Virus record (IMG/VR): IMGVR_UViG_3300048032_000927
Location: 32,001-96,000 of that record
Reading direction: 5' to 3' (one strand)
From: a virus
DNA length: 64,000 bases
Shown: positions 1-64,000 of the stretch, piece by piece
Layout of the letters: each line of letters starts with the position of its first letter
Numbering within the stretch: the stretch's first letter is position 1
Translations under genes and position numbers: made by a program
The notes under the pieces: generated by a model
What the model saw: only the letters and a program-made list of their open reading frames with translations
Told to the model about the DNA's origin: nothing
Databases searched by the model: none

Positions 1-1
1 C

Positions 2-1393
2 ACTGGAAAGTTCATCACTTTAACGAATGTCTGTACGTTACCTATTACAGTGACAGGTTTCACTATGTCTGATCCAGCTAGATTTTCCTTGTTTGAATAT
101 CCACTACATAAGGGAACGCAAATTTATACCTCAGGAAATACCGCCGACCTTCCTTTTACTTTACAGCCAAATGAATTTAAAAGAATAAACACATATTTTC
201 ATCCTCTTATATCAGAGTTAACGAATGGAACGCCCGGAACTTTTGATAATCGAGTCGGCGATTCTTTTGAATCAAGGGTAGAAATTTATCCAGGATTCCC
301 TATACAAAATTGTACAAATGATCCAAATAGCTGTGACGCATACTTTACTTTAAGTGGAGAGTTTGTGTGCGAAGAGCCTGACAAAGATTGGATGTATAAT
401 AATGAGAATTTTATAACCCCGAACTTATCTGATTTAGGTGGGATAGATGCTGATTATTGCATACCAATCACAGATCCAATAGAAATGGTTAAGGATGGCG
501 GGCTTCATATTGAAAATACATTTTCGGGGCTAAGAGATACAGCTATTGCTTACGGAAAAGTACTGGATGATGGTGGCAGGCTTCACGAGAAATATCAAGA
601 TATCGGAATGGCTGGATCGCTTGCAGGTTTCGGGGCAATATGCCAAGGCTTGATTGACTCCAATAACCATAACAATATAAATAATTTGTTTGGGGCTACA
701 TTAACCAACCATTCATATACCTATAATGATGGCGAGAATGAATACCCGCTAAATATTAGCTATACTCCAAATAATACAGCAGTTAAGTCGTTTAATGATA
801 TACCTCATACAGGGATGCTCTTTAATGTGTTTTCAGAAGACCCATCAAGGGAAACTTATTACAGTACGGTATTTATAAATGTCGGCGCAAAAGATGCACA
901 AAGACAATTAAATAGAATGTTTACTGCGCAAAAAGGAGAGTATACTTTGGAAGATTTCTGTACTCCAGAAAAGTTTGAGAATAAAAATATTTCAACTGAT
1001 TTAGTTTATATTAGTGATGGATTTATAGGTCATGCAGAGGCGTGGCTACCCTCAGTAGCTGCAATATTCAATAAAGGAGTATATACTAAAGAGGATATAG
1101 AGCCAGAAGTCAGTAGGGACTTTGAATCAATATTGATACGGGAAAATGTAAAACTGACAATGTATTCAAAAGAAAACTTAAGCGGAGATGTACTACTAGA
1201 AAAGGAAGGTCCAGTCATATTCTATATAGCAGGGCGTTTCAACGCGGATGATATAAGCGAACAAATCTTAATTGATCAAGGTTTAACCGAGGGGCTTCTC
1301 GATAATGATGGTTTATTTATAGACAGTAAGTTGGAGTTTTTTGACTGGAATCGTTCGCAATTAAATTCTTTCAAAATAGAATATTTAGGATGA
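2..1393 (+). CDS. Putative virion protein with N-terminal ASH/choice-of-anchor-D-like Ig domain (5' truncated)
   Basis: Frame is open from base 2 (TGKFITLTNVCTLPITVTGF..FSL...PFTLQPNEFKRINTYFHP), matching the TLTNxxxxPLxI...LxPGxxxxVxVxFxP pattern; lies upstream of tail-tip genes. Confidence 0.5.
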   Translation, partial: TGKFITLTNVCTLPITVTGFTMSDPARFSLFEYPLHKGTQIYTSGNTADLPFTLQPNEFKRINTYFHPLISELTNGTPGTFDNRVGDSFESRVEIYPGFPIQNCTNDPNSCDAYFTLSGEFVCEEPDKDWMYNNENFITPNLSDLGGIDADYCIPITDPIEMVKDGGLHIENTFSGLRDTAIAYGKVLDDGGRLHEKYQDIGMAGSLAGFGAICQGLIDSNNHNNINNLFGATLTNHSYTYNDGENEYPLNISYTPNNTAVKSFNDIPHTGMLFNVFSEDPSRETYYSTVFINVGAKDAQRQLNRMFTAQKGEYTLEDFCTPEKFENKNISTDLVYISDGFIGHAEAWLPSVAAIFNKGVYTKEDIEPEVSRDFESILIRENVKLTMYSKENLSGDVLLEKEGPVIFYIAGRFNADDISEQILIDQGLTEGLLDNDGLFIDSKLEFFDWNRSQLNSFKIEYLG

Positions 1394-2940
1394 TAAACAT
1401 TTATAATATATCTTCTGGTGATTCAGATTCTAATAATGATTACATTAATATTCATGCGTCTATGGATGCGTCAGAAACTTCTTTTGTAAGTGTTTATAAT
1501 GTGGATGGAACTGGTGTCATTCAATATAATACAAGGTCTGATTATTTATGGAAAGTAGAAAGAAAAAAATACTTTTCGGAAAGTAATGTAAATTTAAAGT
1601 CATCTCAATCTAGTAAATTAGGATATCCTGAATATTTTTCATGGGCTCCTGGTGGTAATATTTCGGTACTATCCAATGATGAAAGAATTGAAAATAACGA
1701 ATATTTACCTTTAACGCAAAAAAATGATATATCTGACGCTGATATTGAAAAGTCCAATATATTAGTGTTGTCTGATTATTATGATGATCCTTGGGTGCCA
1801 AGCGGCGCAGTTGTTGTAGATCAGGTTTATTCAACTAAAATCGGCGCTGATAGTTCTGTGGGTGATCCGCCTTTTGTTAGTTTGACTACTGGAGAATCGA
1901 CTCAACCGGTATCAGGGTTTATGGATACACTACAGCCTATACTTGGACTTAGTGAAGCTGAAAAAGAGGCGGTTAAACAAAACACTAAACAAATTTGTAA
2001 ATTTCAATTAAGTTCCTCTAGTTTAGAAGGCTCTGTATTCTCTTTTAATATTGTTAAAAATTTTCTTGGCAATGATTATTTTGGAGTTGGTAGTGAGAAC
2101 TTGCCGATTCAGTTTGGTAGAATAAAACTAAACAAAACCGACAATCTATCTACTCTAAGAGAATGGAACAGTATCTTTACTATCAATGACGATTGTAATG
2201 TTGACTCAATCTTCAGAGACGGAACAAATAGAGATACGGTGTTTTACTCAGAGCTCGAACAATACATAAATGATAACTGGTCAGGCAGATTAAAGGATCA
2301 TCTTTGGGGTAAATACATTAATGACGAAACATGCCCTTTAAGCACGAGAGATCCAAGCAAATTAAAGAGACACATATTGTATTGTTATTATTATTTTGGC
2401 GTTTCTGATGATATTTACAATTTAGCATTAAAAGCTTATCCTGATTACAAAGCTCAGGTCGGTATTCAAACAGTTATGCGTTGGCACATAGGACTTGGTG
2501 GAAAAAGTAAGTATTCGAAAAACAGAAGATTTATTACGGAAGAGTATTCTTATTTGCCCGCAATATCTGAATATAAAACTGTAAGCAAAGTTATGGGCTT
2601 GCCGCCCCGAACATTATACATTTATAGTGTTGCAAATAACCGAAATATCGCTAACGTAATAGGAGATGCGCCTGTAGAAGTACAAACCGTTGACCTTGAT
2701 TTTGAGGCATTACTGCAAGCCAGATCTATGTTATGGTGGGAGGGCGTTGATTCTTATTTACAAATGCGGGAGCAATCACTCGAGACATCCTTTCCATCTG
2801 TGGAATTATTTGAAGAAGTTGATGATAATAACTATATGCCAAGAGAGTCTAGTTTTGAATCAGATGCAGGTAACAAGCAATATTTCGAGCCAACAGGAAG
2901 CGATATTACAATAACCGAAGATACTGAAATCTATGATTAA
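1390..2940 (+). CDS. Hypothetical protein, probably tail-associated
   Basis: 516-aa acidic ORF overlapping both neighbours, directly upstream of gpL. Confidence 0.45.
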   Translation: MINIYNISSGDSDSNNDYINIHASMDASETSFVSVYNVDGTGVIQYNTRSDYLWKVERKKYFSESNVNLKSSQSSKLGYPEYFSWAPGGNISVLSNDERIENNEYLPLTQKNDISDADIEKSNILVLSDYYDDPWVPSGAVVVDQVYSTKIGADSSVGDPPFVSLTTGESTQPVSGFMDTLQPILGLSEAEKEAVKQNTKQICKFQLSSSSLEGSVFSFNIVKNFLGNDYFGVGSENLPIQFGRIKLNKTDNLSTLREWNSIFTINDDCNVDSIFRDGTNRDTVFYSELEQYINDNWSGRLKDHLWGKYINDETCPLSTRDPSKLKRHILYCYYYFGVSDDIYNLALKAYPDYKAQVGIQTVMRWHIGLGGKSKYSKNRRFITEEYSYLPAISEYKTVSKVMGLPPRTLYIYSVANNRNIANVIGDAPVEVQTVDLDFEALLQARSMLWWEGVDSYLQMREQSLETSFPSVELFEEVDDNNYMPRESSFESDAGNKQYFEPTGSDITITEDTEIYD

Positions 2941-3964
2941 AAAAGAACATGTGCAAACTCTTTTTGAGCTGGACCCTTCGGCTATAATATCTTTGTACCA
3001 GATAGATCTAAAGGAAAAAGGAAAGTATTTGTTTCATGCTGGAGAAAATGGATATAAAAATAAAATAATATTTAACTCTCAAGCTTACGATTTTTTTCCT
3101 ATTCAAGCGGAAGGCTTCGAGATTAAAGGCGATGGCAGGCTTCCTAGGCCAACACTCACATTATCTAATCATGGCGGAGTGATATCAATGCGCTTGAATT
3201 ATTTCAAAGACTTTATTAATTACAAGGTTACAAGAATCAAAACGTTTGTTAAATATTTAGACAACGCAAACTTTCCGAACAATTTAAACCCACACTCAGA
3301 GCCGGATCCTGATGCAGCATTCGAGCAGGATGTTTTCTTTATTAATCAGAAGACCAAAGAAGATGATAACATTGTAGAGTTTGAGTTGGTTTCATTATTG
3401 GAGTTACAAAACGCAAACACTCCAAATAGAACAGTATATTCAAACCACTGCCCCTGGCAATATAGGGGTGACATAGGATGCGGGTACAAAGGAAAGCCTA
3501 TAGCTGACGAAAAAAATGTAAGATTTGTTCCCAGTGGCTACAATGGAGCAATGGTTGGTGAAGAAGTTTACTTTGGCTCTGAATTTGGATCAACAGAATT
3601 TGCACCTTTGAACTCTAATGAATCTTATAATGATTGGAATGTAAATTCTACATACAATAAAGGAGACGTTGTTAAGATTGTACCATTCGATTACGATTCA
3701 TCTTTAAATCCAGTCGCAATTTACGTATGCATCAAAGACGCAGTAAAGTCAAACCCTATATTTGATAGAGAAAGTTGGCGGCTAGATGAATGTGACAGAA
3801 CTTTATGTGGTTGCAGGCTTAGATTTTCAGATCCAGCCACAGGCGCAGGAGGAGGATTGCGTATATCTGATAACGCAAATAGCCAAGATGCTTTTTGGAC
3901 AGAATCAGAAGAGGGTTTACCGTTTGGAGGATTTCCTGGAGTTGATCCTTATGACTTCAAGTAA
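2933..3964 (+). CDS. Minor tail protein L (lambda gpL-like, Fe-S binding)
   Basis: PIQAEGFE..GDGRLPRPTLTLSN, VTRIKTFVKYLD, VEFEL, CPWQYRGDIGCGY, CDRTLCGCRLRF and terminal LPFGGFPG. Confidence 0.92.
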   Translation: MIKKEHVQTLFELDPSAIISLYQIDLKEKGKYLFHAGENGYKNKIIFNSQAYDFFPIQAEGFEIKGDGRLPRPTLTLSNHGGVISMRLNYFKDFINYKVTRIKTFVKYLDNANFPNNLNPHSEPDPDAAFEQDVFFINQKTKEDDNIVEFELVSLLELQNANTPNRTVYSNHCPWQYRGDIGCGYKGKPIADEKNVRFVPSGYNGAMVGEEVYFGSEFGSTEFAPLNSNESYNDWNVNSTYNKGDVVKIVPFDYDSSLNPVAIYVCIKDAVKSNPIFDRESWRLDECDRTLCGCRLRFSDPATGAGGGLRISDNANSQDAFWTESEEGLPFGGFPGVDPYDFK

Positions 3965-4676
3965 TTTCTGCGACAAAATTATAACTCACGCCAAATCTAA
4001 TAATCAAGAAGAGGTTTGTGGATTAATTGTTTTAAATCAAGATTTAACTATTTCAGTTGAGCCGATGATCAATGAACATTCAAGCCCAGACAAATGTTTC
4101 TCAATGTCGGCGGCCAAATTCATCAATTTTAAAATAAACAAAACGATATTAGGTGTTTATCATTCTCACCCTAATCACAATGAAGAACCATCAGAGCACG
4201 ATATTAATACTTGTGAAGAATTAGGTATACCTTATTTGATTTACAGCTTAGTTACTGATAAATTTTTTCTTTATTGCCCCGAATCTTATGAGCCTGAAGA
4301 TCTTATAGGAAGACCTTACGTCGAAGGATTCTACGAATGCACCTCTATCTTCCGCGACTACTTTCACCTAAAACTAAACAAAAACATATCAACCTATAAT
4401 AAAAACTACTGGCTACCAAAAGAAGATAAAAAAGCTAATGATTTATTGTACAATGTATTAGATAAGTATTTTAATAAAGTCAGCGACCAAGATATTAAAA
4501 AGCATGATATATTAGTGTTTCAATTAAAAGAATCTAAAAGATGTCATGTCGGGGTCTATTTAGGTAATGATTATTTCATTCATCAGCCATCAAAAGCACT
4601 ATCATGCAATCAAATGCTAGACGAAAGATGGCAAAGCAAAATAAAAGAAACCTACCGCCACCATTCTTTGGTGTAA
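3951..4676 (+). CDS. Tail assembly protein K (JAB/MPN + NlpC/P60)
   Basis: EVCGLIV, JAMM motif HSHP...PSEHD, GRPYVEGFYEC, HVGVYLG..FIH. Start reassigned to ATG 3951. Confidence 0.9.
   Translation: MTSSNFCDKIITHAKSNNQEEVCGLIVLNQDLTISVEPMINEHSSPDKCFSMSAAKFINFKINKTILGVYHSHPNHNEEPSEHDINTCEELGIPYLIYSLVTDKFFLYCPESYEPEDLIGRPYVEGFYECTSIFRDYFHLKLNKNISTYNKNYWLPKEDKKANDLLYNVLDKYFNKVSDQDIKKHDILVFQLKESKRCHVGVYLGNDYFIHQPSKALSCNQMLDERWQSKIKETYRHHSLV
4671..4676 (+). promoter_or_regulatory. GTGTAA motif, putative phage promoter
   Basis: Begins 23 nt before ATG 4694 (gpI-J); also supplies the gpK stop codon. Confidence 0.4.
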
Positions 4677-4693
4677 ATATACAAGGCAAAAGG

Positions 4694-7600
4694 ATGAAAA
4701 AAATTTATTTACATGGAGCTTTAGGTAAGCGTTTTGGCAAAGAGTGGAGCCTTGACGTTAGTTCCGCATCTGAAGCCATATCTGCCCTTTTTGCTAATGA
4801 GCCAAAAATCGCGAAATATATAAACAAAAAATATCAAGAAGGGATATCATATGGAGTAAAAAAAGGCGACAACAAAAATTTTCTACAAAAAGAAGATTAT
4901 ACCTTAAATACAAATAAGGATTTACATGTTTTTCCTGTACCTGAAGGTTCTGCAGATTTTGCTATTAATTTAGCTATTATGGCAGTGACTACTGCTGCAA
5001 GCATGATGATCCAGAAAAAAATGGCAGAGGCTATGAGAAGAGATGATTCTACTTTGGTAGCACAAACTCAGTCATTTATTTATTCCGGTGGAGATAATAG
5101 ATTTCAGCAAGGATCAAACATTCCTGTTGGTTATGGAAGAATGAAAATCGGAAGCAATGTTATATCTTCTTGCGTAGTTAATTATGATTTTAACTCTAAT
5201 AAACAAAAAATATTTAAATTTGAAAACGGAATACCTGGGCTAGTTCCTGCATATCACAAATACTATGACAATTCATTAGGGCCATTAGGCTCTTCTTTCG
5301 ATAATAATACATTTGATGGAAAAAGCAGCTTTAAAAATGCAAGCCCCAAAGCTAAATATATAAAAAGTTTGGAATTTCTGAGCCAACTTGGTTCAAACGA
5401 TGGAATATATGGGTCTTATCCTCCAAGTCAACAAGCTGAGACTAATAAATGGGTAGGTAATGCTTTTGGGGGTTATTATAGTTATAAGGCGAATTTCGCG
5501 AAAGGTATAGATAAGACAAAACTGCCGAATTTTAAAGAAGGGCAATGGTTCCCTAATCCTTTAGGGTCAAATATACAAGGCTTTCCTTATGGTTTAAAGG
5601 AAGATTCTGCAAATAAAAGTTCGTACATATGCACTCAAAGTGTTCCTATTAGAGATGGGCAGTTGGAGGAAAGAATATTTTACCCTATAATATTTAGCGA
5701 AGAAACTATTAAAGATCTAAAAAACGGATCTTATGCAGGAGCTCCTTTCCCTATACAAGTAGGAGAAAGATGGATTGGCGGAAGCAAGGCAAACGGAATT
5801 GGTTGGTTTAAATTAGAATCTACATCGATCTATAAAGCTATAGATCTAATATCTGAGGGGCCTATCGAAGGATTCTGCAATAAAAACGGAACCAGTTTTA
5901 ATTTTGACAAAGAATTTAAATTAAACCCAAACCCTTCTCCGAATGACCCAGACTTTTTAAGAAATGAAAAAGATGATTACCTACAAGGTGTTTTTTTAGA
6001 TGATTTACAAGTAAAAGAAGTAAATTACTCAGCGGGAGAAGATTCTTACAATATAAGCGAATTTGATATTGATTTGGGAATGGATTCTAAGGGGATTATT
6101 GGTGGTGAATCGCAAGGTCTTCTCGATAACCAATATTTATTGACAGCAAATACAAAAGAAATAAATTCACCTCTTTATGGACCAAGAGCTATAAATTACG
6201 CTAATGTAAATTTGTCGTCTATAGAAACCAAGGACTTTATAAAAAATAAAGCGTACTCTAATAATGCAAGGGTAGCGCATTCTCAAAACGGAGAAGAGTA
6301 TACGTATGTTGTAAAAAAATCTTTATCAGATAAGTTAGAGCAAAATAATGAATATAAGGCAGGGGGTGGTGATATATATTACCTAGGTGAAGAAAATCAA
6401 GCAGAGTTTTATACGCCATTAGAAGGATTTAAGAATTTTGAAATATTTAGCGGAGAGGGCGCAAACTATATAGAGGGAGGGCAATCAGAGTATTACGAGC
6501 CAGGGGATTTAATTAAGGGAAGAACATTTGGTGGAGATACTCGTTATTATGAAATGGGTAATAATGCTGATCATTTTTTAGGCGTATTTGATTCATCAAA
6601 AACCTACACAAATCAAGTGGGTAAAATATTAATGCTAGATCAATCTTCAAGCGCAGACATAAATACCATTTCACAAATTGTAAAAATTACAGGTAATTAT
6701 ACTCCTGGTGATACTATATCAAGTTTCACTGAGTCATTGACGGCGGAATACGAAGATGAAAAAGGGGAGGTGCATATAGTGGTCAATGACCCTTGGTTTG
6801 TAGCTACGTACACTCAAACACCAGGAGTACCAAAGAATGTTTTTGGCGCAGAAATCGACATAACTCCAAGCTCCCCTAAATCTCAGGAATTAAATTTATG
6901 GGAAAAAATAATCATTAATGATCCGAAAAATATCACTAATGAAAATGGAGAAGACAAAAAAAACTTAAATTTATTTCAAAAACTAGAAAAAGGCGTAAAA
7001 ACAAATGCAATTGATCCAGCTGAAGAGAATTTTATAGCGCATAAAATTATCAATTTAAATGTAGAAGAAGTTTTTGTTAGCCTACAAATAGATGAGTTAT
7101 CTTACATATATGAGGGTGATTTTCTGGAGGCTGAATATAAATTAGGTGAAATGATGGGTGCAATAATGGGCGGATTAGTTGGGCTAGGTATAGCCGGATC
7201 AGTACAGAACCCTTTTGACTCAATTAGTGGGGCTGCATTTATGGGGCTAAGTGCATTGCTTGGGGCTATAGTTGGTTTTGTAGGTGCAAAATCTGCTAAA
7301 TTTAGCATAGGCACTAAAATGGAGAATAGTGGAGAAATTTGGCCCAATAGAGCTAAGTTTAGAATTAAATATGGCAATGAGGGTGAAGCTCTCTATTCTA
7401 CTGATGTTTATATTTATGGAATAGCAACTTCCGCGTACAGAAAAGACATTAAGGTGTATTTACCGAAAAACCCTCACCAAAAGGACCGAGAAATAAAAGT
7501 GTATAAACTAAATAGAGAAAGGAACTTTGTTAAAGAAGGTGAAATGTCAGCAAGGTATAAAGAACGATTCTCTTTAGCTAGCATTACCGAAGTATCTCAT

Positions 7601-9856
7601 GTTAATTTAAGTTATCCAAATTCGGTAATTATAGGCACTAGAATAAATGCAAGAGATTACTCTAAGATGCCAACGAGAACTTTTCATTTGAAGCTCAAGA
7701 AAGTCGCGATTCCATCTAATTACGATCCTGTTACAAGAAAATATTCTGGTAATTGGGATGGACTTTTTAAGGGGCAAAAAAATAAAAATGATTCTATACC
7801 AGAGAGCGCGTTACACTGGACAGATAACCCAGCTTGGTGTCTTTATGATTTGATATCAAATAAAAGATACGGGGTTGGTAAATTTGGAATTAAGCCCGAA
7901 CATGTTGATCGGTGGACATTATATAGGATAGCAAAATATTGTGATGATTATGTTCCCACTGGATATAGCCCCAAATATACAAAAAGATCTTTTAATGCAA
8001 ACGGATCAAAAGCAATTAAGATTGATGGTGGCGCCAACTATGACTCAGTTGACTTTAGTGGGGAATTTAATTATCCGGGAAAAAAGATAGCCATTTTTTA
8101 CGAAGACAATACATACGAATCAATTACTATTGATAATGTGGATTCTTCCGAAAAAATTGTATATCTAGAAAATGATCCCGTTCAAAAATCAGGAGCCTGC
8201 GCTGTCTCGATAGACTATCCAATCGTGGAGCCAAGATACACTATGAACGCATTCATCATGGATCAGCAAAATGCATTTAAATTGATTAATGAATTCGCAT
8301 CTATATTTAGAGCATTTGCTTATTGGTCTGGTGGAGCAATTAACTTCTTTCAGGATGAAAAAAGAGATTCTGTAATGTTATTTACGAATAACAATATTTC
8401 TGATCAAGGATTTAGTTACTCTAGCACCCCAAAAACAAGTCGAACTAACGCTTGTAAAATAAAATACTTAGACAGGTACAATATGTATCGACCTAAAATA
8501 GAGTACTCAGAAGATAAAGAAGCAATAAAAGACAACAATATTATAGAGCAAACAGTTGACGGTTTTGGAATTACTTCTCAAGCGCAAGCAAAAAGAGCTG
8601 CCGACTTTGTCGTTAAAACCGCAAACTCAGAAACAGAACTCATATCTTTTGATACTAGCTCGATTGGATCTTATTTAAAACCGGGCGATATAGTAGAAGT
8701 TTTAGATCAAAAAAGAAATTTAGGTAAATTTTCAGGAAAAGTATTAAATTTAAACATAGCTGATGACGGTAAATCTGCAGAAATAGATATAGATTATCCA
8801 ATTAGAACTATCATAGATCCATTAAACAAAGAAACATGGAAAAAAATAACCTTATACCTGCCAGAACAAAACCAAAGCATATCATCGTTAGACGAAGCCG
8901 GACAAGTAACCGATCAGGATATATTAAATATAAGAGCGCCCCAAATTCAAGAATATCTAATATCTGAGATAACTGAAAATGATACAAAACTAATACTCAC
9001 AAATAATACTTACAGTTACATCGATGGAGAATTCACATGGACAAAAGCAATAAGTAATGCTAAAGAGAGAGGTGGCATACTCGCAACCATAGAGAATGAG
9101 CAAGATCAAAAATTCGCTAATTTTGTATTGCCGCAAAATAAAAAAGCCTGGATAGCTGGTTTTAAAAATGATAACAATGAATATGCTTGGTTCAATTCAG
9201 AGGCATGCGAAGATGGAGGATCCGCTTTAAATTATCAAAACTGGGCAAGCGGGCAACCTGATACCAGTGAAGATTACATATATATACAAGGTTCCACTGA
9301 TAATTCTCATGGAAATTGGCTAACAGATAATCATGCAGATTTAAAAGGTTATATTTTAGATAAACCAAGTGATAGTCCACTATTTGATTTAAGGGATTCT
9401 GAAGGGGTTTCTTTCATAATGGAAGATAATGTTCATTTCGCGAATAAGAAAAAATACAAGATATTGAGTATCGAAGAATCAGGACAGGGAACTTTCAAGG
9501 TTCAAGGATTAGAATATGACGAAGAAAAGTTTGATAATATAGAGAAAGATATATCGATTAAGCCTCCAGAGTCACCAGTGATATTTACAGAACAGCCATT
9601 AGACGCGCCATCTAATGTAACATTGCAAATTCTAAGTGAAGATGTAGATCAAGAAGTTTCTTATGGATTAAGAGCGATATGGGATGAAGTCGCAGGCGCA
9701 GTTAGCTATAGAGTTCAGTTCTTTAGTGGTAATGTTTTATTGGCAAGTTTTGAGATACCAAGCAAAAACCAATCGTCTATGCAATATGATTTCAGGGACC
9801 CAAGGATTACAGAAAATGGATCTTACTACGCCAGAATATATACAAGAGGAAGATAA
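4694..9856 (+). CDS. Fused tail assembly protein I / tail tip protein J with C-type lectin and FN3 domains
   Basis: gpI motifs (IYLHGALGKRFG, QGSNIPVGYGRMKIGSNVISS) then gpJ motifs (DLISEGPIEG, LSYPNS, WTDNPAWCLYDL..RYGVG, EPRY, GITSQAQAKR, LKPGDIV). Start reassigned to ATG 4694. Confidence 0.9.
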   Translation: MKKIYLHGALGKRFGKEWSLDVSSASEAISALFANEPKIAKYINKKYQEGISYGVKKGDNKNFLQKEDYTLNTNKDLHVFPVPEGSADFAINLAIMAVTTAASMMIQKKMAEAMRRDDSTLVAQTQSFIYSGGDNRFQQGSNIPVGYGRMKIGSNVISSCVVNYDFNSNKQKIFKFENGIPGLVPAYHKYYDNSLGPLGSSFDNNTFDGKSSFKNASPKAKYIKSLEFLSQLGSNDGIYGSYPPSQQAETNKWVGNAFGGYYSYKANFAKGIDKTKLPNFKEGQWFPNPLGSNIQGFPYGLKEDSANKSSYICTQSVPIRDGQLEERIFYPIIFSEETIKDLKNGSYAGAPFPIQVGERWIGGSKANGIGWFKLESTSIYKAIDLISEGPIEGFCNKNGTSFNFDKEFKLNPNPSPNDPDFLRNEKDDYLQGVFLDDLQVKEVNYSAGEDSYNISEFDIDLGMDSKGIIGGESQGLLDNQYLLTANTKEINSPLYGPRAINYANVNLSSIETKDFIKNKAYSNNARVAHSQNGEEYTYVVKKSLSDKLEQNNEYKAGGGDIYYLGEENQAEFYTPLEGFKNFEIFSGEGANYIEGGQSEYYEPGDLIKGRTFGGDTRYYEMGNNADHFLGVFDSSKTYTNQVGKILMLDQSSSADINTISQIVKITGNYTPGDTISSFTESLTAEYEDEKGEVHIVVNDPWFVATYTQTPGVPKNVFGAEIDITPSSPKSQELNLWEKIIINDPKNITNENGEDKKNLNLFQKLEKGVKTNAIDPAEENFIAHKIINLNVEEVFVSLQIDELSYIYEGDFLEAEYKLGEMMGAIMGGLVGLGIAGSVQNPFDSISGAAFMGLSALLGAIVGFVGAKSAKFSIGTKMENSGEIWPNRAKFRIKYGNEGEALYSTDVYIYGIATSAYRKDIKVYLPKNPHQKDREIKVYKLNRERNFVKEGEMSARYKERFSLASITEVSHVNLSYPNSVIIGTRINARDYSKMPTRTFHLKLKKVAIPSNYDPVTRKYSGNWDGLFKGQKNKNDSIPESALHWTDNPAWCLYDLISNKRYGVGKFGIKPEHVDRWTLYRIAKYCDDYVPTGYSPKYTKRSFNANGSKAIKIDGGANYDSVDFSGEFNYPGKKIAIFYEDNTYESITIDNVDSSEKIVYLENDPVQKSGACAVSIDYPIVEPRYTMNAFIMDQQNAFKLINEFASIFRAFAYWSGGAINFFQDEKRDSVMLFTNNNISDQGFSYSSTPKTSRTNACKIKYLDRYNMYRPKIEYSEDKEAIKDNNIIEQTVDGFGITSQAQAKRAADFVVKTANSETELISFDTSSIGSYLKPGDIVEVLDQKRNLGKFSGKVLNLNIADDGKSAEIDIDYPIRTIIDPLNKETWKKITLYLPEQNQSISSLDEAGQVTDQDILNIRAPQIQEYLISEITENDTKLILTNNTYSYIDGEFTWTKAISNAKERGGILATIENEQDQKFANFVLPQNKKAWIAGFKNDNNEYAWFNSEACEDGGSALNYQNWASGQPDTSEDYIYIQGSTDNSHGNWLTDNHADLKGYILDKPSDSPLFDLRDSEGVSFIMEDNVHFANKKKYKILSIEESGQGTFKVQGLEYDEEKFDNIEKDISIKPPESPVIFTEQPLDAPSNVTLQILSEDVDQEVSYGLRAIWDEVAGAVSYRVQFFSGNVLLASFEIPSKNQSSMQYDFRDPRITENGSYYARIYTRGR

Positions 9857-12420
9857 TGTCGTTTTCAGATTCACAACCAGTAAAAATAGCTTTATCTAAT
9901 CCTGTAGATAAGTTCGGGAAAACATATCAGATTTCTAATATATTTTTAGCTGATTCTTCTTATGAACAAGAAATTAATAATGTACCTGAAGCTTATACTT
10001 TATTATCCAATTTTCATCAAAATTTAGATGGCAGGCAAATTAATTTAAAGTGGGAGATAATCGACCCACGAGATGGACACACGATAAAAACAACAGAAGA
10101 AGTATCAAAAAACCCATATATTAGTGGTTTAGATATTACTGTTTACCAAAACTCAGGAGAACTTCGCGGAAAAGATGTTATAAACAACAGAACTAAGGTA
10201 TTTGAAACAGGAGTAAAAGATGTTAAGTTCAATTATTCTATTCCTGAAGATACTGATATTAGAAATTATTCTGTTGATGTTAAATTGACTGATGTTTTTC
10301 AGAATCAAAACAATGGATTATTTACAACAAGGAATCTAGAGCCAGATTTTGATATTTATAGTACCTCTTTTAATAGTGGATTTTATGAAATAGGTTACAG
10401 CGGGAGAATAGATACCAATAATAATGACATATCCAATGGGTTAGAATATATCAAGGTATACAATTTTACAGGATTAAATAGTGGTACAAGCGGAATTTTT
10501 TCTCAAGATCAAGATTTCTTAGATACAAGCGTAAATTATGTAACGGGTGAATACGGCTCAGCAAGAATAGAGTTATCACCTGGAGATAATAATTATGTAA
10601 TGGTTCTTGGTGTAGATGGATTTGGCACGGGGCATCATAAAGGGATTTATACATACAGGCAATACGTCACAGGAGAGGGTTTTAGTGGGATCAGCGGAAA
10701 TGCAGAAGAACCTAGGTTACTAAGATATGATCCTGAAGTCACTAACCTACAAGACGAAAGAATATCTGGTGGCGACGCATTATATTTTTCTTTTGATGGT
10801 AACTACAATACAGGAAGTAGTTTGCTGAAAACCTGCTATGGCATAAGTGGAACAGGCGCAAGCTCGCGAGCTGTACGAGGGTACAATGATCCTATATTTT
10901 TAGCTAGCGGAATATTCTATGGAGAAGATGATGGTTATGGAATACCAAATACTGGGCAAGAATTACTCTATGACAATTCATTATATTGGCAAAGTGGATT
11001 TTATACTGGAGAGTTTTACCAAGACGCTACCGTTAGTGGTGTAGATTTTACTGGCTCCGGGACTTTTGGCAGTGGGGCTGGATATCTATGGCTCGCAGAT
11101 TGCCCTAAGTATAGTGGTTATGAGTTCGTAACGGGAGATTCTTTTGAGGGAGGTATTTTTCATTATGGATACTATAATCCTGATGCTCAAGGGTTTGGGT
11201 GCGCATCAAGGAAAGAAGCTTTATCAGGAACTTATGAAATCAGTGGAATATATTCAATGCCTGTAAATGAGCCTAATAGCTATGAAATTGAATATCACAC
11301 TGGACCTAGGTTTAACAAAACATACGAACAGGCAGCTTCTTATTTAAACGCAATAGGTAAAATGCCTGCAGTTATACTCAATCAATCTCAATTAAGCAAA
11401 ATCCAAAGCATGAACGCAGGAAAAGGATGGGTGGGGTTGAGAAGAAAAAAAGTAGGAGTATTACAAAATGTATTCTCTGAAGAATTTATAAATCAAGCGT
11501 TTTTTAATGGCACAGAATTTACCGAGGAAGAAAGTCGTCCAGTACAGGCAGTTAATTCGTTAAATCAACTTGAAACCTCAATGATCGTAATTAATGACGT
11601 AGGAGATCATTGGGCGTGGGTAAACAGTAGTGGAACTCATATATATAAATACGCAGGATCAGGTTACGAAAAAATACGAGAAGCAAGCCTATCAATAGAC
11701 ATCACAAGAAACAGAGATGATCAAGTTTTGTTTAGCACTGGGTATACCGGAAACATTAAACCAATAGGGTTTAATGAAATAACTTTTGAGCTTAGTGAAG
11801 GAATTATCAATTTTGAATATAATTTTGTTGATAATTATTATCAGGATCAGCCAGAAAGTGAGCTTTACCAAGAAAACTACAACATAGTAGGATTGGATTT
11901 ATTCACTGGATACGAGCCTAACTTTGTGGCTAACGAGAATAGTTTCATGGATAGATATGATATCCAATATAATGACGCTATTGAGCCTAGCGGGATAATC
12001 GTAGATACCACTAAAATGCAGACAGGTATATCTGTAGATTTTAGTCAAACATTGACTAGGCCGCCAAGTTATTATAAAATGCTTCCTTACGATACAGTTG
12101 GGTCTGGAGTATTAGCTGATGCTAATGAAAAAGCTGGAGGCATAGAAATAAAACCAGCAATAACAGATCAAGTATCAATACTAAGTTTAGATAGTGCAAA
12201 ACAATCAAATTCTAATTGCGTAAATCTTGAATTTCAATATAATCATTTAACCCCGCCAATTGTTACTTTTGGATTAAGTTATACAGGTACTAAAGATGCA
12301 ATGTCTTATTTAGGAGCAATGATTAAAGGAACTCCAACTGTTTCAAATGTAGAATTTATACTAACAGAAGTTCCGCCTGACACAGGCTACTGCTTGTATG
12401 TGCATAGCTCTAATAGCTAA
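9856..12420 (+). CDS. Putative tail/virion protein, SG/TG-rich, with interrupted C-type lectin-like segment
   Basis: TAATG-coupled to gpJ; KTYEQAASY...GWVGLRR...WAWVNSSG. Confidence 0.55.
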   Translation: MSFSDSQPVKIALSNPVDKFGKTYQISNIFLADSSYEQEINNVPEAYTLLSNFHQNLDGRQINLKWEIIDPRDGHTIKTTEEVSKNPYISGLDITVYQNSGELRGKDVINNRTKVFETGVKDVKFNYSIPEDTDIRNYSVDVKLTDVFQNQNNGLFTTRNLEPDFDIYSTSFNSGFYEIGYSGRIDTNNNDISNGLEYIKVYNFTGLNSGTSGIFSQDQDFLDTSVNYVTGEYGSARIELSPGDNNYVMVLGVDGFGTGHHKGIYTYRQYVTGEGFSGISGNAEEPRLLRYDPEVTNLQDERISGGDALYFSFDGNYNTGSSLLKTCYGISGTGASSRAVRGYNDPIFLASGIFYGEDDGYGIPNTGQELLYDNSLYWQSGFYTGEFYQDATVSGVDFTGSGTFGSGAGYLWLADCPKYSGYEFVTGDSFEGGIFHYGYYNPDAQGFGCASRKEALSGTYEISGIYSMPVNEPNSYEIEYHTGPRFNKTYEQAASYLNAIGKMPAVILNQSQLSKIQSMNAGKGWVGLRRKKVGVLQNVFSEEFINQAFFNGTEFTEEESRPVQAVNSLNQLETSMIVINDVGDHWAWVNSSGTHIYKYAGSGYEKIREASLSIDITRNRDDQVLFSTGYTGNIKPIGFNEITFELSEGIINFEYNFVDNYYQDQPESELYQENYNIVGLDLFTGYEPNFVANENSFMDRYDIQYNDAIEPSGIIVDTTKMQTGISVDFSQTLTRPPSYYKMLPYDTVGSGVLADANEKAGGIEIKPAITDQVSILSLDSAKQSNSNCVNLEFQYNHLTPPIVTFGLSYTGTKDAMSYLGAMIKGTPTVSNVEFILTEVPPDTGYCLYVHSSNS

Positions 12421-13195
12421 TTAATCCTAGCATAACCCTTGTTTCTTTCGGCGGAATATCATCCCAAGTTTCAGCGTTTTTAATCGCTTCATTTTGGTAG
12501 ATTCCTTCGATTTTATCTTGCCACCAAACTTTTATATGATTTTTTCTAAATTCTTCAAAAGAATCGCAGTCTAGAACCTCTTTAGCTTTATTTTGTAATA
12601 ATGATGTTGGGCTCAATGGATTGCCTTTTGATTTAGACTTAGGCGCAATAGATTGGGATGAATCAGATTTATCAATTTCATCGTCACCAACAATATGCAC
12701 TTGTAGGAAATTCCTGACACATCTTACAAAAGCTCTATTGCATGCTATTGTTTCAAGGAACTTAGTTGCAAAGCTGCTGGTATTATTTAATGTAGCATTA
12801 GCCATGTCTTGAAAAACAACAGGTTCTCCGAATGTTTCGTAATTTGGTAGGAACTTCATTTGACAAGTTACAGCCACATGATCTTCTTCACATTTTATAA
12901 CATCATAAGATACATCGGAGAACCCTCTTAGTTTGGCTAGTTCTTTAATGCCGCTAAGTTTTATAAGCAGTTGATGATCCGCTAATCCTTCTATTGATCT
13001 AGGAGTGTCTTTACCTCTCATTTGGAACCAGCTTCTATTAGGAAAAAGATGCTCTTCTCCTACCATGGCCCTCCAGTTTATTGATCCATCTTCATTGAAT
13101 TCATATTCAACGTTTTTAAGTAAACCATTCTCATCCCTTACGAAAAGATTGGGGCCAGTTGAATTATCTATTTCAGTCTTTTTTGTCTTCGGCAT
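12410..13195 (-). CDS. Phage protein, possibly single-strand annealing (Rad52/RecT-like)
   Basis: LLIKLSGIKELA..RG and ETIACNRAFVRCVRNFL resemble SSAP core helices; same strand block as ssb. Function is inference. Confidence 0.35.
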   Translation of the reverse strand: MPKTKKTEIDNSTGPNLFVRDENGLLKNVEYEFNEDGSINWRAMVGEEHLFPNRSWFQMRGKDTPRSIEGLADHQLLIKLSGIKELAKLRGFSDVSYDVIKCEEDHVAVTCQMKFLPNYETFGEPVVFQDMANATLNNTSSFATKFLETIACNRAFVRCVRNFLQVHIVGDDEIDKSDSSQSIAPKSKSKGNPLSPTSLLQNKAKEVLDCDSFEEFRKNHIKVWWQDKIEGIYQNEAIKNAETWDDIPPKETRVMLGLISY

Positions 13196-14357
13196 AATTG
13201 TATATGTTTAAGTGTTCTACTTCTTCCCAAAATTCATCTGAATCTATAGCTTTTTGATGGTCTTCTGTTTTTTCTATTCCTGATTTCCATGCTGCTTTGC
13301 TGTAGTATTCTTTATTATTTGAGATCAATGTTTTATTACTATGATAGAACGTATTATCACACAATTCCGAAATAAAGTCAAGATCTTTTTTATTAGGGGT
13401 AGAATACTCTTCGACAACTAAATCAAAGAACTCCATTCTAATATCTGAAATTAGATCTTTATATTTACAAATTAAATTATATTTTAAACCTATTTGTGTT
13501 AAAAAGTCTAGGTAATCTTTTTTGATTGTGCCTTTATCCATGAATATTGTCATTCCTGCAATGTTTTTTCTGTTTTCATAGATAACGTTGGGATCAATTT
13601 TGTCGTCAATCATGAGGTTGACTTTATATTTCATCCAATGCTCAAGAGACTCAGGAAGAAGCTCGTAATCGCATCTGAGATTGATAACGGTTTCAGGCTT
13701 AAAGTCAGCGGCTGGAACAAAGTCAGGCACAACTTCTGTAACTTTATTATTATAATATTTGCCGATGTTTATTGTTTCATAAGAGTCTAGATTAAAATCA
13801 ATATTTAAAACAGACAAAATGTATTTAGCTATATCTTCTGGCGCAATTTCATTGATTCTTTTAATTGCCTCATTAGGATTAAACGAAGGCTTAATTTCAG
13901 AAAAGTCCGGGGTTAGCTTTATAGACTTGGATTGTTTATTCCAAACTTGCGCCGAACATTCAGGGTAAGAGTTTCCGTATAGAATGATTGAGTTGATATC
14001 AAAAGCGCTTGCGATGTGAGATATAAAAGTGTCTGGGCCAAAGTGCAACTTAGAATTTTTAATTATATATGCCATTTGTTTTAGGCTAACCCCTAATATA
14101 GAGCAGTCAACACATTTCAAAGGTAAATCTTCTGCACCCCCAACCTGTACAACATCAATATTATTTTCTTTTAATTTATGTCTTATAAGTTCAAAAACAA
14201 TAACCCAATGATCATAATTTTTAGATGTAAACTTTTTGTTATCAGTATTGATTGTGATATAATTGTCACTCGGTACAGGATAGAAGTGTTCAGATATAAC
14301 TGGTTGCCCTATTTTTACTCCTAGGCATTTGGCGTATTCTTCGATAGCGTGACTCAT
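13173..14357 (-). CDS. GT9-like glycosyltransferase C-terminal lobe plus unknown domain
   Basis: KNYDHW, VVQVGG, SLKQMAYII..SKLHFGPDTFISHIASA..I.LYG match the GT9 C-lobe pattern. Confidence 0.7.
   Translation of the reverse strand: MSHAIEEYAKCLGVKIGQPVISEHFYPVPSDNYITINTDNKKFTSKNYDHWVIVFELIRHKLKENNIDVVQVGGAEDLPLKCVDCSILGVSLKQMAYIIKNSKLHFGPDTFISHIASAFDINSIILYGNSYPECSAQVWNKQSKSIKLTPDFSEIKPSFNPNEAIKRINEIAPEDIAKYILSVLNIDFNLDSYETINIGKYYNNKVTEVVPDFVPAADFKPETVINLRCDYELLPESLEHWMKYKVNLMIDDKIDPNVIYENRKNIAGMTIFMDKGTIKKDYLDFLTQIGLKYNLICKYKDLISDIRMEFFDLVVEEYSTPNKKDLDFISELCDNTFYHSNKTLISNNKEYYSKAAWKSGIEKTEDHQKAIDSDEFWEEVEHLNIYNYAEDKKD
13353..13381 (-). promoter_or_regulatory. sigma70-type promoter inside a CDS
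   Basis: TTGACT-N17-GATAAT on the minus strand, about 160 nt upstream of the 13195 start. Confidence 0.55.
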
Positions 14358-16276
14358 GATTGATTATAAAGTTCTAAGGCTGTTACATCTTTTCCATTGT
14401 GAACGTAATTCACGCTCTTTTGCGTAGAGACTGTCGGCATATAAGCGACTTGAAAATAACCCGTATGATCTGACTTACCCTCTAGAAAAAACAAACTATC
14501 CATACTAGGCGAATAAGGTATCAATTGATGAACAGCAGGATTATCTTCAATCAAACTATAAAAATCAGGATTAGTGATTACATATAAATTATGATCAGGA
14601 TAAAGTTGTTTAAGGTTTTCGAGTAAAGAATTAACCAAAATAACATCTGATGCGGCCATTGGAATAACTACAGCTATTCTTTTATCAGGGCCTTCATTAT
14701 CTAAATATTCTTCGATTGCATTAGTTTGATTAACTTCGTCATTATTTTTTTGAGCAACCTGCTTGAAGTATTTTAATACATCTTCCCTGCTTCTTCCTTT
14801 CGATATTTCATTCATCCAATATTTGTGGCCATCATCACTAGTTGGATCACATTCAACATTTAAAATGTTTGTATATAAATCAACCAGCCAATCTGAATCA
14901 GACTCTATATGAGGAGGGTTATAATCAGGGTTTTTAAGTTTTTCGGAAAAGTCAAAATCCCAATCTACCTCTGGCAGATCATCTATGAATTTTTCAAGTT
15001 TCCCACCAACCACTTTCGGTGAATAATTATTCAGAACAAACTGTCTAGCTCTCCTCCCGAACTCTTTCTTTTTTGAGTCTTTCATTTTGTAAACTTTATT
15101 TAATTGTTTACAGATACTAGAAGGGAATGTACTTGCTTTTATAAATTGTGTTCCTGGTTCGCGATATTCCGCCCATTCCAGAGGGAAGCCGCCGCTCTCG
15201 CTTGTTACGTGTTCTTCTCCACAGCTATAATTTGTCACAAGAGTAATAAGCTCGGTTAGTTTAGCCTCCTGAATAGGTATCTCTTGTCCGCCGCTAGTAA
15301 AAGGGTGACAATATACATCCATCAGGTTATAGATTTCATTGAGTTGATTCTCGGAAACACCTGCGGTAACATTTGTGGTATTTACAGTTTTTGAACTTTT
15401 ACAAAACTTGCAGTCAAGTTCTTGACCAGCAAAAGGTTTAACCTCGAAGCTCTTGCATTTCTTGCAGAAATAAGTAGTCAAAATATCAGAGGGATTAATG
15501 TTTTTTTCTTTTATTAATCTCTTGATGTCCCATCCTTCTGCCCAATTCGTATGCAATAGTAATTTCGTGTCAAGAGAAGGGTTCTGCTTTTTAAACTGAA
15601 CAAATCCATCGAGTAAGTTTGGTACGCTTTTCCTTAATTGATTGCGAAAAACAAAACCAATGACAAAACAATCTTGAGCTATACCGTAGGCATTTCTAGA
15701 TGTTAACTTAAATTCATCTGAAAGTTTGAAGAAGTTTTGATCTTCAACTATTCCATGCATAGTCTTCACATGGGCATGCCCGAGTTTACCCATTTCTCTT
15801 TCAGCGAAACCGGCCCAAGTAAAATAATTTTTTATATGAGGCGCAGCTTCTACAGCTAACGGTAATATTGGTTCAGAGTCCAAAGTTGTCCAGACTGCAC
15901 AATGCATTTTATTCCACCATTTCCTCTCCCAATATTTATTAAAAGCCCAAATATCTTCGGCGCCAATATAAATGTCGGGTTGAATTTCTTTGATTAGTTC
16001 ATCAATCATTTCAGAACCATAACCTGCAGCTCTTGCGAGACCTTGGTCTTGATTGATTTTTTGCATTCTAGCTTTATCGTCAGGAAGCGTTCCAAAGCAT
16101 TTCCATGGTAATTTAGATAAGGAAGGATGTGACTTCGAGAAACCGTTACATGCTTCAATTATTTCATACTTACCTGTCTTATACAAATAGCTTAAAACAT
16201 TTTTGCAATTTTTGCCAAACCCAGTAAATGCTTTACTATGGTTACTGTGAAATAATATTTTTTTCTTCTTAGGCAT
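14354..16276 (-). CDS. GT4 glycosyltransferase with Zn-ribbon insert, DUF4214-like domain and GT9 N-lobe
   Basis: TGFG, FVFRNQLRKS, IYNLMDVYCHPFTSGGQEIPIQEA; CKKC..CKFC; LYTNILN...GHKYWMNEISKGRSREDV; ASDVIL...LKQLYPD. Confidence 0.78.
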   Translation of the reverse strand: MPKKKKILFHSNHSKAFTGFGKNCKNVLSYLYKTGKYEIIEACNGFSKSHPSLSKLPWKCFGTLPDDKARMQKINQDQGLARAAGYGSEMIDELIKEIQPDIYIGAEDIWAFNKYWERKWWNKMHCAVWTTLDSEPILPLAVEAAPHIKNYFTWAGFAEREMGKLGHAHVKTMHGIVEDQNFFKLSDEFKLTSRNAYGIAQDCFVIGFVFRNQLRKSVPNLLDGFVQFKKQNPSLDTKLLLHTNWAEGWDIKRLIKEKNINPSDILTTYFCKKCKSFEVKPFAGQELDCKFCKSSKTVNTTNVTAGVSENQLNEIYNLMDVYCHPFTSGGQEIPIQEAKLTELITLVTNYSCGEEHVTSESGGFPLEWAEYREPGTQFIKASTFPSSICKQLNKVYKMKDSKKKEFGRRARQFVLNNYSPKVVGGKLEKFIDDLPEVDWDFDFSEKLKNPDYNPPHIESDSDWLVDLYTNILNVECDPTSDDGHKYWMNEISKGRSREDVLKYFKQVAQKNNDEVNQTNAIEEYLDNEGPDKRIAVVIPMAASDVILVNSLLENLKQLYPDHNLYVITNPDFYSLIEDNPAVHQLIPYSPSMDSLFFLEGKSDHTGYFQVAYMPTVSTQKSVNYVHNGKDVTALELYNQS

Positions 16277-16799
16277 CGAAGGGTTCTGTATAGGACTTAT
16301 TGAATCTGTGTTGATAGATTTTATTTAATAGTAACTTTAGAAATGAAACTACGCATTCGCATTCTCCCGGTTCAAGGGAAAGCTTGAAACTATTACCTCC
16401 CGACTTAGATATCGTCATACCAAAAGCTGGAACTGTTTGTTTTGATTCTGAGAATTCTTTAGTTTTAGGATTATAACTTTTGATCGTAGCTACTTTATCC
16501 CAAGGTGTGAATTTGATAGTGGTTTTGTTGTCATTGCTTTGATGGTATGTGCTCCATTCGTATCGTTTTTCAATGCAGTTGATAATTGCGCCACACTCAA
16601 ACTCATTAAATTTTACTGTAACAGTTTTTTCTGGATTATTTGAGTTACCCTGAAAGGTTCCTGAGCCGTTATTCCATGAATATTGAGATATTCCGTTTAC
16701 GAACAAAACAGGTTCACCGCTTTTTTTATCGTTACCGACTGAAAATGAAAAGCCGAAGCCTGAGTTACTTTTATTTGGTTTGTATATTTGAATACTCAT
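16269..16799 (-). CDS. Putative Whirly/PC4-fold ssDNA-binding protein
   Basis: Two beta-rich/helix repeats: IQIYK...TVKFNEFECGAII...STYH...FGMTISK...KLSLEPGECECV. Confidence 0.4.
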   Translation of the reverse strand: MSIQIYKPNKSNSGFGFSFSVGNDKKSGEPVLFVNGISQYSWNNGSGTFQGNSNNPEKTVTVKFNEFECGAIINCIEKRYEWSTYHQSNDNKTTIKFTPWDKVATIKSYNPKTKEFSESKQTVPAFGMTISKSGGNSFKLSLEPGECECVVSFLKLLLNKIYQHRFNKSYTEPFDA

Positions 16800-16800
16800 A

Positions 16801-17187
16801 TTAATCAAAGTCTATTTTTACGTTCTTACTCTCATATGTTTGCTTTACTTGATCAGGATGTTTGGCGCCATTTCTTTCTTTGGAGTAATTGTTATAGTAT
16901 TTTTGTTTCAATGGATCAACGCCTCCATTTTCACTTGCTCTTTTAGCTGAAAGTTCGGCACTGCGATCCAAAAGATCGCCCATAGTTCCTTTGCCATTCG
17001 ATGTTTTGTTTACGAAATCTGCATTGCTCCATGGATCAATTGAGGCTTCAGTATTTAACTGCGGTGAAGAGTATAATCTTTTCCATTCCAAACCATTTTC
17101 ATCTATATATTTTTTTTCATCATTCATCCCGAAGAAAGCTTCTACAACTTCTTCTGTTTTAGGATTCTGGAATAAATAAATAGGCAT
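16801..17187 (-). CDS. FmdB-like phage protein lacking the zinc-ribbon Cys
   Basis: N-terminal MPIYLFQNPKTEEVVEAFF; has its own sigma70 promoter. Confidence 0.5.
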   Translation of the reverse strand: MPIYLFQNPKTEEVVEAFFGMNDEKKYIDENGLEWKRLYSSPQLNTEASIDPWSNADFVNKTSNGKGTMGDLLDRSAELSAKRASENGGVDPLKQKYYNNYSKERNGAKHPDQVKQTYESKNVKIDFD

Positions 17188-17195
17188 TGTCTCAG

Positions 17196-17224
17196 ATTAT
17201 ATCACGCAAACACCTAAAAGTCAA
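17196..17224 (-). promoter_or_regulatory. sigma70-type promoter
   Basis: TTGACT-N17-TATAAT; ATG follows 8 nt after the -10 box. Confidence 0.85.
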
Positions 17225-17521
17225 TTACTTTTTATCTAATTTATTGGCGCCCAATTGTATTAGATCTAATAAGGAATCGAAAAACCAACAAAGCGCAGCC
17301 GAAGCAAAAGGAAAAGTAAAATAATAAACCTCCTGCTCTATATTATAAAACAATCCACCGATAAAAAGACCACACCAGAAACCAAGACATAAACTACAAT
17401 TAAATAATTCTTTAATTATTGAGAATTTATTGCATATAAAATTTCTTGGTTTGTTTAATATAGATCCATATCTAAGAATCCACATTAAACCAAGGCATGA
17501 GACTAATTTAAGAGTTATCAA
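17225..17521 (-). CDS. Small membrane protein with CxxC (DUF1360-like)
   Basis: Three hydrophobic segments; ELFNCSLCLGFW. Confidence 0.5.
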   Translation of the reverse strand: MITLKLVSCLGLMWILRYGSILNKPRNFICNKFSIIKELFNCSLCLGFWCGLFIGGLFYNIEQEVYYFTFPFASAALCWFFDSLLDLIQLGANKLDKK

Positions 17522-17696
17522 GCTCTTCTAACGCTTCTTGTATAACAGTTAGTTGTTCTTTCGAAAGTAAAACTTGACCCCCGAAATCATCAGTTAAGGA
17601 ATACATTTCCTCTTGATCTTCAGATTTTTTGAGCGCAGGGCAGCGACCTTTTCCACAGCATAATAATACGGAATTTCCTTCTCTTTTTACATTCAT
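17508..17696 (-). CDS. Small Cys-containing hypothetical protein
   Basis: LCCGKGRCP...ltDDFGG; overlaps both neighbours. Confidence 0.55.
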   Translation of the reverse strand: MNVKREGNSVLLCCGKGRCPALKKSEDQEEMYSLTDDFGGQVLLSKEQLTVIQEALEELDNS

Positions 17697-18778
17697 GATT
17701 TTATTAGTTTTAGTATTTGGTTTACAGTGTTTGAGTAAGTAAATGTTTCTTTTAATTTAACGCCTTCTTCATTTCTTTTTTGATATCTATTCAAGGATTC
17801 ATCTATGGCACTGTAAAAGCTTTCGTTTGAAAAGCAGTTTAGTTTGCCTTGATTGAATTCCTGACCTTTTTGAAAGAATACGTTATCATAAATTTCTTCT
17901 TGAGATGAGGGTTCTATCAAGATGGAGTTTTCTTTTGTTGCCCAATCTTTATGGGATGTTGAGTTTAAAACTATACTCCATTTACCGAGACAGGTGGAAT
18001 TAAATGCAGGTAGGTTCCATCCTTCGGCTCCACTTAAACCGCTAAGATTAATGTCGATAGAGTTGTAGAGCTCATTCATTTCTTGGTTTGTCTTGAGGTA
18101 AGGTAGGAAATTTATATTAGTATACCGTTTTCCTTTCAAGGCTTGAGCAATTAAACCCTTCATTTGGTCTTCCTTGAAGAAAGGATTTGTTATGCAGCAA
18201 GTTAATTGATAGTCATTATTGTTGCCGTATTTTTCAGCCCAAAGATTAATAATAGCGGCGGTATGTTTTCTTTTTTCAAATTTACCGACTAAGCCAAAGT
18301 GAACCTTGTTTTCTAAATAAGTCTTTCCGGTCTCTTCGAAATCCTCATCAAAGCCAATTGGTATATATTCAGTATTCTCGCATCCGGAGTCTTTGAAGCA
18401 GTCTTGAGCATGAGTGCTACTAAAAATAGTCTTTTCATTTAGCTTAGTTAAGCTTATTTCTGCAGTAGTAGGCTCATCACATTCATAAAAAGTATAAAGA
18501 AAACTTCTTGAGCCAACAGAAGATTCTGAGCCATTCAGGTGCCACATTCTTAATGATGGATTATTTTTATCTAAGTTTTTAAATCTAGATTCATAAGAGT
18601 CAAGAACCCACTTTTTGAAATCCTCAGAGATTTTATCGTAAGCATCAAAGTCTAGCTTATTCCCTATTGGGAAGAAACAGATTTTTTGATCTAATTTATG
18701 AAGCTCTCTTAACATATTGATAGATACGTTGCCAAAGCTAAGTGAGTTTATCGGTCCGCTAAAATTTAAGTATTCCAT
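17693..18778 (-). CDS. GT4 family glycosyltransferase
   Basis: IPIGFD, VGKFEKRK, LYNSID..SGAEGWNLPAF. Start reassigned to MEYLNF. Confidence 0.8.
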   Translation of the reverse strand: MEYLNFSGPINSLSFGNVSINMLRELHKLDQKICFFPIGNKLDFDAYDKISEDFKKWVLDSYESRFKNLDKNNPSLRMWHLNGSESSVGSRSFLYTFYECDEPTTAEISLTKLNEKTIFSSTHAQDCFKDSGCENTEYIPIGFDEDFEETGKTYLENKVHFGLVGKFEKRKHTAAIINLWAEKYGNNNDYQLTCCITNPFFKEDQMKGLIAQALKGKRYTNINFLPYLKTNQEMNELYNSIDINLSGLSGAEGWNLPAFNSTCLGKWSIVLNSTSHKDWATKENSILIEPSSQEEIYDNVFFQKGQEFNQGKLNCFSNESFYSAIDESLNRYQKRNEEGVKLKETFTYSNTVNQILKLIKS

Positions 18779-18779
18779 A

Positions 18780-19163
18780 TTAAAAGGGCATATCTGCCTC
18801 GTCAATTATTTCTTTTATACTATCTGAAGGTTTTGGGTTTTCAATTTTTTTATCTTCTTCTCTTTTGCCGTTAGGTAGGAACCTTACGAGATCTGCGCCG
18901 ATGTAAAATTTTTGACGCTTGGTTCCGTTTTTATCTTCCCATTTGTTTACCTTAACTTTACCCTCTACGTAAACACAGGATCCTTTTGAGAGATATTTCG
19001 CGCAATTATCTGCAACCTTATTCCAGCACTCAATATCCATGAATATAACTTCATCTTTGGATGAGTTGATTGCTATCGGGAAACTACATTTATTGTAGTC
19101 TCCTAATTCTTTCATTTCTGGAGATCTTGTTAAATTTCCTATTCCGATGAATTTATTGATCAT
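18780..19163 (-). CDS. ssb: Single-stranded DNA-binding protein
   Basis: IGNLTRSPE, YLSKGS.VYVEG, acidic tail ending DEADMPF. Confidence 0.95.
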   Translation of the reverse strand: MINKFIGIGNLTRSPEMKELGDYNKCSFPIAINSSKDEVIFMDIECWNKVADNCAKYLSKGSCVYVEGKVKVNKWEDKNGTKRQKFYIGADLVRFLPNGKREEDKKIENPKPSDSIKEIIDEADMPF

Positions 19164-19768
19164 ATGTCTCTACTTAGTTCTTTCTTGATTTTAGTTATAG
19201 CTTTATTGTGAATATTTATGCAGCCTTGTATGCTTAGGTCTAGGCTGTCTCCGATTTGTTTCCAAGGAGTCACTTTATTAGTCCCGGGATCCATGTATCT
19301 CATTTTGAATATTCTTGATATTCTTGGATCAGGATCTTTTGAGGCGATAGACATAACTTTGTCTAGGAATTCTTTGGTGATTGATTTTTCGTTTTCATTT
19401 TCTTCCTCAGGTATATCTTTCATCTCTGGCTTGTCTATCTCTATTTCCTTGGAGGATTTATTTTTTGTTTTATTATAAAGGTTTAAACACATCCATCTCG
19501 TTTCATTCCCCAAGTATGTTGAGAATTTAGTGTTTTTTGATTCATCGTATTTCAGAGCGGCTTGATAAATGTAATAATTTTTATCGGAAATAAGCTCTGA
19601 CTTGTAAGTCGGCGTTGAGCTGGTGACACTTGGCGTATAGTTATGAACCATGGTCATGTATATTCCGCTATGCCGCGAAACTAACTCCATCAGGCATTCA
19701 CCTGAATTGCTTTCTTGCCTTAAGCTATCAATAAGCTCTGCATCTGACATGTCTTCGATATTTTTCAT
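19160..19768 (-). CDS. Phage sigma-70 family RNA polymerase sigma factor
   Basis: Region 2 (AALKYDESKNTKFSTY) and region 4 HTH (WKQIGDSLDLSIQGCINIHNKAITKIK). Confidence 0.85.
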   Translation of the reverse strand: MKNIEDMSDAELIDSLRQESNSGECLMELVSRHSGIYMTMVHNYTPSVTSSTPTYKSELISDKNYYIYQAALKYDESKNTKFSTYLGNETRWMCLNLYNKTKNKSSKEIEIDKPEMKDIPEEENENEKSITKEFLDKVMSIASKDPDPRISRIFKMRYMDPGTNKVTPWKQIGDSLDLSIQGCINIHNKAITKIKKELSRDI

Positions 19769-19783
19769 AATTGAATTTTCTCC

Positions 19784-19813
19784 ATGTTAACATAACATCT
19801 ATAGTAATGTCAA
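19784..19813 (-). promoter_or_regulatory. Possible sigma70-type promoter for the sigma gene
   Basis: TTGACA-N18-TAACAT with extended TG, followed by GGAGA and ATG 19768. Confidence 0.5.
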
Positions 19814-19862
19814 CATTATTATTAGGTTTACGTGAGAATACATAAGATATACGTAAGATATA

Positions 19863-19884
19863 TCCTTAAACTAAAGTTTAAGGA
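19863..19884. repeat. Perfect 9-bp inverted repeat
   Basis: TCCTTAAAC-TAAA-GTTTAAGGA. Confidence 0.85.
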
Positions 19885-19889
19885 ATAAT

Positions 19890-19917
19890 ATTATAACAGA
19901 TTTTTAAAAAATGTCAA
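19890..19917 (-). promoter_or_regulatory. sigma70-type promoter
   Basis: TTGACA-N16-TATAAT with extended TG. Confidence 0.7.
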
Positions 19918-20783
19918 CAAAAAAATTTAAAATTATTCTCATAAGTGATTTTAACTGCGATCAAAGTCCCGGCGGGGCGCAAGTAAGCAACGACCTAATT
20001 ATACAAGAGGGCTTAAAAAGAGGGCACGATATTAGACTTCATAACTATGATAGCTCGCCAGTGAATTTCTTGAGCAGCTATGACATTGTGATTAGCTCCA
20101 ACCTGGAGGTTATATATCAGGCGAGTAAAAATATTTTTGATTTCATCATTGACCACCCAAATCATGTTAGACTAGAACACGATTCATGTCTTTATTTGTC
20201 AACAGATGATAGAGTTAAGCTGTTTGAATCATCTAAGTTGAACTTCTTTCTCTCACAATACCATCTTGATTTTTTTATTTCAATGTATGGCGATATTTTT
20301 GGAGAAACAAAAATCGTAAGTGACCCCATAGATACAGATCTGTTCAATAAAAATAAATCAATTGAAAAGACGTATGATATAATTTATTGCGGACTAATAC
20401 ATGAGCTTAAGGGAATTAACAAACTACTTGAGTTTTCAAATAAAAATCCCAACAGACAGATAGATGTTTTTGGTTGGGGTAGGGCAAATATAAAATCAAT
20501 TTTCGAAAATTATCCTAATATCAATTTTAACGGTAAAATCAAACACAGCGAGATGCCAAAAGTATTTCAATCCTGCCAATCGGTTTTTCACAGTCCTATA
20601 GTTAATGAGCCTTTCTGTAGAATGGTTGCCGAATCTATATTGTGCGGAGTTGAAAGTATTATAGGTTCTCCAGAAAGAATTGGATCATATCTTGAGTATA
20701 AAAGATTGGGGCTTGATAAATTTAGAGATAATTGCGCAAATGCTCTAACTAATTTTTGGGAATCGCTGGAGAGTATAACATGA
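19911..20783 (+). CDS. GT4 family glycosyltransferase
   Basis: PGGAQ, GLIHELKG, EPFCRMVAESILCG (EX7E). Confidence 0.8.
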   Translation: MSTKKFKIILISDFNCDQSPGGAQVSNDLIIQEGLKRGHDIRLHNYDSSPVNFLSSYDIVISSNLEVIYQASKNIFDFIIDHPNHVRLEHDSCLYLSTDDRVKLFESSKLNFFLSQYHLDFFISMYGDIFGETKIVSDPIDTDLFNKNKSIEKTYDIIYCGLIHELKGINKLLEFSNKNPNRQIDVFGWGRANIKSIFENYPNINFNGKIKHSEMPKVFQSCQSVFHSPIVNEPFCRMVAESILCGVESIIGSPERIGSYLEYKRLGLDKFRDNCANALTNFWESLESIT

Positions 20784-21463
20784 TTACGGTTATATGTTCG
20801 GTCTATAACTCGGAAGAGTACCTGCCTAAATACTTAACTTATGTTAACGAACAATTTCTTAAGTGTTTTGAAATTATTTTTGTAGATGCAAACTCTAACG
20901 ATAGATCTTTACAATTGATTGAAGATTTTAAATTCAGAGATAACATATCAGTGAAGGTAATTAAAGAAAAATCAAGAGTTACAATATACGAAGCATGGAA
21001 CATAGCCATCAAAAATGCTTCGGGCGAATATATTGTCAATTGGAATACAGATGACATACTTTTCCAGTCTTCACTCCAAACATACAAATCGTATACAGAA
21101 AAACATCCAGACATAGATTTATTTTACGGACCGTGTTTTCTCTGCAAGTCTCAAGAAATCTCATCAATATTTAACATATACAATTGGCCTGAATATAGTC
21201 ACCGAACCCTACTTCAAAGATGCATTTGCGGTCCCTTTCCATTGGTCAGAAAATCTGCTATCGAGGACGTGAATTATTTTAGTGAAAAATATGTATCAAG
21301 CGGAGACTATGAAATGTGGCTTAAATTATCGAAAAACAATTATAAGTTTCAAAAAATACCCGAAACAATAGGGTGCTTTATGGATCGGCCTAATTCTGTC
21401 TCTCAGCAAAAAATACAGTTGGCGCAACAAGAAGATCGAGAAATACAAAATAAATATGCCTAG
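20780..21463 (+). CDS. GT2 family glycosyltransferase
   Basis: ITVICSVYN, EIIFVDANSND, AWN.AI...GEY...NTDD, SGDYEMWL. Confidence 0.88.
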   Translation: MITVICSVYNSEEYLPKYLTYVNEQFLKCFEIIFVDANSNDRSLQLIEDFKFRDNISVKVIKEKSRVTIYEAWNIAIKNASGEYIVNWNTDDILFQSSLQTYKSYTEKHPDIDLFYGPCFLCKSQEISSIFNIYNWPEYSHRTLLQRCICGPFPLVRKSAIEDVNYFSEKYVSSGDYEMWLKLSKNNYKFQKIPETIGCFMDRPNSVSQQKIQLAQQEDREIQNKYA

Positions 21464-22172
21464 ACCATTCGAAGCCTGCAATTATATTGATATAAATGGA
21501 ATTGACTACATGTATCTCAATGACGATTCCCCAGATCTCGCTTATCAATCAAGCGAAATAAGTTTTGTAGCACAACCGATAGCCGATAAAATCACAAACA
21601 AGCGTCATAATGTAATAACCGTCCCCCTTATGATGACGGATGAATGGGAGATAATAAAAGAAAACCCTGCGTTAATACCAAAACTTAGATCAAATAAAAA
21701 AATACACACATTTAATTTTGTCGGTCAGTGCAATTATATGGGTAGGCACATATTTAAATCACTAAATTTATCTAATTACGATTTCGAGGAAACACAAACA
21801 GTCTACAACCTCAAAAAACCAGAAAAAAAACAAAAATTAATCCACTTCCTAAATCGAATATCAGAATCTAAGTTCGTATTTTGCCCAAGAGGAATTGGAT
21901 CCAGTTCTTTTCGAGCATACCAATCGATGATGTCTGGGTCTATTCCGATCATAACAGGAATGAATGATTATCCATTTGAAGATGAAGTAGACTGGGATGA
22001 AATATCAATCAGAGGTAGCTTGGAAAATATTAAATTATTAATTGATACTGCTTTAAATATGCAAGATTTTGAATACAATAAAATGAAGAAAAAATGCACT
22101 TGGTTTTGGGACAATTACTGCAAGCACGATATGTTATATAATTTTTTAGCGCAAAAAGTAAATGAGCAATAG
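21456..22172 (+). CDS. Exostosin (GT47)-like glycosyltransferase
   Basis: SKFVFCPRGIGSSSFR...GSIPII...PFEDEVDW. Confidence 0.82.
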   Translation: MPRPFEACNYIDINGIDYMYLNDDSPDLAYQSSEISFVAQPIADKITNKRHNVITVPLMMTDEWEIIKENPALIPKLRSNKKIHTFNFVGQCNYMGRHIFKSLNLSNYDFEETQTVYNLKKPEKKQKLIHFLNRISESKFVFCPRGIGSSSFRAYQSMMSGSIPIITGMNDYPFEDEVDWDEISIRGSLENIKLLIDTALNMQDFEYNKMKKKCTWFWDNYCKHDMLYNFLAQKVNEQ

Positions 22173-22950
22173 CTTAATAATTAATGGTTCTCGCGCTGGA
22201 TTCTTTTCTATGTTTAGAGGTACAGTGGGTACACTATTAATATGCGAACAACAAGCATTAACACCATTCATTGATTGGAAAAATACTCTATATAACGATA
22301 GCCCAAACGATAATGCATGGGAATATTATTTTGAAAATATATCTGATCTTGATCCTGAAAATTATACTACAGCAAGATGTCACAACATTCTCCCAAGAGA
22401 ATACAACACTAGACTAACCATGAACAGGTTAATAAATAAATATGTCAAAATCAAGTCTGATATAAATAAAAAAATCGAAATTATAGTCAAAGAATTAGGA
22501 AAAAATCCGCTTGGTGTTCATATAAGGATGACTGATAAAATAAACTGCACTTCTCATGGCGAGCCTGAAAGCGGAAAACCAATTTCAATTGATTTATACA
22601 AAAAGCATATTGATAAAAATTTACAAGAACATGGCTCTAAATTTTTTCTAGCAACTGACGATGAGTCTGCGGCTGAAGAAATTAAAACTGAATATGGCGA
22701 AAATGTCATAACCACTAATTCAATTAGATCAACAGGCACAAAAAGCATTCACCATCACTTGGCTGGAAATAACAGAATAAAGGGTGAGCAAGTTTTAATT
22801 GACTGCCTTGTATTAAGTAGATGCAAACATATCATTAAAGGTATTAGTAATGTTGCTTTATGCGCCATGTTCTGGAATCTAGACTTGACATGCGATAATC
22901 TCAATTCTATATACAACGGCGACTCGAGAGAAGATTTTGTGCATGAATAA
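22162..22950 (+). CDS. GT23/NodZ-like fucosyltransferase
   Basis: AGFFS, LGVHIRMTDK, FLATDD, DCLVLSRC...SNV. Confidence 0.78.
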   Translation: MSNSLIINGSRAGFFSMFRGTVGTLLICEQQALTPFIDWKNTLYNDSPNDNAWEYYFENISDLDPENYTTARCHNILPREYNTRLTMNRLINKYVKIKSDINKKIEIIVKELGKNPLGVHIRMTDKINCTSHGEPESGKPISIDLYKKHIDKNLQEHGSKFFLATDDESAAEEIKTEYGENVITTNSIRSTGTKSIHHHLAGNNRIKGEQVLIDCLVLSRCKHIIKGISNVALCAMFWNLDLTCDNLNSIYNGDSREDFVHE

Positions 22951-23794
22951 GATTAGTAGTGAGCCGTTTTTGAGTGGATATACTTATCGTTCACTAGCAA
23001 GTCAGGCAATATGTGACAATGGCGATACTCGTTACATGAAATCTACATGTAATGGTATAAATCCTAATGAAGTTATTGAAAACGAACTCTTATATGTAAC
23101 CGGAAATCAAACCAAAAGATTTTTTATAGAAATCGCGCCAAAAATTAAAAACAAGTTTTCGGTTATCACAGCTCAAACGGACCCAGGGGTTGATGCTTCT
23201 TATGTCAAATTACTCCCAGATAATTTAGTTACTTGGTGGTCAATTAATGTTCACGTAGATCACTCAAAAATTAAACCAATTCCACTAGGCTTACAAAATT
23301 TGCACTGGCGGTATAATGGAAATATTCAAAGTGACCCAGAAACTTATAAGAAATACCAACCTAACCCTAAAGAAAAAAAAATACTAGGCTCCTTTTCGGT
23401 TCAGAACAACCATCATGAAAGAAGTACATGTTTAAACGCAGCAAAAAAAATCAACTGTGACTTCAGAATGTTCAAATCCGAAGATAGAAAAAATGAAAGT
23501 TACGTTGATGATTATTTTAATACAGTGTCAAGATATAAATTTGTGCTGTGTCCTTGGGGTGCAGGAATTGACACCCATAGATTATGGGAAACCTTGTATT
23601 TAGGTTCAATACCCATCACCAGACGTCACAGAGTTTATCGTGATTTTGAGGATTTTCCTATATTATTTCTGGACGATTGGCTAGAACTTATTGAAATAGA
23701 TTTTGAATCAACGTACAATTACTACAAAGAGAAATTACAAACAGAAAATAGAATTTATTTTGAATACTGGAATAATAAAATTATTTCAACATAA
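22943..23794 (+). CDS. Exostosin (GT47)-like glycosyltransferase
   Basis: PIPLGL, YKFVLCPWGAGIDTHRLWETLYLGSIPI. Confidence 0.8.
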   Translation: MNKISSEPFLSGYTYRSLASQAICDNGDTRYMKSTCNGINPNEVIENELLYVTGNQTKRFFIEIAPKIKNKFSVITAQTDPGVDASYVKLLPDNLVTWWSINVHVDHSKIKPIPLGLQNLHWRYNGNIQSDPETYKKYQPNPKEKKILGSFSVQNNHHERSTCLNAAKKINCDFRMFKSEDRKNESYVDDYFNTVSRYKFVLCPWGAGIDTHRLWETLYLGSIPITRRHRVYRDFEDFPILFLDDWLELIEIDFESTYNYYKEKLQTENRIYFEYWNNKIIST

Positions 23795-23837
23795 AGAAGA
23801 GAAGGCTTCTGTTAATTAGTGAATATAATTATATGAT

Positions 23838-24518
23838 ATGAAAATAGGGTTTGTAGTTACAACACATTATAGTGATATTTGTCCAACTGGTATGGATAGT
23901 ATTATTACTTACATAGATAGTTTCGTAAAGATAAGGAAGAATAATTATTTTCTCTACGTGATAGATAATACATCTGTAAAAAAAATAACACACCCTGAAA
24001 TGGAATTTTCTTGGTTTAATTATGAATATATTGAAGATCAAAAAATAAGTGGCTTAACAGGTGCTTGGAACAAAGGGATTAAAAAAGCAATTGATGACAG
24101 TTGTGATATTATTTTAAATACTAATAACGATTTAATTTTAAATGAATCAACACATTCGTTAATTGAGATAATATCAACGCATGAGCATTCTGATAAATCC
24201 TTATACGGTCCAGTTACAACTAGAGATGGTGTTTCTACTGATCATCAAGCTAGAAACGGTGTTGGTGATAGACTTATTGAAACATCAGATCATTACGCAT
24301 TAAACGGATTTTTTAATGCTTTTACAAAAGAATTTTTTAATAATTTTAATATAGAGGGTAATCTCTACAGTACCGATATAAAAGAAATGTGGTGTGGTCA
24401 AGAAGTGGAATTATATAACAGAGGTAAAACAAATGGTATGAAAAGTTTCATTGTAGAACATTGTTTTGTAGAACATATTAAACATAGGTCTTGGATATCA
24501 GCAAAAAATAAATTATAA
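23838..24518 (+). CDS. GT2-like glycosyltransferase
   Basis: VIDNTS, AWNKGI, NTNND, FVEH. Confidence 0.7.
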   Translation: MKIGFVVTTHYSDICPTGMDSIITYIDSFVKIRKNNYFLYVIDNTSVKKITHPEMEFSWFNYEYIEDQKISGLTGAWNKGIKKAIDDSCDIILNTNNDLILNESTHSLIEIISTHEHSDKSLYGPVTTRDGVSTDHQARNGVGDRLIETSDHYALNGFFNAFTKEFFNNFNIEGNLYSTDIKEMWCGQEVELYNRGKTNGMKSFIVEHCFVEHIKHRSWISAKNKL

Positions 24519-25513
24519 TGAAAAATATATTAATAACAGGAGTTGCTGGTTTAATAGGCAGTAGGTTAGCAGATTGGATAATAGATAATACTGACTATAA
24601 TGTAATTGGTGTCGATAATCTGAGTGGAGGTTACGTTGATAATGTACATGAGGGTGTTAAGTTCTATCAGATGGATGTGAAAGATTCGGCGATTGGAGAT
24701 ATTTTTAAAGAATATAAACCTATATATGTTTTCCACTTTGCAGCATATGCTGCAGAAGGTTTAAGTCCATTCATTAGATGTTTTAATTATGAAAATAATT
24801 TAGTAGCAACTACAAATATCGTCAATAATTGTATTAATTATGATACTAAAAGATTGATATTTACATCTACTATGGCAGTATACGGTAAAGGAAATCCACC
24901 GTTTAATGAATCTGATCAACCAAATCCAATAGACCCATACGGTGTTGCTAAATTTGCTTGTGAATCAGATATACAAATCGCTGGTGAACAACATGGGTTA
25001 GACTGGTGCATTATTCGACCACATAATGTTTATGGTATTAAACAAAACATATGGGATAAATATAGAAATGTTTTAGGAATATGGATGTACCAGCACATGA
25101 ATGATATTAGTATGACTATCTTTGGGGACGGTGAACAAAAACGAGCGTTTAGTTTTATCGATGATTGTTTAGAACCTTTATGGAAATCAGCAGTTAAGAA
25201 AGAAGCTAGTAAAGAAATTATAAATTTAGGTTCTAGTAAATTCTATACCATTAACGAAGCCAATAGAATCTTAAAGAGCGTGATTGGTGGTGGTAGTACT
25301 AAATATGAGAAAAAAAGACATGAAGTAAAAAATGCGCACCCAACATGGGAAAAATCAATGAGGATATTAGATTATCGAGACAAGATTTCGTTAAAAGATG
25401 GTTTAAATCTTATGTGGGAATGGGCGAAATCTCAACCGGATAGAGAAAGATTTGTTTGGAATAAATACGAAATAGAAAGAGGTATCTACGATTTTTGGAA
25501 AATAAAAAAATAA
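24518..25513 (+). CDS. NAD-dependent nucleotide-sugar epimerase/dehydratase
   Basis: TGVAGLIG, YGVAK (YxxxK), RPHNVYG. Confidence 0.9.
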   Translation: MKNILITGVAGLIGSRLADWIIDNTDYNVIGVDNLSGGYVDNVHEGVKFYQMDVKDSAIGDIFKEYKPIYVFHFAAYAAEGLSPFIRCFNYENNLVATTNIVNNCINYDTKRLIFTSTMAVYGKGNPPFNESDQPNPIDPYGVAKFACESDIQIAGEQHGLDWCIIRPHNVYGIKQNIWDKYRNVLGIWMYQHMNDISMTIFGDGEQKRAFSFIDDCLEPLWKSAVKKEASKEIINLGSSKFYTINEANRILKSVIGGGSTKYEKKRHEVKNAHPTWEKSMRILDYRDKISLKDGLNLMWEWAKSQPDRERFVWNKYEIERGIYDFWKIKK

Positions 25514-25530
25514 AACAAAGTTTAAAAATT

Positions 25531-26130
25531 ATGGAAAGAAGTGATATAATAAACAAGTATGTTGAAAATTATGGTTATGAGACATATTTAGAGGTTGGAT
25601 TACAAAGTGGTAGTAATAGAGATAAGATCAAAGTTAACCCTAAAAATAAAACCACTGTTGACCCTGATATTACATCTAATAACCCTACACACAGAATGAC
25701 ATCAGATGAGTTTTTTATGGGTAATAATAAAACATTTGATGCAATTTTTATTGATGGGTTACATTATTCCGATCAGGTATTAAGAGATATTTTAAATGGG
25801 TTAGAGATTCTTAATGAAGGGGGTACAATTTTTTGTCATGATATGTTACCTGAGAATGAAGATATGGCTAAAGTACCTAGAATTACAAGTACATGGACAG
25901 GTGACTGTTGGAAGGCTTGGTTTAAATTATTAGGTACTAGGGATGATTTAGAGATGTTCATTGTTGATACTGATTTAGGTGTTGGTGTTATAAGAAGAGG
26001 TAAAAATATACCTTTAAAAGAATTAAATATACCTATGGAGAATATGCAGTGGAGTCTATTCGCTGAACACTCAATAAAAAATACTATCAATAAAATTAGT
26101 ACTTCTGAATTTATTGAAAAATGGAAATGA
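25531..26130 (+). CDS. Class I SAM-dependent methyltransferase (Methyltransf_24-like)
   Basis: YLEVG, VDP, FDAIFIDGLH, GG.I.CHD. Start reassigned to ATG 25531. Confidence 0.82.
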   Translation: MERSDIINKYVENYGYETYLEVGLQSGSNRDKIKVNPKNKTTVDPDITSNNPTHRMTSDEFFMGNNKTFDAIFIDGLHYSDQVLRDILNGLEILNEGGTIFCHDMLPENEDMAKVPRITSTWTGDCWKAWFKLLGTRDDLEMFIVDTDLGVGVIRRGKNIPLKELNIPMENMQWSLFAEHSIKNTINKISTSEFIEKWK

Positions 26131-26828
26131 AACTAATAACAATATTCAATTTTCCCAATCAAAATAATTACAACAATCTTTGTCAATGGTGGATTAGTCA
26201 ATGCCTAAAAAATTCGGAATTAGATATTGAAATTTGGTATAGAGACAGCATTGATCACCTTAAAATTTTAGATAAAAGAATCAGGTGCATTAAAAAAGAT
26301 GAAGTCAAAATATCTAGTCTATTAAAATCAAACTTAATCTCAGATAAAGCTCAACATAATATTGGATTCAAGCTTTACAATCTTTGTCAAGAGTCCGATC
26401 CCTTTATATTTATAGACGCCGACGCTATTTTATTTAAAGATATTACCCCATTAATCAACGCCTCTAAAGATAAGCCTTTTATAGCTATAAACCACCAAGA
26501 TATACCCGGACACACTTCTCATATACCTTATAAGTTCTTAAATAGCGGGGTCCAGATTTGCAGTGACTCCAGTGTATTAGATTTTAATGAAATTGTTAAA
26601 GCCCAAAATCTTCATGATTATTTTATTGTTCCCGGCACGGATCAATCAATGCTTTGGACGTACTTTAACCATATTAAATATAATTATACGCACAAAGATA
26701 TTGGTCGCGAATGGAATAACTGCGCAGGATTAAAGAGTGGCGAAAGTGACATTTGCATAAACCATTATTGGTACAACTTTAAACCATGGAATATTAAATG
26801 TAAATTCTGGGAATCTTTTTTATCATAG
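26121..26828 (+). CDS. GT-A fold glycosyltransferase (GT8-like)
   Basis: FIDAD, LNSGV, GTDQ, WN. Confidence 0.7.
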   Translation: MEMKLITIFNFPNQNNYNNLCQWWISQCLKNSELDIEIWYRDSIDHLKILDKRIRCIKKDEVKISSLLKSNLISDKAQHNIGFKLYNLCQESDPFIFIDADAILFKDITPLINASKDKPFIAINHQDIPGHTSHIPYKFLNSGVQICSDSSVLDFNEIVKAQNLHDYFIVPGTDQSMLWTYFNHIKYNYTHKDIGREWNNCAGLKSGESDICINHYWYNFKPWNIKCKFWESFLS

Positions 26829-26833
26829 CATAA

Positions 26834-27865
26834 ATGAAAAAAATAATTATTACAGGAGTCACAGGTCAGGACGGCAGTCATATGGCTGACTATTTATTAA
26901 AAAATACTAATTTTAAAATCTACGGAGCAGTTCGTCGTCTTAGTGTTAAGAATCACGAGAACATTTTACATTTAGAAAATGAGCCGCGCTTTGAGTTAAT
27001 AAATATGGACCTTAACGACGCTCATAGCATGAGAGATGTCATCATAGATCTTCAGCCTGATTATTTTATTAATTTCGCCGCCCAATCTTTTGTTGCCGGT
27101 AGCTGGGATTACCCAATCCAAACATGGGACACCGATGCAGATGCAGTTCTGCATATACTAGAATCAATCAGAAGATTTTCGCCAGCTTGTCGTTTTTATA
27201 ATGCAGGATCCTCCGAAGAATTTGGCGATGTTATTTATAGCCCCCAAAATGAAGAGCATCCATTACGACCACAATCTCCTTATGGCGCAGCAAAATGCGC
27301 GGCTCGTCATATTGTGAGGGTCTACAGAGAATCTTACGGTTTGTTTGCGATTCAAGGTTGGCTATTTAATCACGAGGGCACAAGAAGAGGTCTCGATTTT
27401 GTTACAAGGAAAATCAGCAACGGTGTCGCAAAAATTAAACATGCAATTGAAAGCGGTCAAGAAATTCCTACCCTGCAGCTCGGCAATATTGACGCTCAAC
27501 GAGATTGGACTGACGCAGAAGATTTTATGGAAGGAGTTTGGATGATGCTGAACAGAGACAAGCCCAAAAACTATGTTCTCGCTAGCGGCAAGATGTATAC
27601 TGTTCGTGAGTTTTTGAATGAAAGTTTAAAATGTGCTGATATTAAATTTATAGCAAAAGGCTCCGAAGAAAACGAAGAATATTATACCGAAGACGGCAAA
27701 CTAATCTTTAAGGTTAATTCAAAATTTTATAGGCCCGCTGAAGTTCATGAGCTTTGCGGAGATTGCTCTCTGGCAGAGCAGGAGATGGGCTGGACTCGTA
27801 AAACTGACTTCTACGGTTTGGTTAAAAAAATGTACGATAACGATTACAAGCTTCTCTCAAAGTGA
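26834..27865 (+). CDS. gmd: GDP-mannose 4,6-dehydratase
   Basis: TGVTGQDGS, AAQSFV, SPYGAAK, LFNHE..RR..FVTRKI, LGNIDAQRDW, YRPAEV. Confidence 0.96.
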   Translation: MKKIIITGVTGQDGSHMADYLLKNTNFKIYGAVRRLSVKNHENILHLENEPRFELINMDLNDAHSMRDVIIDLQPDYFINFAAQSFVAGSWDYPIQTWDTDADAVLHILESIRRFSPACRFYNAGSSEEFGDVIYSPQNEEHPLRPQSPYGAAKCAARHIVRVYRESYGLFAIQGWLFNHEGTRRGLDFVTRKISNGVAKIKHAIESGQEIPTLQLGNIDAQRDWTDAEDFMEGVWMMLNRDKPKNYVLASGKMYTVREFLNESLKCADIKFIAKGSEENEEYYTEDGKLIFKVNSKFYRPAEVHELCGDCSLAEQEMGWTRKTDFYGLVKKMYDNDYKLLSK

Positions 27866-28806
27866 AAGAAAGTAAAGTCTTTGTGGCCGGCCATAGAGGA
27901 ATGGTCGGCTCTGCAGTATTAGATAATCTAAAATCAAAAGGCTACAATAACATAGTAACAAAGACTAGAAATGAAGTAGATTTAACTAGTCAGCAAGATG
28001 TTGATGAATTATTTGGTAATGAAAGCATCGATTATGTTATTTTATGTGCTGCTAAAGTTGGTGGTATATTAGCTAACAATACTTACAGGGGCGATTTCAT
28101 ATATGAAAATTTACAAATAGCCTCAAACATTATCAAGTCATCGCAAGTTCATGGTGTATCAAAATTAATCAACCTTGGATCTTCATGCATTTACCCAAGA
28201 GATGCAAAAATACCCATTAAGGAAGAATCGCTACTTACTGGTATACTAGAAAAAACAAATGAGCCTTACGCTATCGCTAAAATAGCGGCGCTTAAAATGT
28301 GCGAAGCATTCAATACTCAATACGGTAGTAATTTTTATTCACTTATGCCGTGCAATCTTTACGGTCCCCGAGATAATTTTGACCTTAAAACATCCCATGT
28401 TCTTCCGGCGTTTATTAATAAAGTTCATGCCGCAAAACTTTCGGGGCAAAAAGAAATAGAGGTCTGGGGTAGTGGCAAACCGTTAAGAGAATTTCTTTAC
28501 GTAGATGATTTAGCTAGCGCAGTAATATATTGCTTAGAGAATATTGAAGCTAAAGATATATACGAGCAAGGAATATCTCACATTAACTGTGGGTCTGAAG
28601 ACGAGGTTTCGATTTCTGAACTCATGTATATCATACAAGACGCCGTTAATTATAACGGTAAGATTGTCTTTGATAAAACGAAACCCGACGGAACCTTTCG
28701 GAAGAAAATGGATAACACAAGAATACAAAACCTAGGGTATAAAAATACTACATCATTAGCAGATGGAATAAAAAAAACATATTCTTGGTTTAAAAATAAT
28801 TTTTAA
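27862..28806 (+). CDS. fcl: GDP-L-fucose synthase
   Basis: AGHRGMVGSA, AAKVGGI.AN, GSSCIYP, YAIAK, SHVLP, WGSGKPLREFL. Confidence 0.96.
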   Translation: MKESKVFVAGHRGMVGSAVLDNLKSKGYNNIVTKTRNEVDLTSQQDVDELFGNESIDYVILCAAKVGGILANNTYRGDFIYENLQIASNIIKSSQVHGVSKLINLGSSCIYPRDAKIPIKEESLLTGILEKTNEPYAIAKIAALKMCEAFNTQYGSNFYSLMPCNLYGPRDNFDLKTSHVLPAFINKVHAAKLSGQKEIEVWGSGKPLREFLYVDDLASAVIYCLENIEAKDIYEQGISHINCGSEDEVSISELMYIIQDAVNYNGKIVFDKTKPDGTFRKKMDNTRIQNLGYKNTTSLADGIKKTYSWFKNNF

Positions 28807-28826
28807 CAATTATAATCTAATTAATC

Positions 28827-29084
28827 ATGGCTACTAAAAGTAAAAAGCAAGAAAAAGCAGAAGCGACTGACGCTGAAGTTCAAAACGAAAACGCCGGAAA
28901 AACTTCTATAGTTTTTGACGATAAAGAATACTTCCTTGAAGATATGACTCAAGAGCAGCAAGCTATCATCAGTCATATTAGCGACCTAGAAGGAAAGATT
29001 CAAAAGGCGCAATTCGACTTAAATCAGCATAACGTTGGTAAACAAGCGTTTGTTGACATGCTAAAAAAAGCTCTAGAAGCTTAA
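28827..29084 (+). CDS. Small coiled-coil phage protein
   Basis: 85 aa; heptad pattern ISHISDLEGKIQKAQFDLNQ. Confidence 0.6.
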   Translation: MATKSKKQEKAEATDAEVQNENAGKTSIVFDDKEYFLEDMTQEQQAIISHISDLEGKIQKAQFDLNQHNVGKQAFVDMLKKALEA

Positions 29085-29100
29085 TTTTGTCTTTTTTTAC

Positions 29101-29106
29101 GTGTAT
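29101..29106 (+). promoter_or_regulatory. GTGTAT motif, putative phage promoter
   Basis: Begins 14 nt before ATG 29115. Confidence 0.55.
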
Positions 29107-29114
29107 AATTCTGT

Positions 29115-30026
29115 ATGCGTAAAATAAAATCTCTAGTTACTGGTGGGGCTGGCTTCATAGGCAGTCATCTTGTTGAACGCCTGCTCAAAGCAGGGCACGA
29201 AGTCGTAGTGGTTGACGATGAGTCTTCTACTGCTAATTCAAATTTTAACTGGAGAGACGATACCGAGAATCATAAAGTTGACATTTGTGATTTCGATAAA
29301 CTTGAACCTTTATTTAAAGGAGTAGATTTAGTTTTTCATTTAGCTGCAAGATCAAGAATACAGATTTGCGTCCAAGACCCTTCTGACGCAGTTAAAAATA
29401 ATTCTCTCGGGACCGTTAATGTTTTGCAGTCTGCGAGATTAAACAAATGCAAGCGAGTAATGTTCGCAGGAACCTCCTCTTGCTATGGTTTAGCGAATCC
29501 TATTCCATTAACAGAGGATATGCCAAATGATTGTTTAAATCCATATTCAGTCAGTAAAGCTAATTGTGAAGAATTATGCAAAATGTATACAAAGCTTTTT
29601 GGGCTTGAAACTGTACTCTTTAGATTTTTTAATGTTTATGGCGAGCGCCAACCCTTAAGCGGAGACTACGCTCCTGTTGTTGGTTTATTCTTTAGGCAAA
29701 AAGAAGCTGGCGAATCGATGACTGTAGTTGGAGACGGCCTTCAAACTAGAGATTACACATATGTAAAAGATATAGCTGAAGCGATGTATCTGGCGGGCGA
29801 GTCTAAAAATAAAGAAATCATCGGAGAGCTTTTTAATCTAGGTACAGGCAGAAATCATTCTGTGTTAGATATAGTTAAACTAGTGGAAGGCGAATATATA
29901 CACATAGATGCAAGGCCGGGTGAAGCGCGAGAAACCTTAGCTGATAATACAAAGGCAAAGGCTATGCTTAATTGGAGCCCTACTCAGATATTTGAAGATT
30001 GGGTAAAAAATAACAGGCCTCAATGA
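29115..30026 (+). CDS. NAD-dependent nucleotide-sugar epimerase
   Basis: TGGAGFIGSH, YSVSK, RFFNVYG, GDGLQTRDY. Confidence 0.92.
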   Translation: MRKIKSLVTGGAGFIGSHLVERLLKAGHEVVVVDDESSTANSNFNWRDDTENHKVDICDFDKLEPLFKGVDLVFHLAARSRIQICVQDPSDAVKNNSLGTVNVLQSARLNKCKRVMFAGTSSCYGLANPIPLTEDMPNDCLNPYSVSKANCEELCKMYTKLFGLETVLFRFFNVYGERQPLSGDYAPVVGLFFRQKEAGESMTVVGDGLQTRDYTYVKDIAEAMYLAGESKNKEIIGELFNLGTGRNHSVLDIVKLVEGEYIHIDARPGEARETLADNTKAKAMLNWSPTQIFEDWVKNNRPQ

Positions 30027-30853
30027 AAATCGGCGTAATCGGTAACGGGTTTGTTGGTTCCGCAATTGCGAACGGATTCATTAATTATGACACAAAAGTC
30101 TTTGACAAGAATCCGGACATCTCAAAAAACTCGCTAGAAGAAGTATTATCTCAGGATTTTGTTTTCGTTTCTGTGCCGACTCCAATGAAGGATGCTATGG
30201 GTGCAGATTGCAATCTTTCAATAATAGAGTCTTGCTTTAATGAGGTAGAATCCTTGGGTTCAAACGCTGTTTTTATCATCAAATCTACTGTTCCAATAGG
30301 TACGACCAAATCCTTGCAGCGTAAACATAAAAACTTAAAGATAATACATTCGCCTGAATTCCTAACTGCTAAATTTGCTAAAGAAGATTTCATTAATGCT
30401 GATAGGCATATCATTGGATATACAAACAAGAAATCAATCGGCGAAAAAGCGATTAAACTTTTCAACAAAGCATTCCCAAATATACAAACAGTATTAATGA
30501 AAAGCGATGAATCTGAATCTGTTAAATATATTGCGAATTGTTTCTTTGCCACCAAGGTTAGTTTTTTTAATGAAGTATATTGTTTAATCGAAAAGCTTGG
30601 CCTTGACTGGCATTCAATTATTAACGGAGTTATCAGCGACAAAAGAATAGGTCAATCGCACTTTCAAGTTCCTGGCCATGATGGAGACAAGGGTTTCGGC
30701 GGAACTTGTTTCCCCAAGGATATCAATGCCTTAATTAAAACTTTTGAAAAAAATGGATTAGACCCTAAATTATTAACGGCGGCTTGGGATGTAAACCTCA
30801 ATGTAAGAAGTGACTTAGATTGGGCTAGATCAGAATCTGCGGTCAAAAAATAG
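30023..30853 (+). CDS. UDP-glucose/GDP-mannose dehydrogenase, short form
   Basis: GNGFVG, VPTP, KSTVPIG, PEFL, GFGGTCFPKD; ends before the usual C-terminal domain. Confidence 0.88.
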   Translation: MKIGVIGNGFVGSAIANGFINYDTKVFDKNPDISKNSLEEVLSQDFVFVSVPTPMKDAMGADCNLSIIESCFNEVESLGSNAVFIIKSTVPIGTTKSLQRKHKNLKIIHSPEFLTAKFAKEDFINADRHIIGYTNKKSIGEKAIKLFNKAFPNIQTVLMKSDESESVKYIANCFFATKVSFFNEVYCLIEKLGLDWHSIINGVISDKRIGQSHFQVPGHDGDKGFGGTCFPKDINALIKTFEKNGLDPKLLTAAWDVNLNVRSDLDWARSESAVKK

Positions 30854-30881
30854 ATTGTTAATAACTCAGCAAGGATTGTTC

Positions 30882-30910
30882 TTGCAATACACAATTTTCT
30901 ATGTTATCAT
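30882..30910 (+). promoter_or_regulatory. sigma70-type promoter for nrdA
   Basis: TTGCAA-N17-TATCAT with extended TG. Confidence 0.6.
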
Positions 30911-30958
30911 AGGAAAATCAGTCAAATATTTATTTTTTTTGAAATCCCAAATACCCCT

Positions 30959-30964
30959 GTGTAA
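30959..30964 (+). promoter_or_regulatory. GTGTAA motif, putative phage promoter
   Basis: Begins 15 nt before the nrdA ATG. Confidence 0.6.
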
Positions 30965-30973
30965 AATAGCTTC

Positions 30974-33448
30974 ATGGACATAAAAGTTAAGAAAAGAAAT
31001 GGTCGCCTAGAAAACTTCGAAGTAGATAAAATCAACGCAAGCGCCCAAAGAGCATGCGAAGAAATAGAGGACGTTTCAGCGAGTGAAATAGTTCTCGACG
31101 CCCAACTTCAACTATTCGATAAAATTACCACAAAAGAGATAGATCAAGCTCTTATTTTGTCGGCCAGAGAGAAAATCGAAAAAGAACCAAACTATTCTTT
31201 CGCTGCAGCAAGGCTTTTATTGAATTGTCTATACAAGGAGGTTTTCAAAGAAGGCGTTGATTCTGACGCATTCAGACTACAATACAGAAAAAGCTTTATA
31301 CAAAACATTAAAAAACTAGTTAAACAAAATAGACTAGATAAAAGACTACTAGATTTTGATTTAAATAAATTATCAGAAGCAATAAAAATCAGGAGAGATA
31401 AAGATTTCAAATACTTAGGTATACAAATATTATTTGATAGATATCTCCTTAGATCTGAAGATAAAATCATGGAAACTCCTCAGGCTTTCTGGATGAGGGT
31501 TGCGATGGGATTATCTATTAATGAAGAAAATAAAGAAGAAAAAGCTATAGAGTTCTACAATCTCTTTAGTCAGTTCTTATACACTCCCTCTACCCCTACC
31601 CTTTTTAACAGTGGAACTACTCACTCACAGCTTAGTTCTTGCTACCTTAATACTTTTGATGATAGTATTGACGGCATTTTTGACGGCGCTTGGCAAGAAG
31701 CTCGAAAATCAAAGTACGCCGGTGGCCTTGGCCTTGATGTTACCCCTTTTCGTTCTACAGGTTCTCATATTCAAGGAACTAACGGTATATCTAGCGGCTT
31801 GGTGCCTTGGCTTAAAATATACAACGATTTACTGGTAGCAGTTAATCAGGGCGGGAAGAGGCCCGGAGCAGGGTGCGCTTACTTAGAGCCTTGGCATTTA
31901 GACTTTGAAGATTTCTTGAACTTACGCAGAAATACCGGAGACGATAGGTTGCGCTGTCATGATATGAATACAGCCGCTTGGATTCCTGACGAGTTCATGC
32001 GTCGCGTTGAGAGTGAAGATGTCTGGTACTTTTTTGACCCAAAAGATACCGAAAATGAAGATGGAAAAAATCTTCACGATCTTTTTGGCAAAGATTTCGA
32101 CGATCACTACAATAAAATGTGTGATGCAGCAGAAGAAGGTTTGATTAAGAACTATAGGATAATACCTGCAAAAGAATTATGGAAAAAGATGTTGAAAGTA
32201 TTATTCGAAACCTCTCACCCTTGGAACACATTCAAAGATCCTTGTAACATAAGGTATACAAATCAACATGAAGGTACTGTTCATAGCTCTAACCTTTGTA
32301 CTGAAATCACGCTTCATACCAAAGCATCTAAGTATGAAGAAGGAGAAAAAACAGAAATTGGAGAAACGGCAGTATGTAATTTAGGTTCAATTAATTTATT
32401 TAATCATTTAATTCAAAAGCAAGCTCATGGAGGGTCAGGATGGGCTATTGATTATGACAAACTAAAGTCTACTATTCATACAGCTATAAGGATACTCGAT
32501 AATGTAATAGATATAAACTTTTACCCAACCAAAGAGGCTGCTAATTCAAATCTGCGCAACAGACCTATTGGCTTAGGCATGATGGGCACACATGATGTTT
32601 GCCACAAGTTAAACATAAATATAGATAGCGAAGAAGCGGTTAAATTTAGCAATAAGTTGTTTGAGTTTTATTCTCATCATGCTATTTACGCAAGTTCTAT
32701 ACTAGCTAAAGAAAAAGGAAAATACGAAACCTATGAAGGTTCTTTATGGAGTCAAAATATACTACCCATCGACTCTTATAACAATTTAACTTCATACCGA
32801 GATAAAACAAGGCAATTCTCCACAGGCAAAGGTGAGTCATTGGAATCTTGGGCTAAAGTTCGCGAGCACATTAAAGAGTTTGGCATGAGAAACTCTAATG
32901 TTATGGCTATTGCTCCCACCGCAACTATTGGTTACATTAACGGAGTAGAGCAAAGTATTGAGCCAAACTTTTCAGTGCTATTTGTTTACGAAAATAAAAG
33001 TGGAAACTTTTACATAACAAATCAACATTTCGTAAATGACATGAAAGAAAGAGGGTTATGGTCTTCAGAAATTGCGGCTATGGTCAAAGGTGCAGATGGA
33101 GATCTTTCTTTACTAAACGGCGCTATACCAGAAGATTTGAAGCAAAAGTACTGCACCGCTTTTGATAGAGATATGTTAAAACTTGTTGATTGTAATGCGG
33201 CTCGGCAAAAATGGGTTGACCAAGCAATAAGCTTCAATTTATACAATAAAACGACATCCCTGAAATATTTGAATGATATTTACATATCTTGCTGGAAAGC
33301 TGGGCTAAAAACTACTTACTATTTAAGAAATAGAGCGGCGAGTAAAATTGAAAAATCTACAGGATCAGAAACTTCAGAAACCGCAGAACAATCAGCTTGC
33401 AGCATAGAGGCAATGAAAAATGGGGGAACTTGCGAAAGTTGTCAGTAA
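30974..33448 (+). CDS. nrdA: Ribonucleotide reductase alpha subunit with ATP cone
   Basis: VKKRNG ATP cone, PTLFN, LSSCY, SNLCTE, VCNLGS, APTATI, TTYYLR, C-terminal Cys. Confidence 0.97.
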   Translation: MDIKVKKRNGRLENFEVDKINASAQRACEEIEDVSASEIVLDAQLQLFDKITTKEIDQALILSAREKIEKEPNYSFAAARLLLNCLYKEVFKEGVDSDAFRLQYRKSFIQNIKKLVKQNRLDKRLLDFDLNKLSEAIKIRRDKDFKYLGIQILFDRYLLRSEDKIMETPQAFWMRVAMGLSINEENKEEKAIEFYNLFSQFLYTPSTPTLFNSGTTHSQLSSCYLNTFDDSIDGIFDGAWQEARKSKYAGGLGLDVTPFRSTGSHIQGTNGISSGLVPWLKIYNDLLVAVNQGGKRPGAGCAYLEPWHLDFEDFLNLRRNTGDDRLRCHDMNTAAWIPDEFMRRVESEDVWYFFDPKDTENEDGKNLHDLFGKDFDDHYNKMCDAAEEGLIKNYRIIPAKELWKKMLKVLFETSHPWNTFKDPCNIRYTNQHEGTVHSSNLCTEITLHTKASKYEEGEKTEIGETAVCNLGSINLFNHLIQKQAHGGSGWAIDYDKLKSTIHTAIRILDNVIDINFYPTKEAANSNLRNRPIGLGMMGTHDVCHKLNINIDSEEAVKFSNKLFEFYSHHAIYASSILAKEKGKYETYEGSLWSQNILPIDSYNNLTSYRDKTRQFSTGKGESLESWAKVREHIKEFGMRNSNVMAIAPTATIGYINGVEQSIEPNFSVLFVYENKSGNFYITNQHFVNDMKERGLWSSEIAAMVKGADGDLSLLNGAIPEDLKQKYCTAFDRDMLKLVDCNAARQKWVDQAISFNLYNKTTSLKYLNDIYISCWKAGLKTTYYLRNRAASKIEKSTGSETSETAEQSACSIEAMKNGGTCESCQ

Positions 33449-33851
33449 ATATTCGGCGGGGGTAGCTATACTCTATGGCTCGTCTATCTTGTTGGCAAAA
33501 AGATGCGAGTTCTGCAATATTACAGGCAAAAAAGTATCATTCCCAGGCTACTGGTCTATATTTGCGGGGGCAATGGATAAAGGAGAATCCCCTACTGAAT
33601 GCGCATCTAGAGAGCTTTTTGAAGAGACTAAAATATCAGTAAACCCAAATGATCTTAATTTTCTCTCAACGAAGGAAAATTCTCATGGACTACTACATAT
33701 TTACTCTTTTGATACAGATCAATTACTTATACCTGAATTAAATTTTGAGCATACTCAATTCGGTTGGTTTAATATAAATGAATTAGATTCTTTTACTGAC
33801 AAAATAGACATAGAACTAATGCAGCTAATAATAGATAACAAATATAAATAA
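33420..33851 (+). CDS. NUDIX hydrolase
   Basis: GAMDKGESPTECASRELFEETKI Nudix box; start uncertain. Confidence 0.85.
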   Translation: MGELAKVVSKYSAGVAILYGSSILLAKRCEFCNITGKKVSFPGYWSIFAGAMDKGESPTECASRELFEETKISVNPNDLNFLSTKENSHGLLHIYSFDTDQLLIPELNFEHTQFGWFNINELDSFTDKIDIELMQLIIDNKYK

Positions 33852-33859
33852 TTTTTTTT

Positions 33860-33865
33860 GTGTAA
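33860..33865 (+). promoter_or_regulatory. GTGTAA motif, putative phage promoter
   Basis: Begins 15 nt before GTG 33875. Confidence 0.6.
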
Positions 33866-33874
33866 TCTATAGGC

Positions 33875-34189
33875 GTGAACCTCATTATAGAAGCGCCTCT
33901 CTGCGAACCGCCTAGCGAAATTTCTTCGTTTAGAGATATCACACTGTACGGAAAAACCTTTGTTTTTGAAGATATTGTTCTTCTTTGTCAAAAAGGTACT
34001 CGTTCTTTTTACTGGAATTGGTTAAAAGCTCACGGTGCGCATGACTTCGTTTCCTACTTAGCTTCAGATCATGAGACAATAGAAGGATTACTAATGCACA
34101 GTGAGAGAGGAGACTTTGTGGTAGATAGAATAAATACTGTTAACCTAAACAAAATAATATGTTTTTTTGAAAAATTAAGATTGCTATGA
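33875..34189 (+). CDS. Hypothetical protein
   Basis: 104-aa ORF with GTG start 15 nt after a GTGTAA motif. Confidence 0.55.
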   Translation: MNLIIEAPLCEPPSEISSFRDITLYGKTFVFEDIVLLCQKGTRSFYWNWLKAHGAHDFVSYLASDHETIEGLLMHSERGDFVVDRINTVNLNKIICFFEKLRLL

Positions 34190-34461
34190 ATATAAAAGTT
34201 TTATTTACTGTCGTGATGTGTTTATTTGTTGGTAATTGTGCTACTCAAAAACACGTAAATCAATCCTCTTATCATGGTTTATCCGCTGCGGCAAAACCAA
34301 CCGCTTCATTAAAAGACTCAACGCCTCAATCTAGTATTGAAATAAATACAGAAGCTCCACTTCATGCGATAAGCTGGATAGTTGGTGGAATATTTTTATT
34401 CTGCTTGACTAATGGAGTAAGTATTTACCTTTATTCTAGGTATAAAAAAAATAAAAACTGA
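34186..34461 (+). CDS. Small membrane protein (signal-like N-terminus with Cys, C-terminal TM helix)
   Basis: MNIKVLFTVVMCLFVGNC...ISWIVGGIFLFCLTNGVSIYLY-SRYKKNKN. Confidence 0.55.
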   Translation: MNIKVLFTVVMCLFVGNCATQKHVNQSSYHGLSAAAKPTASLKDSTPQSSIEINTEAPLHAISWIVGGIFLFCLTNGVSIYLYSRYKKNKN

Positions 34462-34463
34462 TC

Positions 34464-34492
34464 TTGACTTTGGTTTAGTTTCGTAGTATTAT
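34464..34492 (+). promoter_or_regulatory. sigma70-type promoter for nrdB (leaderless)
   Basis: TTGACT-N17-TATTAT; ATG 6 nt after the -10 box. Confidence 0.8.
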
Positions 34493-34498
34493 ACTACT

Positions 34499-35512
34499 AT
34501 GTCAGATAAAAATGGTCAACTTCTATCTCAAAATATCGCCGGTGTAAATCGAATCTTGCCTCATAAGCATAAGTATGCATGGGATCTATTCCTAAAAAGT
34601 TGTGCAAACAATTGGATGCCTACAGAGATTTCTATGCAAAACGATATTAATCAATGGAAAAATAATGAAATCACAGAAGACGAAAAACTCTTGGTCAAGC
34701 GTTGTTTGGGCTTTTTTGCTGGAAGCGAGTCTCTCGTTGGTAATAACTTGCTTCTTTCTGCTTTTAGATATATTACTGACGCTGAATGCCGCCAATATAT
34801 TTTGCGCCAAGCATTTGAAGAGAGTCTTCACAATCTTACGATAGTATACGTTTGTGATAGCTTAGATCTGGATATTGATGAAGTTTTTACTGCTTACGAA
34901 ACTATCCCTAGTATCAAAGCTAAAGATGACTTTCTTATGGGTATAACTGATGATCTTAGCCGCCAAGATTTCGATCCCACAACGACACAAGGGAAGCAAG
35001 AAATACTTAGGAATTTCTTAACTTATTGGATTGTCTGCGAGGGTACATTCTTTTTTAGCGGTTTCGCTATGCTTCTTGCTTTAGGCAGGCAAAACAAGCT
35101 TCAAGGTATTTCTGATCAAATTAAATATACATTAAGAGATGAAAGTTCCCATATTGCCTTTGGAACTTATTTAATTAATACATTGATCGAGCAAAATCCA
35201 GAAATCTGGACAGAAGAAATACAAAATGAATTTATCGAGCATATGAAAAAAGCCGTAGAGCTAGAGATAGCATATGCGAAAGATGTATTACCAACAGGTA
35301 TATTAGGATTAAATTCGGAGATGTTTGTTGATTATATGTATTATATTGGCAACAGAAGGCTTGAGGCTATTGGTTTAGATTACAGGTTTCCTAGTGATAA
35401 AAATCCGTTTCCTTGGCTGGGAGAAGTAGTTGACGTTCAGGCTATGGGCAACTTTTTTGAAAGAAGAGTTAGGGAATACCAACAAAGCGGATCTTTAGAA
35501 GACGATTTCTGA
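34499..35512 (+). CDS. nrdB: Ribonucleotide reductase beta subunit, class Ic (R2c)-like
   Basis: WMPTEI, LGFFAGSESLVGNN, RQAFEESLHNLTI, CEG.FFFSGF, RDESSH, NFFERRVREY. Confidence 0.95.
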   Translation: MSDKNGQLLSQNIAGVNRILPHKHKYAWDLFLKSCANNWMPTEISMQNDINQWKNNEITEDEKLLVKRCLGFFAGSESLVGNNLLLSAFRYITDAECRQYILRQAFEESLHNLTIVYVCDSLDLDIDEVFTAYETIPSIKAKDDFLMGITDDLSRQDFDPTTTQGKQEILRNFLTYWIVCEGTFFFSGFAMLLALGRQNKLQGISDQIKYTLRDESSHIAFGTYLINTLIEQNPEIWTEEIQNEFIEHMKKAVELEIAYAKDVLPTGILGLNSEMFVDYMYYIGNRRLEAIGLDYRFPSDKNPFPWLGEVVDVQAMGNFFERRVREYQQSGSLEDDF

Positions 35513-35518
35513 TCTTTA

Positions 35519-35524
35519 GTGTAA
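35519..35524 (+). promoter_or_regulatory. GTGTAA motif, putative phage promoter
   Basis: Begins 16 nt before GTG 35535. Confidence 0.6.
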
Positions 35525-35534
35525 TATATACGTA

Positions 35535-38297
35535 GTGAGTTGTCCTCGTATATATACATTATCTAGCATTAGTGGAGAAAGTGGAATTCTCTATAATGTC
35601 TCAGGATCTGGACTAAATTACGAAACCGGATTTTTTAATACAATCAGTGGTTCAGAAATTTCAGGCGAATATATTTACACTCCTGAATTAAGAAATACAA
35701 ACTTTGTATCAGAAACAGGTGTTTTCACAGATTTGCAGGCTGGAAACATAACAGGTAATACAGGTTATTTTGATAGAGCTTACATAGACTATATACATAG
35801 CCATACAATATCTAACTCGTATAATATATCTTCTCCCCATTTGTCGGCCACAAATATTGGCAATACAAATCTTTCTTCTCATAATATTTCGTTATATGAT
35901 AAAATTTCACTACTTAAATGCGATAAAGCATATCAAGTAAACTACCAAAGGCCAGAAGTTACCTGCGAAACTGATTTTTTTTATTCGGGTTGGCGCAACT
36001 CAATCGAGGGAGGTAATAATGATTACCTAGGCAATTCATTAGATTTAAACGATGCAGGAGATTTTTTAGTTATAGGTGGAAATAGATACAACAGTAACGA
36101 TGGCCTTATAAGAACATATTATTGGGACGGAGGCTCTTGGAATCAATCTGGAATAGATATAGTTGGTTCAAGTGCAGAAAGCTTGGGTCACGTTGTTTCA
36201 TTAAATTCAGATGGAGATATTTTGGTCTCAGCAGGTAATACAGCAAACTCAAATTCAGGAATTGTTTATGCTTATGATTGGATTGCTAATTCTTGGTCTC
36301 AAAGAATTAACCCTATTAGTGGTCAATCAATTGAAGAGTTCGGATCTTCTTTGTCTCTAAATGCGGATGGTGATTATATTGTAGTTGGGGCTCCTTTAGC
36401 TAACGATAATTCAGGAATCGTGCGCGTTTACAACTGGGATAGCAGCGAATGGACCCAAATCGGAGATGACATTAGTGGCGTGTTAGACAATGAATCTTTG
36501 GGTTATTCTGTAGATATCAATTCAGATGGGAAAATTATATGCGCAGGAGGTCCTGGAGCAAATACAGACGAAGGAATAACTAGAGCATATCACTACAAAG
36601 GAGTTGCAGCGAGCGGCATACTTGATGGACTTCTTTTTACAGCGCTTGAAGATTCTATTAACTTTAACGGATTATCTATTTCTCTTTCTCAAATTGCTGG
36701 TGGTGCATCTTCACCAAATCCACCAACACCCGCCACAGTAGTTTTTGATTCACCCTCTAGCAGTATCTTAATATCTGGAGATATTAATAACGGTTCCGTA
36801 ACTTACTCTGGTTTACTTGATGATATTACTGTTGGTTCAAATTTAACTGAATTAAATAATGCTGGATTTAGCGCTTCTATTCTTGATGGTTTTGACGAAA
36901 ATCCAATTAGTACTGCAGGGCCTATCATAACACAAGGCGGTCAAGATCCCTCTTGGGATATCGTTGGTAAAACTATTAGTGGTGATGCAAACGAAAAATT
37001 AGGATATCAAGTATCTTTACATAAAAACGCTTCATACATTATGACAAAAGGTATTGGAGGTAACGGAGGTAATGGCACAATTAAACAATATCAATTACAT
37101 GGATCTTATAATAATTTTTCGGATACTCGCTACTGGACTCATTTAAATCAAGACGTAGAAGGGAAAACCTTTGATGTTAATGATTCTTTTTCTATATTGG
37201 CTGTCGGAATTGACTCTGAAGACTCCAACACCGGAGTCTGTAAAATTTATGGCAAACAAGATAATGCTTGGGAGCAAATAGGTGAAGATTTAAATGGGCA
37301 ATCCTTGAATGAAAGTTTCGGATATTCAGTCGCTTTAAATAGCGATGGCGAAGTTCTTTGTATTGCTGGAAGTGAGTACGGATTAAATCAGGGGATAATT
37401 CGTCAATATAACTTTGACTATCGAGCAGACATACGGCTAAATTCCACAAGAGTTACTGCTGATAATTTAAATTTAGAATATTATGAATTACCTACCTCAG
37501 ACCCTCTTGTTCGAGGTGATGTCTGGAGAGATGAAAACGATTTCTTAAAAATCAGTCCAGGCTGGACTCCTGCTATTTTAAACACTATTGCATGGTATGA
37601 CGCTGCGGATACATTTAGAATCACATCTACTAATAACACAATTAGTCAAGTTAACGATAAATCGGGTAATAATATAAACTTAACGGTTATTACTGCTGGC
37701 ACAACTGGACCCAAAACTTCGACAAGAGTATTGAATAATTTAAATGTGATAGAATGGTGCGAGCCTCGGCAATTACTAGAGAATAACATATTCTCTCACG
37801 ATCAAGCGAATAGTGCTCTTTGTATAGCGATTGTTTTTAAGGCTGATTTTAATAATTCGCAAGATTTTATTTTTGCCGGCACAGATAGCACTTCCGCAGG
37901 AAATCGCATGGCTATTCGCAGGCTCCACACAAACGATAGCGTTCAAATATTAGGCGGGAGTGGTACAGGTTCTAATATAGCGATTGGTTCCGGAAACGAT
38001 ACTGTCGTGGAAGGTCAAGATTATATAGTGGTTGTTAAACTTAATTCCTCAAACTCCACTATCAGATTAAACGGACAGCTTAAAAAAACTGGAGATATAG
38101 GTACAAATCAAATAACATCTATAAATATGGGTGGGAACGCAATAGGATCTCAAAATATAAACGGCTACATAGCTGAATTTATAGCCTTTCTAGATACTGA
38201 TCAACAAGAAAAAATCGAAGGTTATTTAGCTCACAAATGGAGCCTTGCTTCAAATTTGCCCGGAAATCATCCGTATAAAACATATTGGCCATTTTAA
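35535..38297 (+). CDS. Putative virion adhesin: FG-GAP-like repeats plus C-terminal LamG-like domain
   Basis: Repeated (L/F)GxSVxLNxDGxxxxxG...GxVRxYxW units; AWYDAAD...DKSGNN and GYIAEFI...IEGYLAHKW. Confidence 0.72.
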   Translation: MSCPRIYTLSSISGESGILYNVSGSGLNYETGFFNTISGSEISGEYIYTPELRNTNFVSETGVFTDLQAGNITGNTGYFDRAYIDYIHSHTISNSYNISSPHLSATNIGNTNLSSHNISLYDKISLLKCDKAYQVNYQRPEVTCETDFFYSGWRNSIEGGNNDYLGNSLDLNDAGDFLVIGGNRYNSNDGLIRTYYWDGGSWNQSGIDIVGSSAESLGHVVSLNSDGDILVSAGNTANSNSGIVYAYDWIANSWSQRINPISGQSIEEFGSSLSLNADGDYIVVGAPLANDNSGIVRVYNWDSSEWTQIGDDISGVLDNESLGYSVDINSDGKIICAGGPGANTDEGITRAYHYKGVAASGILDGLLFTALEDSINFNGLSISLSQIAGGASSPNPPTPATVVFDSPSSSILISGDINNGSVTYSGLLDDITVGSNLTELNNAGFSASILDGFDENPISTAGPIITQGGQDPSWDIVGKTISGDANEKLGYQVSLHKNASYIMTKGIGGNGGNGTIKQYQLHGSYNNFSDTRYWTHLNQDVEGKTFDVNDSFSILAVGIDSEDSNTGVCKIYGKQDNAWEQIGEDLNGQSLNESFGYSVALNSDGEVLCIAGSEYGLNQGIIRQYNFDYRADIRLNSTRVTADNLNLEYYELPTSDPLVRGDVWRDENDFLKISPGWTPAILNTIAWYDAADTFRITSTNNTISQVNDKSGNNINLTVITAGTTGPKTSTRVLNNLNVIEWCEPRQLLENNIFSHDQANSALCIAIVFKADFNNSQDFIFAGTDSTSAGNRMAIRRLHTNDSVQILGGSGTGSNIAIGSGNDTVVEGQDYIVVVKLNSSNSTIRLNGQLKKTGDIGTNQITSINMGGNAIGSQNINGYIAEFIAFLDTDQQEKIEGYLAHKWSLASNLPGNHPYKTYWPF

Positions 38298-38329
38298 AAT
38301 AGGCGTTTTTTCTTTATAATAAGTTTATA

Positions 38330-38863
38330 TTGGACGGATATAAACAGAAATTAATCAGGAAATTAAAGACTCGTTGCTCTGAATTAAACGAAGAGCTCTG
38401 CGAGGTAGAATCTTTGTTTAATCAGGCCGTACCTCTTTTTTGCGCTGCAGTAGATAACTTCTGCAAATCTAATGATTTAGAAAACCCGTTAAATTCATTA
38501 AAAGATGATAAAGAAGAGGAAAAAATACAATTTTCTTCTAATTTTAAATCTGTTTATCGTAAAATAGCAATCGAAACCCACCCGGACAAAGGTATTGAAG
38601 ATGATAAAAAACTAGAATTATACCATGATGCCACAGATGCAAAAAAAAATCAACAAATTGATAAAATTATCAGTATAGCAAAAGACTTAAAAATAGACAT
38701 TTATGACTTTAGTTTCGAGGATATAAAGTTGATCGAGCAATCTATGTCTGATACAGAAGAAAAAATTAACAAAATACGCTCAAGCTACCCGTGGGCCTGG
38801 TTCTTTTCTAATGTAAAAAAAAGAGATGATATTATATCTGGGTTCGTGCTTAATAAAGTGTAA
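38330..38863 (+). CDS. J-domain (DnaJ-like) protein
   Basis: KSVYRKIAIETHPDK with intact HPD; TTG start. Confidence 0.72.
   Translation: MDGYKQKLIRKLKTRCSELNEELCEVESLFNQAVPLFCAAVDNFCKSNDLENPLNSLKDDKEEEKIQFSSNFKSVYRKIAIETHPDKGIEDDKKLELYHDATDAKKNQQIDKIISIAKDLKIDIYDFSFEDIKLIEQSMSDTEEKINKIRSSYPWAWFFSNVKKRDDIISGFVLNKV
38858..38863 (+). promoter_or_regulatory. GTGTAA motif, putative phage promoter
   Basis: Begins 16 nt before ATG 38874, at the head of the second glycan gene block. Confidence 0.5.
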
Positions 38864-38981
38864 TACATAATTTATGGACTGTAGCCTTATAATTTGTATC
38901 TTTTTTAATCTTTTTTTTTAATCTACTTATGAATCTTAAGGTATATGGAGTATTGCGTAATCACTTGGTTTAAGGAAATAA

Positions 38982-39074
38982 ATGGCCCGTTTAATTATAA
39001 AGAGGACTGCTACTTTGATAGTAAAGAAGCTATCTCGTCTTTTGGTTAAAGAGGTGCCTGCTCCACCTACGTAA
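38982..39074 (+). CDS. Putative 30-aa cationic peptide MARLIIKRTATLIVKKLSRLLVKEVPAPPT
   Basis: Read by hand, below the ORF-track cut-off; AAGGA upstream; stops 4 nt before the next ATG. Confidence 0.4.
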   Translation: MARLIIKRTATLIVKKLSRLLVKEVPAPPT

Positions 39075-39078
39075 TTTT

Positions 39079-39720
39079 ATGATAAATTTAGTAAAGCAAG
39101 CCATAAATAAAGCAAAATGTGTATATGAAAATAAAAGCATACAAATACTCGAATACCTCGATAAAGAAATCAAATACGAACAATCTTTAAAATATTATAC
39201 AGACCAGAATCACATAAATAAATTAACAATGGAATACGAAGCTTATCCTTTTAACGAATCAATTCATAGTCTTAGCTGTATGCCCGAGCCAGCTATAGAA
39301 GAAATTATCAGGGTTAATAAACGAATCACAGAACATACTTGGGGCGTTATATTAGAATCAGATAAAATTTCCGATTTAAATGTTTATATTGCGCAAATGA
39401 ATAAAGTTCAAATTAATGCAAGACAAGCTAATTTTTTTGTTGTTACAGATTCAGAAGAAGTATTATTAAAATTACATGATATATTCAACTGGATGAATAA
39501 AGTTTTTTATATTGTACCCAATACATACAATAGTAATATAGAAGAAGAATACAGAGCAAGTATTAATTTTCATTGCTTGAAACATCTAGACAAGCATATC
39601 TCTACCCCAAACTCTACATACATGAATATGTTAAAGCAAATTGGAGGTAAACAGGTTACAGTCCCAAGCCTTAGTAGAGTATTTTGTTTTAACGCCAAAA
39701 GATTAGTGCCAGAAGAATGA
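39079..39720 (+). CDS. Divergent GT23/GT11-like protein
   Basis: WGVIL, FFVVTDS and F.CL..L...ISTPNSTY follow the GVH.R / F.ATD / D..L layout, but key residues are changed. Confidence 0.4.
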   Translation: MINLVKQAINKAKCVYENKSIQILEYLDKEIKYEQSLKYYTDQNHINKLTMEYEAYPFNESIHSLSCMPEPAIEEIIRVNKRITEHTWGVILESDKISDLNVYIAQMNKVQINARQANFFVVTDSEEVLLKLHDIFNWMNKVFYIVPNTYNSNIEEEYRASINFHCLKHLDKHISTPNSTYMNMLKQIGGKQVTVPSLSRVFCFNAKRLVPEE

Positions 39721-40646
39721 AAAGAATATCGTACATAGTTTGCTCTCGTAATGATAATTATAACGGCGATTCTGTGGGCAGATGCATCAACACGGTTAAT
39801 CACGCTTGTGAAATTATCAAAAAAAATAATGTAGAAGATGAATCTGAAGTTTTGCTTATTGACTGGTGTTCAAGAAATGTGCCAATGAAAGATGCTATCA
39901 CTAGCGGATTGGTTCCAGAAACTCAAGGCTTGCTTAAAATTGTGACCGTTCCACCTGATATAGCGGACAAGCATCAAGGCGACTCACCATTCTCTGAGGT
40001 TCATGCCATGAATGTAGGTTTCCGCCAGATGGAAGGTAAACATTTTGCTCGCATCGATCAAGATACATTAATAGGTCAGCGTTTCATGGATTGGTTTCAT
40101 CATGAATTTGAAGTTAAAGATTATGGTTGGCCGTGGCCCCGTGCATCTTTCTGCAGCCGCCGAAATTTAGATGAATCACAGTCCCATCATTCTGTTTTTC
40201 GTGATTTTATATATGACCAACAACTTTCTTACAAGGTTGAGATTTGTCACGAGCACAATCATTACAGTCGATTGATGCCAAATAAGCAGGTCTTTCCTTT
40301 TTACGGTGGAGCAGTTGGCGTCATGATGGTTGAAAGAGAGTGTTATCTAGAGCATAAAGGCTTCAACGAGCAACTTGTATACATGAACAGTATGGATACC
40401 GAATTCATGAACAGGATTGCTGCAAAAGAAGATATCTACAATCTATGTCTAGCGATTGATGCAGATTTCTATCATCAATTTCATGGTCGTGATGATGGCG
40501 CGTCAAATGATACTACTCAGCCACACGCACAACAAGAAGGTGCTAGGAAAACTAATTCTTTAGACATTAGAAACAAGTTACTAGATAACCCCAACCCAGA
40601 TAATTGGGGTTTGCTTGACGAAGACTTGGAGGTTACAGCCTTATGA
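39717..40646 (+). CDS. GT2/GT7-like glycosyltransferase
   Basis: SRNDNY, LLIDW, NVGFR, RIDQD, GFNE, YHQFH. Confidence 0.68.
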   Translation: MKRISYIVCSRNDNYNGDSVGRCINTVNHACEIIKKNNVEDESEVLLIDWCSRNVPMKDAITSGLVPETQGLLKIVTVPPDIADKHQGDSPFSEVHAMNVGFRQMEGKHFARIDQDTLIGQRFMDWFHHEFEVKDYGWPWPRASFCSRRNLDESQSHHSVFRDFIYDQQLSYKVEICHEHNHYSRLMPNKQVFPFYGGAVGVMMVERECYLEHKGFNEQLVYMNSMDTEFMNRIAAKEDIYNLCLAIDADFYHQFHGRDDGASNDTTQPHAQQEGARKTNSLDIRNKLLDNPNPDNWGLLDEDLEVTAL

Positions 40647-41494
40647 GTAATGTTATTTATGTAATTAACGATTTACCAAAGGACACTGACTTTGCGAATC
40701 CTGGCTATAAAGACATGGCATGGGTTCCTCATTGCCTTGGATCTATTGAAAAGTATGCAGAGAAAATTGGTTGCGATTTAAAGACTATATCAATGTCAGA
40801 CTTTCCTGGCTATCAAGATATACATCAATATACGTTTAGTCATTACCAGAAGAGTACGTTTGTTAAGGTTCTGTTTTTGCATGAGTTCCTAAAGACTGAT
40901 TATGATAAATTCGCATTGCTTGATCTTGATATGGTTGTAAGCAAAACTGCCCCCGACATTTTTGAGTATCACAAAGATGATGAATTCATGATGCAGTATG
41001 GTTTTAACGAAGCAGTAGTCAAAAAGAATGAAGTATTTTTAAAAGAATATTTAAAGGCTATCCCTCAAGACGAAGACGTCTACTGGTTTAATGAAAAAAG
41101 CCAACGCAATATACCTAAGTATAATTTAAACTTAGGCTGCTACATTATGAGCCGCAAGATTGTATCCGAGATGGTTGAGGTATTACCAGACCAATATTCT
41201 ATCGTAGATTTCCTAAAAGAGCATAACTTAATTGATAACCCAGTTTTGGAAATACTTGGGGAGCGCAAAGATTTCATTGATCAAGACATGTACGGCTATG
41301 CATATGCCAAAACAACCGTTACCGATTATCATAAACCTCTTCAATGGGTGTGGAATGCGAACTATCAGGCTTGCTTCCAAAAAGGTAAAGATAATAAAGA
41401 TTTTTACTTATGCCATCTTTGCGGTGAAGACGGAAAGGAGTTCTTGCTAGACAATTTAAATAACCCCGAAGTCATGGAGAAAATCGATGTATAG
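40643..41494 (+). CDS. GT-A fold glycosyltransferase (GT34/GT8-like)
   Basis: KYAEKIG.D, LLDLD...PDIF, NLG, DQ, WN, H. Confidence 0.68.
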   Translation: MSNVIYVINDLPKDTDFANPGYKDMAWVPHCLGSIEKYAEKIGCDLKTISMSDFPGYQDIHQYTFSHYQKSTFVKVLFLHEFLKTDYDKFALLDLDMVVSKTAPDIFEYHKDDEFMMQYGFNEAVVKKNEVFLKEYLKAIPQDEDVYWFNEKSQRNIPKYNLNLGCYIMSRKIVSEMVEVLPDQYSIVDFLKEHNLIDNPVLEILGERKDFIDQDMYGYAYAKTTVTDYHKPLQWVWNANYQACFQKGKDNKDFYLCHLCGEDGKEFLLDNLNNPEVMEKIDV

Positions 41495-42173
41495 CCACGA
41501 TCATAAATTCATTTACGTTCATATCCCAAAATCGGGTGGCACATTTATTAAGCATTATCTTTTATCAAACATAGAGCCTGATTACGAGAATAATCAAAAT
41601 CAGCAGGACTATGATGATAAATATAAAACTACATGCGAAAGAGCCATTAATGGAATACTTTGGGAGGTTCCTGATTACAAAGATTATTTTAAATTTACTG
41701 TAGTTCGCAATCCTTTTGACCGCGTAGTCTCCATGTTTTCATATCTTGGCGGCTGGAAATATGATTATTTTGTAGAGAATAATATCGACTCTCCTAAAAT
41801 GCCTTATGTGCAAAAGTTTCATGATTTTTATATCAGAGACGACTTTGACGGTTTTATTGATTACGCTTACGAACAAAAAGCCATTAAAGAGTTTCACGCG
41901 GGATATTATGAAACTAACTTAAACAGGGTAACAGTTAGAGGTAGAGTGGAAATAGATAAATTTTTTAAAGTGGAAGACATGCAAAAGTGCTTATTCCAGT
42001 TGCAAATGAAACTTGGCTTTGAAAGCCGAAAGGGATTTGATGACTGGCGAAAGAATAGTAGCGCAGAGTATAAAAAGAAACAAGACTACAAAGATTATTA
42101 TTCAACATACAGCAAAGACTATATAGAAAAACATTTTGCAGAAGATTTAATTTATTTTAATTATGGATTCTAA
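41487..42173 (+). CDS. Sulfotransferase (Sulfotransfer_2 type)
   Basis: FIYVHIPKSGGT, VRNPFDRVVS. Confidence 0.88.
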   Translation: MYSHDHKFIYVHIPKSGGTFIKHYLLSNIEPDYENNQNQQDYDDKYKTTCERAINGILWEVPDYKDYFKFTVVRNPFDRVVSMFSYLGGWKYDYFVENNIDSPKMPYVQKFHDFYIRDDFDGFIDYAYEQKAIKEFHAGYYETNLNRVTVRGRVEIDKFFKVEDMQKCLFQLQMKLGFESRKGFDDWRKNSSAEYKKKQDYKDYYSTYSKDYIEKHFAEDLIYFNYGF

Positions 42174-42963
42174 ATTTGTAGTTTTCGGTCAAGAAAGGGC
42201 AGGAACCACAAGTTTAATTGCCGCTCTTAACAAGAATGATCGGATTGTTCATGAGCCGCTATCTTCTTTGACTGGCGATCTTGAGCATAACTCACGGTAC
42301 GCTAAGATTATTGAAGAACATGGAATGAATCCAGAATATTTACCAAAGTCAGACCATATACCGTATTTCAATAAATTTAATAATATATCGGAAGACAAAG
42401 ATAAGCTTTGGGATTTTTTAGATGATTTATTTAAAACTTTTGATGGAGTTAAACATGTCTGGTGTACAGTTTCAGAAGTAGGTAACGAAAACTTTATATA
42501 TTACTGCGCGGCACACGGCATAAAAATTATATACCAATATAGAGAAAGTGCATTTTATCCTGCAGTTTCGTGGCAGCTTGCTAACCAAGTTCAAGTTTGG
42601 CAGCTGGGCGAACAAAAAGAGCACAAAGAAAAAGTTGACTCATTCAACTACCAAGAATTAGAAGAGCCACCTATACAAAGAAGAATTAAATGGTATAAAA
42701 AATACTTACCACATTATCATGGGCTACTTCCTCCTGATGCCTACATCTCTAAATACGAAGATCTTTACGGCTTAGAAACTTATCAACAAAGGCTTGCTCA
42801 ATTTGATAATATAGCCGCATATCTTGATATAGAGGTTGATTATAATAATGTTGAGAATTTCTTGGGTACAGACAGAAGAGTATTTGGTAAAAAAGCATAT
42901 AAAAAAATACCAAACTATCAAGAAATGTTTGATAAATATGGAGATGAGAAGATTATATTGTGA
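42163..42963 (+). CDS. Sulfotransferase (Stf0-like)
   Basis: FVVFGQERAGTTSL, HEP, YR....AVSW, YEDL. Confidence 0.75.
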   Translation: MDSKFVVFGQERAGTTSLIAALNKNDRIVHEPLSSLTGDLEHNSRYAKIIEEHGMNPEYLPKSDHIPYFNKFNNISEDKDKLWDFLDDLFKTFDGVKHVWCTVSEVGNENFIYYCAAHGIKIIYQYRESAFYPAVSWQLANQVQVWQLGEQKEHKEKVDSFNYQELEEPPIQRRIKWYKKYLPHYHGLLPPDAYISKYEDLYGLETYQQRLAQFDNIAAYLDIEVDYNNVENFLGTDRRVFGKKAYKKIPNYQEMFDKYGDEKIIL

Positions 42964-43847
42964 ACGATTATTATTATTTTTCTCGTGATACTGGCTGGGG
43001 CGATACTTTGTGGCATCTCACAAATGCCTTAATGTATTGTGAGCAGAATAACAAAGGTATGCTTATTGATATGCGCGGGCATTGGGCCAGCAAAGGTGAT
43101 AGTAATTTGTTCACCGAATACTTTCACCATATTGATACAGACATCGAAGTCATCATAAATGAAGAATACATAGACCAACTCAAAAAAGATGCCGAAAAAC
43201 ATTCTGACTCTAGATTAGTAATAAAAAACCCACTTAAATCTAAAGAAGAGTCTAAAAAATTTTATGATACATTTGATCGAATCAGCGTTCACGGAACTAT
43301 CGCCAAAGAAATAGATGAGATACGTGAAAAATATTTTGCCGCGAATTATATAGTTGGAGTTCATGCCAGAACATCAAACGGAGAAGTTTTGCCGCTAAGA
43401 ACCGGAAACTCAAATCGTTTTCAGGGAGAAAGAAATGCAATACAAACTATTTTTGATATTTACAAAGAGAAAATAGATCAGGTATTATTTGATGATCCTC
43501 GTGCATTTTTAAAAGCTTGTGATAATTATAAATTTTTTGTGGCCACAGATTCAAAGCAGTTTGTTGATTTGTTTGAAAAAGAATACGGTAATACAATCGT
43601 AACCGAAAGGTATTTTGCCCCTCCAGGTTGTGGCACTGGCCACGAAAAAGGCGAACAATCCACAGAGATACAAATTCAGATGGAAGAAAAATATGGACGC
43701 ATAAACATAGCTAAAGAAGCTTTGGTTGACTTTTACTTATTACAGTATACAAATTTTTTATTTAAAAACTTTAGCAGGTTTAATGAATTTTGTTTGTACA
43801 AAGGAATACCAAATTTTCACATTAATTTTCAGGAGAAGTGTTATTAA
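42960..43847 (+). CDS. NodZ-like alpha-1,6-fucosyltransferase (GT23)
   Basis: TGWGDTLW.L..A..Y, IDMRG, IVGVHAR..NGE, FVATDS, EALVDFYLL. Confidence 0.8.
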   Translation: MNDYYYFSRDTGWGDTLWHLTNALMYCEQNNKGMLIDMRGHWASKGDSNLFTEYFHHIDTDIEVIINEEYIDQLKKDAEKHSDSRLVIKNPLKSKEESKKFYDTFDRISVHGTIAKEIDEIREKYFAANYIVGVHARTSNGEVLPLRTGNSNRFQGERNAIQTIFDIYKEKIDQVLFDDPRAFLKACDNYKFFVATDSKQFVDLFEKEYGNTIVTERYFAPPGCGTGHEKGEQSTEIQIQMEEKYGRINIAKEALVDFYLLQYTNFLFKNFSRFNEFCLYKGIPNFHINFQEKCY

Positions 43848-44492
43848 ATGATTGGTCACAAAAATAAATGCATATTTATACATATTCCTAAAGCCGCAGG
43901 AACTTCTGTGGAGAACTTCTTAAGGCAAATCGACCCAGAGATACCATCAAAGGTTTTAAGAAAGAGAGGTTTTAGTAAATTTTTCAACGATCATTTAGAT
44001 TACTATGTTTTTTCTTTTGTTCGCAACCCATATAATCGTTTTGTTTCTGCATGGAAGTGGGGCGAACTACAGTATCGAGTACATCCAGACATAAAATTTT
44101 ATCAAAAAAAGAGGTCTGTATCTTTTGACGAGTATGTCCAATTAACCGTAGATGATGAATATAGAATGTTCAATAAAGACCTTTGGAGTGAGTATGACAG
44201 TTATCATACCTTGCCTCAGTTTGAGTTTTTTCCTCACTTAAATGGTGGCCACTATTTTACAGATAAAATTAACCCTGATTTTACTTGTAATTTTATTGGT
44301 AGGTTTGAGAACTTGCACGAAGATTTCAATAAAGTTTGCACTAATATAGGCATAAAGGAATTAAAACTTCCACATGCATATAATTCAAAAAACTTTAAGG
44401 AAGAATTTGAATGGAGCGACTTATCAAGAGACAAAATATATAACTACTACAAAAAAGACTTTGAATTATTTTATTCAGATATAGATAAGTAA
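43848..44492 (+). CDS. Sulfotransferase (Sulfotransfer_2 type)
   Basis: FIHIPKAAGTS, VRNPYNRFVS, FIGRFENL..DF. Confidence 0.9.
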   Translation: MIGHKNKCIFIHIPKAAGTSVENFLRQIDPEIPSKVLRKRGFSKFFNDHLDYYVFSFVRNPYNRFVSAWKWGELQYRVHPDIKFYQKKRSVSFDEYVQLTVDDEYRMFNKDLWSEYDSYHTLPQFEFFPHLNGGHYFTDKINPDFTCNFIGRFENLHEDFNKVCTNIGIKELKLPHAYNSKNFKEEFEWSDLSRDKIYNYYKKDFELFYSDIDK

Positions 44493-44494
44493 AA

Positions 44495-45271
44495 ATGAAA
44501 ATTACTAATTATAGCAAGCATGGTCTTTTTGGTTCCACAATGAATTGGATTAATGCAAGGCTACCTTATTTATATAAAAATCAAATTTACCCAGAATGGG
44601 ACATAAAAAATCTTAATCACGGCAATCCGTTGGATCAGGATAGGATTATTCCATATATTATCAGTCCTAAAAAACAAAACCCCTCAACCGGTGAAACTAT
44701 TGAGTTAACAGATATAGATAGATATACTTATACGGATTTTAAAGAGGCTAGTTTTTACTTTAACCATTATTTTGAATTCAGCAAAGAGATTATTGATTTA
44801 TCTAACACCATATCAAAAGATTTTAAAAATTGCCTCGGCGTACATTTAAGGGGTTATGATAAATTAAGAGTTAACGATAAAGAAAACATCCCCATAAGCA
44901 ATAAAGAGTATATAAAAAAAATACTTAATCTTTCCAAAACTAAATCATTTCAAAGTGTTTTTATTTTGTCTGATGATGCTAAACTAAAATCTTTCTTGGC
45001 TCGAGAAATTTCCATTAACTTTAAGGCGCCAATCCATCAAACTCCTTTTAAAACAATTTATCATATTGATCAAAAGAATAGATCAGACAAACTTGAATTA
45101 ACAAAAGAATCTGTGGCTGAAATGTTAGCATTGTCAAAATGTAAATTTGCTATAAAAAATCATTCTGCTTTTTCTAGTTGGGCGAAAATAATTAATCCTT
45201 CTATTGATATGTATCGAGTTACGCAATGTAAGCAAAAATGGTTCCCTGATTACTATCTACCCGAATTATGA
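44495..45271 (+). CDS. GT23-like fucosyltransferase
   Basis: GLFG, LGVHLRGYDK, FILSDD, EMLALSKC...SAFS.WA. Confidence 0.75.
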   Translation: MKITNYSKHGLFGSTMNWINARLPYLYKNQIYPEWDIKNLNHGNPLDQDRIIPYIISPKKQNPSTGETIELTDIDRYTYTDFKEASFYFNHYFEFSKEIIDLSNTISKDFKNCLGVHLRGYDKLRVNDKENIPISNKEYIKKILNLSKTKSFQSVFILSDDAKLKSFLAREISINFKAPIHQTPFKTIYHIDQKNRSDKLELTKESVAEMLALSKCKFAIKNHSAFSSWAKIINPSIDMYRVTQCKQKWFPDYYLPEL

Positions 45272-45900
45272 TTAGCCACAAACATAAATATATTTTTGTT
45301 CACACCCCCAAGTGCGCAGGAACTTCGATAGAGAAGGTCTTACTTGATTATGAAGGCGTTAACATAGATGCTGACGATAAATTTTATTTAAATTCCATAC
45401 CTGAGTCAATTAAGAAGAAATATTTACTAGACTACCCACTACACTCTTACAGTCAACATTTTTATCTTGATCAATATAATCAAAGCTTAGCTAGCTCTTA
45501 CTATTGCTTTACTTTTGTTAGAAACCCATGGGACTTAATGGTTAGTGAATATTTTTATATTTTAAACAACTACGAAATAAATTTATCTTTTGAAGATTTT
45601 ATTAAAATAGGGGACGGACTGAAAGAAGTTAAAGGGTTTACATGGTTTGTCGAAAGAGGTCACCATCTGCTGCCTCAAGTTAATTTCTTAAATAAAAATA
45701 TGAATTTTATTGGAAAATTCGAAAACCTACAAGATGATTTCAATGTTGTTTGCGATTCTATAAAAATATCAAGAATTGACCTTCCGTATTACAACTCCAC
45801 AAAGCATAACCACTATACTAGATATTATAATAACTTAACTCGTGATATTATCGCAAAACGATACAAAGAAGATATTGAGTATTTTAATTTTAAATTTTAA
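45268..45900 (+). CDS. Sulfotransferase (Sulfotransfer_2 type)
   Basis: FVHTPKCAGTS, VRNPWD..VS, FIGKFENLQDDF. Confidence 0.9.
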   Translation: MISHKHKYIFVHTPKCAGTSIEKVLLDYEGVNIDADDKFYLNSIPESIKKKYLLDYPLHSYSQHFYLDQYNQSLASSYYCFTFVRNPWDLMVSEYFYILNNYEINLSFEDFIKIGDGLKEVKGFTWFVERGHHLLPQVNFLNKNMNFIGKFENLQDDFNVVCDSIKISRIDLPYYNSTKHNHYTRYYNNLTRDIIAKRYKEDIEYFNFKF

Positions 45901-45911
45901 ATATAATTAAC

Positions 45912-46427
45912 ATGCCAACATTTGGTAGATTTTCATATGGAAAGCCTAGGCTTTTTTGGGATAACGATGATGCAGACCTCATTGTTGGTAACTTTTGCTC
46001 GATTGCTCAAGGTTGTAGTGTTTTTTTGGGAGGTAATCACAGAACTGATTGGGTAACTACTTTTCCATTCGGCCATGTCAACAAACATAAATTTAATAAC
46101 TTTAATGGGTTAGGTCACCCAGCAACAAATGGCAATGTTGTAATAGGGCATGATGTATGGATTGGAGGTAATGTTACAATCATGTCTGGTGTATCTATTG
46201 GTTCTGGGGCTGTCATAGCGAATAATAGTCATGTTGTTAAAGATGTAGATGCATATAGTATTTCAGGGGGAAATCCGGCCAAACATATAAAATTTAGATT
46301 TAATCAGGATCAAATTAGTGCATTACTATTAATTCAGTGGTGGCACTGGCCTGAAGAAAAAATTAATAAAAATCTACCCTTATTATGTGACTCCAACATA
46401 GACAAGTTTATTGATATCCACGTTTAA
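45912..46427 (+). CDS. Hexapeptide-repeat O-acetyltransferase (CatB/Vat-like fold)
   Basis: VGNFCSIA, GGNHRTDWVTTFPF, IGHDVWIG, GGNPAK.I, WWHW. Confidence 0.9.
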   Translation: MPTFGRFSYGKPRLFWDNDDADLIVGNFCSIAQGCSVFLGGNHRTDWVTTFPFGHVNKHKFNNFNGLGHPATNGNVVIGHDVWIGGNVTIMSGVSIGSGAVIANNSHVVKDVDAYSISGGNPAKHIKFRFNQDQISALLLIQWWHWPEEKINKNLPLLCDSNIDKFIDIHV

Positions 46428-46437
46428 AATTTATATC

Positions 46438-47055
46438 ATGAAATACGAAACATATATCTTATCTCTACTAACCCCAGAAAGATTAGAGTACATAAATAAA
46501 ACACGCAAGCTTTTTCCTTTTGTTAAAATTTTTAATTCTGTCAATGGTTACAATAAAGAAGAAACAATAAAAGAATTCTTGGACCTAAATCTTAATTTCC
46601 ATAATTTAAAAATAGGCCCAAAAAATAATTTTAATAATTACGGAACTCTTGCATGTTGGATCACTAAAGTTAAGTTTCTTAAGCTTCAAGTCTCAAACGA
46701 AATTCCTTATGCACTTTTTCTCGAAGATGATGCTAAACTTTTACCCGGGTTTTTTGATGCACTTGACGATCAAATGAAAGATAAATGGAAAACGCTTGAT
46801 CAAGAAGTAAATGTAATCAGGCTATTTCAATGGGGGGAAGGCTACATAACATCTTTATCAAGCGCTCGCAGGCTGCTTGACACAATTAAACAAGCAGGGG
46901 TTATTGACAACATTGATAACCAACTTAGAGAAAGATCTGGGCCAGAACTGAAGCTTAACTTTAACAATTTTTACAGAAAATGGGTAAAAACAAATGAGGG
47001 CGATATATTAAAAACAGAGCCACTTGATAAATATTTTTTTGATTCAATACAATGA
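46438..47055 (+). CDS. GT25-like glycosyltransferase
   Basis: YILSL...R, SVNG, GTLAC, LFLEDDA, GYI, ID. Confidence 0.72.
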   Translation: MKYETYILSLLTPERLEYINKTRKLFPFVKIFNSVNGYNKEETIKEFLDLNLNFHNLKIGPKNNFNNYGTLACWITKVKFLKLQVSNEIPYALFLEDDAKLLPGFFDALDDQMKDKWKTLDQEVNVIRLFQWGEGYITSLSSARRLLDTIKQAGVIDNIDNQLRERSGPELKLNFNNFYRKWVKTNEGDILKTEPLDKYFFDSIQ

Positions 47056-47687
47056 GTTCTGTCGCTGTAATATCTTTTGAATGTCCTCCGGCGGATTACT
47101 CTAAAATTTCTTTTCCTAATAAAAGTAGGTATTGCGCTATCCACGGTTATGACTTTCACTCCTTTTCTAATAAAATTTCTTCAAGACCTGCTTCTTGGAT
47201 CAAGATTTTATATATACAGCAAATCTTAAATAATTACGACTGGGTCCTCTGGTCTGATGCTGACAGTTATGTGGTTGATGGTAGCAGAAAGGTTGAAGAT
47301 TTTATAGACGACTCAAAGGATTTAATCTTATGTGAAGATGATGTTGGTATTAATTTTGGCGTGTTTTTAATAAAGAATAGCGAATGGTCCAAGTGGCTTC
47401 TTAATGAAATTTGGGACTTTAAAAAATACGGAAACAATGTCTTGGGAACAACTACACATTTCGTCCCAAGAACACAAAAACATGCTACCTATAACACATG
47501 GGAACAAACAAATCTTCATTCCATAGTAGGCCTTCATGGTGAAAACTTTCCAGGAAACATTTTATGTTTACCAGAGAAAGGTGATCATTTTAATGTAAGG
47601 CCAGACCTTGCCACAAAACAGTCTTTTATAGTTCACCATAAGGGAGGATGGAGAAAGCACAAAGATTTTTTAAAATATATATTATGA
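47052..47687 (+). CDS. GT34 (GMA12/MNN10-like) glycosyltransferase
   Basis: NK..YC..HGY, WIKI, WVLWSDAD, INFGVFLIKNSEWS, WEQ. Confidence 0.85.
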   Translation: MSSVAVISFECPPADYSKISFPNKSRYCAIHGYDFHSFSNKISSRPASWIKILYIQQILNNYDWVLWSDADSYVVDGSRKVEDFIDDSKDLILCEDDVGINFGVFLIKNSEWSKWLLNEIWDFKKYGNNVLGTTTHFVPRTQKHATYNTWEQTNLHSIVGLHGENFPGNILCLPEKGDHFNVRPDLATKQSFIVHHKGGWRKHKDFLKYIL

Positions 47688-48430
47688 GCTTGAAAATTAT
47701 ATCTTTCTGCAATTACCCCTATAGAGAAATAGCTCTCAACTGGGTTAAACATCTCGAGGAACTATCTATAGATAATTATGAGGTTTTATGCCTTGATCCT
47801 GAATCAGATGAATATCTAAAATCTCACCGATGCCACTCAAGAGTTCTTGATGAATTTAATGATGACTGGATTTCTGGATGTAAGCATACTATGCGCAGGA
47901 CATTTATTTTTAAAAAATATTTAGAAGAAGGTTTTGATATAATCCATTCCGATACTGATGCTCTTTGGTTTAAAAACCCAATACCTGAATTAATCGAACC
48001 AAACACTCAAGATATCATCGTCTCTACGGTTCGCCATAAAGAAGCATTTCCACCAGAAGTTCGCAAAGCCTTTGGATTTACATGCTGTATGGGCTGGATT
48101 TTCTTCCGTAGTAATGACAGGACAATAAGTTATCTAGACAGATTTCTTAATACTAGGGAAATAAAAGGCTCTGATCAGAAAAATTTTAATCAATTTTTAT
48201 TAAAAAATGCACCAACTTCTAAACCGCACCAATTTGGTGATGAGTTAACGATAGATAATACTGCCGACCAAGATTATAATTACAACGAGCTCTCCTTACT
48301 AGCTTTAAGTAAACCTCTAGTAAAGCGAGGTCCTATAGAAAACGAAACATATGTATGGCATCCAAATACAAGAAAAGAGGCTGAGCACAAAAAACAATCA
48401 TTCATTGACAGAGGCAAATGGAAAATTTAA
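47684..48430 (+). CDS. Nucleotide-diphospho-sugar transferase (GT77-like)
   Basis: ALNW, LCLD, SDTDALWFKNP, MG..F.RS, DQ..FN. Confidence 0.8.
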   Translation: MSLKIISFCNYPYREIALNWVKHLEELSIDNYEVLCLDPESDEYLKSHRCHSRVLDEFNDDWISGCKHTMRRTFIFKKYLEEGFDIIHSDTDALWFKNPIPELIEPNTQDIIVSTVRHKEAFPPEVRKAFGFTCCMGWIFFRSNDRTISYLDRFLNTREIKGSDQKNFNQFLLKNAPTSKPHQFGDELTIDNTADQDYNYNELSLLALSKPLVKRGPIENETYVWHPNTRKEAEHKKQSFIDRGKWKI

Positions 48431-48891
48431 TATCACACCTCGAAGGCCCGAACAAGCACATCATCAATTTAATCAAGCTTGATAGCGGTGAAGTTGTCAA
48501 CTCGACAAGCAAATGGTTAACTGATCGTTGGTTCTTAAGGGAATCTAATTTTGAAAAAAACTTAACATGTATTGAAATTAGTCCATTCAAAAACAATAAA
48601 GACTCTAATACATTTGTTGGTAAAAAATATCTTGAACATAAAGTTTACAATTCTTTTGATAATGCCCCTGATGACATAGATTTTCTTTCTATAATAGACC
48701 CCGACAATGCTTTTGAGGTTCTTAAATCCATCGATCATTCTAAATATAAAATTAAATATCTTTGTGTAGCTATTAATCCACTAAAAAACAAAAATTTTAA
48801 AGAAAATAAAAAAGACATAGAGTTACTACTTAAAGGTAAATACAAATTTATCAAACAAAACAGGACAGAGTTATTATATAGTGTAATATAA
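48418..48891 (+). CDS. Degenerate FkbM-like methyltransferase
   Basis: IDFLSI...EVLKSID..KY.I..L.V resembles the FkbM C-terminus; no clear SAM-binding motif. Confidence 0.4.
   Translation: MENLISHLEGPNKHIINLIKLDSGEVVNSTSKWLTDRWFLRESNFEKNLTCIEISPFKNNKDSNTFVGKKYLEHKVYNSFDNAPDDIDFLSIIDPDNAFEVLKSIDHSKYKIKYLCVAINPLKNKNFKENKKDIELLLKGKYKFIKQNRTELLYSVI
48881..48886 (+). promoter_or_regulatory. GTGTAA motif, putative phage promoter
   Basis: Begins 16 nt before ATG 48897. Confidence 0.55.
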
Positions 48892-48896
48892 TCTTG

Positions 48897-49517
48897 ATGC
48901 AAAAACCAATACCAACATATAGAAATCGGGTTCATTTGTTATATTTATTAAATGAACGTAAAATCAAACATGCATGCGAAGTCGGCGTATTCAGGGGTGG
49001 CTACAGTAGAGAAATCTTAGGAAGAATTCACAGTTTGGAAACACTTTACCTAGTGGATCTTTGGGAAAATCAAACTAATTACCACGACCTATGCAATGGA
49101 ACCCAAGAAGAAATGAATGAGCATTTCTTAAAAACACTAGATAATACATCTAAATGGAAGGATAAAACTAAAGTTTTAAAAGGTTACTCTACTTCTGTTT
49201 GCAATAAAATACCGGACAATAGTCTTGATTGGGTTTATATAGATGCGAGACATGATTATCTTGGATGTAAAGAAGATATTCATGCATATTGGCCAAAATT
49301 AAAATCCAACGGGATTATGAGTGGTCACGATTACATTGAAAATCACGAATTACAAAAAATGCAGCCCAATAATGATTGGTCAATTTGCTATGACGGATCT
49401 TTTCATCCTGGGGCAGTTAAAGGCGCCGTAGACGAATTTGCTAACGATAATAACCTACAAGTTATAGTTGGATACAAAGAGCCAGATTATCCTAGTTGGT
49501 CAATCCTGAAACCATAG
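48897..49517 (+). CDS. Class I SAM-dependent methyltransferase
   Basis: EVGVFRG, LVDLW, LDWVYIDARHDY, WPKLK..G.M.GHDY. Confidence 0.88.
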   Translation: MQKPIPTYRNRVHLLYLLNERKIKHACEVGVFRGGYSREILGRIHSLETLYLVDLWENQTNYHDLCNGTQEEMNEHFLKTLDNTSKWKDKTKVLKGYSTSVCNKIPDNSLDWVYIDARHDYLGCKEDIHAYWPKLKSNGIMSGHDYIENHELQKMQPNNDWSICYDGSFHPGAVKGAVDEFANDNNLQVIVGYKEPDYPSWSILKP

Positions 49518-49521
49518 AAAC

Positions 49522-51294
49522 ATGAACAATATACAGATCAAAACTGGAGCCAACTTAAGCAGGCTCCTTCAATCTACAGTAAACATACCTCAAGCTTTTA
49601 CTGAGCTTATTAAAAATTCCATTCAAAACTTCGCAACATCCTGCTCTATTGAATTGCAACACCCTTACTATGGTGACACGAATTGCTGCGCCATCATAAC
49701 TGATAATGGCCAAGGATTTGATCATATTCCTGATGAAAATGGAATGAACGCTTTTGACAAGTATTTTGTTTTTGGAAATTCATACGATACTACTGGCGGC
49801 AAAGGTGTTCAACTAGGTCAAATGGGTATAGGAGGGAAGCTGGCTAATGACAAACTTTCTCATGAAACAGAAATTCACTGGACAATTGAGACCAAAAATG
49901 TTCATGGCAAATGTTTTCTCTTAGAATATAAACCAACCAATGTCACATTCTTAAACGAATACTCTCCATCTTTTAGAGAACTTAGCCTACAAGAATCTTC
50001 TATTAAAAGTGACACCGGAACAAGAATAACAATACAAAAAGTTAAACGAAAAATTGAAGCAAATAGCTGGAACAAAGAAATCATCAAGAATGAGCTCCGC
50101 ACATTTTTTGGGCATCTTATTCCTCAATTACAGAAAGATGGCAAAAAGTTTGACCTCACCTTGAACGGAGAGAGTTTAGAATTTATCTACAAACTTCCAG
50201 GATCTAATATTCCAGTAATTAATAGAGAATTTGAGTATGATTACTATGGCCAAAAGAAGAAAGCCAATATTGAACTTAGACTGTCTTTGGTTTATAACAG
50301 ATCTTTAATCAAAAACCATCCCCTCAAAAACATTGATATTATTTCGAAAGTCAAAATATGCCCATTTCATCTATCAGACCAAGACTTACTTGCATCAACA
50401 ATAAGCTGGGTTGAATCCAAGAATAAAGAAGAATGTTTGGACCGCGACAAAATACATAATATATTTAATAAATTAGTTGGATTCATTTCTTGCGATGCTC
50501 TCTCTGAAGTTCTTGACGATACGGGCATGCCCGCTAAAGATTTATCTCACCATAGTTTAAGAGATGACCACCCAATCACTAAGCCTTTTCTCGAAAAATG
50601 TTATAGGGTAGTTATTGAATGGATCATTGAATATATTAAATTAAATCAAGAGGAAAAAATGAATATACTTGATGCTTTAGCTAACGAAGTGTCAACTATG
50701 CTTGCTGAATATTTTGACGAAGAAGATTTTTCGGACCTTTGGCAAAACGACGAAGGTGAAGACGAAGAAGAAGAGGAAGAGTTAACGGAAGAAGAAGAGC
50801 AAGAGGAAAAAGAAAAAGAAGAGCTTAAAGAGCTTGCCGAGATTGTTGCCAGAAGAGAATTCGATTTTCAACCCGAAGAAGAGGAAGAACCTGAAGAAGA
50901 GGAAGAGGAGGAAGAAGAGGAAGAGGAGGAAGAAGAACCTGAACCGGAAAATAACATTCCTCCACTATGGAATAGATTTAAAAATCAAAAACTTAAGAAA
51001 TCGAAGAGGATTAGATATATAATTATCGATTTTGGTGAAGAAGAGAAAAACCTAATGTCAAGAGTGGATGATAATGAAAATTTCACTATATTAATCAACG
51101 AAGGCAATCCGAAGTTTTCAAGATTAAAAGAAGAGAATTCTCCTTTTTTATTGGCTCTTCACATTTCTGAGCTTTTAATTAGAGAGATTACGGTATACAA
51201 AAACCCCCTAGCTTCCCCATCTGATTTAGATGAAGCTATTAGTAATTTCTATAGCGATAAATACTCTCAAGTAAAAACGAAAAGTGAGCTCTGA
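49522..51294 (+). CDS. GHKL (MORC/HSP90-like) ATPase with poly-acidic tract
   Basis: ELIKNS, DNGQG, GQMGIGGK, GTRITI. Confidence 0.8.
   Translation: MNNIQIKTGANLSRLLQSTVNIPQAFTELIKNSIQNFATSCSIELQHPYYGDTNCCAIITDNGQGFDHIPDENGMNAFDKYFVFGNSYDTTGGKGVQLGQMGIGGKLANDKLSHETEIHWTIETKNVHGKCFLLEYKPTNVTFLNEYSPSFRELSLQESSIKSDTGTRITIQKVKRKIEANSWNKEIIKNELRTFFGHLIPQLQKDGKKFDLTLNGESLEFIYKLPGSNIPVINREFEYDYYGQKKKANIELRLSLVYNRSLIKNHPLKNIDIISKVKICPFHLSDQDLLASTISWVESKNKEECLDRDKIHNIFNKLVGFISCDALSEVLDDTGMPAKDLSHHSLRDDHPITKPFLEKCYRVVIEWIIEYIKLNQEEKMNILDALANEVSTMLAEYFDEEDFSDLWQNDEGEDEEEEEELTEEEEQEEKEKEELKELAEIVARREFDFQPEEEEEPEEEEEEEEEEEEEEEPEPENNIPPLWNRFKNQKLKKSKRIRYIIIDFGEEEKNLMSRVDDNENFTILINEGNPKFSRLKEENSPFLLALHISELLIREITVYKNPLASPSDLDEAISNFYSDKYSQVKTKSEL
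50749..50949 (+). repeat. GAR-rich low-complexity tract encoding poly-Glu
   Basis: DEGEDEEEEEELTEEEEQEEKEKEELKE...PEEEEEPEEEEEEEEEEEEEEEPEPE. Confidence 0.9.
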
Positions 51295-52228
51295 TTTTGC
51301 ACCATACAGAATTATAGGAAAACCTTTTGATTTTGACCTTATTTGCGAAGAGGATCGCTTTCGGTTTGGCAGGGTTGTAGTTGAAAAAAAGAATGGTTCA
51401 TTATTAAACCATTACTATGATCACTCTCCATGGAAATTTGATGCAAAAAACTCAAAAGCAGTTAGCTTTATCAAGCAGATTGAAAGGGCTGATGCGGCTC
51501 TAAACTTTCCAGACTTCAATCCAGTTAAAATTTATTTTATAGATGTCCCACCCAAAGCTGATATCATCAATCAATCAGCTGATCCCATTTTATTTCAGTC
51601 TTACATTGATAAAAACGAACCGGAATGCCCCCTCAGCCTAAGGAATCATCCAGATTTTATTTGTTGCCCCGATTTTACTTTTTGGGATTGGTGCGGAATG
51701 AAATATGATCGTTACTTTAGTAAAATCCGTACTGCTGGAGAGTCAAAGCCAGTTTCCTTAAAACTGTTTTGGCGCGGCACAAAATACCCAAAACTTCGCG
51801 GCCCCTTAGTTGATCTTAGCGAGCAGTATCCAGATATAATTGATGCAAAATTTGCAAAGCCTAATAAAAACGACCAAAACTTTATTTCTTTAGAAGATGC
51901 AGTTCTTGGTTACAGTTATTTTATTGACCTGCAGGCTTCTGGCTGGAGCCCAAGAGTTAAATACTTCCTTCAGTCTCATCGTTTGACATTTTTACAGGAG
52001 CGCTTTCATAAAGCATACTATGAAAAAGATTTGGTTCCCATGGAGCATTACATACCAATCAAAAAAGATCTATCCGATCTTGTTGATAAAATTAATTGGG
52101 CAAACAGCAATCCTAAAGCGGTTTCAGAAATTATAGAAAATGCTTTCAATTTCAGTATAATAAATTTCTCTATAGACGCCGTAAACAAAAAGTGGCTAGA
52201 AGTAATAGAGTATTCACAAAGAGGTTAA
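51284..52228 (+). CDS. GT90 (CAP10/POGLUT-like) glycosyltransferase
   Basis: PDFTFWDW, KLFWRG, Y.YFID....WS.R.KY, LVPMEHYIPIK.DLSDL..KI.WA. Confidence 0.85.
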   Translation: MSSDFAPYRIIGKPFDFDLICEEDRFRFGRVVVEKKNGSLLNHYYDHSPWKFDAKNSKAVSFIKQIERADAALNFPDFNPVKIYFIDVPPKADIINQSADPILFQSYIDKNEPECPLSLRNHPDFICCPDFTFWDWCGMKYDRYFSKIRTAGESKPVSLKLFWRGTKYPKLRGPLVDLSEQYPDIIDAKFAKPNKNDQNFISLEDAVLGYSYFIDLQASGWSPRVKYFLQSHRLTFLQERFHKAYYEKDLVPMEHYIPIKKDLSDLVDKINWANSNPKAVSEIIENAFNFSIINFSIDAVNKKWLEVIEYSQRG

Positions 52229-52240
52229 AACATTTTCCCT

Positions 52241-52906
52241 ATGTACGATTTAATTATATTAACTACAGCGATTGATAGGCCTGATTTACACAACCAGACC
52301 TTGCGGCCATTTTTTAATATGCTTGAAAAACAGGGGATTAATCACAAGTGGATTGTTAATTTAGATTCTCCATTTAATAAAAGAGAAGCAGCATTAAATA
52401 ATCTTAAAACGTTTAATTATAGCTACCATGGTCATGATATACATATGTCAAATAAGGCGTGCTTTTACTCAGCAGCAAAACATGTTATAACTGCTGCATA
52501 CGATGATCTAGTCGATCTTGATGGATATGTAATGTGGCTGGAGGATGACTGGGATTTACTTGTCCCATTTAACATGCGAGAGTTAATAGATAGCGACTAC
52601 GAATATATTGGCTTTCACTTTCATCACTTTTTTGAATTCTCCTTCAACCCAACTATTTGGAGTCAAGATTTCTTTGTAAAAAATGTATATGAGCCCTTTG
52701 CTTCCTCAGAAGAGTCTATAGACCCAGAGCAACTTCTTATTAACCACCACAAAAAAACTAGAGCAGAAGACCCCAGCCATTTAAAAAATGTAAAACGCAT
52801 CAATTTTAATGGTGTGTTTGAAGATGCTGGCAGAAAATGGGGCGAGCAATATAATTTAAAAAAATGGAATAAAAATAAAACAGGAGGAAGTGTTAGTTAT
52901 GTATAA
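52241..52906 (+). CDS. GT-A fold glycosyltransferase-like protein
   Basis: TAIDRPDL, WLEDDW, SFNP, DAGR.W. Confidence 0.6.
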   Translation: MYDLIILTTAIDRPDLHNQTLRPFFNMLEKQGINHKWIVNLDSPFNKREAALNNLKTFNYSYHGHDIHMSNKACFYSAAKHVITAAYDDLVDLDGYVMWLEDDWDLLVPFNMRELIDSDYEYIGFHFHHFFEFSFNPTIWSQDFFVKNVYEPFASSEESIDPEQLLINHHKKTRAEDPSHLKNVKRINFNGVFEDAGRKWGEQYNLKKWNKNKTGGSVSYV

Positions 52907-53630
52907 AGCTTCTATCATATTATCGTCCTACAATAATTTATCTGCACTAAAGTTAAGCATTGAAAGTTTAAAATACCAAACAGAAAAAGATTTTGAAATT
53001 ATTATAGCAGACGATGGATCAACAGATGGAACAATAGAATACTTGGAAAAAGAAAACATAAAGTATTTTAGCCATCCAAACGAAGGATATAGACTTGCAT
53101 ATATATGGAATCGCGGCGCCGAACTAGCAACTGGAGATAGATTAATTTTTGGTAATGCGGATATTATATCTCACCCCAAAAGAATTGAAGAGCATTTAAA
53201 GTTTAGCAATAATTTAGTTGCTGGTATTTATCCATCAATCCCAATTGATAAAGTCTCCTCTATTACAAATCATATGATTGCTGATAAATTTGAAGATGTC
53301 ACTTCACTTGCAACACACGATAGAAGAAAAGATTTTATCGATAAAATTAAGCGCCCATACTTAGTTCATGGTAAAAAAATTCCACCACGGTATATGTATG
53401 GCGGTAATTGGTCTTGTCCCGCCAACACTTTCATAAAGCTTGGCGGTCTAGACGAAGGCTTTAGAGGCTGGGGAGGAGAAGATTTTGACTTTGCTAGAAG
53501 AGCGGAGTTAGACGGCAACGATATTATACTCAATACTAATTGCATAGGTTACCACCTGGACCACGAGACCATTAATAGGGATAGCACCAAATCAATCGGC
53601 AAAGGGTATTTTAATAAAAAATGGAATTAA
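52899..53630 (+). CDS. GT2 glycosyltransferase with GT7C-like end
   Basis: EIIIADDGSTD, N.GA, NAD, GGLDEGFRGWGGED. Confidence 0.9.
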   Translation: MYKASIILSSYNNLSALKLSIESLKYQTEKDFEIIIADDGSTDGTIEYLEKENIKYFSHPNEGYRLAYIWNRGAELATGDRLIFGNADIISHPKRIEEHLKFSNNLVAGIYPSIPIDKVSSITNHMIADKFEDVTSLATHDRRKDFIDKIKRPYLVHGKKIPPRYMYGGNWSCPANTFIKLGGLDEGFRGWGGEDFDFARRAELDGNDIILNTNCIGYHLDHETINRDSTKSIGKGYFNKKWN

Positions 53631-53651
53631 CATTTAAAGAGTGGATCGATA

Positions 53652-54308
53652 ATGAAAAAAATTCTTAAAGTTTTTGTATGCTGTCACAAATACATCCATA
53701 GAGTTGAAGAGATAAAAGCTCGCGTTAATAAATGGTGCCTTGGCGATTATTTAATTTTTATTGGCGGCGAAGAAGAACAAGAATTAGAAGAAAATGTTAT
53801 TCAATTAAAATGCAGGGATCTATACGAAGACCTTCCAGAGAAAATGTTTGCGATTTATACTTATCTATCTAACCTTGGATATACAGACCTTTATGACTAT
53901 TTCTGGAAAATAGATGACGACATAGGCTTCATTAAATGGAATGTTCATCGCGAAGCAAATCTATACAATGAATTAAAGAACCATCACTATTGCGGTTTTA
54001 AACTTAAGCCTGGGAGCAAAGGGGGTAAAAGAGGCTGGCACATTGGCAGAGTAAAAGAAGATTCTCCTTGGTACAACAAGCGATACGATGGAGAGTACAT
54101 AGACTGGATTGATGGCGGTACTACTTATTTCCTAAGCTCGCATGCATTAAACAAATGGAAAGGTTTTGCTGGGCTTAATCAAGTTAGATACAATGATATA
54201 TACGAAGACCTTGCAGTGGCAAAATATTTATCTAAGTTTGATATTGTTCCATCAGAAATTGATCCCTGGCAAGGTAAGACTATTTTAAAATTCAACATTA
54301 ATAAATGA
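53652..54308 (+). CDS. GT31 (galactosyltransferase/fringe-like) glycosyltransferase
   Basis: DLYEDLPEK, WKIDDD, GG..Y.LS, YEDLAV. Confidence 0.78.
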   Translation: MKKILKVFVCCHKYIHRVEEIKARVNKWCLGDYLIFIGGEEEQELEENVIQLKCRDLYEDLPEKMFAIYTYLSNLGYTDLYDYFWKIDDDIGFIKWNVHREANLYNELKNHHYCGFKLKPGSKGGKRGWHIGRVKEDSPWYNKRYDGEYIDWIDGGTTYFLSSHALNKWKGFAGLNQVRYNDIYEDLAVAKYLSKFDIVPSEIDPWQGKTILKFNINK

Positions 54309-55108
54309 ACAAAAATATTTTCTTACTATGTCTGCAAGGATGGGACAATGCTCCATGGTTATATCGCGAAGTGTCTGAATCCTGGGAAATCAATAACCCA
54401 GATTGGAAAATTCATTATATAGATTTTAATAATTTAAAAGATTACGTTGATGACATAGATTATATTTATGATAAAACTAAAGATATAAGGAAACCTGCTC
54501 AAAGCGATATTATACGTTTATCTTTATTGAAAAATTACGGGGGTGTATGGGTTGACGCTACTTTGCTTTGCATGCAACCCTTAGACCATTGGGCTCAAGA
54601 AGCCGTATCCCATTCAGGTATATGGATGTATCATGCATGCATTGACCCAAAGACTAATTTTATAGGGGGTGCTAGTTGGTTTATATTGTCAGAAAAATCT
54701 TCCTACATTATCAATAAATGGAAAGAGGGGTGTGATATTTATTGGGGTAAAATGAACAAGATGCACACGTTTTTATGGATGGATTCTATTTTTAAAGATT
54801 TATTTTTTGCTGATAATAAATTTAGAGATGAATGGGTTGATTGTTGCTACGCAAAAGGTTTAGACATGAATTCTGAATATGGCTCCAGGGCTGAATCGCC
54901 AAATTGGCTTAACGATAATAAATTCAGGTCAGATATATTTTTAAATACCCCTCCTTATGCCGTTAAATTAACTAAATTCTTTATGGATTCATTTCCTGAC
55001 CCTACTTCTGTTGATTTTAAAAATTCCAGCATTTATAATGCAATAAAAATGAGTAAAAGAAAATTTGTATACAAACATCCTTGGGAAACTCCTAAGAAGT
55101 GTAATTAA
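54305..55108 (+). CDS. GT32 / Caps_synth-like glycosyltransferase
   Basis: QGW..AP, SW..NPDW, SDIIRLSLL..YGGVWVDAT. Confidence 0.85.
   Translation: MNKNIFLLCLQGWDNAPWLYREVSESWEINNPDWKIHYIDFNNLKDYVDDIDYIYDKTKDIRKPAQSDIIRLSLLKNYGGVWVDATLLCMQPLDHWAQEAVSHSGIWMYHACIDPKTNFIGGASWFILSEKSSYIINKWKEGCDIYWGKMNKMHTFLWMDSIFKDLFFADNKFRDEWVDCCYAKGLDMNSEYGSRAESPNWLNDNKFRSDIFLNTPPYAVKLTKFFMDSFPDPTSVDFKNSSIYNAIKMSKRKFVYKHPWETPKKCN
55099..55104 (+). promoter_or_regulatory. GTGTAA motif, putative phage promoter
   Basis: Begins 15 nt before ATG 55114. Confidence 0.55.
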
Positions 55109-55113
55109 ACGAA

Positions 55114-55923
55114 ATGAAGCCTGTTAAAGTTACCAATGAGCGCACTGGAGGGAATTTATTCCACTATGCACATTTTATTTGTGATTGCTTGTATCCTGAA
55201 TTTTTATCTGGAGTTTTTGATTATACCGATGTCTTCAGATTAAAAAGCATTCATCAAACATTAGGAAACTTCGCATCTTTTTACGAAGAAATCTCTGGAG
55301 CAAAAAATCACGAATTAGTGCTAGATTCCTTTGATTCTCTTGATTATGAACATATTGTTTGCCAAAGAAAAGAAGACGAAAATGACTTTGCTAATTTTGA
55401 ATCTTTCAGGAAATTTATATTCAACCGTTTAGATATTAAAGCTTTGATTGATCAAATGGACGATCTTAATTGTTCGGCCCCTGAAATATTATTAATCAAA
55501 AGGGGAGAGCCTACCGAACTAATAAGTGACGAAGAATTAAAACTAGAGAACCCCAATCAAACTAACGGAAAAGAAAGGCGAGAAATATTAGGGGTGGGCA
55601 AAGTTGAAGAAAAATTAAAAAATATATACGGAAGTCGGATGCGCTCTGTTGTTCTCGAAGAAATGCCTTTTCGAATGCAGGTTTTTTTATTCAATCAAGC
55701 TAAATTTATTATCTGTGCACACGGAGCATGCATGAGTAATTTATTTTTTTGCGAACCAGGCACTAAAATATTAGAAGTACAAGCTCAAACCGCTCAAGAT
55801 AGGGTTATTGGTGCAGGCTGTTATCCGTTTTTTGATTACATTTCAAAAACACTAGATCTAGATCAGCACAAAACAAAAAATAATCCCTTCATGGTTATAA
55901 AGACTGCCCAAAAAATACATTAA
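55114..55923 (+). CDS. GT61 (DUF563)-like glycosyltransferase
   Basis: HYAHF, RR.I, Q..LF..A.....HGACMSNL.FC.PGT.ILE. Confidence 0.83.
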   Translation: MKPVKVTNERTGGNLFHYAHFICDCLYPEFLSGVFDYTDVFRLKSIHQTLGNFASFYEEISGAKNHELVLDSFDSLDYEHIVCQRKEDENDFANFESFRKFIFNRLDIKALIDQMDDLNCSAPEILLIKRGEPTELISDEELKLENPNQTNGKERREILGVGKVEEKLKNIYGSRMRSVVLEEMPFRMQVFLFNQAKFIICAHGACMSNLFFCEPGTKILEVQAQTAQDRVIGAGCYPFFDYISKTLDLDQHKTKNNPFMVIKTAQKIH

Positions 55924-55924
55924 G

Positions 55925-56692
55925 ATGAATTTTAAATCTTACATGATCACTTTCACTAAAGACCAGAATCGCCTTATTAATTTCAATCAGGCTAAATTAA
56001 AGTTGGATAATTTAGAATTATTTAATGCGGTAAATGCTATTGATCATTACAGTCATTTCGAATCAATTGATAGAAAAAATAATTATCATACTGATCAATA
56101 TATTGATCAGTGGAAATGGCTTCCTGGCAAACTGGGATGTAATTTGTCTTATGTTAAGTTGTTGAAAGATTATCATCGTAATTATAATTTTTATCCCGAC
56201 TTCCCTTCTTGGCTTCTTGTTATAGAAGATGATGTTGAAATTAAAATAGAGGACGCCACTTCTGTATTTTCTTCCATATTAAACAAGGCATCTGATTTAA
56301 GTTTTGACTTTGTTAAATTTTTCATAACAACGGGCAAAGAAAATATTAACGGGAAAATTATAGAGTTTTCACCTGAATTGCAATTTGATGAATCGAGACA
56401 TATATCTGACGGTTTTTATAAACTTATGCCATCGTGGGGTACAGCTGCTCAAGCTTTTCATATTAATTCTGTATCTAAAATATTAAAGCAGTTGCCATGG
56501 AATGACCACATTGATCAAATACTTATGAGACCTCCATTATTTGACTCACTAAATAGCGCTGCTTACAAACAAGATTTTTTAAACTATTGCGGTGCTAAAA
56601 GTTTAGAAGAAGCCGACGAGGGTTACGGAAGTCTTATATTTAACAACTCAACTGATGGCAAGGTTGACTGGAGAAAACTCACAAGAATATGA
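55925..56692 (+). CDS. GT25-like glycosyltransferase
   Basis: F.AV.A, GKLGCNLS, LVIEDD, GTAA, HID. Confidence 0.75.
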   Translation: MNFKSYMITFTKDQNRLINFNQAKLKLDNLELFNAVNAIDHYSHFESIDRKNNYHTDQYIDQWKWLPGKLGCNLSYVKLLKDYHRNYNFYPDFPSWLLVIEDDVEIKIEDATSVFSSILNKASDLSFDFVKFFITTGKENINGKIIEFSPELQFDESRHISDGFYKLMPSWGTAAQAFHINSVSKILKQLPWNDHIDQILMRPPLFDSLNSAAYKQDFLNYCGAKSLEEADEGYGSLIFNNSTDGKVDWRKLTRI

Positions 56693-57276
56693 TTTCTCAT
56701 GAATTAAAATGTATCTTCATACATATACCTAAATGTGCGGGCAGCTCTATAAATCAACAGCTTAAATTAGATTCAGTAGGATTCTCTGGTCATTCGCCAG
56801 CATCATACCATTCTGAATACAAAGATTATTTTTCTTTCACTTTTGTAAGGAATCCATATGATCGAATAGTTTCGGCGTATAAATATTTCCGCAAACTTAA
56901 ACCAGGGCATCGTTGGTATAAAAGAAACAGTATAATATCTGATGCCGCAAATGACATGGAGTTCAATGATTTTGCTCATCACATCAATGATTTTATGAAG
57001 CTGATGAAACGAGAAGAAGGTTCATTTGAATCTGGCATCCACTTTCAACCTTTTCATTATTTTATTGATCAGCCGATTGATTTTGTTGGTCGCTTTGAAA
57101 ATATTCAACAAGACTATTTTAAGATTTTATCTCATTTAAAACTTTCTATCAAGCCCCTTCGCAAAACCAACTCAACAAATAATTCAGATTATAGACGATT
57201 ATATATGGAAGATAGTAAAAGAGAGGTGTACAATATATATGAAGAAGACATTAACAAATATAAATATAAATTTTAA
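56689..57276 (+). CDS. Sulfotransferase (Sulfotransfer_2 type)
   Basis: FIHIPKCAGSS, VRNPYDRIVSAY, FVGRFEN. Confidence 0.9.
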   Translation: MISHELKCIFIHIPKCAGSSINQQLKLDSVGFSGHSPASYHSEYKDYFSFTFVRNPYDRIVSAYKYFRKLKPGHRWYKRNSIISDAANDMEFNDFAHHINDFMKLMKREEGSFESGIHFQPFHYFIDQPIDFVGRFENIQQDYFKILSHLKLSIKPLRKTNSTNNSDYRRLYMEDSKREVYNIYEEDINKYKYKF

Positions 57277-57279
57277 CTT

Positions 57280-57858
57280 ATGACTGATCAATTTCCACTT
57301 CCTTATTATTTTAAATTATCTAGTGGTCGAAAATCCTTGTTAGAACTAATTACCCCCAACTCTAAATGCGTAGAAGTCGGAGTATTTAAAGGTGATTTTA
57401 CGTCTTGCATTTTAGATCAATCTCCTGCAGAATTAAATCTAATTGACCCTTGGGATAGTATTATCGATGTTCCTGCTAGATGGCATGCTATTCCACAAGA
57501 TGATATGGATGAAATTTTCAAAGAAGTTTCCTCTAGATTTTCTACAGAGTCAAAGGTAAATATCATTAAAAAATATTCTGTTGATGCGCTTGATCAATTT
57601 GAAGACGAATCACTAGATTGGGTATACTTGGATGCAAACCACTCTTATTCTTTTGTAAACCAAGACCTCGAAGGCTGGTGGCCTAAATTAAAACCTCAAG
57701 GGTTTTTATGTGGTAATGCATATATCGACGGTGATGCTCAATTAAGATTATTGGATTTCGGTGTAATACCTGCAGTTGATAGTTTCCTCGAAGATCGTTT
57801 TGATGAAATAGAGGATTTTGACAACCAGCAAGACCAATTCTGCATTCAAAAAAAGTAA
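57280..57858 (+). CDS. Class I SAM-dependent methyltransferase
   Basis: VEVGVFKG, LIDPW, LDWVYLDANHSY, WPKLKP.G; paralog of 48897-49517. Confidence 0.88.
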   Translation: MTDQFPLPYYFKLSSGRKSLLELITPNSKCVEVGVFKGDFTSCILDQSPAELNLIDPWDSIIDVPARWHAIPQDDMDEIFKEVSSRFSTESKVNIIKKYSVDALDQFEDESLDWVYLDANHSYSFVNQDLEGWWPKLKPQGFLCGNAYIDGDAQLRLLDFGVIPAVDSFLEDRFDEIEDFDNQQDQFCIQKK

Positions 57859-57866
57859 CCCTTCCA

Positions 57867-64000: not shown

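What the first reader, a model, noticed from the sequence alone, without database searches (positions are those of the whole stretch)
34499..35512. Phage NrdB with both class Ic (Mn/Fe) hallmarks: Glu first ligand and Ile in place of the radical tyrosine
Seen: first metal ligand is Glu77 (GAG at 34727, FAGSESLVGNN), and ExxHxxxY reads E108-SL-H111-NLT-I115 (ATA at 34841). Established: class Ia R2 has Asp and Tyr at these sites; Chlamydia trachomatis R2c has E89, E120, H123, F127 (the same 31/3/4 spacing) and uses a Mn(IV)/Fe(III) cofactor without a tyrosyl radical. The other ligands (CEG, RDESSH) and the C-terminal radical-transfer Tyr (VREY) are intact, so it does not look like a dead gene. 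Inference: the phage makes dNTPs with a cofactor that needs less iron and may tolerate peroxide or NO. I do not know of a characterised phage class Ic RNR.
Basis: partly seen in the sequence, partly recalled or inferred. Interest (0 to 1): 0.75.

Follow-up and report, generated by a model that had tools for sequence, protein, structure and literature searches.

The report
Tyrosine-less "class Ic-like" phage RNR subunit
This uncultured marine phage carries an intact, strongly conserved ribonucleotide reductase small subunit whose closest solved relative is the Chlamydia Mn/Fe enzyme and which has Ile in place of the radical tyrosine; the same viral Ile/Val clade was described as "subclass Ic-like" in a 2026 preprint, and its metal cofactor is still unmeasured.

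Summary
ORF 34499-35512 (+) is a 337-aa class I RNR beta subunit with Glu77 (GAG 34727) as first metal ligand and Ile115 (ATA 34841) at the radical-tyrosine position.

- **Structural match:** the nearest solved structure is Chlamydia trachomatis R2c (E 2.6e-112; model TM 0.85, about 50% identity). Ile115 aligns with F127 in a gap-free stretch. Tyr117 aligns with Ct Y129 and is not conserved in the clade.
- **Signature:** all eight first- and second-sphere residues of the published class Ic signature are present, as are the W39, Y210 and Y327 relay residues.
- **Context:** a matching NrdAz-type alpha subunit lies 1 kb upstream.
- **Distribution:** the gene belongs to one well-supported Glu + Ile/Val clade. 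All members placed so far lie on IMG/VR viral contigs, unnamed metagenome contigs or taxonomically discordant MAG bins. IMG/VR holds 357 contigs with relatives.
- **Selection:** dN/dS is about 0.03, so the gene is not dead.

Novelty is limited. RNRdb already counts Phe, Leu or Val at this site as class Ic. A 2026 bioRxiv preprint (PMC12918982) describes marine viral beta subunits with Ile or Val at this site, most probably this clade, as "subclass Ic-like" and uncharacterised.

The Mn/Fe cofactor, the iron sparing and the oxidant tolerance remain inference. One small addition from this work is that Asn112 and Cys180 mark the clade together with Ile/Val115.

The parts
34499..35512 (+). nrdB: class I ribonucleotide reductase beta subunit, 337 aa, of the tyrosine-less Glu + Ile/Val ('Ic-like') type
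   Evidence: Pfam PF00268 E 2.4e-76. NCBIfam NF005550 scores 446 bits against a cut-off of 309. PDB 1SYY/4D8F E about 1e-112. AF2 model against Ct NrdB Mn/Fe gives TM 0.85. dN/dS is about 0.03.
34727..34729 (+). Codon GAG = Glu77, the first metal ligand (Ct E89; Asp in class Ia)
   Evidence: Glu in all 121 sequences examined (the window's own protein and 120 close homologs) and in all 76 sequences compared (75 IMG/VR loci plus the window).
34841..34843 (+). Codon ATA = Ile115, at the position of the radical Tyr (E. coli Y122, Ct F127)
   Evidence: In the clade this site is only Val or Ile: 74 V / 46 I among 120 of the 121 sequences examined, which include the window's own protein, and 67 V / 9 I in 76 sequences of the same length, again including the window.
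30974..33448 (+). nrdA: class I alpha subunit, 824 aa, with one ATP-cone, of the NrdAz (Pseudomonas/Chlamydia) type; the presumed partner of nrdB
   Evidence: Pfam ATP-cone, Ribonuc_red_lgN and Ribonuc_red_lgC. Best PDB hit 5IM3, P. aeruginosa NrdA, E 2.3e-232. NCBIfam NF005544 scores 1009 bits against a cut-off of 965. The thiyl-loop motif SNLCTEI, the pair TTYYLR and the C-terminal CESCQ are visible.

Best explanation
This is the working radical-generating (beta) subunit of a phage-encoded class I ribonucleotide reductase of the NrdAz/NrdBz lineage. It pairs with the NrdA encoded 1 kb upstream. It has no oxidisable residue at the radical-tyrosine site (Ile115) and has Glu rather than Asp as first metal ligand. 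The oxidising equivalent is therefore most likely stored on the dinuclear metal cluster itself, as in the Mn(IV)/Fe(III) cofactor of Chlamydia trachomatis R2c. From there it would be passed through the C-terminal Tyr327 to the Tyr-Tyr pair and the catalytic Cys of NrdA. Shown here: the homology, the complete ligand set, the conserved relay residues, the absence of a conserved tyrosine at or next to the site, strong purifying selection, the viral context and the partner alpha subunit. Inferred: the identity of the metals (Mn/Fe) and any ecological benefit such as lower iron demand or oxidant tolerance.
For: - **Closest solved structures:** Ct R2c with its Mn/Fe cofactor (E 2.6e-112). The AF2 model (pLDDT 78.5) matches 4M1I and 4D8F at TM 0.85 and 50-51% identity.
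- **Signature:** all eight residues of the published NrdBzc signature (E,E,H,E,E,H plus second-sphere E and D; PMC6370689 Tables 3 and 4) are present as E77, E108, H111, E181, E215, H218, E107 and D214.
- **Relay residues:** W39, Y210 and Y327 correspond to Ct W51, Y222 and Y338.
- **Ligand/site coupling:** among 150 representatives of 50%-identity clusters, Glu at ligand 1 goes with F, L, I or V at the Tyr site, and Asp goes with Tyr.
- **Constraint:** in 76 sequences of equal length (75 IMG/VR loci plus the window) the 12 other key positions never change and the site is V (67) or I (9). The median dN/dS to the window is 0.03.
- **Partner:** an intact NrdAz-type alpha subunit with thiyl loop, YY pair and C-terminal CxxC lies upstream. 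nrdA lies within 5 kb upstream of nrdB in at least 62 of 96 related loci.
- **Viral origin:** an IMG/VR virus record of 115 kb with tail and recombinase genes.
Against: - No metal content can be read from sequence.
- The Ile/Val clade forms its own lineage (SH-aLRT 99). It is not nested with the Glu+Phe sequences I could include; the Bradyrhizobium-type representative groups with the Asp+Tyr Pseudomonas/Acinetobacter type.
- The clade also carries its own second-shell residues, N112 and C180, next to ligands H111 and E181. The cluster environment therefore differs from that of Ct R2c.
- The authors of PMC12918982 chose not to call the clade Ic and left open a mixed-metal, other-metal or no-metal cofactor.
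Confidence: 0.7

Rival explanations
1. It is a functional tyrosine-less beta subunit whose cofactor is not Mn/Fe (for example high-valent Fe/Fe, Mn/Mn or another arrangement). The viral Ile/Val clade would then be a class I subclass of its own.
For: The clade is monophyletic and separate from the other Glu-type clades. It has clade-specific N112 (100%) and C180 (89%) beside two metal ligands, in addition to I/V115. The first-sphere pattern E,E,H,E,E,H is shared by class Id, which uses Mn2 (PMC6370689 Table 3). The preprint authors leave the cofactor open.
Against: The second-sphere residue before the EXXH Glu is Glu (E107), as in Ic. It is not C/S as in Id or D as in the Cyano SP clade. The best sequence and fold matches are the two solved R2c proteins, Ct and 6Y2N, well ahead of every other subclass.
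Confidence: 0.2
2. It is a conventional di-iron tyrosyl-radical (class Ia-like) subunit that uses a nearby tyrosine such as Y117.
For: Y117 lies two residues after the site, and the protein belongs to the NrdBz lineage, which also contains Asp+Tyr class Ia members.
Against: Y117 aligns with Ct Y129, not F127, with no gap. It is replaced by T, V, D or I in other Ile/Val-clade members. The first ligand is Glu and not Asp, and in the representatives Asp goes with Tyr.
Confidence: 0.04
3. It is not a reductase subunit: either an R2-like ligand-binding oxidase or a decaying gene.
For: R2lox proteins also bind Mn/Fe and lack the radical Tyr, and weak NCBIfam R2lox hits exist.
Against: All R2lox models score far below their cut-offs (70 bits against 194), and the PDB R2lox hit has E 1e-10 against 1e-112 for R2c. 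The C-terminal Tyr and tail for alpha binding are present, nrdA is adjacent, and dN/dS is about 0.03 with all ligands invariant.
Confidence: 0.03

Closest known systems
Chlamydia trachomatis R2c (class Ic NrdB; PDB 1SYY, 4D8F, 4M1I) and the R2 subunit of PDB 6Y2N
   Same: About 50% identity and the same fold (TM 0.85). Glu as first ligand, the full E,E,H,E,E,H set with second-sphere E and D, no Tyr at the radical site, conserved W51/Y222/Y338 equivalents, and an NrdAz-type partner.
   Different: Ile (Val in most relatives) replaces Phe127, Asn112 replaces Thr124, and Cys180 replaces Met192. One ATP-cone in the alpha subunit; my recollection that Chlamydia has three was not checked here. The gene is viral and forms a separate clade. 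The cofactor is unmeasured.
'Subclass Ic-like' clade of marine viral RNRs in GOV 2.0 (bioRxiv 2026, PMC12918982)
   Same: Marine viral contigs, alpha subunit nearest NrdAz, beta subunit lacking the radical Tyr with Ile or Val in its place, and no characterised member. The window's gene and its IMG/VR and Tara relatives fit every stated feature. This is most probably the same clade.
   Different: I could not match contig identifiers. As far as I read it, the preprint does not report the Glu ligand, the second-sphere residues, the relay residues, the N112/C180 signature or the selection analysis.
Verrucomicrobial and other bacterial Glu + Leu or Glu + Phe NrdB (RNRdb NrdBzc)
   Same: Glu first ligand, a non-oxidisable residue at the Tyr site and the same ligand set; about 40% identity.
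   Different: These are cellular and have Leu or Phe. They form separate clades in the tree.
Cyano SP clade (P-SSP7 and P60 cyanophage class I RNR; PMC6370689)
   Same: Phage beta subunits that lack the radical tyrosine and have the E,E,H,E,E,H ligands.
   Different: Their second-sphere residue is Asp, not Glu, their alpha subunit lacks the ATP-cone, and they are phylogenetically far from NrdBz.
Pseudomonas phage vB_PpuM-Peetri NrdB (the nearest genuine phage in the phage collection; two higher-scoring 'Acinetobacter phage MD-2021a' records look bacterial)
   Same: NrdBz lineage, 44% identity, with nrdA upstream.
   Different: Asp first ligand and Tyr at the radical site, so it is class Ia.

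Membership tests
Class Ic RNR beta (R2c / RNRdb NrdBzc) | Glu instead of Asp as first metal ligand (Ct E89) | tested here: met
   E77, aligned to Ct E89. Invariant in the clade.
Class Ic RNR beta (R2c / RNRdb NrdBzc) | Remaining first-sphere ligands E,H,E,E,H and second-sphere E and D (PMC6370689 Tables 3 and 4) | tested here: met
   E108, H111, E181, E215 and H218, plus E107 and D214.
Class Ic RNR beta (R2c / RNRdb NrdBzc) | Radical Tyr replaced by a redox-inert residue (Phe in Ct; RNRdb accepts Phe, Leu or Val) | tested here: met
   I115 aligns with Ct F127, and the clade has only V or I. Ile itself is not in the RNRdb list. The preprint treats Ile/Val as atypical.
Class Ic RNR beta (R2c / RNRdb NrdBzc) | Electron-relay residues W51 and Y222 and C-terminal Y338 (roles recalled from the literature on Ct R2c, not re-read here) | tested here: met
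   W39, Y210 and Y327 align with them and are invariant in 76 sequences.
Class Ic RNR beta (R2c / RNRdb NrdBzc) | Phylogenetic placement inside the NrdBz group together with characterised R2c proteins | tested here: inconclusive
   It passes NCBIfam NF005550, and the best PDB hits are the two solved R2c proteins. In a quick ML tree the Ile/Val clade is a lineage of its own, and the deeper branches are short and poorly supported. The Ct sequence itself could not be put in the tree.
Class Ic RNR beta (R2c / RNRdb NrdBzc) | Mn(IV)/Fe(III) cofactor and no tyrosyl radical | not testable with these tools
   Needs metal analysis, EPR and UV-vis on purified protein.
Class Ic RNR beta (R2c / RNRdb NrdBzc) | Partner alpha subunit of the NrdAz type | tested here: met
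   nrdA at 30974-33448. NF005544 scores 1009 bits against a cut-off of 965, and 5IM3 gives E 2.3e-232.
Class Ia RNR beta (including NrdBza) | Asp first ligand and Tyr at the radical site | tested here: not met
   E77 and I115.
Class Id RNR beta (NrdBi) | Tyr conserved at the site; second-sphere C/S before the EXXH Glu | tested here: not met
   I115 and E107. Id structures are distant hits with E 1e-9 to 1e-12.
[quoted passage not shown] | Scores above the NCBIfam R2lox cut-offs; no link to nrdA | tested here: not met
   Best R2lox model scores 70 bits against a cut-off of 194. nrdA lies 1 kb upstream.
Cyano SP clade (proposed subclass of cyanophage RNR) | Second-sphere Asp before the EXXH Glu; alpha subunit without an ATP-cone | tested here: not met
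   E107. The ATP-cone is present in NrdA.

The most novel reading that the evidence does not exclude
The Glu + Ile/Val clade, so far placed only on viral or unassigned contigs, with its own second-shell residues (Asn112 after the His ligand, Cys180 before the bridging Glu, Ile/Val115), may assemble or tune its oxidant differently from Chlamydia R2c. That could mean a different metal pair or a different activation chemistry, which would make it a further class I subclass carried by abundant ocean phages.
Probability: 0.15. Interest if true: 0.7.

Novelty: already known. Interest (0 to 1): 0.33.

Why it matters
RNR is the bottleneck for phage DNA synthesis, and its cofactor decides which trace metals an infection needs. 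If this clade uses Mn/Fe, or some other cofactor without a tyrosyl radical, then a widespread group of large, low-GC ocean phages makes dNTPs with half the iron of a class Ia enzyme, or less. IMG/VR holds 357 contigs with relatives, and the preprint counts 269 alpha subunits, or 1.4% of GOV 2.0 viral RNRs. The enzyme would also lack a radical that hydroxyurea and similar scavengers can quench. No member has been characterised, so the clade is a natural test of how much the residue at the 'radical' site (Phe, Leu, Val or Ile) matters for a metal-stored oxidant. The sequence-level observation itself is not new.

Tried and rejected
- **Y117 as radical site:** rejected. It aligns with Ct Y129 and is not conserved.
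- **R2lox or a dead gene:** rejected.
- **Cultured phage relatives:** megablast of 28000-40000 against cultured phages found nothing. The RecA/UvsX-like protein has relatives at 27% identity or less, so no cultured relative or host could be named.
- **Nearest phage-collection hits:** they are not Ic-like. Pseudomonas phage Peetri is Asp+Tyr. The 'Acinetobacter phage MD-2021a' contig carries bacterial chromosomal genes and is also Asp+Tyr.
The viral origin of deep clade members was checked through IMG/VR scans instead. P0125-type relatives are on viral contigs, P0130 gave none, and P0155 gave only distant ones.
- **Bias in the genome-contig scan:** it used patterns built around CEG and RDE..H. 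It therefore returned mostly Verrucomicrobia and no Chlamydia.
- **Ct R2c missing from the tree:** the PDB search returns no protein id and long sequence may not be typed. A Bradyrhizobium-type Glu+Phe representative stood in.
- **My own error:** the 'nrdA_Cterm' probe was cut out of frame and gave a false 36-48% identity. Full-length NrdA is 78-85% identical between loci whose NrdB is 91-98% identical. Only the positional information is used.
- **Regulatory scan:** the promoter and terminator scan around the genes was no better than shuffles.

Full report
**The observation**

ORF 34499-35512 (+) is open and encodes 337 aa. Codon 77 is GAG at 34727 and codon 115 is ATA at 34841. Pfam PF00268 gives E 2.4e-76, and NCBIfam NF005550 scores 446 bits against a cut-off of 309.

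**Is Ile115 really at the radical site?**

The best matches among solved structures are C. trachomatis R2c (1SYY, 4D8F; E about 3e-112) and the R2 subunit of PDB 6Y2N (E 5.6e-106). The next subclass follows only at 1e-38.

The alignment to Ct R2c runs from residue 7 to 333 with one single-residue gap near the C-terminus. It pairs these residues:

| Window protein | Ct R2c |
|---|---|
| E77 | E89 |
| E108 | E120 |
| H111 | H123 |
| I115 | F127 |
| Y117 | Y129 |
| E181 | E193 |
| E215 | E227 |
| H218 | H230 |
| W39 | W51 |
| Y210 | Y222 |
| Y327 | Y338 |

An AlphaFold2 model (mean pLDDT 78.5) finds Ct NrdB with its Mn/Fe cofactor as top fold match, at TM 0.85 and 50-51% identity.

It fails on two counts. 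Y117 is the equivalent of Ct Y129. It is also replaced by T, V, D or I in other members of the same clade.

**The published signature**

Harrison et al. 2019 (PMC6370689, Tables 3 and 4) list E,E,H,E,E,H plus second-sphere E and D for subclass Ic (NrdBzc). The other subclasses differ:
- class Ia has D as first ligand;
- class Id has C/S at the second-sphere site;
- the cyanophage 'Cyano SP' clade has D at the second-sphere site.

The window's protein has E77, E108, H111, E181, E215 and H218 plus E107 and D214, which is the Ic pattern exactly. R2lox models all score far below their cut-offs.

**Partner and context**

An 824-aa NrdA lies at 30974-33448. It has one ATP-cone, the thiyl-loop motif, the TTYYLR pair and a C-terminal CESCQ. 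Its best solved relative is P. aeruginosa NrdA (5IM3, E 2.3e-232), and it passes NCBIfam NF005544. It is therefore of the NrdAz type.

A NUDIX gene and two small ORFs sit between nrdA and nrdB. In many related loci nrdA abuts nrdB directly.

The window is part of a 115-kb IMG/VR virus record estimated 82% complete. It carries tail-protein and UvsX/RecA-like genes and has no close cultured relative.

**How common is it, and is it alive?**

The large protein search found 4429 homologs at E below 1e-40. The top 120, at 80-98% identity, come from marine metagenomes, and some carry Tara names. In the 121 sequences then examined (these 120 plus the window's own protein), all have Glu at ligand 1. 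In 120 of them the site is Val (74) or Ile (46); one lacked the motif.

IMG/VR holds 357 viral contigs with relatives, some over 200 kb. In 76 sequences of equal length (75 IMG/VR loci plus the window):
- the 12 other functional positions never vary;
- the site is V (67; codons GTA, GTT, GTG) or I (9; ATA, ATT);
- dN/dS to the window has a median of 0.03, with synonymous sites near or past saturation.

More distant viral contigs at 48-71% identity show the same pattern. This is a functional gene under strong constraint.

**Position in the family**

Among 150 representatives of 50%-identity clusters, Glu at ligand 1 goes with F, L, I or V at the Tyr site and Asp goes with Tyr. A small Glu+Tyr group is the exception.

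I built a quick maximum-likelihood tree of 87 sequences.
- All 18 Glu+Ile/Val rows form one clade (SH-aLRT 99).
- Verrucomicrobial Glu+Leu sequences form another clade (SH-aLRT 100).
- A Bradyrhizobium-type Glu+Phe representative groups with the Asp+Tyr Pseudomonas/Acinetobacter type.
- The deeper branches are short and not well supported.

The Ile/Val clade members that could be placed lie on IMG/VR contigs. Others sit in MAG bins with mutually inconsistent taxonomy (Cellvibrionales, Woesebacteria, Deinococcota, Alphaproteobacteria), which look like phage contigs that were mis-binned. The nearest genuine phage in the phage collection, Pseudomonas phage Peetri at 44% identity, is Asp+Tyr and therefore class Ia.

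Besides I/V115, the clade is marked by Asn112 (100%; A, T or S elsewhere), Cys180 (89%; M, L or F elsewhere) and a C-terminal DDF.

**Prior knowledge**

RNRdb-based work already assigns NrdBz proteins with Phe, Leu or Val at the Tyr site to subclass Ic (PMC6370689).

A bioRxiv preprint of February 2026 (PMC12918982) reports a GOV 2.0 clade of 269 alpha subunits, 1.44% of viral RNRs. The clade lies nearest NrdAz. Its beta subunits lack the Tyr and carry isoleucine or valine. The authors name it 'subclass Ic-like' and note that no member has been characterised. In their results the group was anti-correlated with predicted iron. Their discussion says no single-metal pattern explained it.

Every stated feature matches the window's gene, so this is most probably the same clade. 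I infer this from the features; identifiers were not matched. Tyrosine-less phage beta subunits are also known from the Cyano SP clade.

**Verdict**

The Mn/Fe cofactor and its ecological benefits remain inference. The finding is not new: the clade and its Ile/Val substitution are already in the literature, though without biochemistry.

- the full eight-residue signature;
- the relay residues;
- the exclusion of Y117;
- the selection analysis;
- the monophyly of the clade and its apparently viral distribution;
- the N112/C180 co-signature.

Noticed in passing
P0123, P0124, P0127, P0129, P0131-P0133, P0135 (relatives, 614-661 aa): Many of the closest 50%-cluster representatives are about twice the normal length. 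NrdB is split into two matched stretches, with the break near residue 216 (inside the RDE..H ligand motif) or near residues 90-110. These are probably inteins. Only a sub-threshold Pfam Intein_splicing hit was found, in P0124.
   Followed up: partly
window 33420-34461: A NUDIX hydrolase gene (33420-33851, Pfam E 3e-16) and two small unannotated ORFs (33875-34189 and 34186-34461, the latter hydrophobic) sit between nrdA and nrdB. This cassette is present only in some relatives; in others nrdA abuts nrdB.
   Followed up: partly
L004, L005, L007-L010 (genome contigs): Contigs binned into MAGs named Cellvibrionales (210 kb), Woesebacteria, Deinococcota and Alphaproteobacteria carry this phage-type NrdB at 55-90% identity. 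The taxonomy is mutually inconsistent, which suggests phage contigs mis-binned into bacterial MAGs.
   Followed up: no
L003 (CAKLQH020000007.1, 'Acinetobacter phage MD-2021a'): This record of the phage collection carries rstAB, LysR- and TetR-family regulators and a chromosomal-type nrdAB. It looks like bacterial chromosome and not phage.
   Followed up: no
P0207, P0239, P0230, P0213, P0224, P0202, P0242 and others: A set of NrdBz-related proteins has lost several metal ligands (for example S/C, G/C, N/C or K/S at the ligand-1 and Tyr positions, and Q/L/K at later ligands). These are possibly non-catalytic R2-like proteins.
   Followed up: no
window 35535-38297: A 920-aa ORF lies directly downstream of nrdB. 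It has many short 'SLN.DG'-type repeats and a C-terminal region that looked lectin/LamG-like by eye. It is found downstream of nrdB in only 2 of 96 related loci.
   Followed up: no
window 13173-59680: The window is dominated by glycosyltransferase-like and sugar-nucleotide genes, including an epimerase at 29115-30026 and a UDP-glucose dehydrogenase-like gene at 30023-30853 just upstream of nrdA. Other first-stage notes on this genome describe the same.
   Followed up: no
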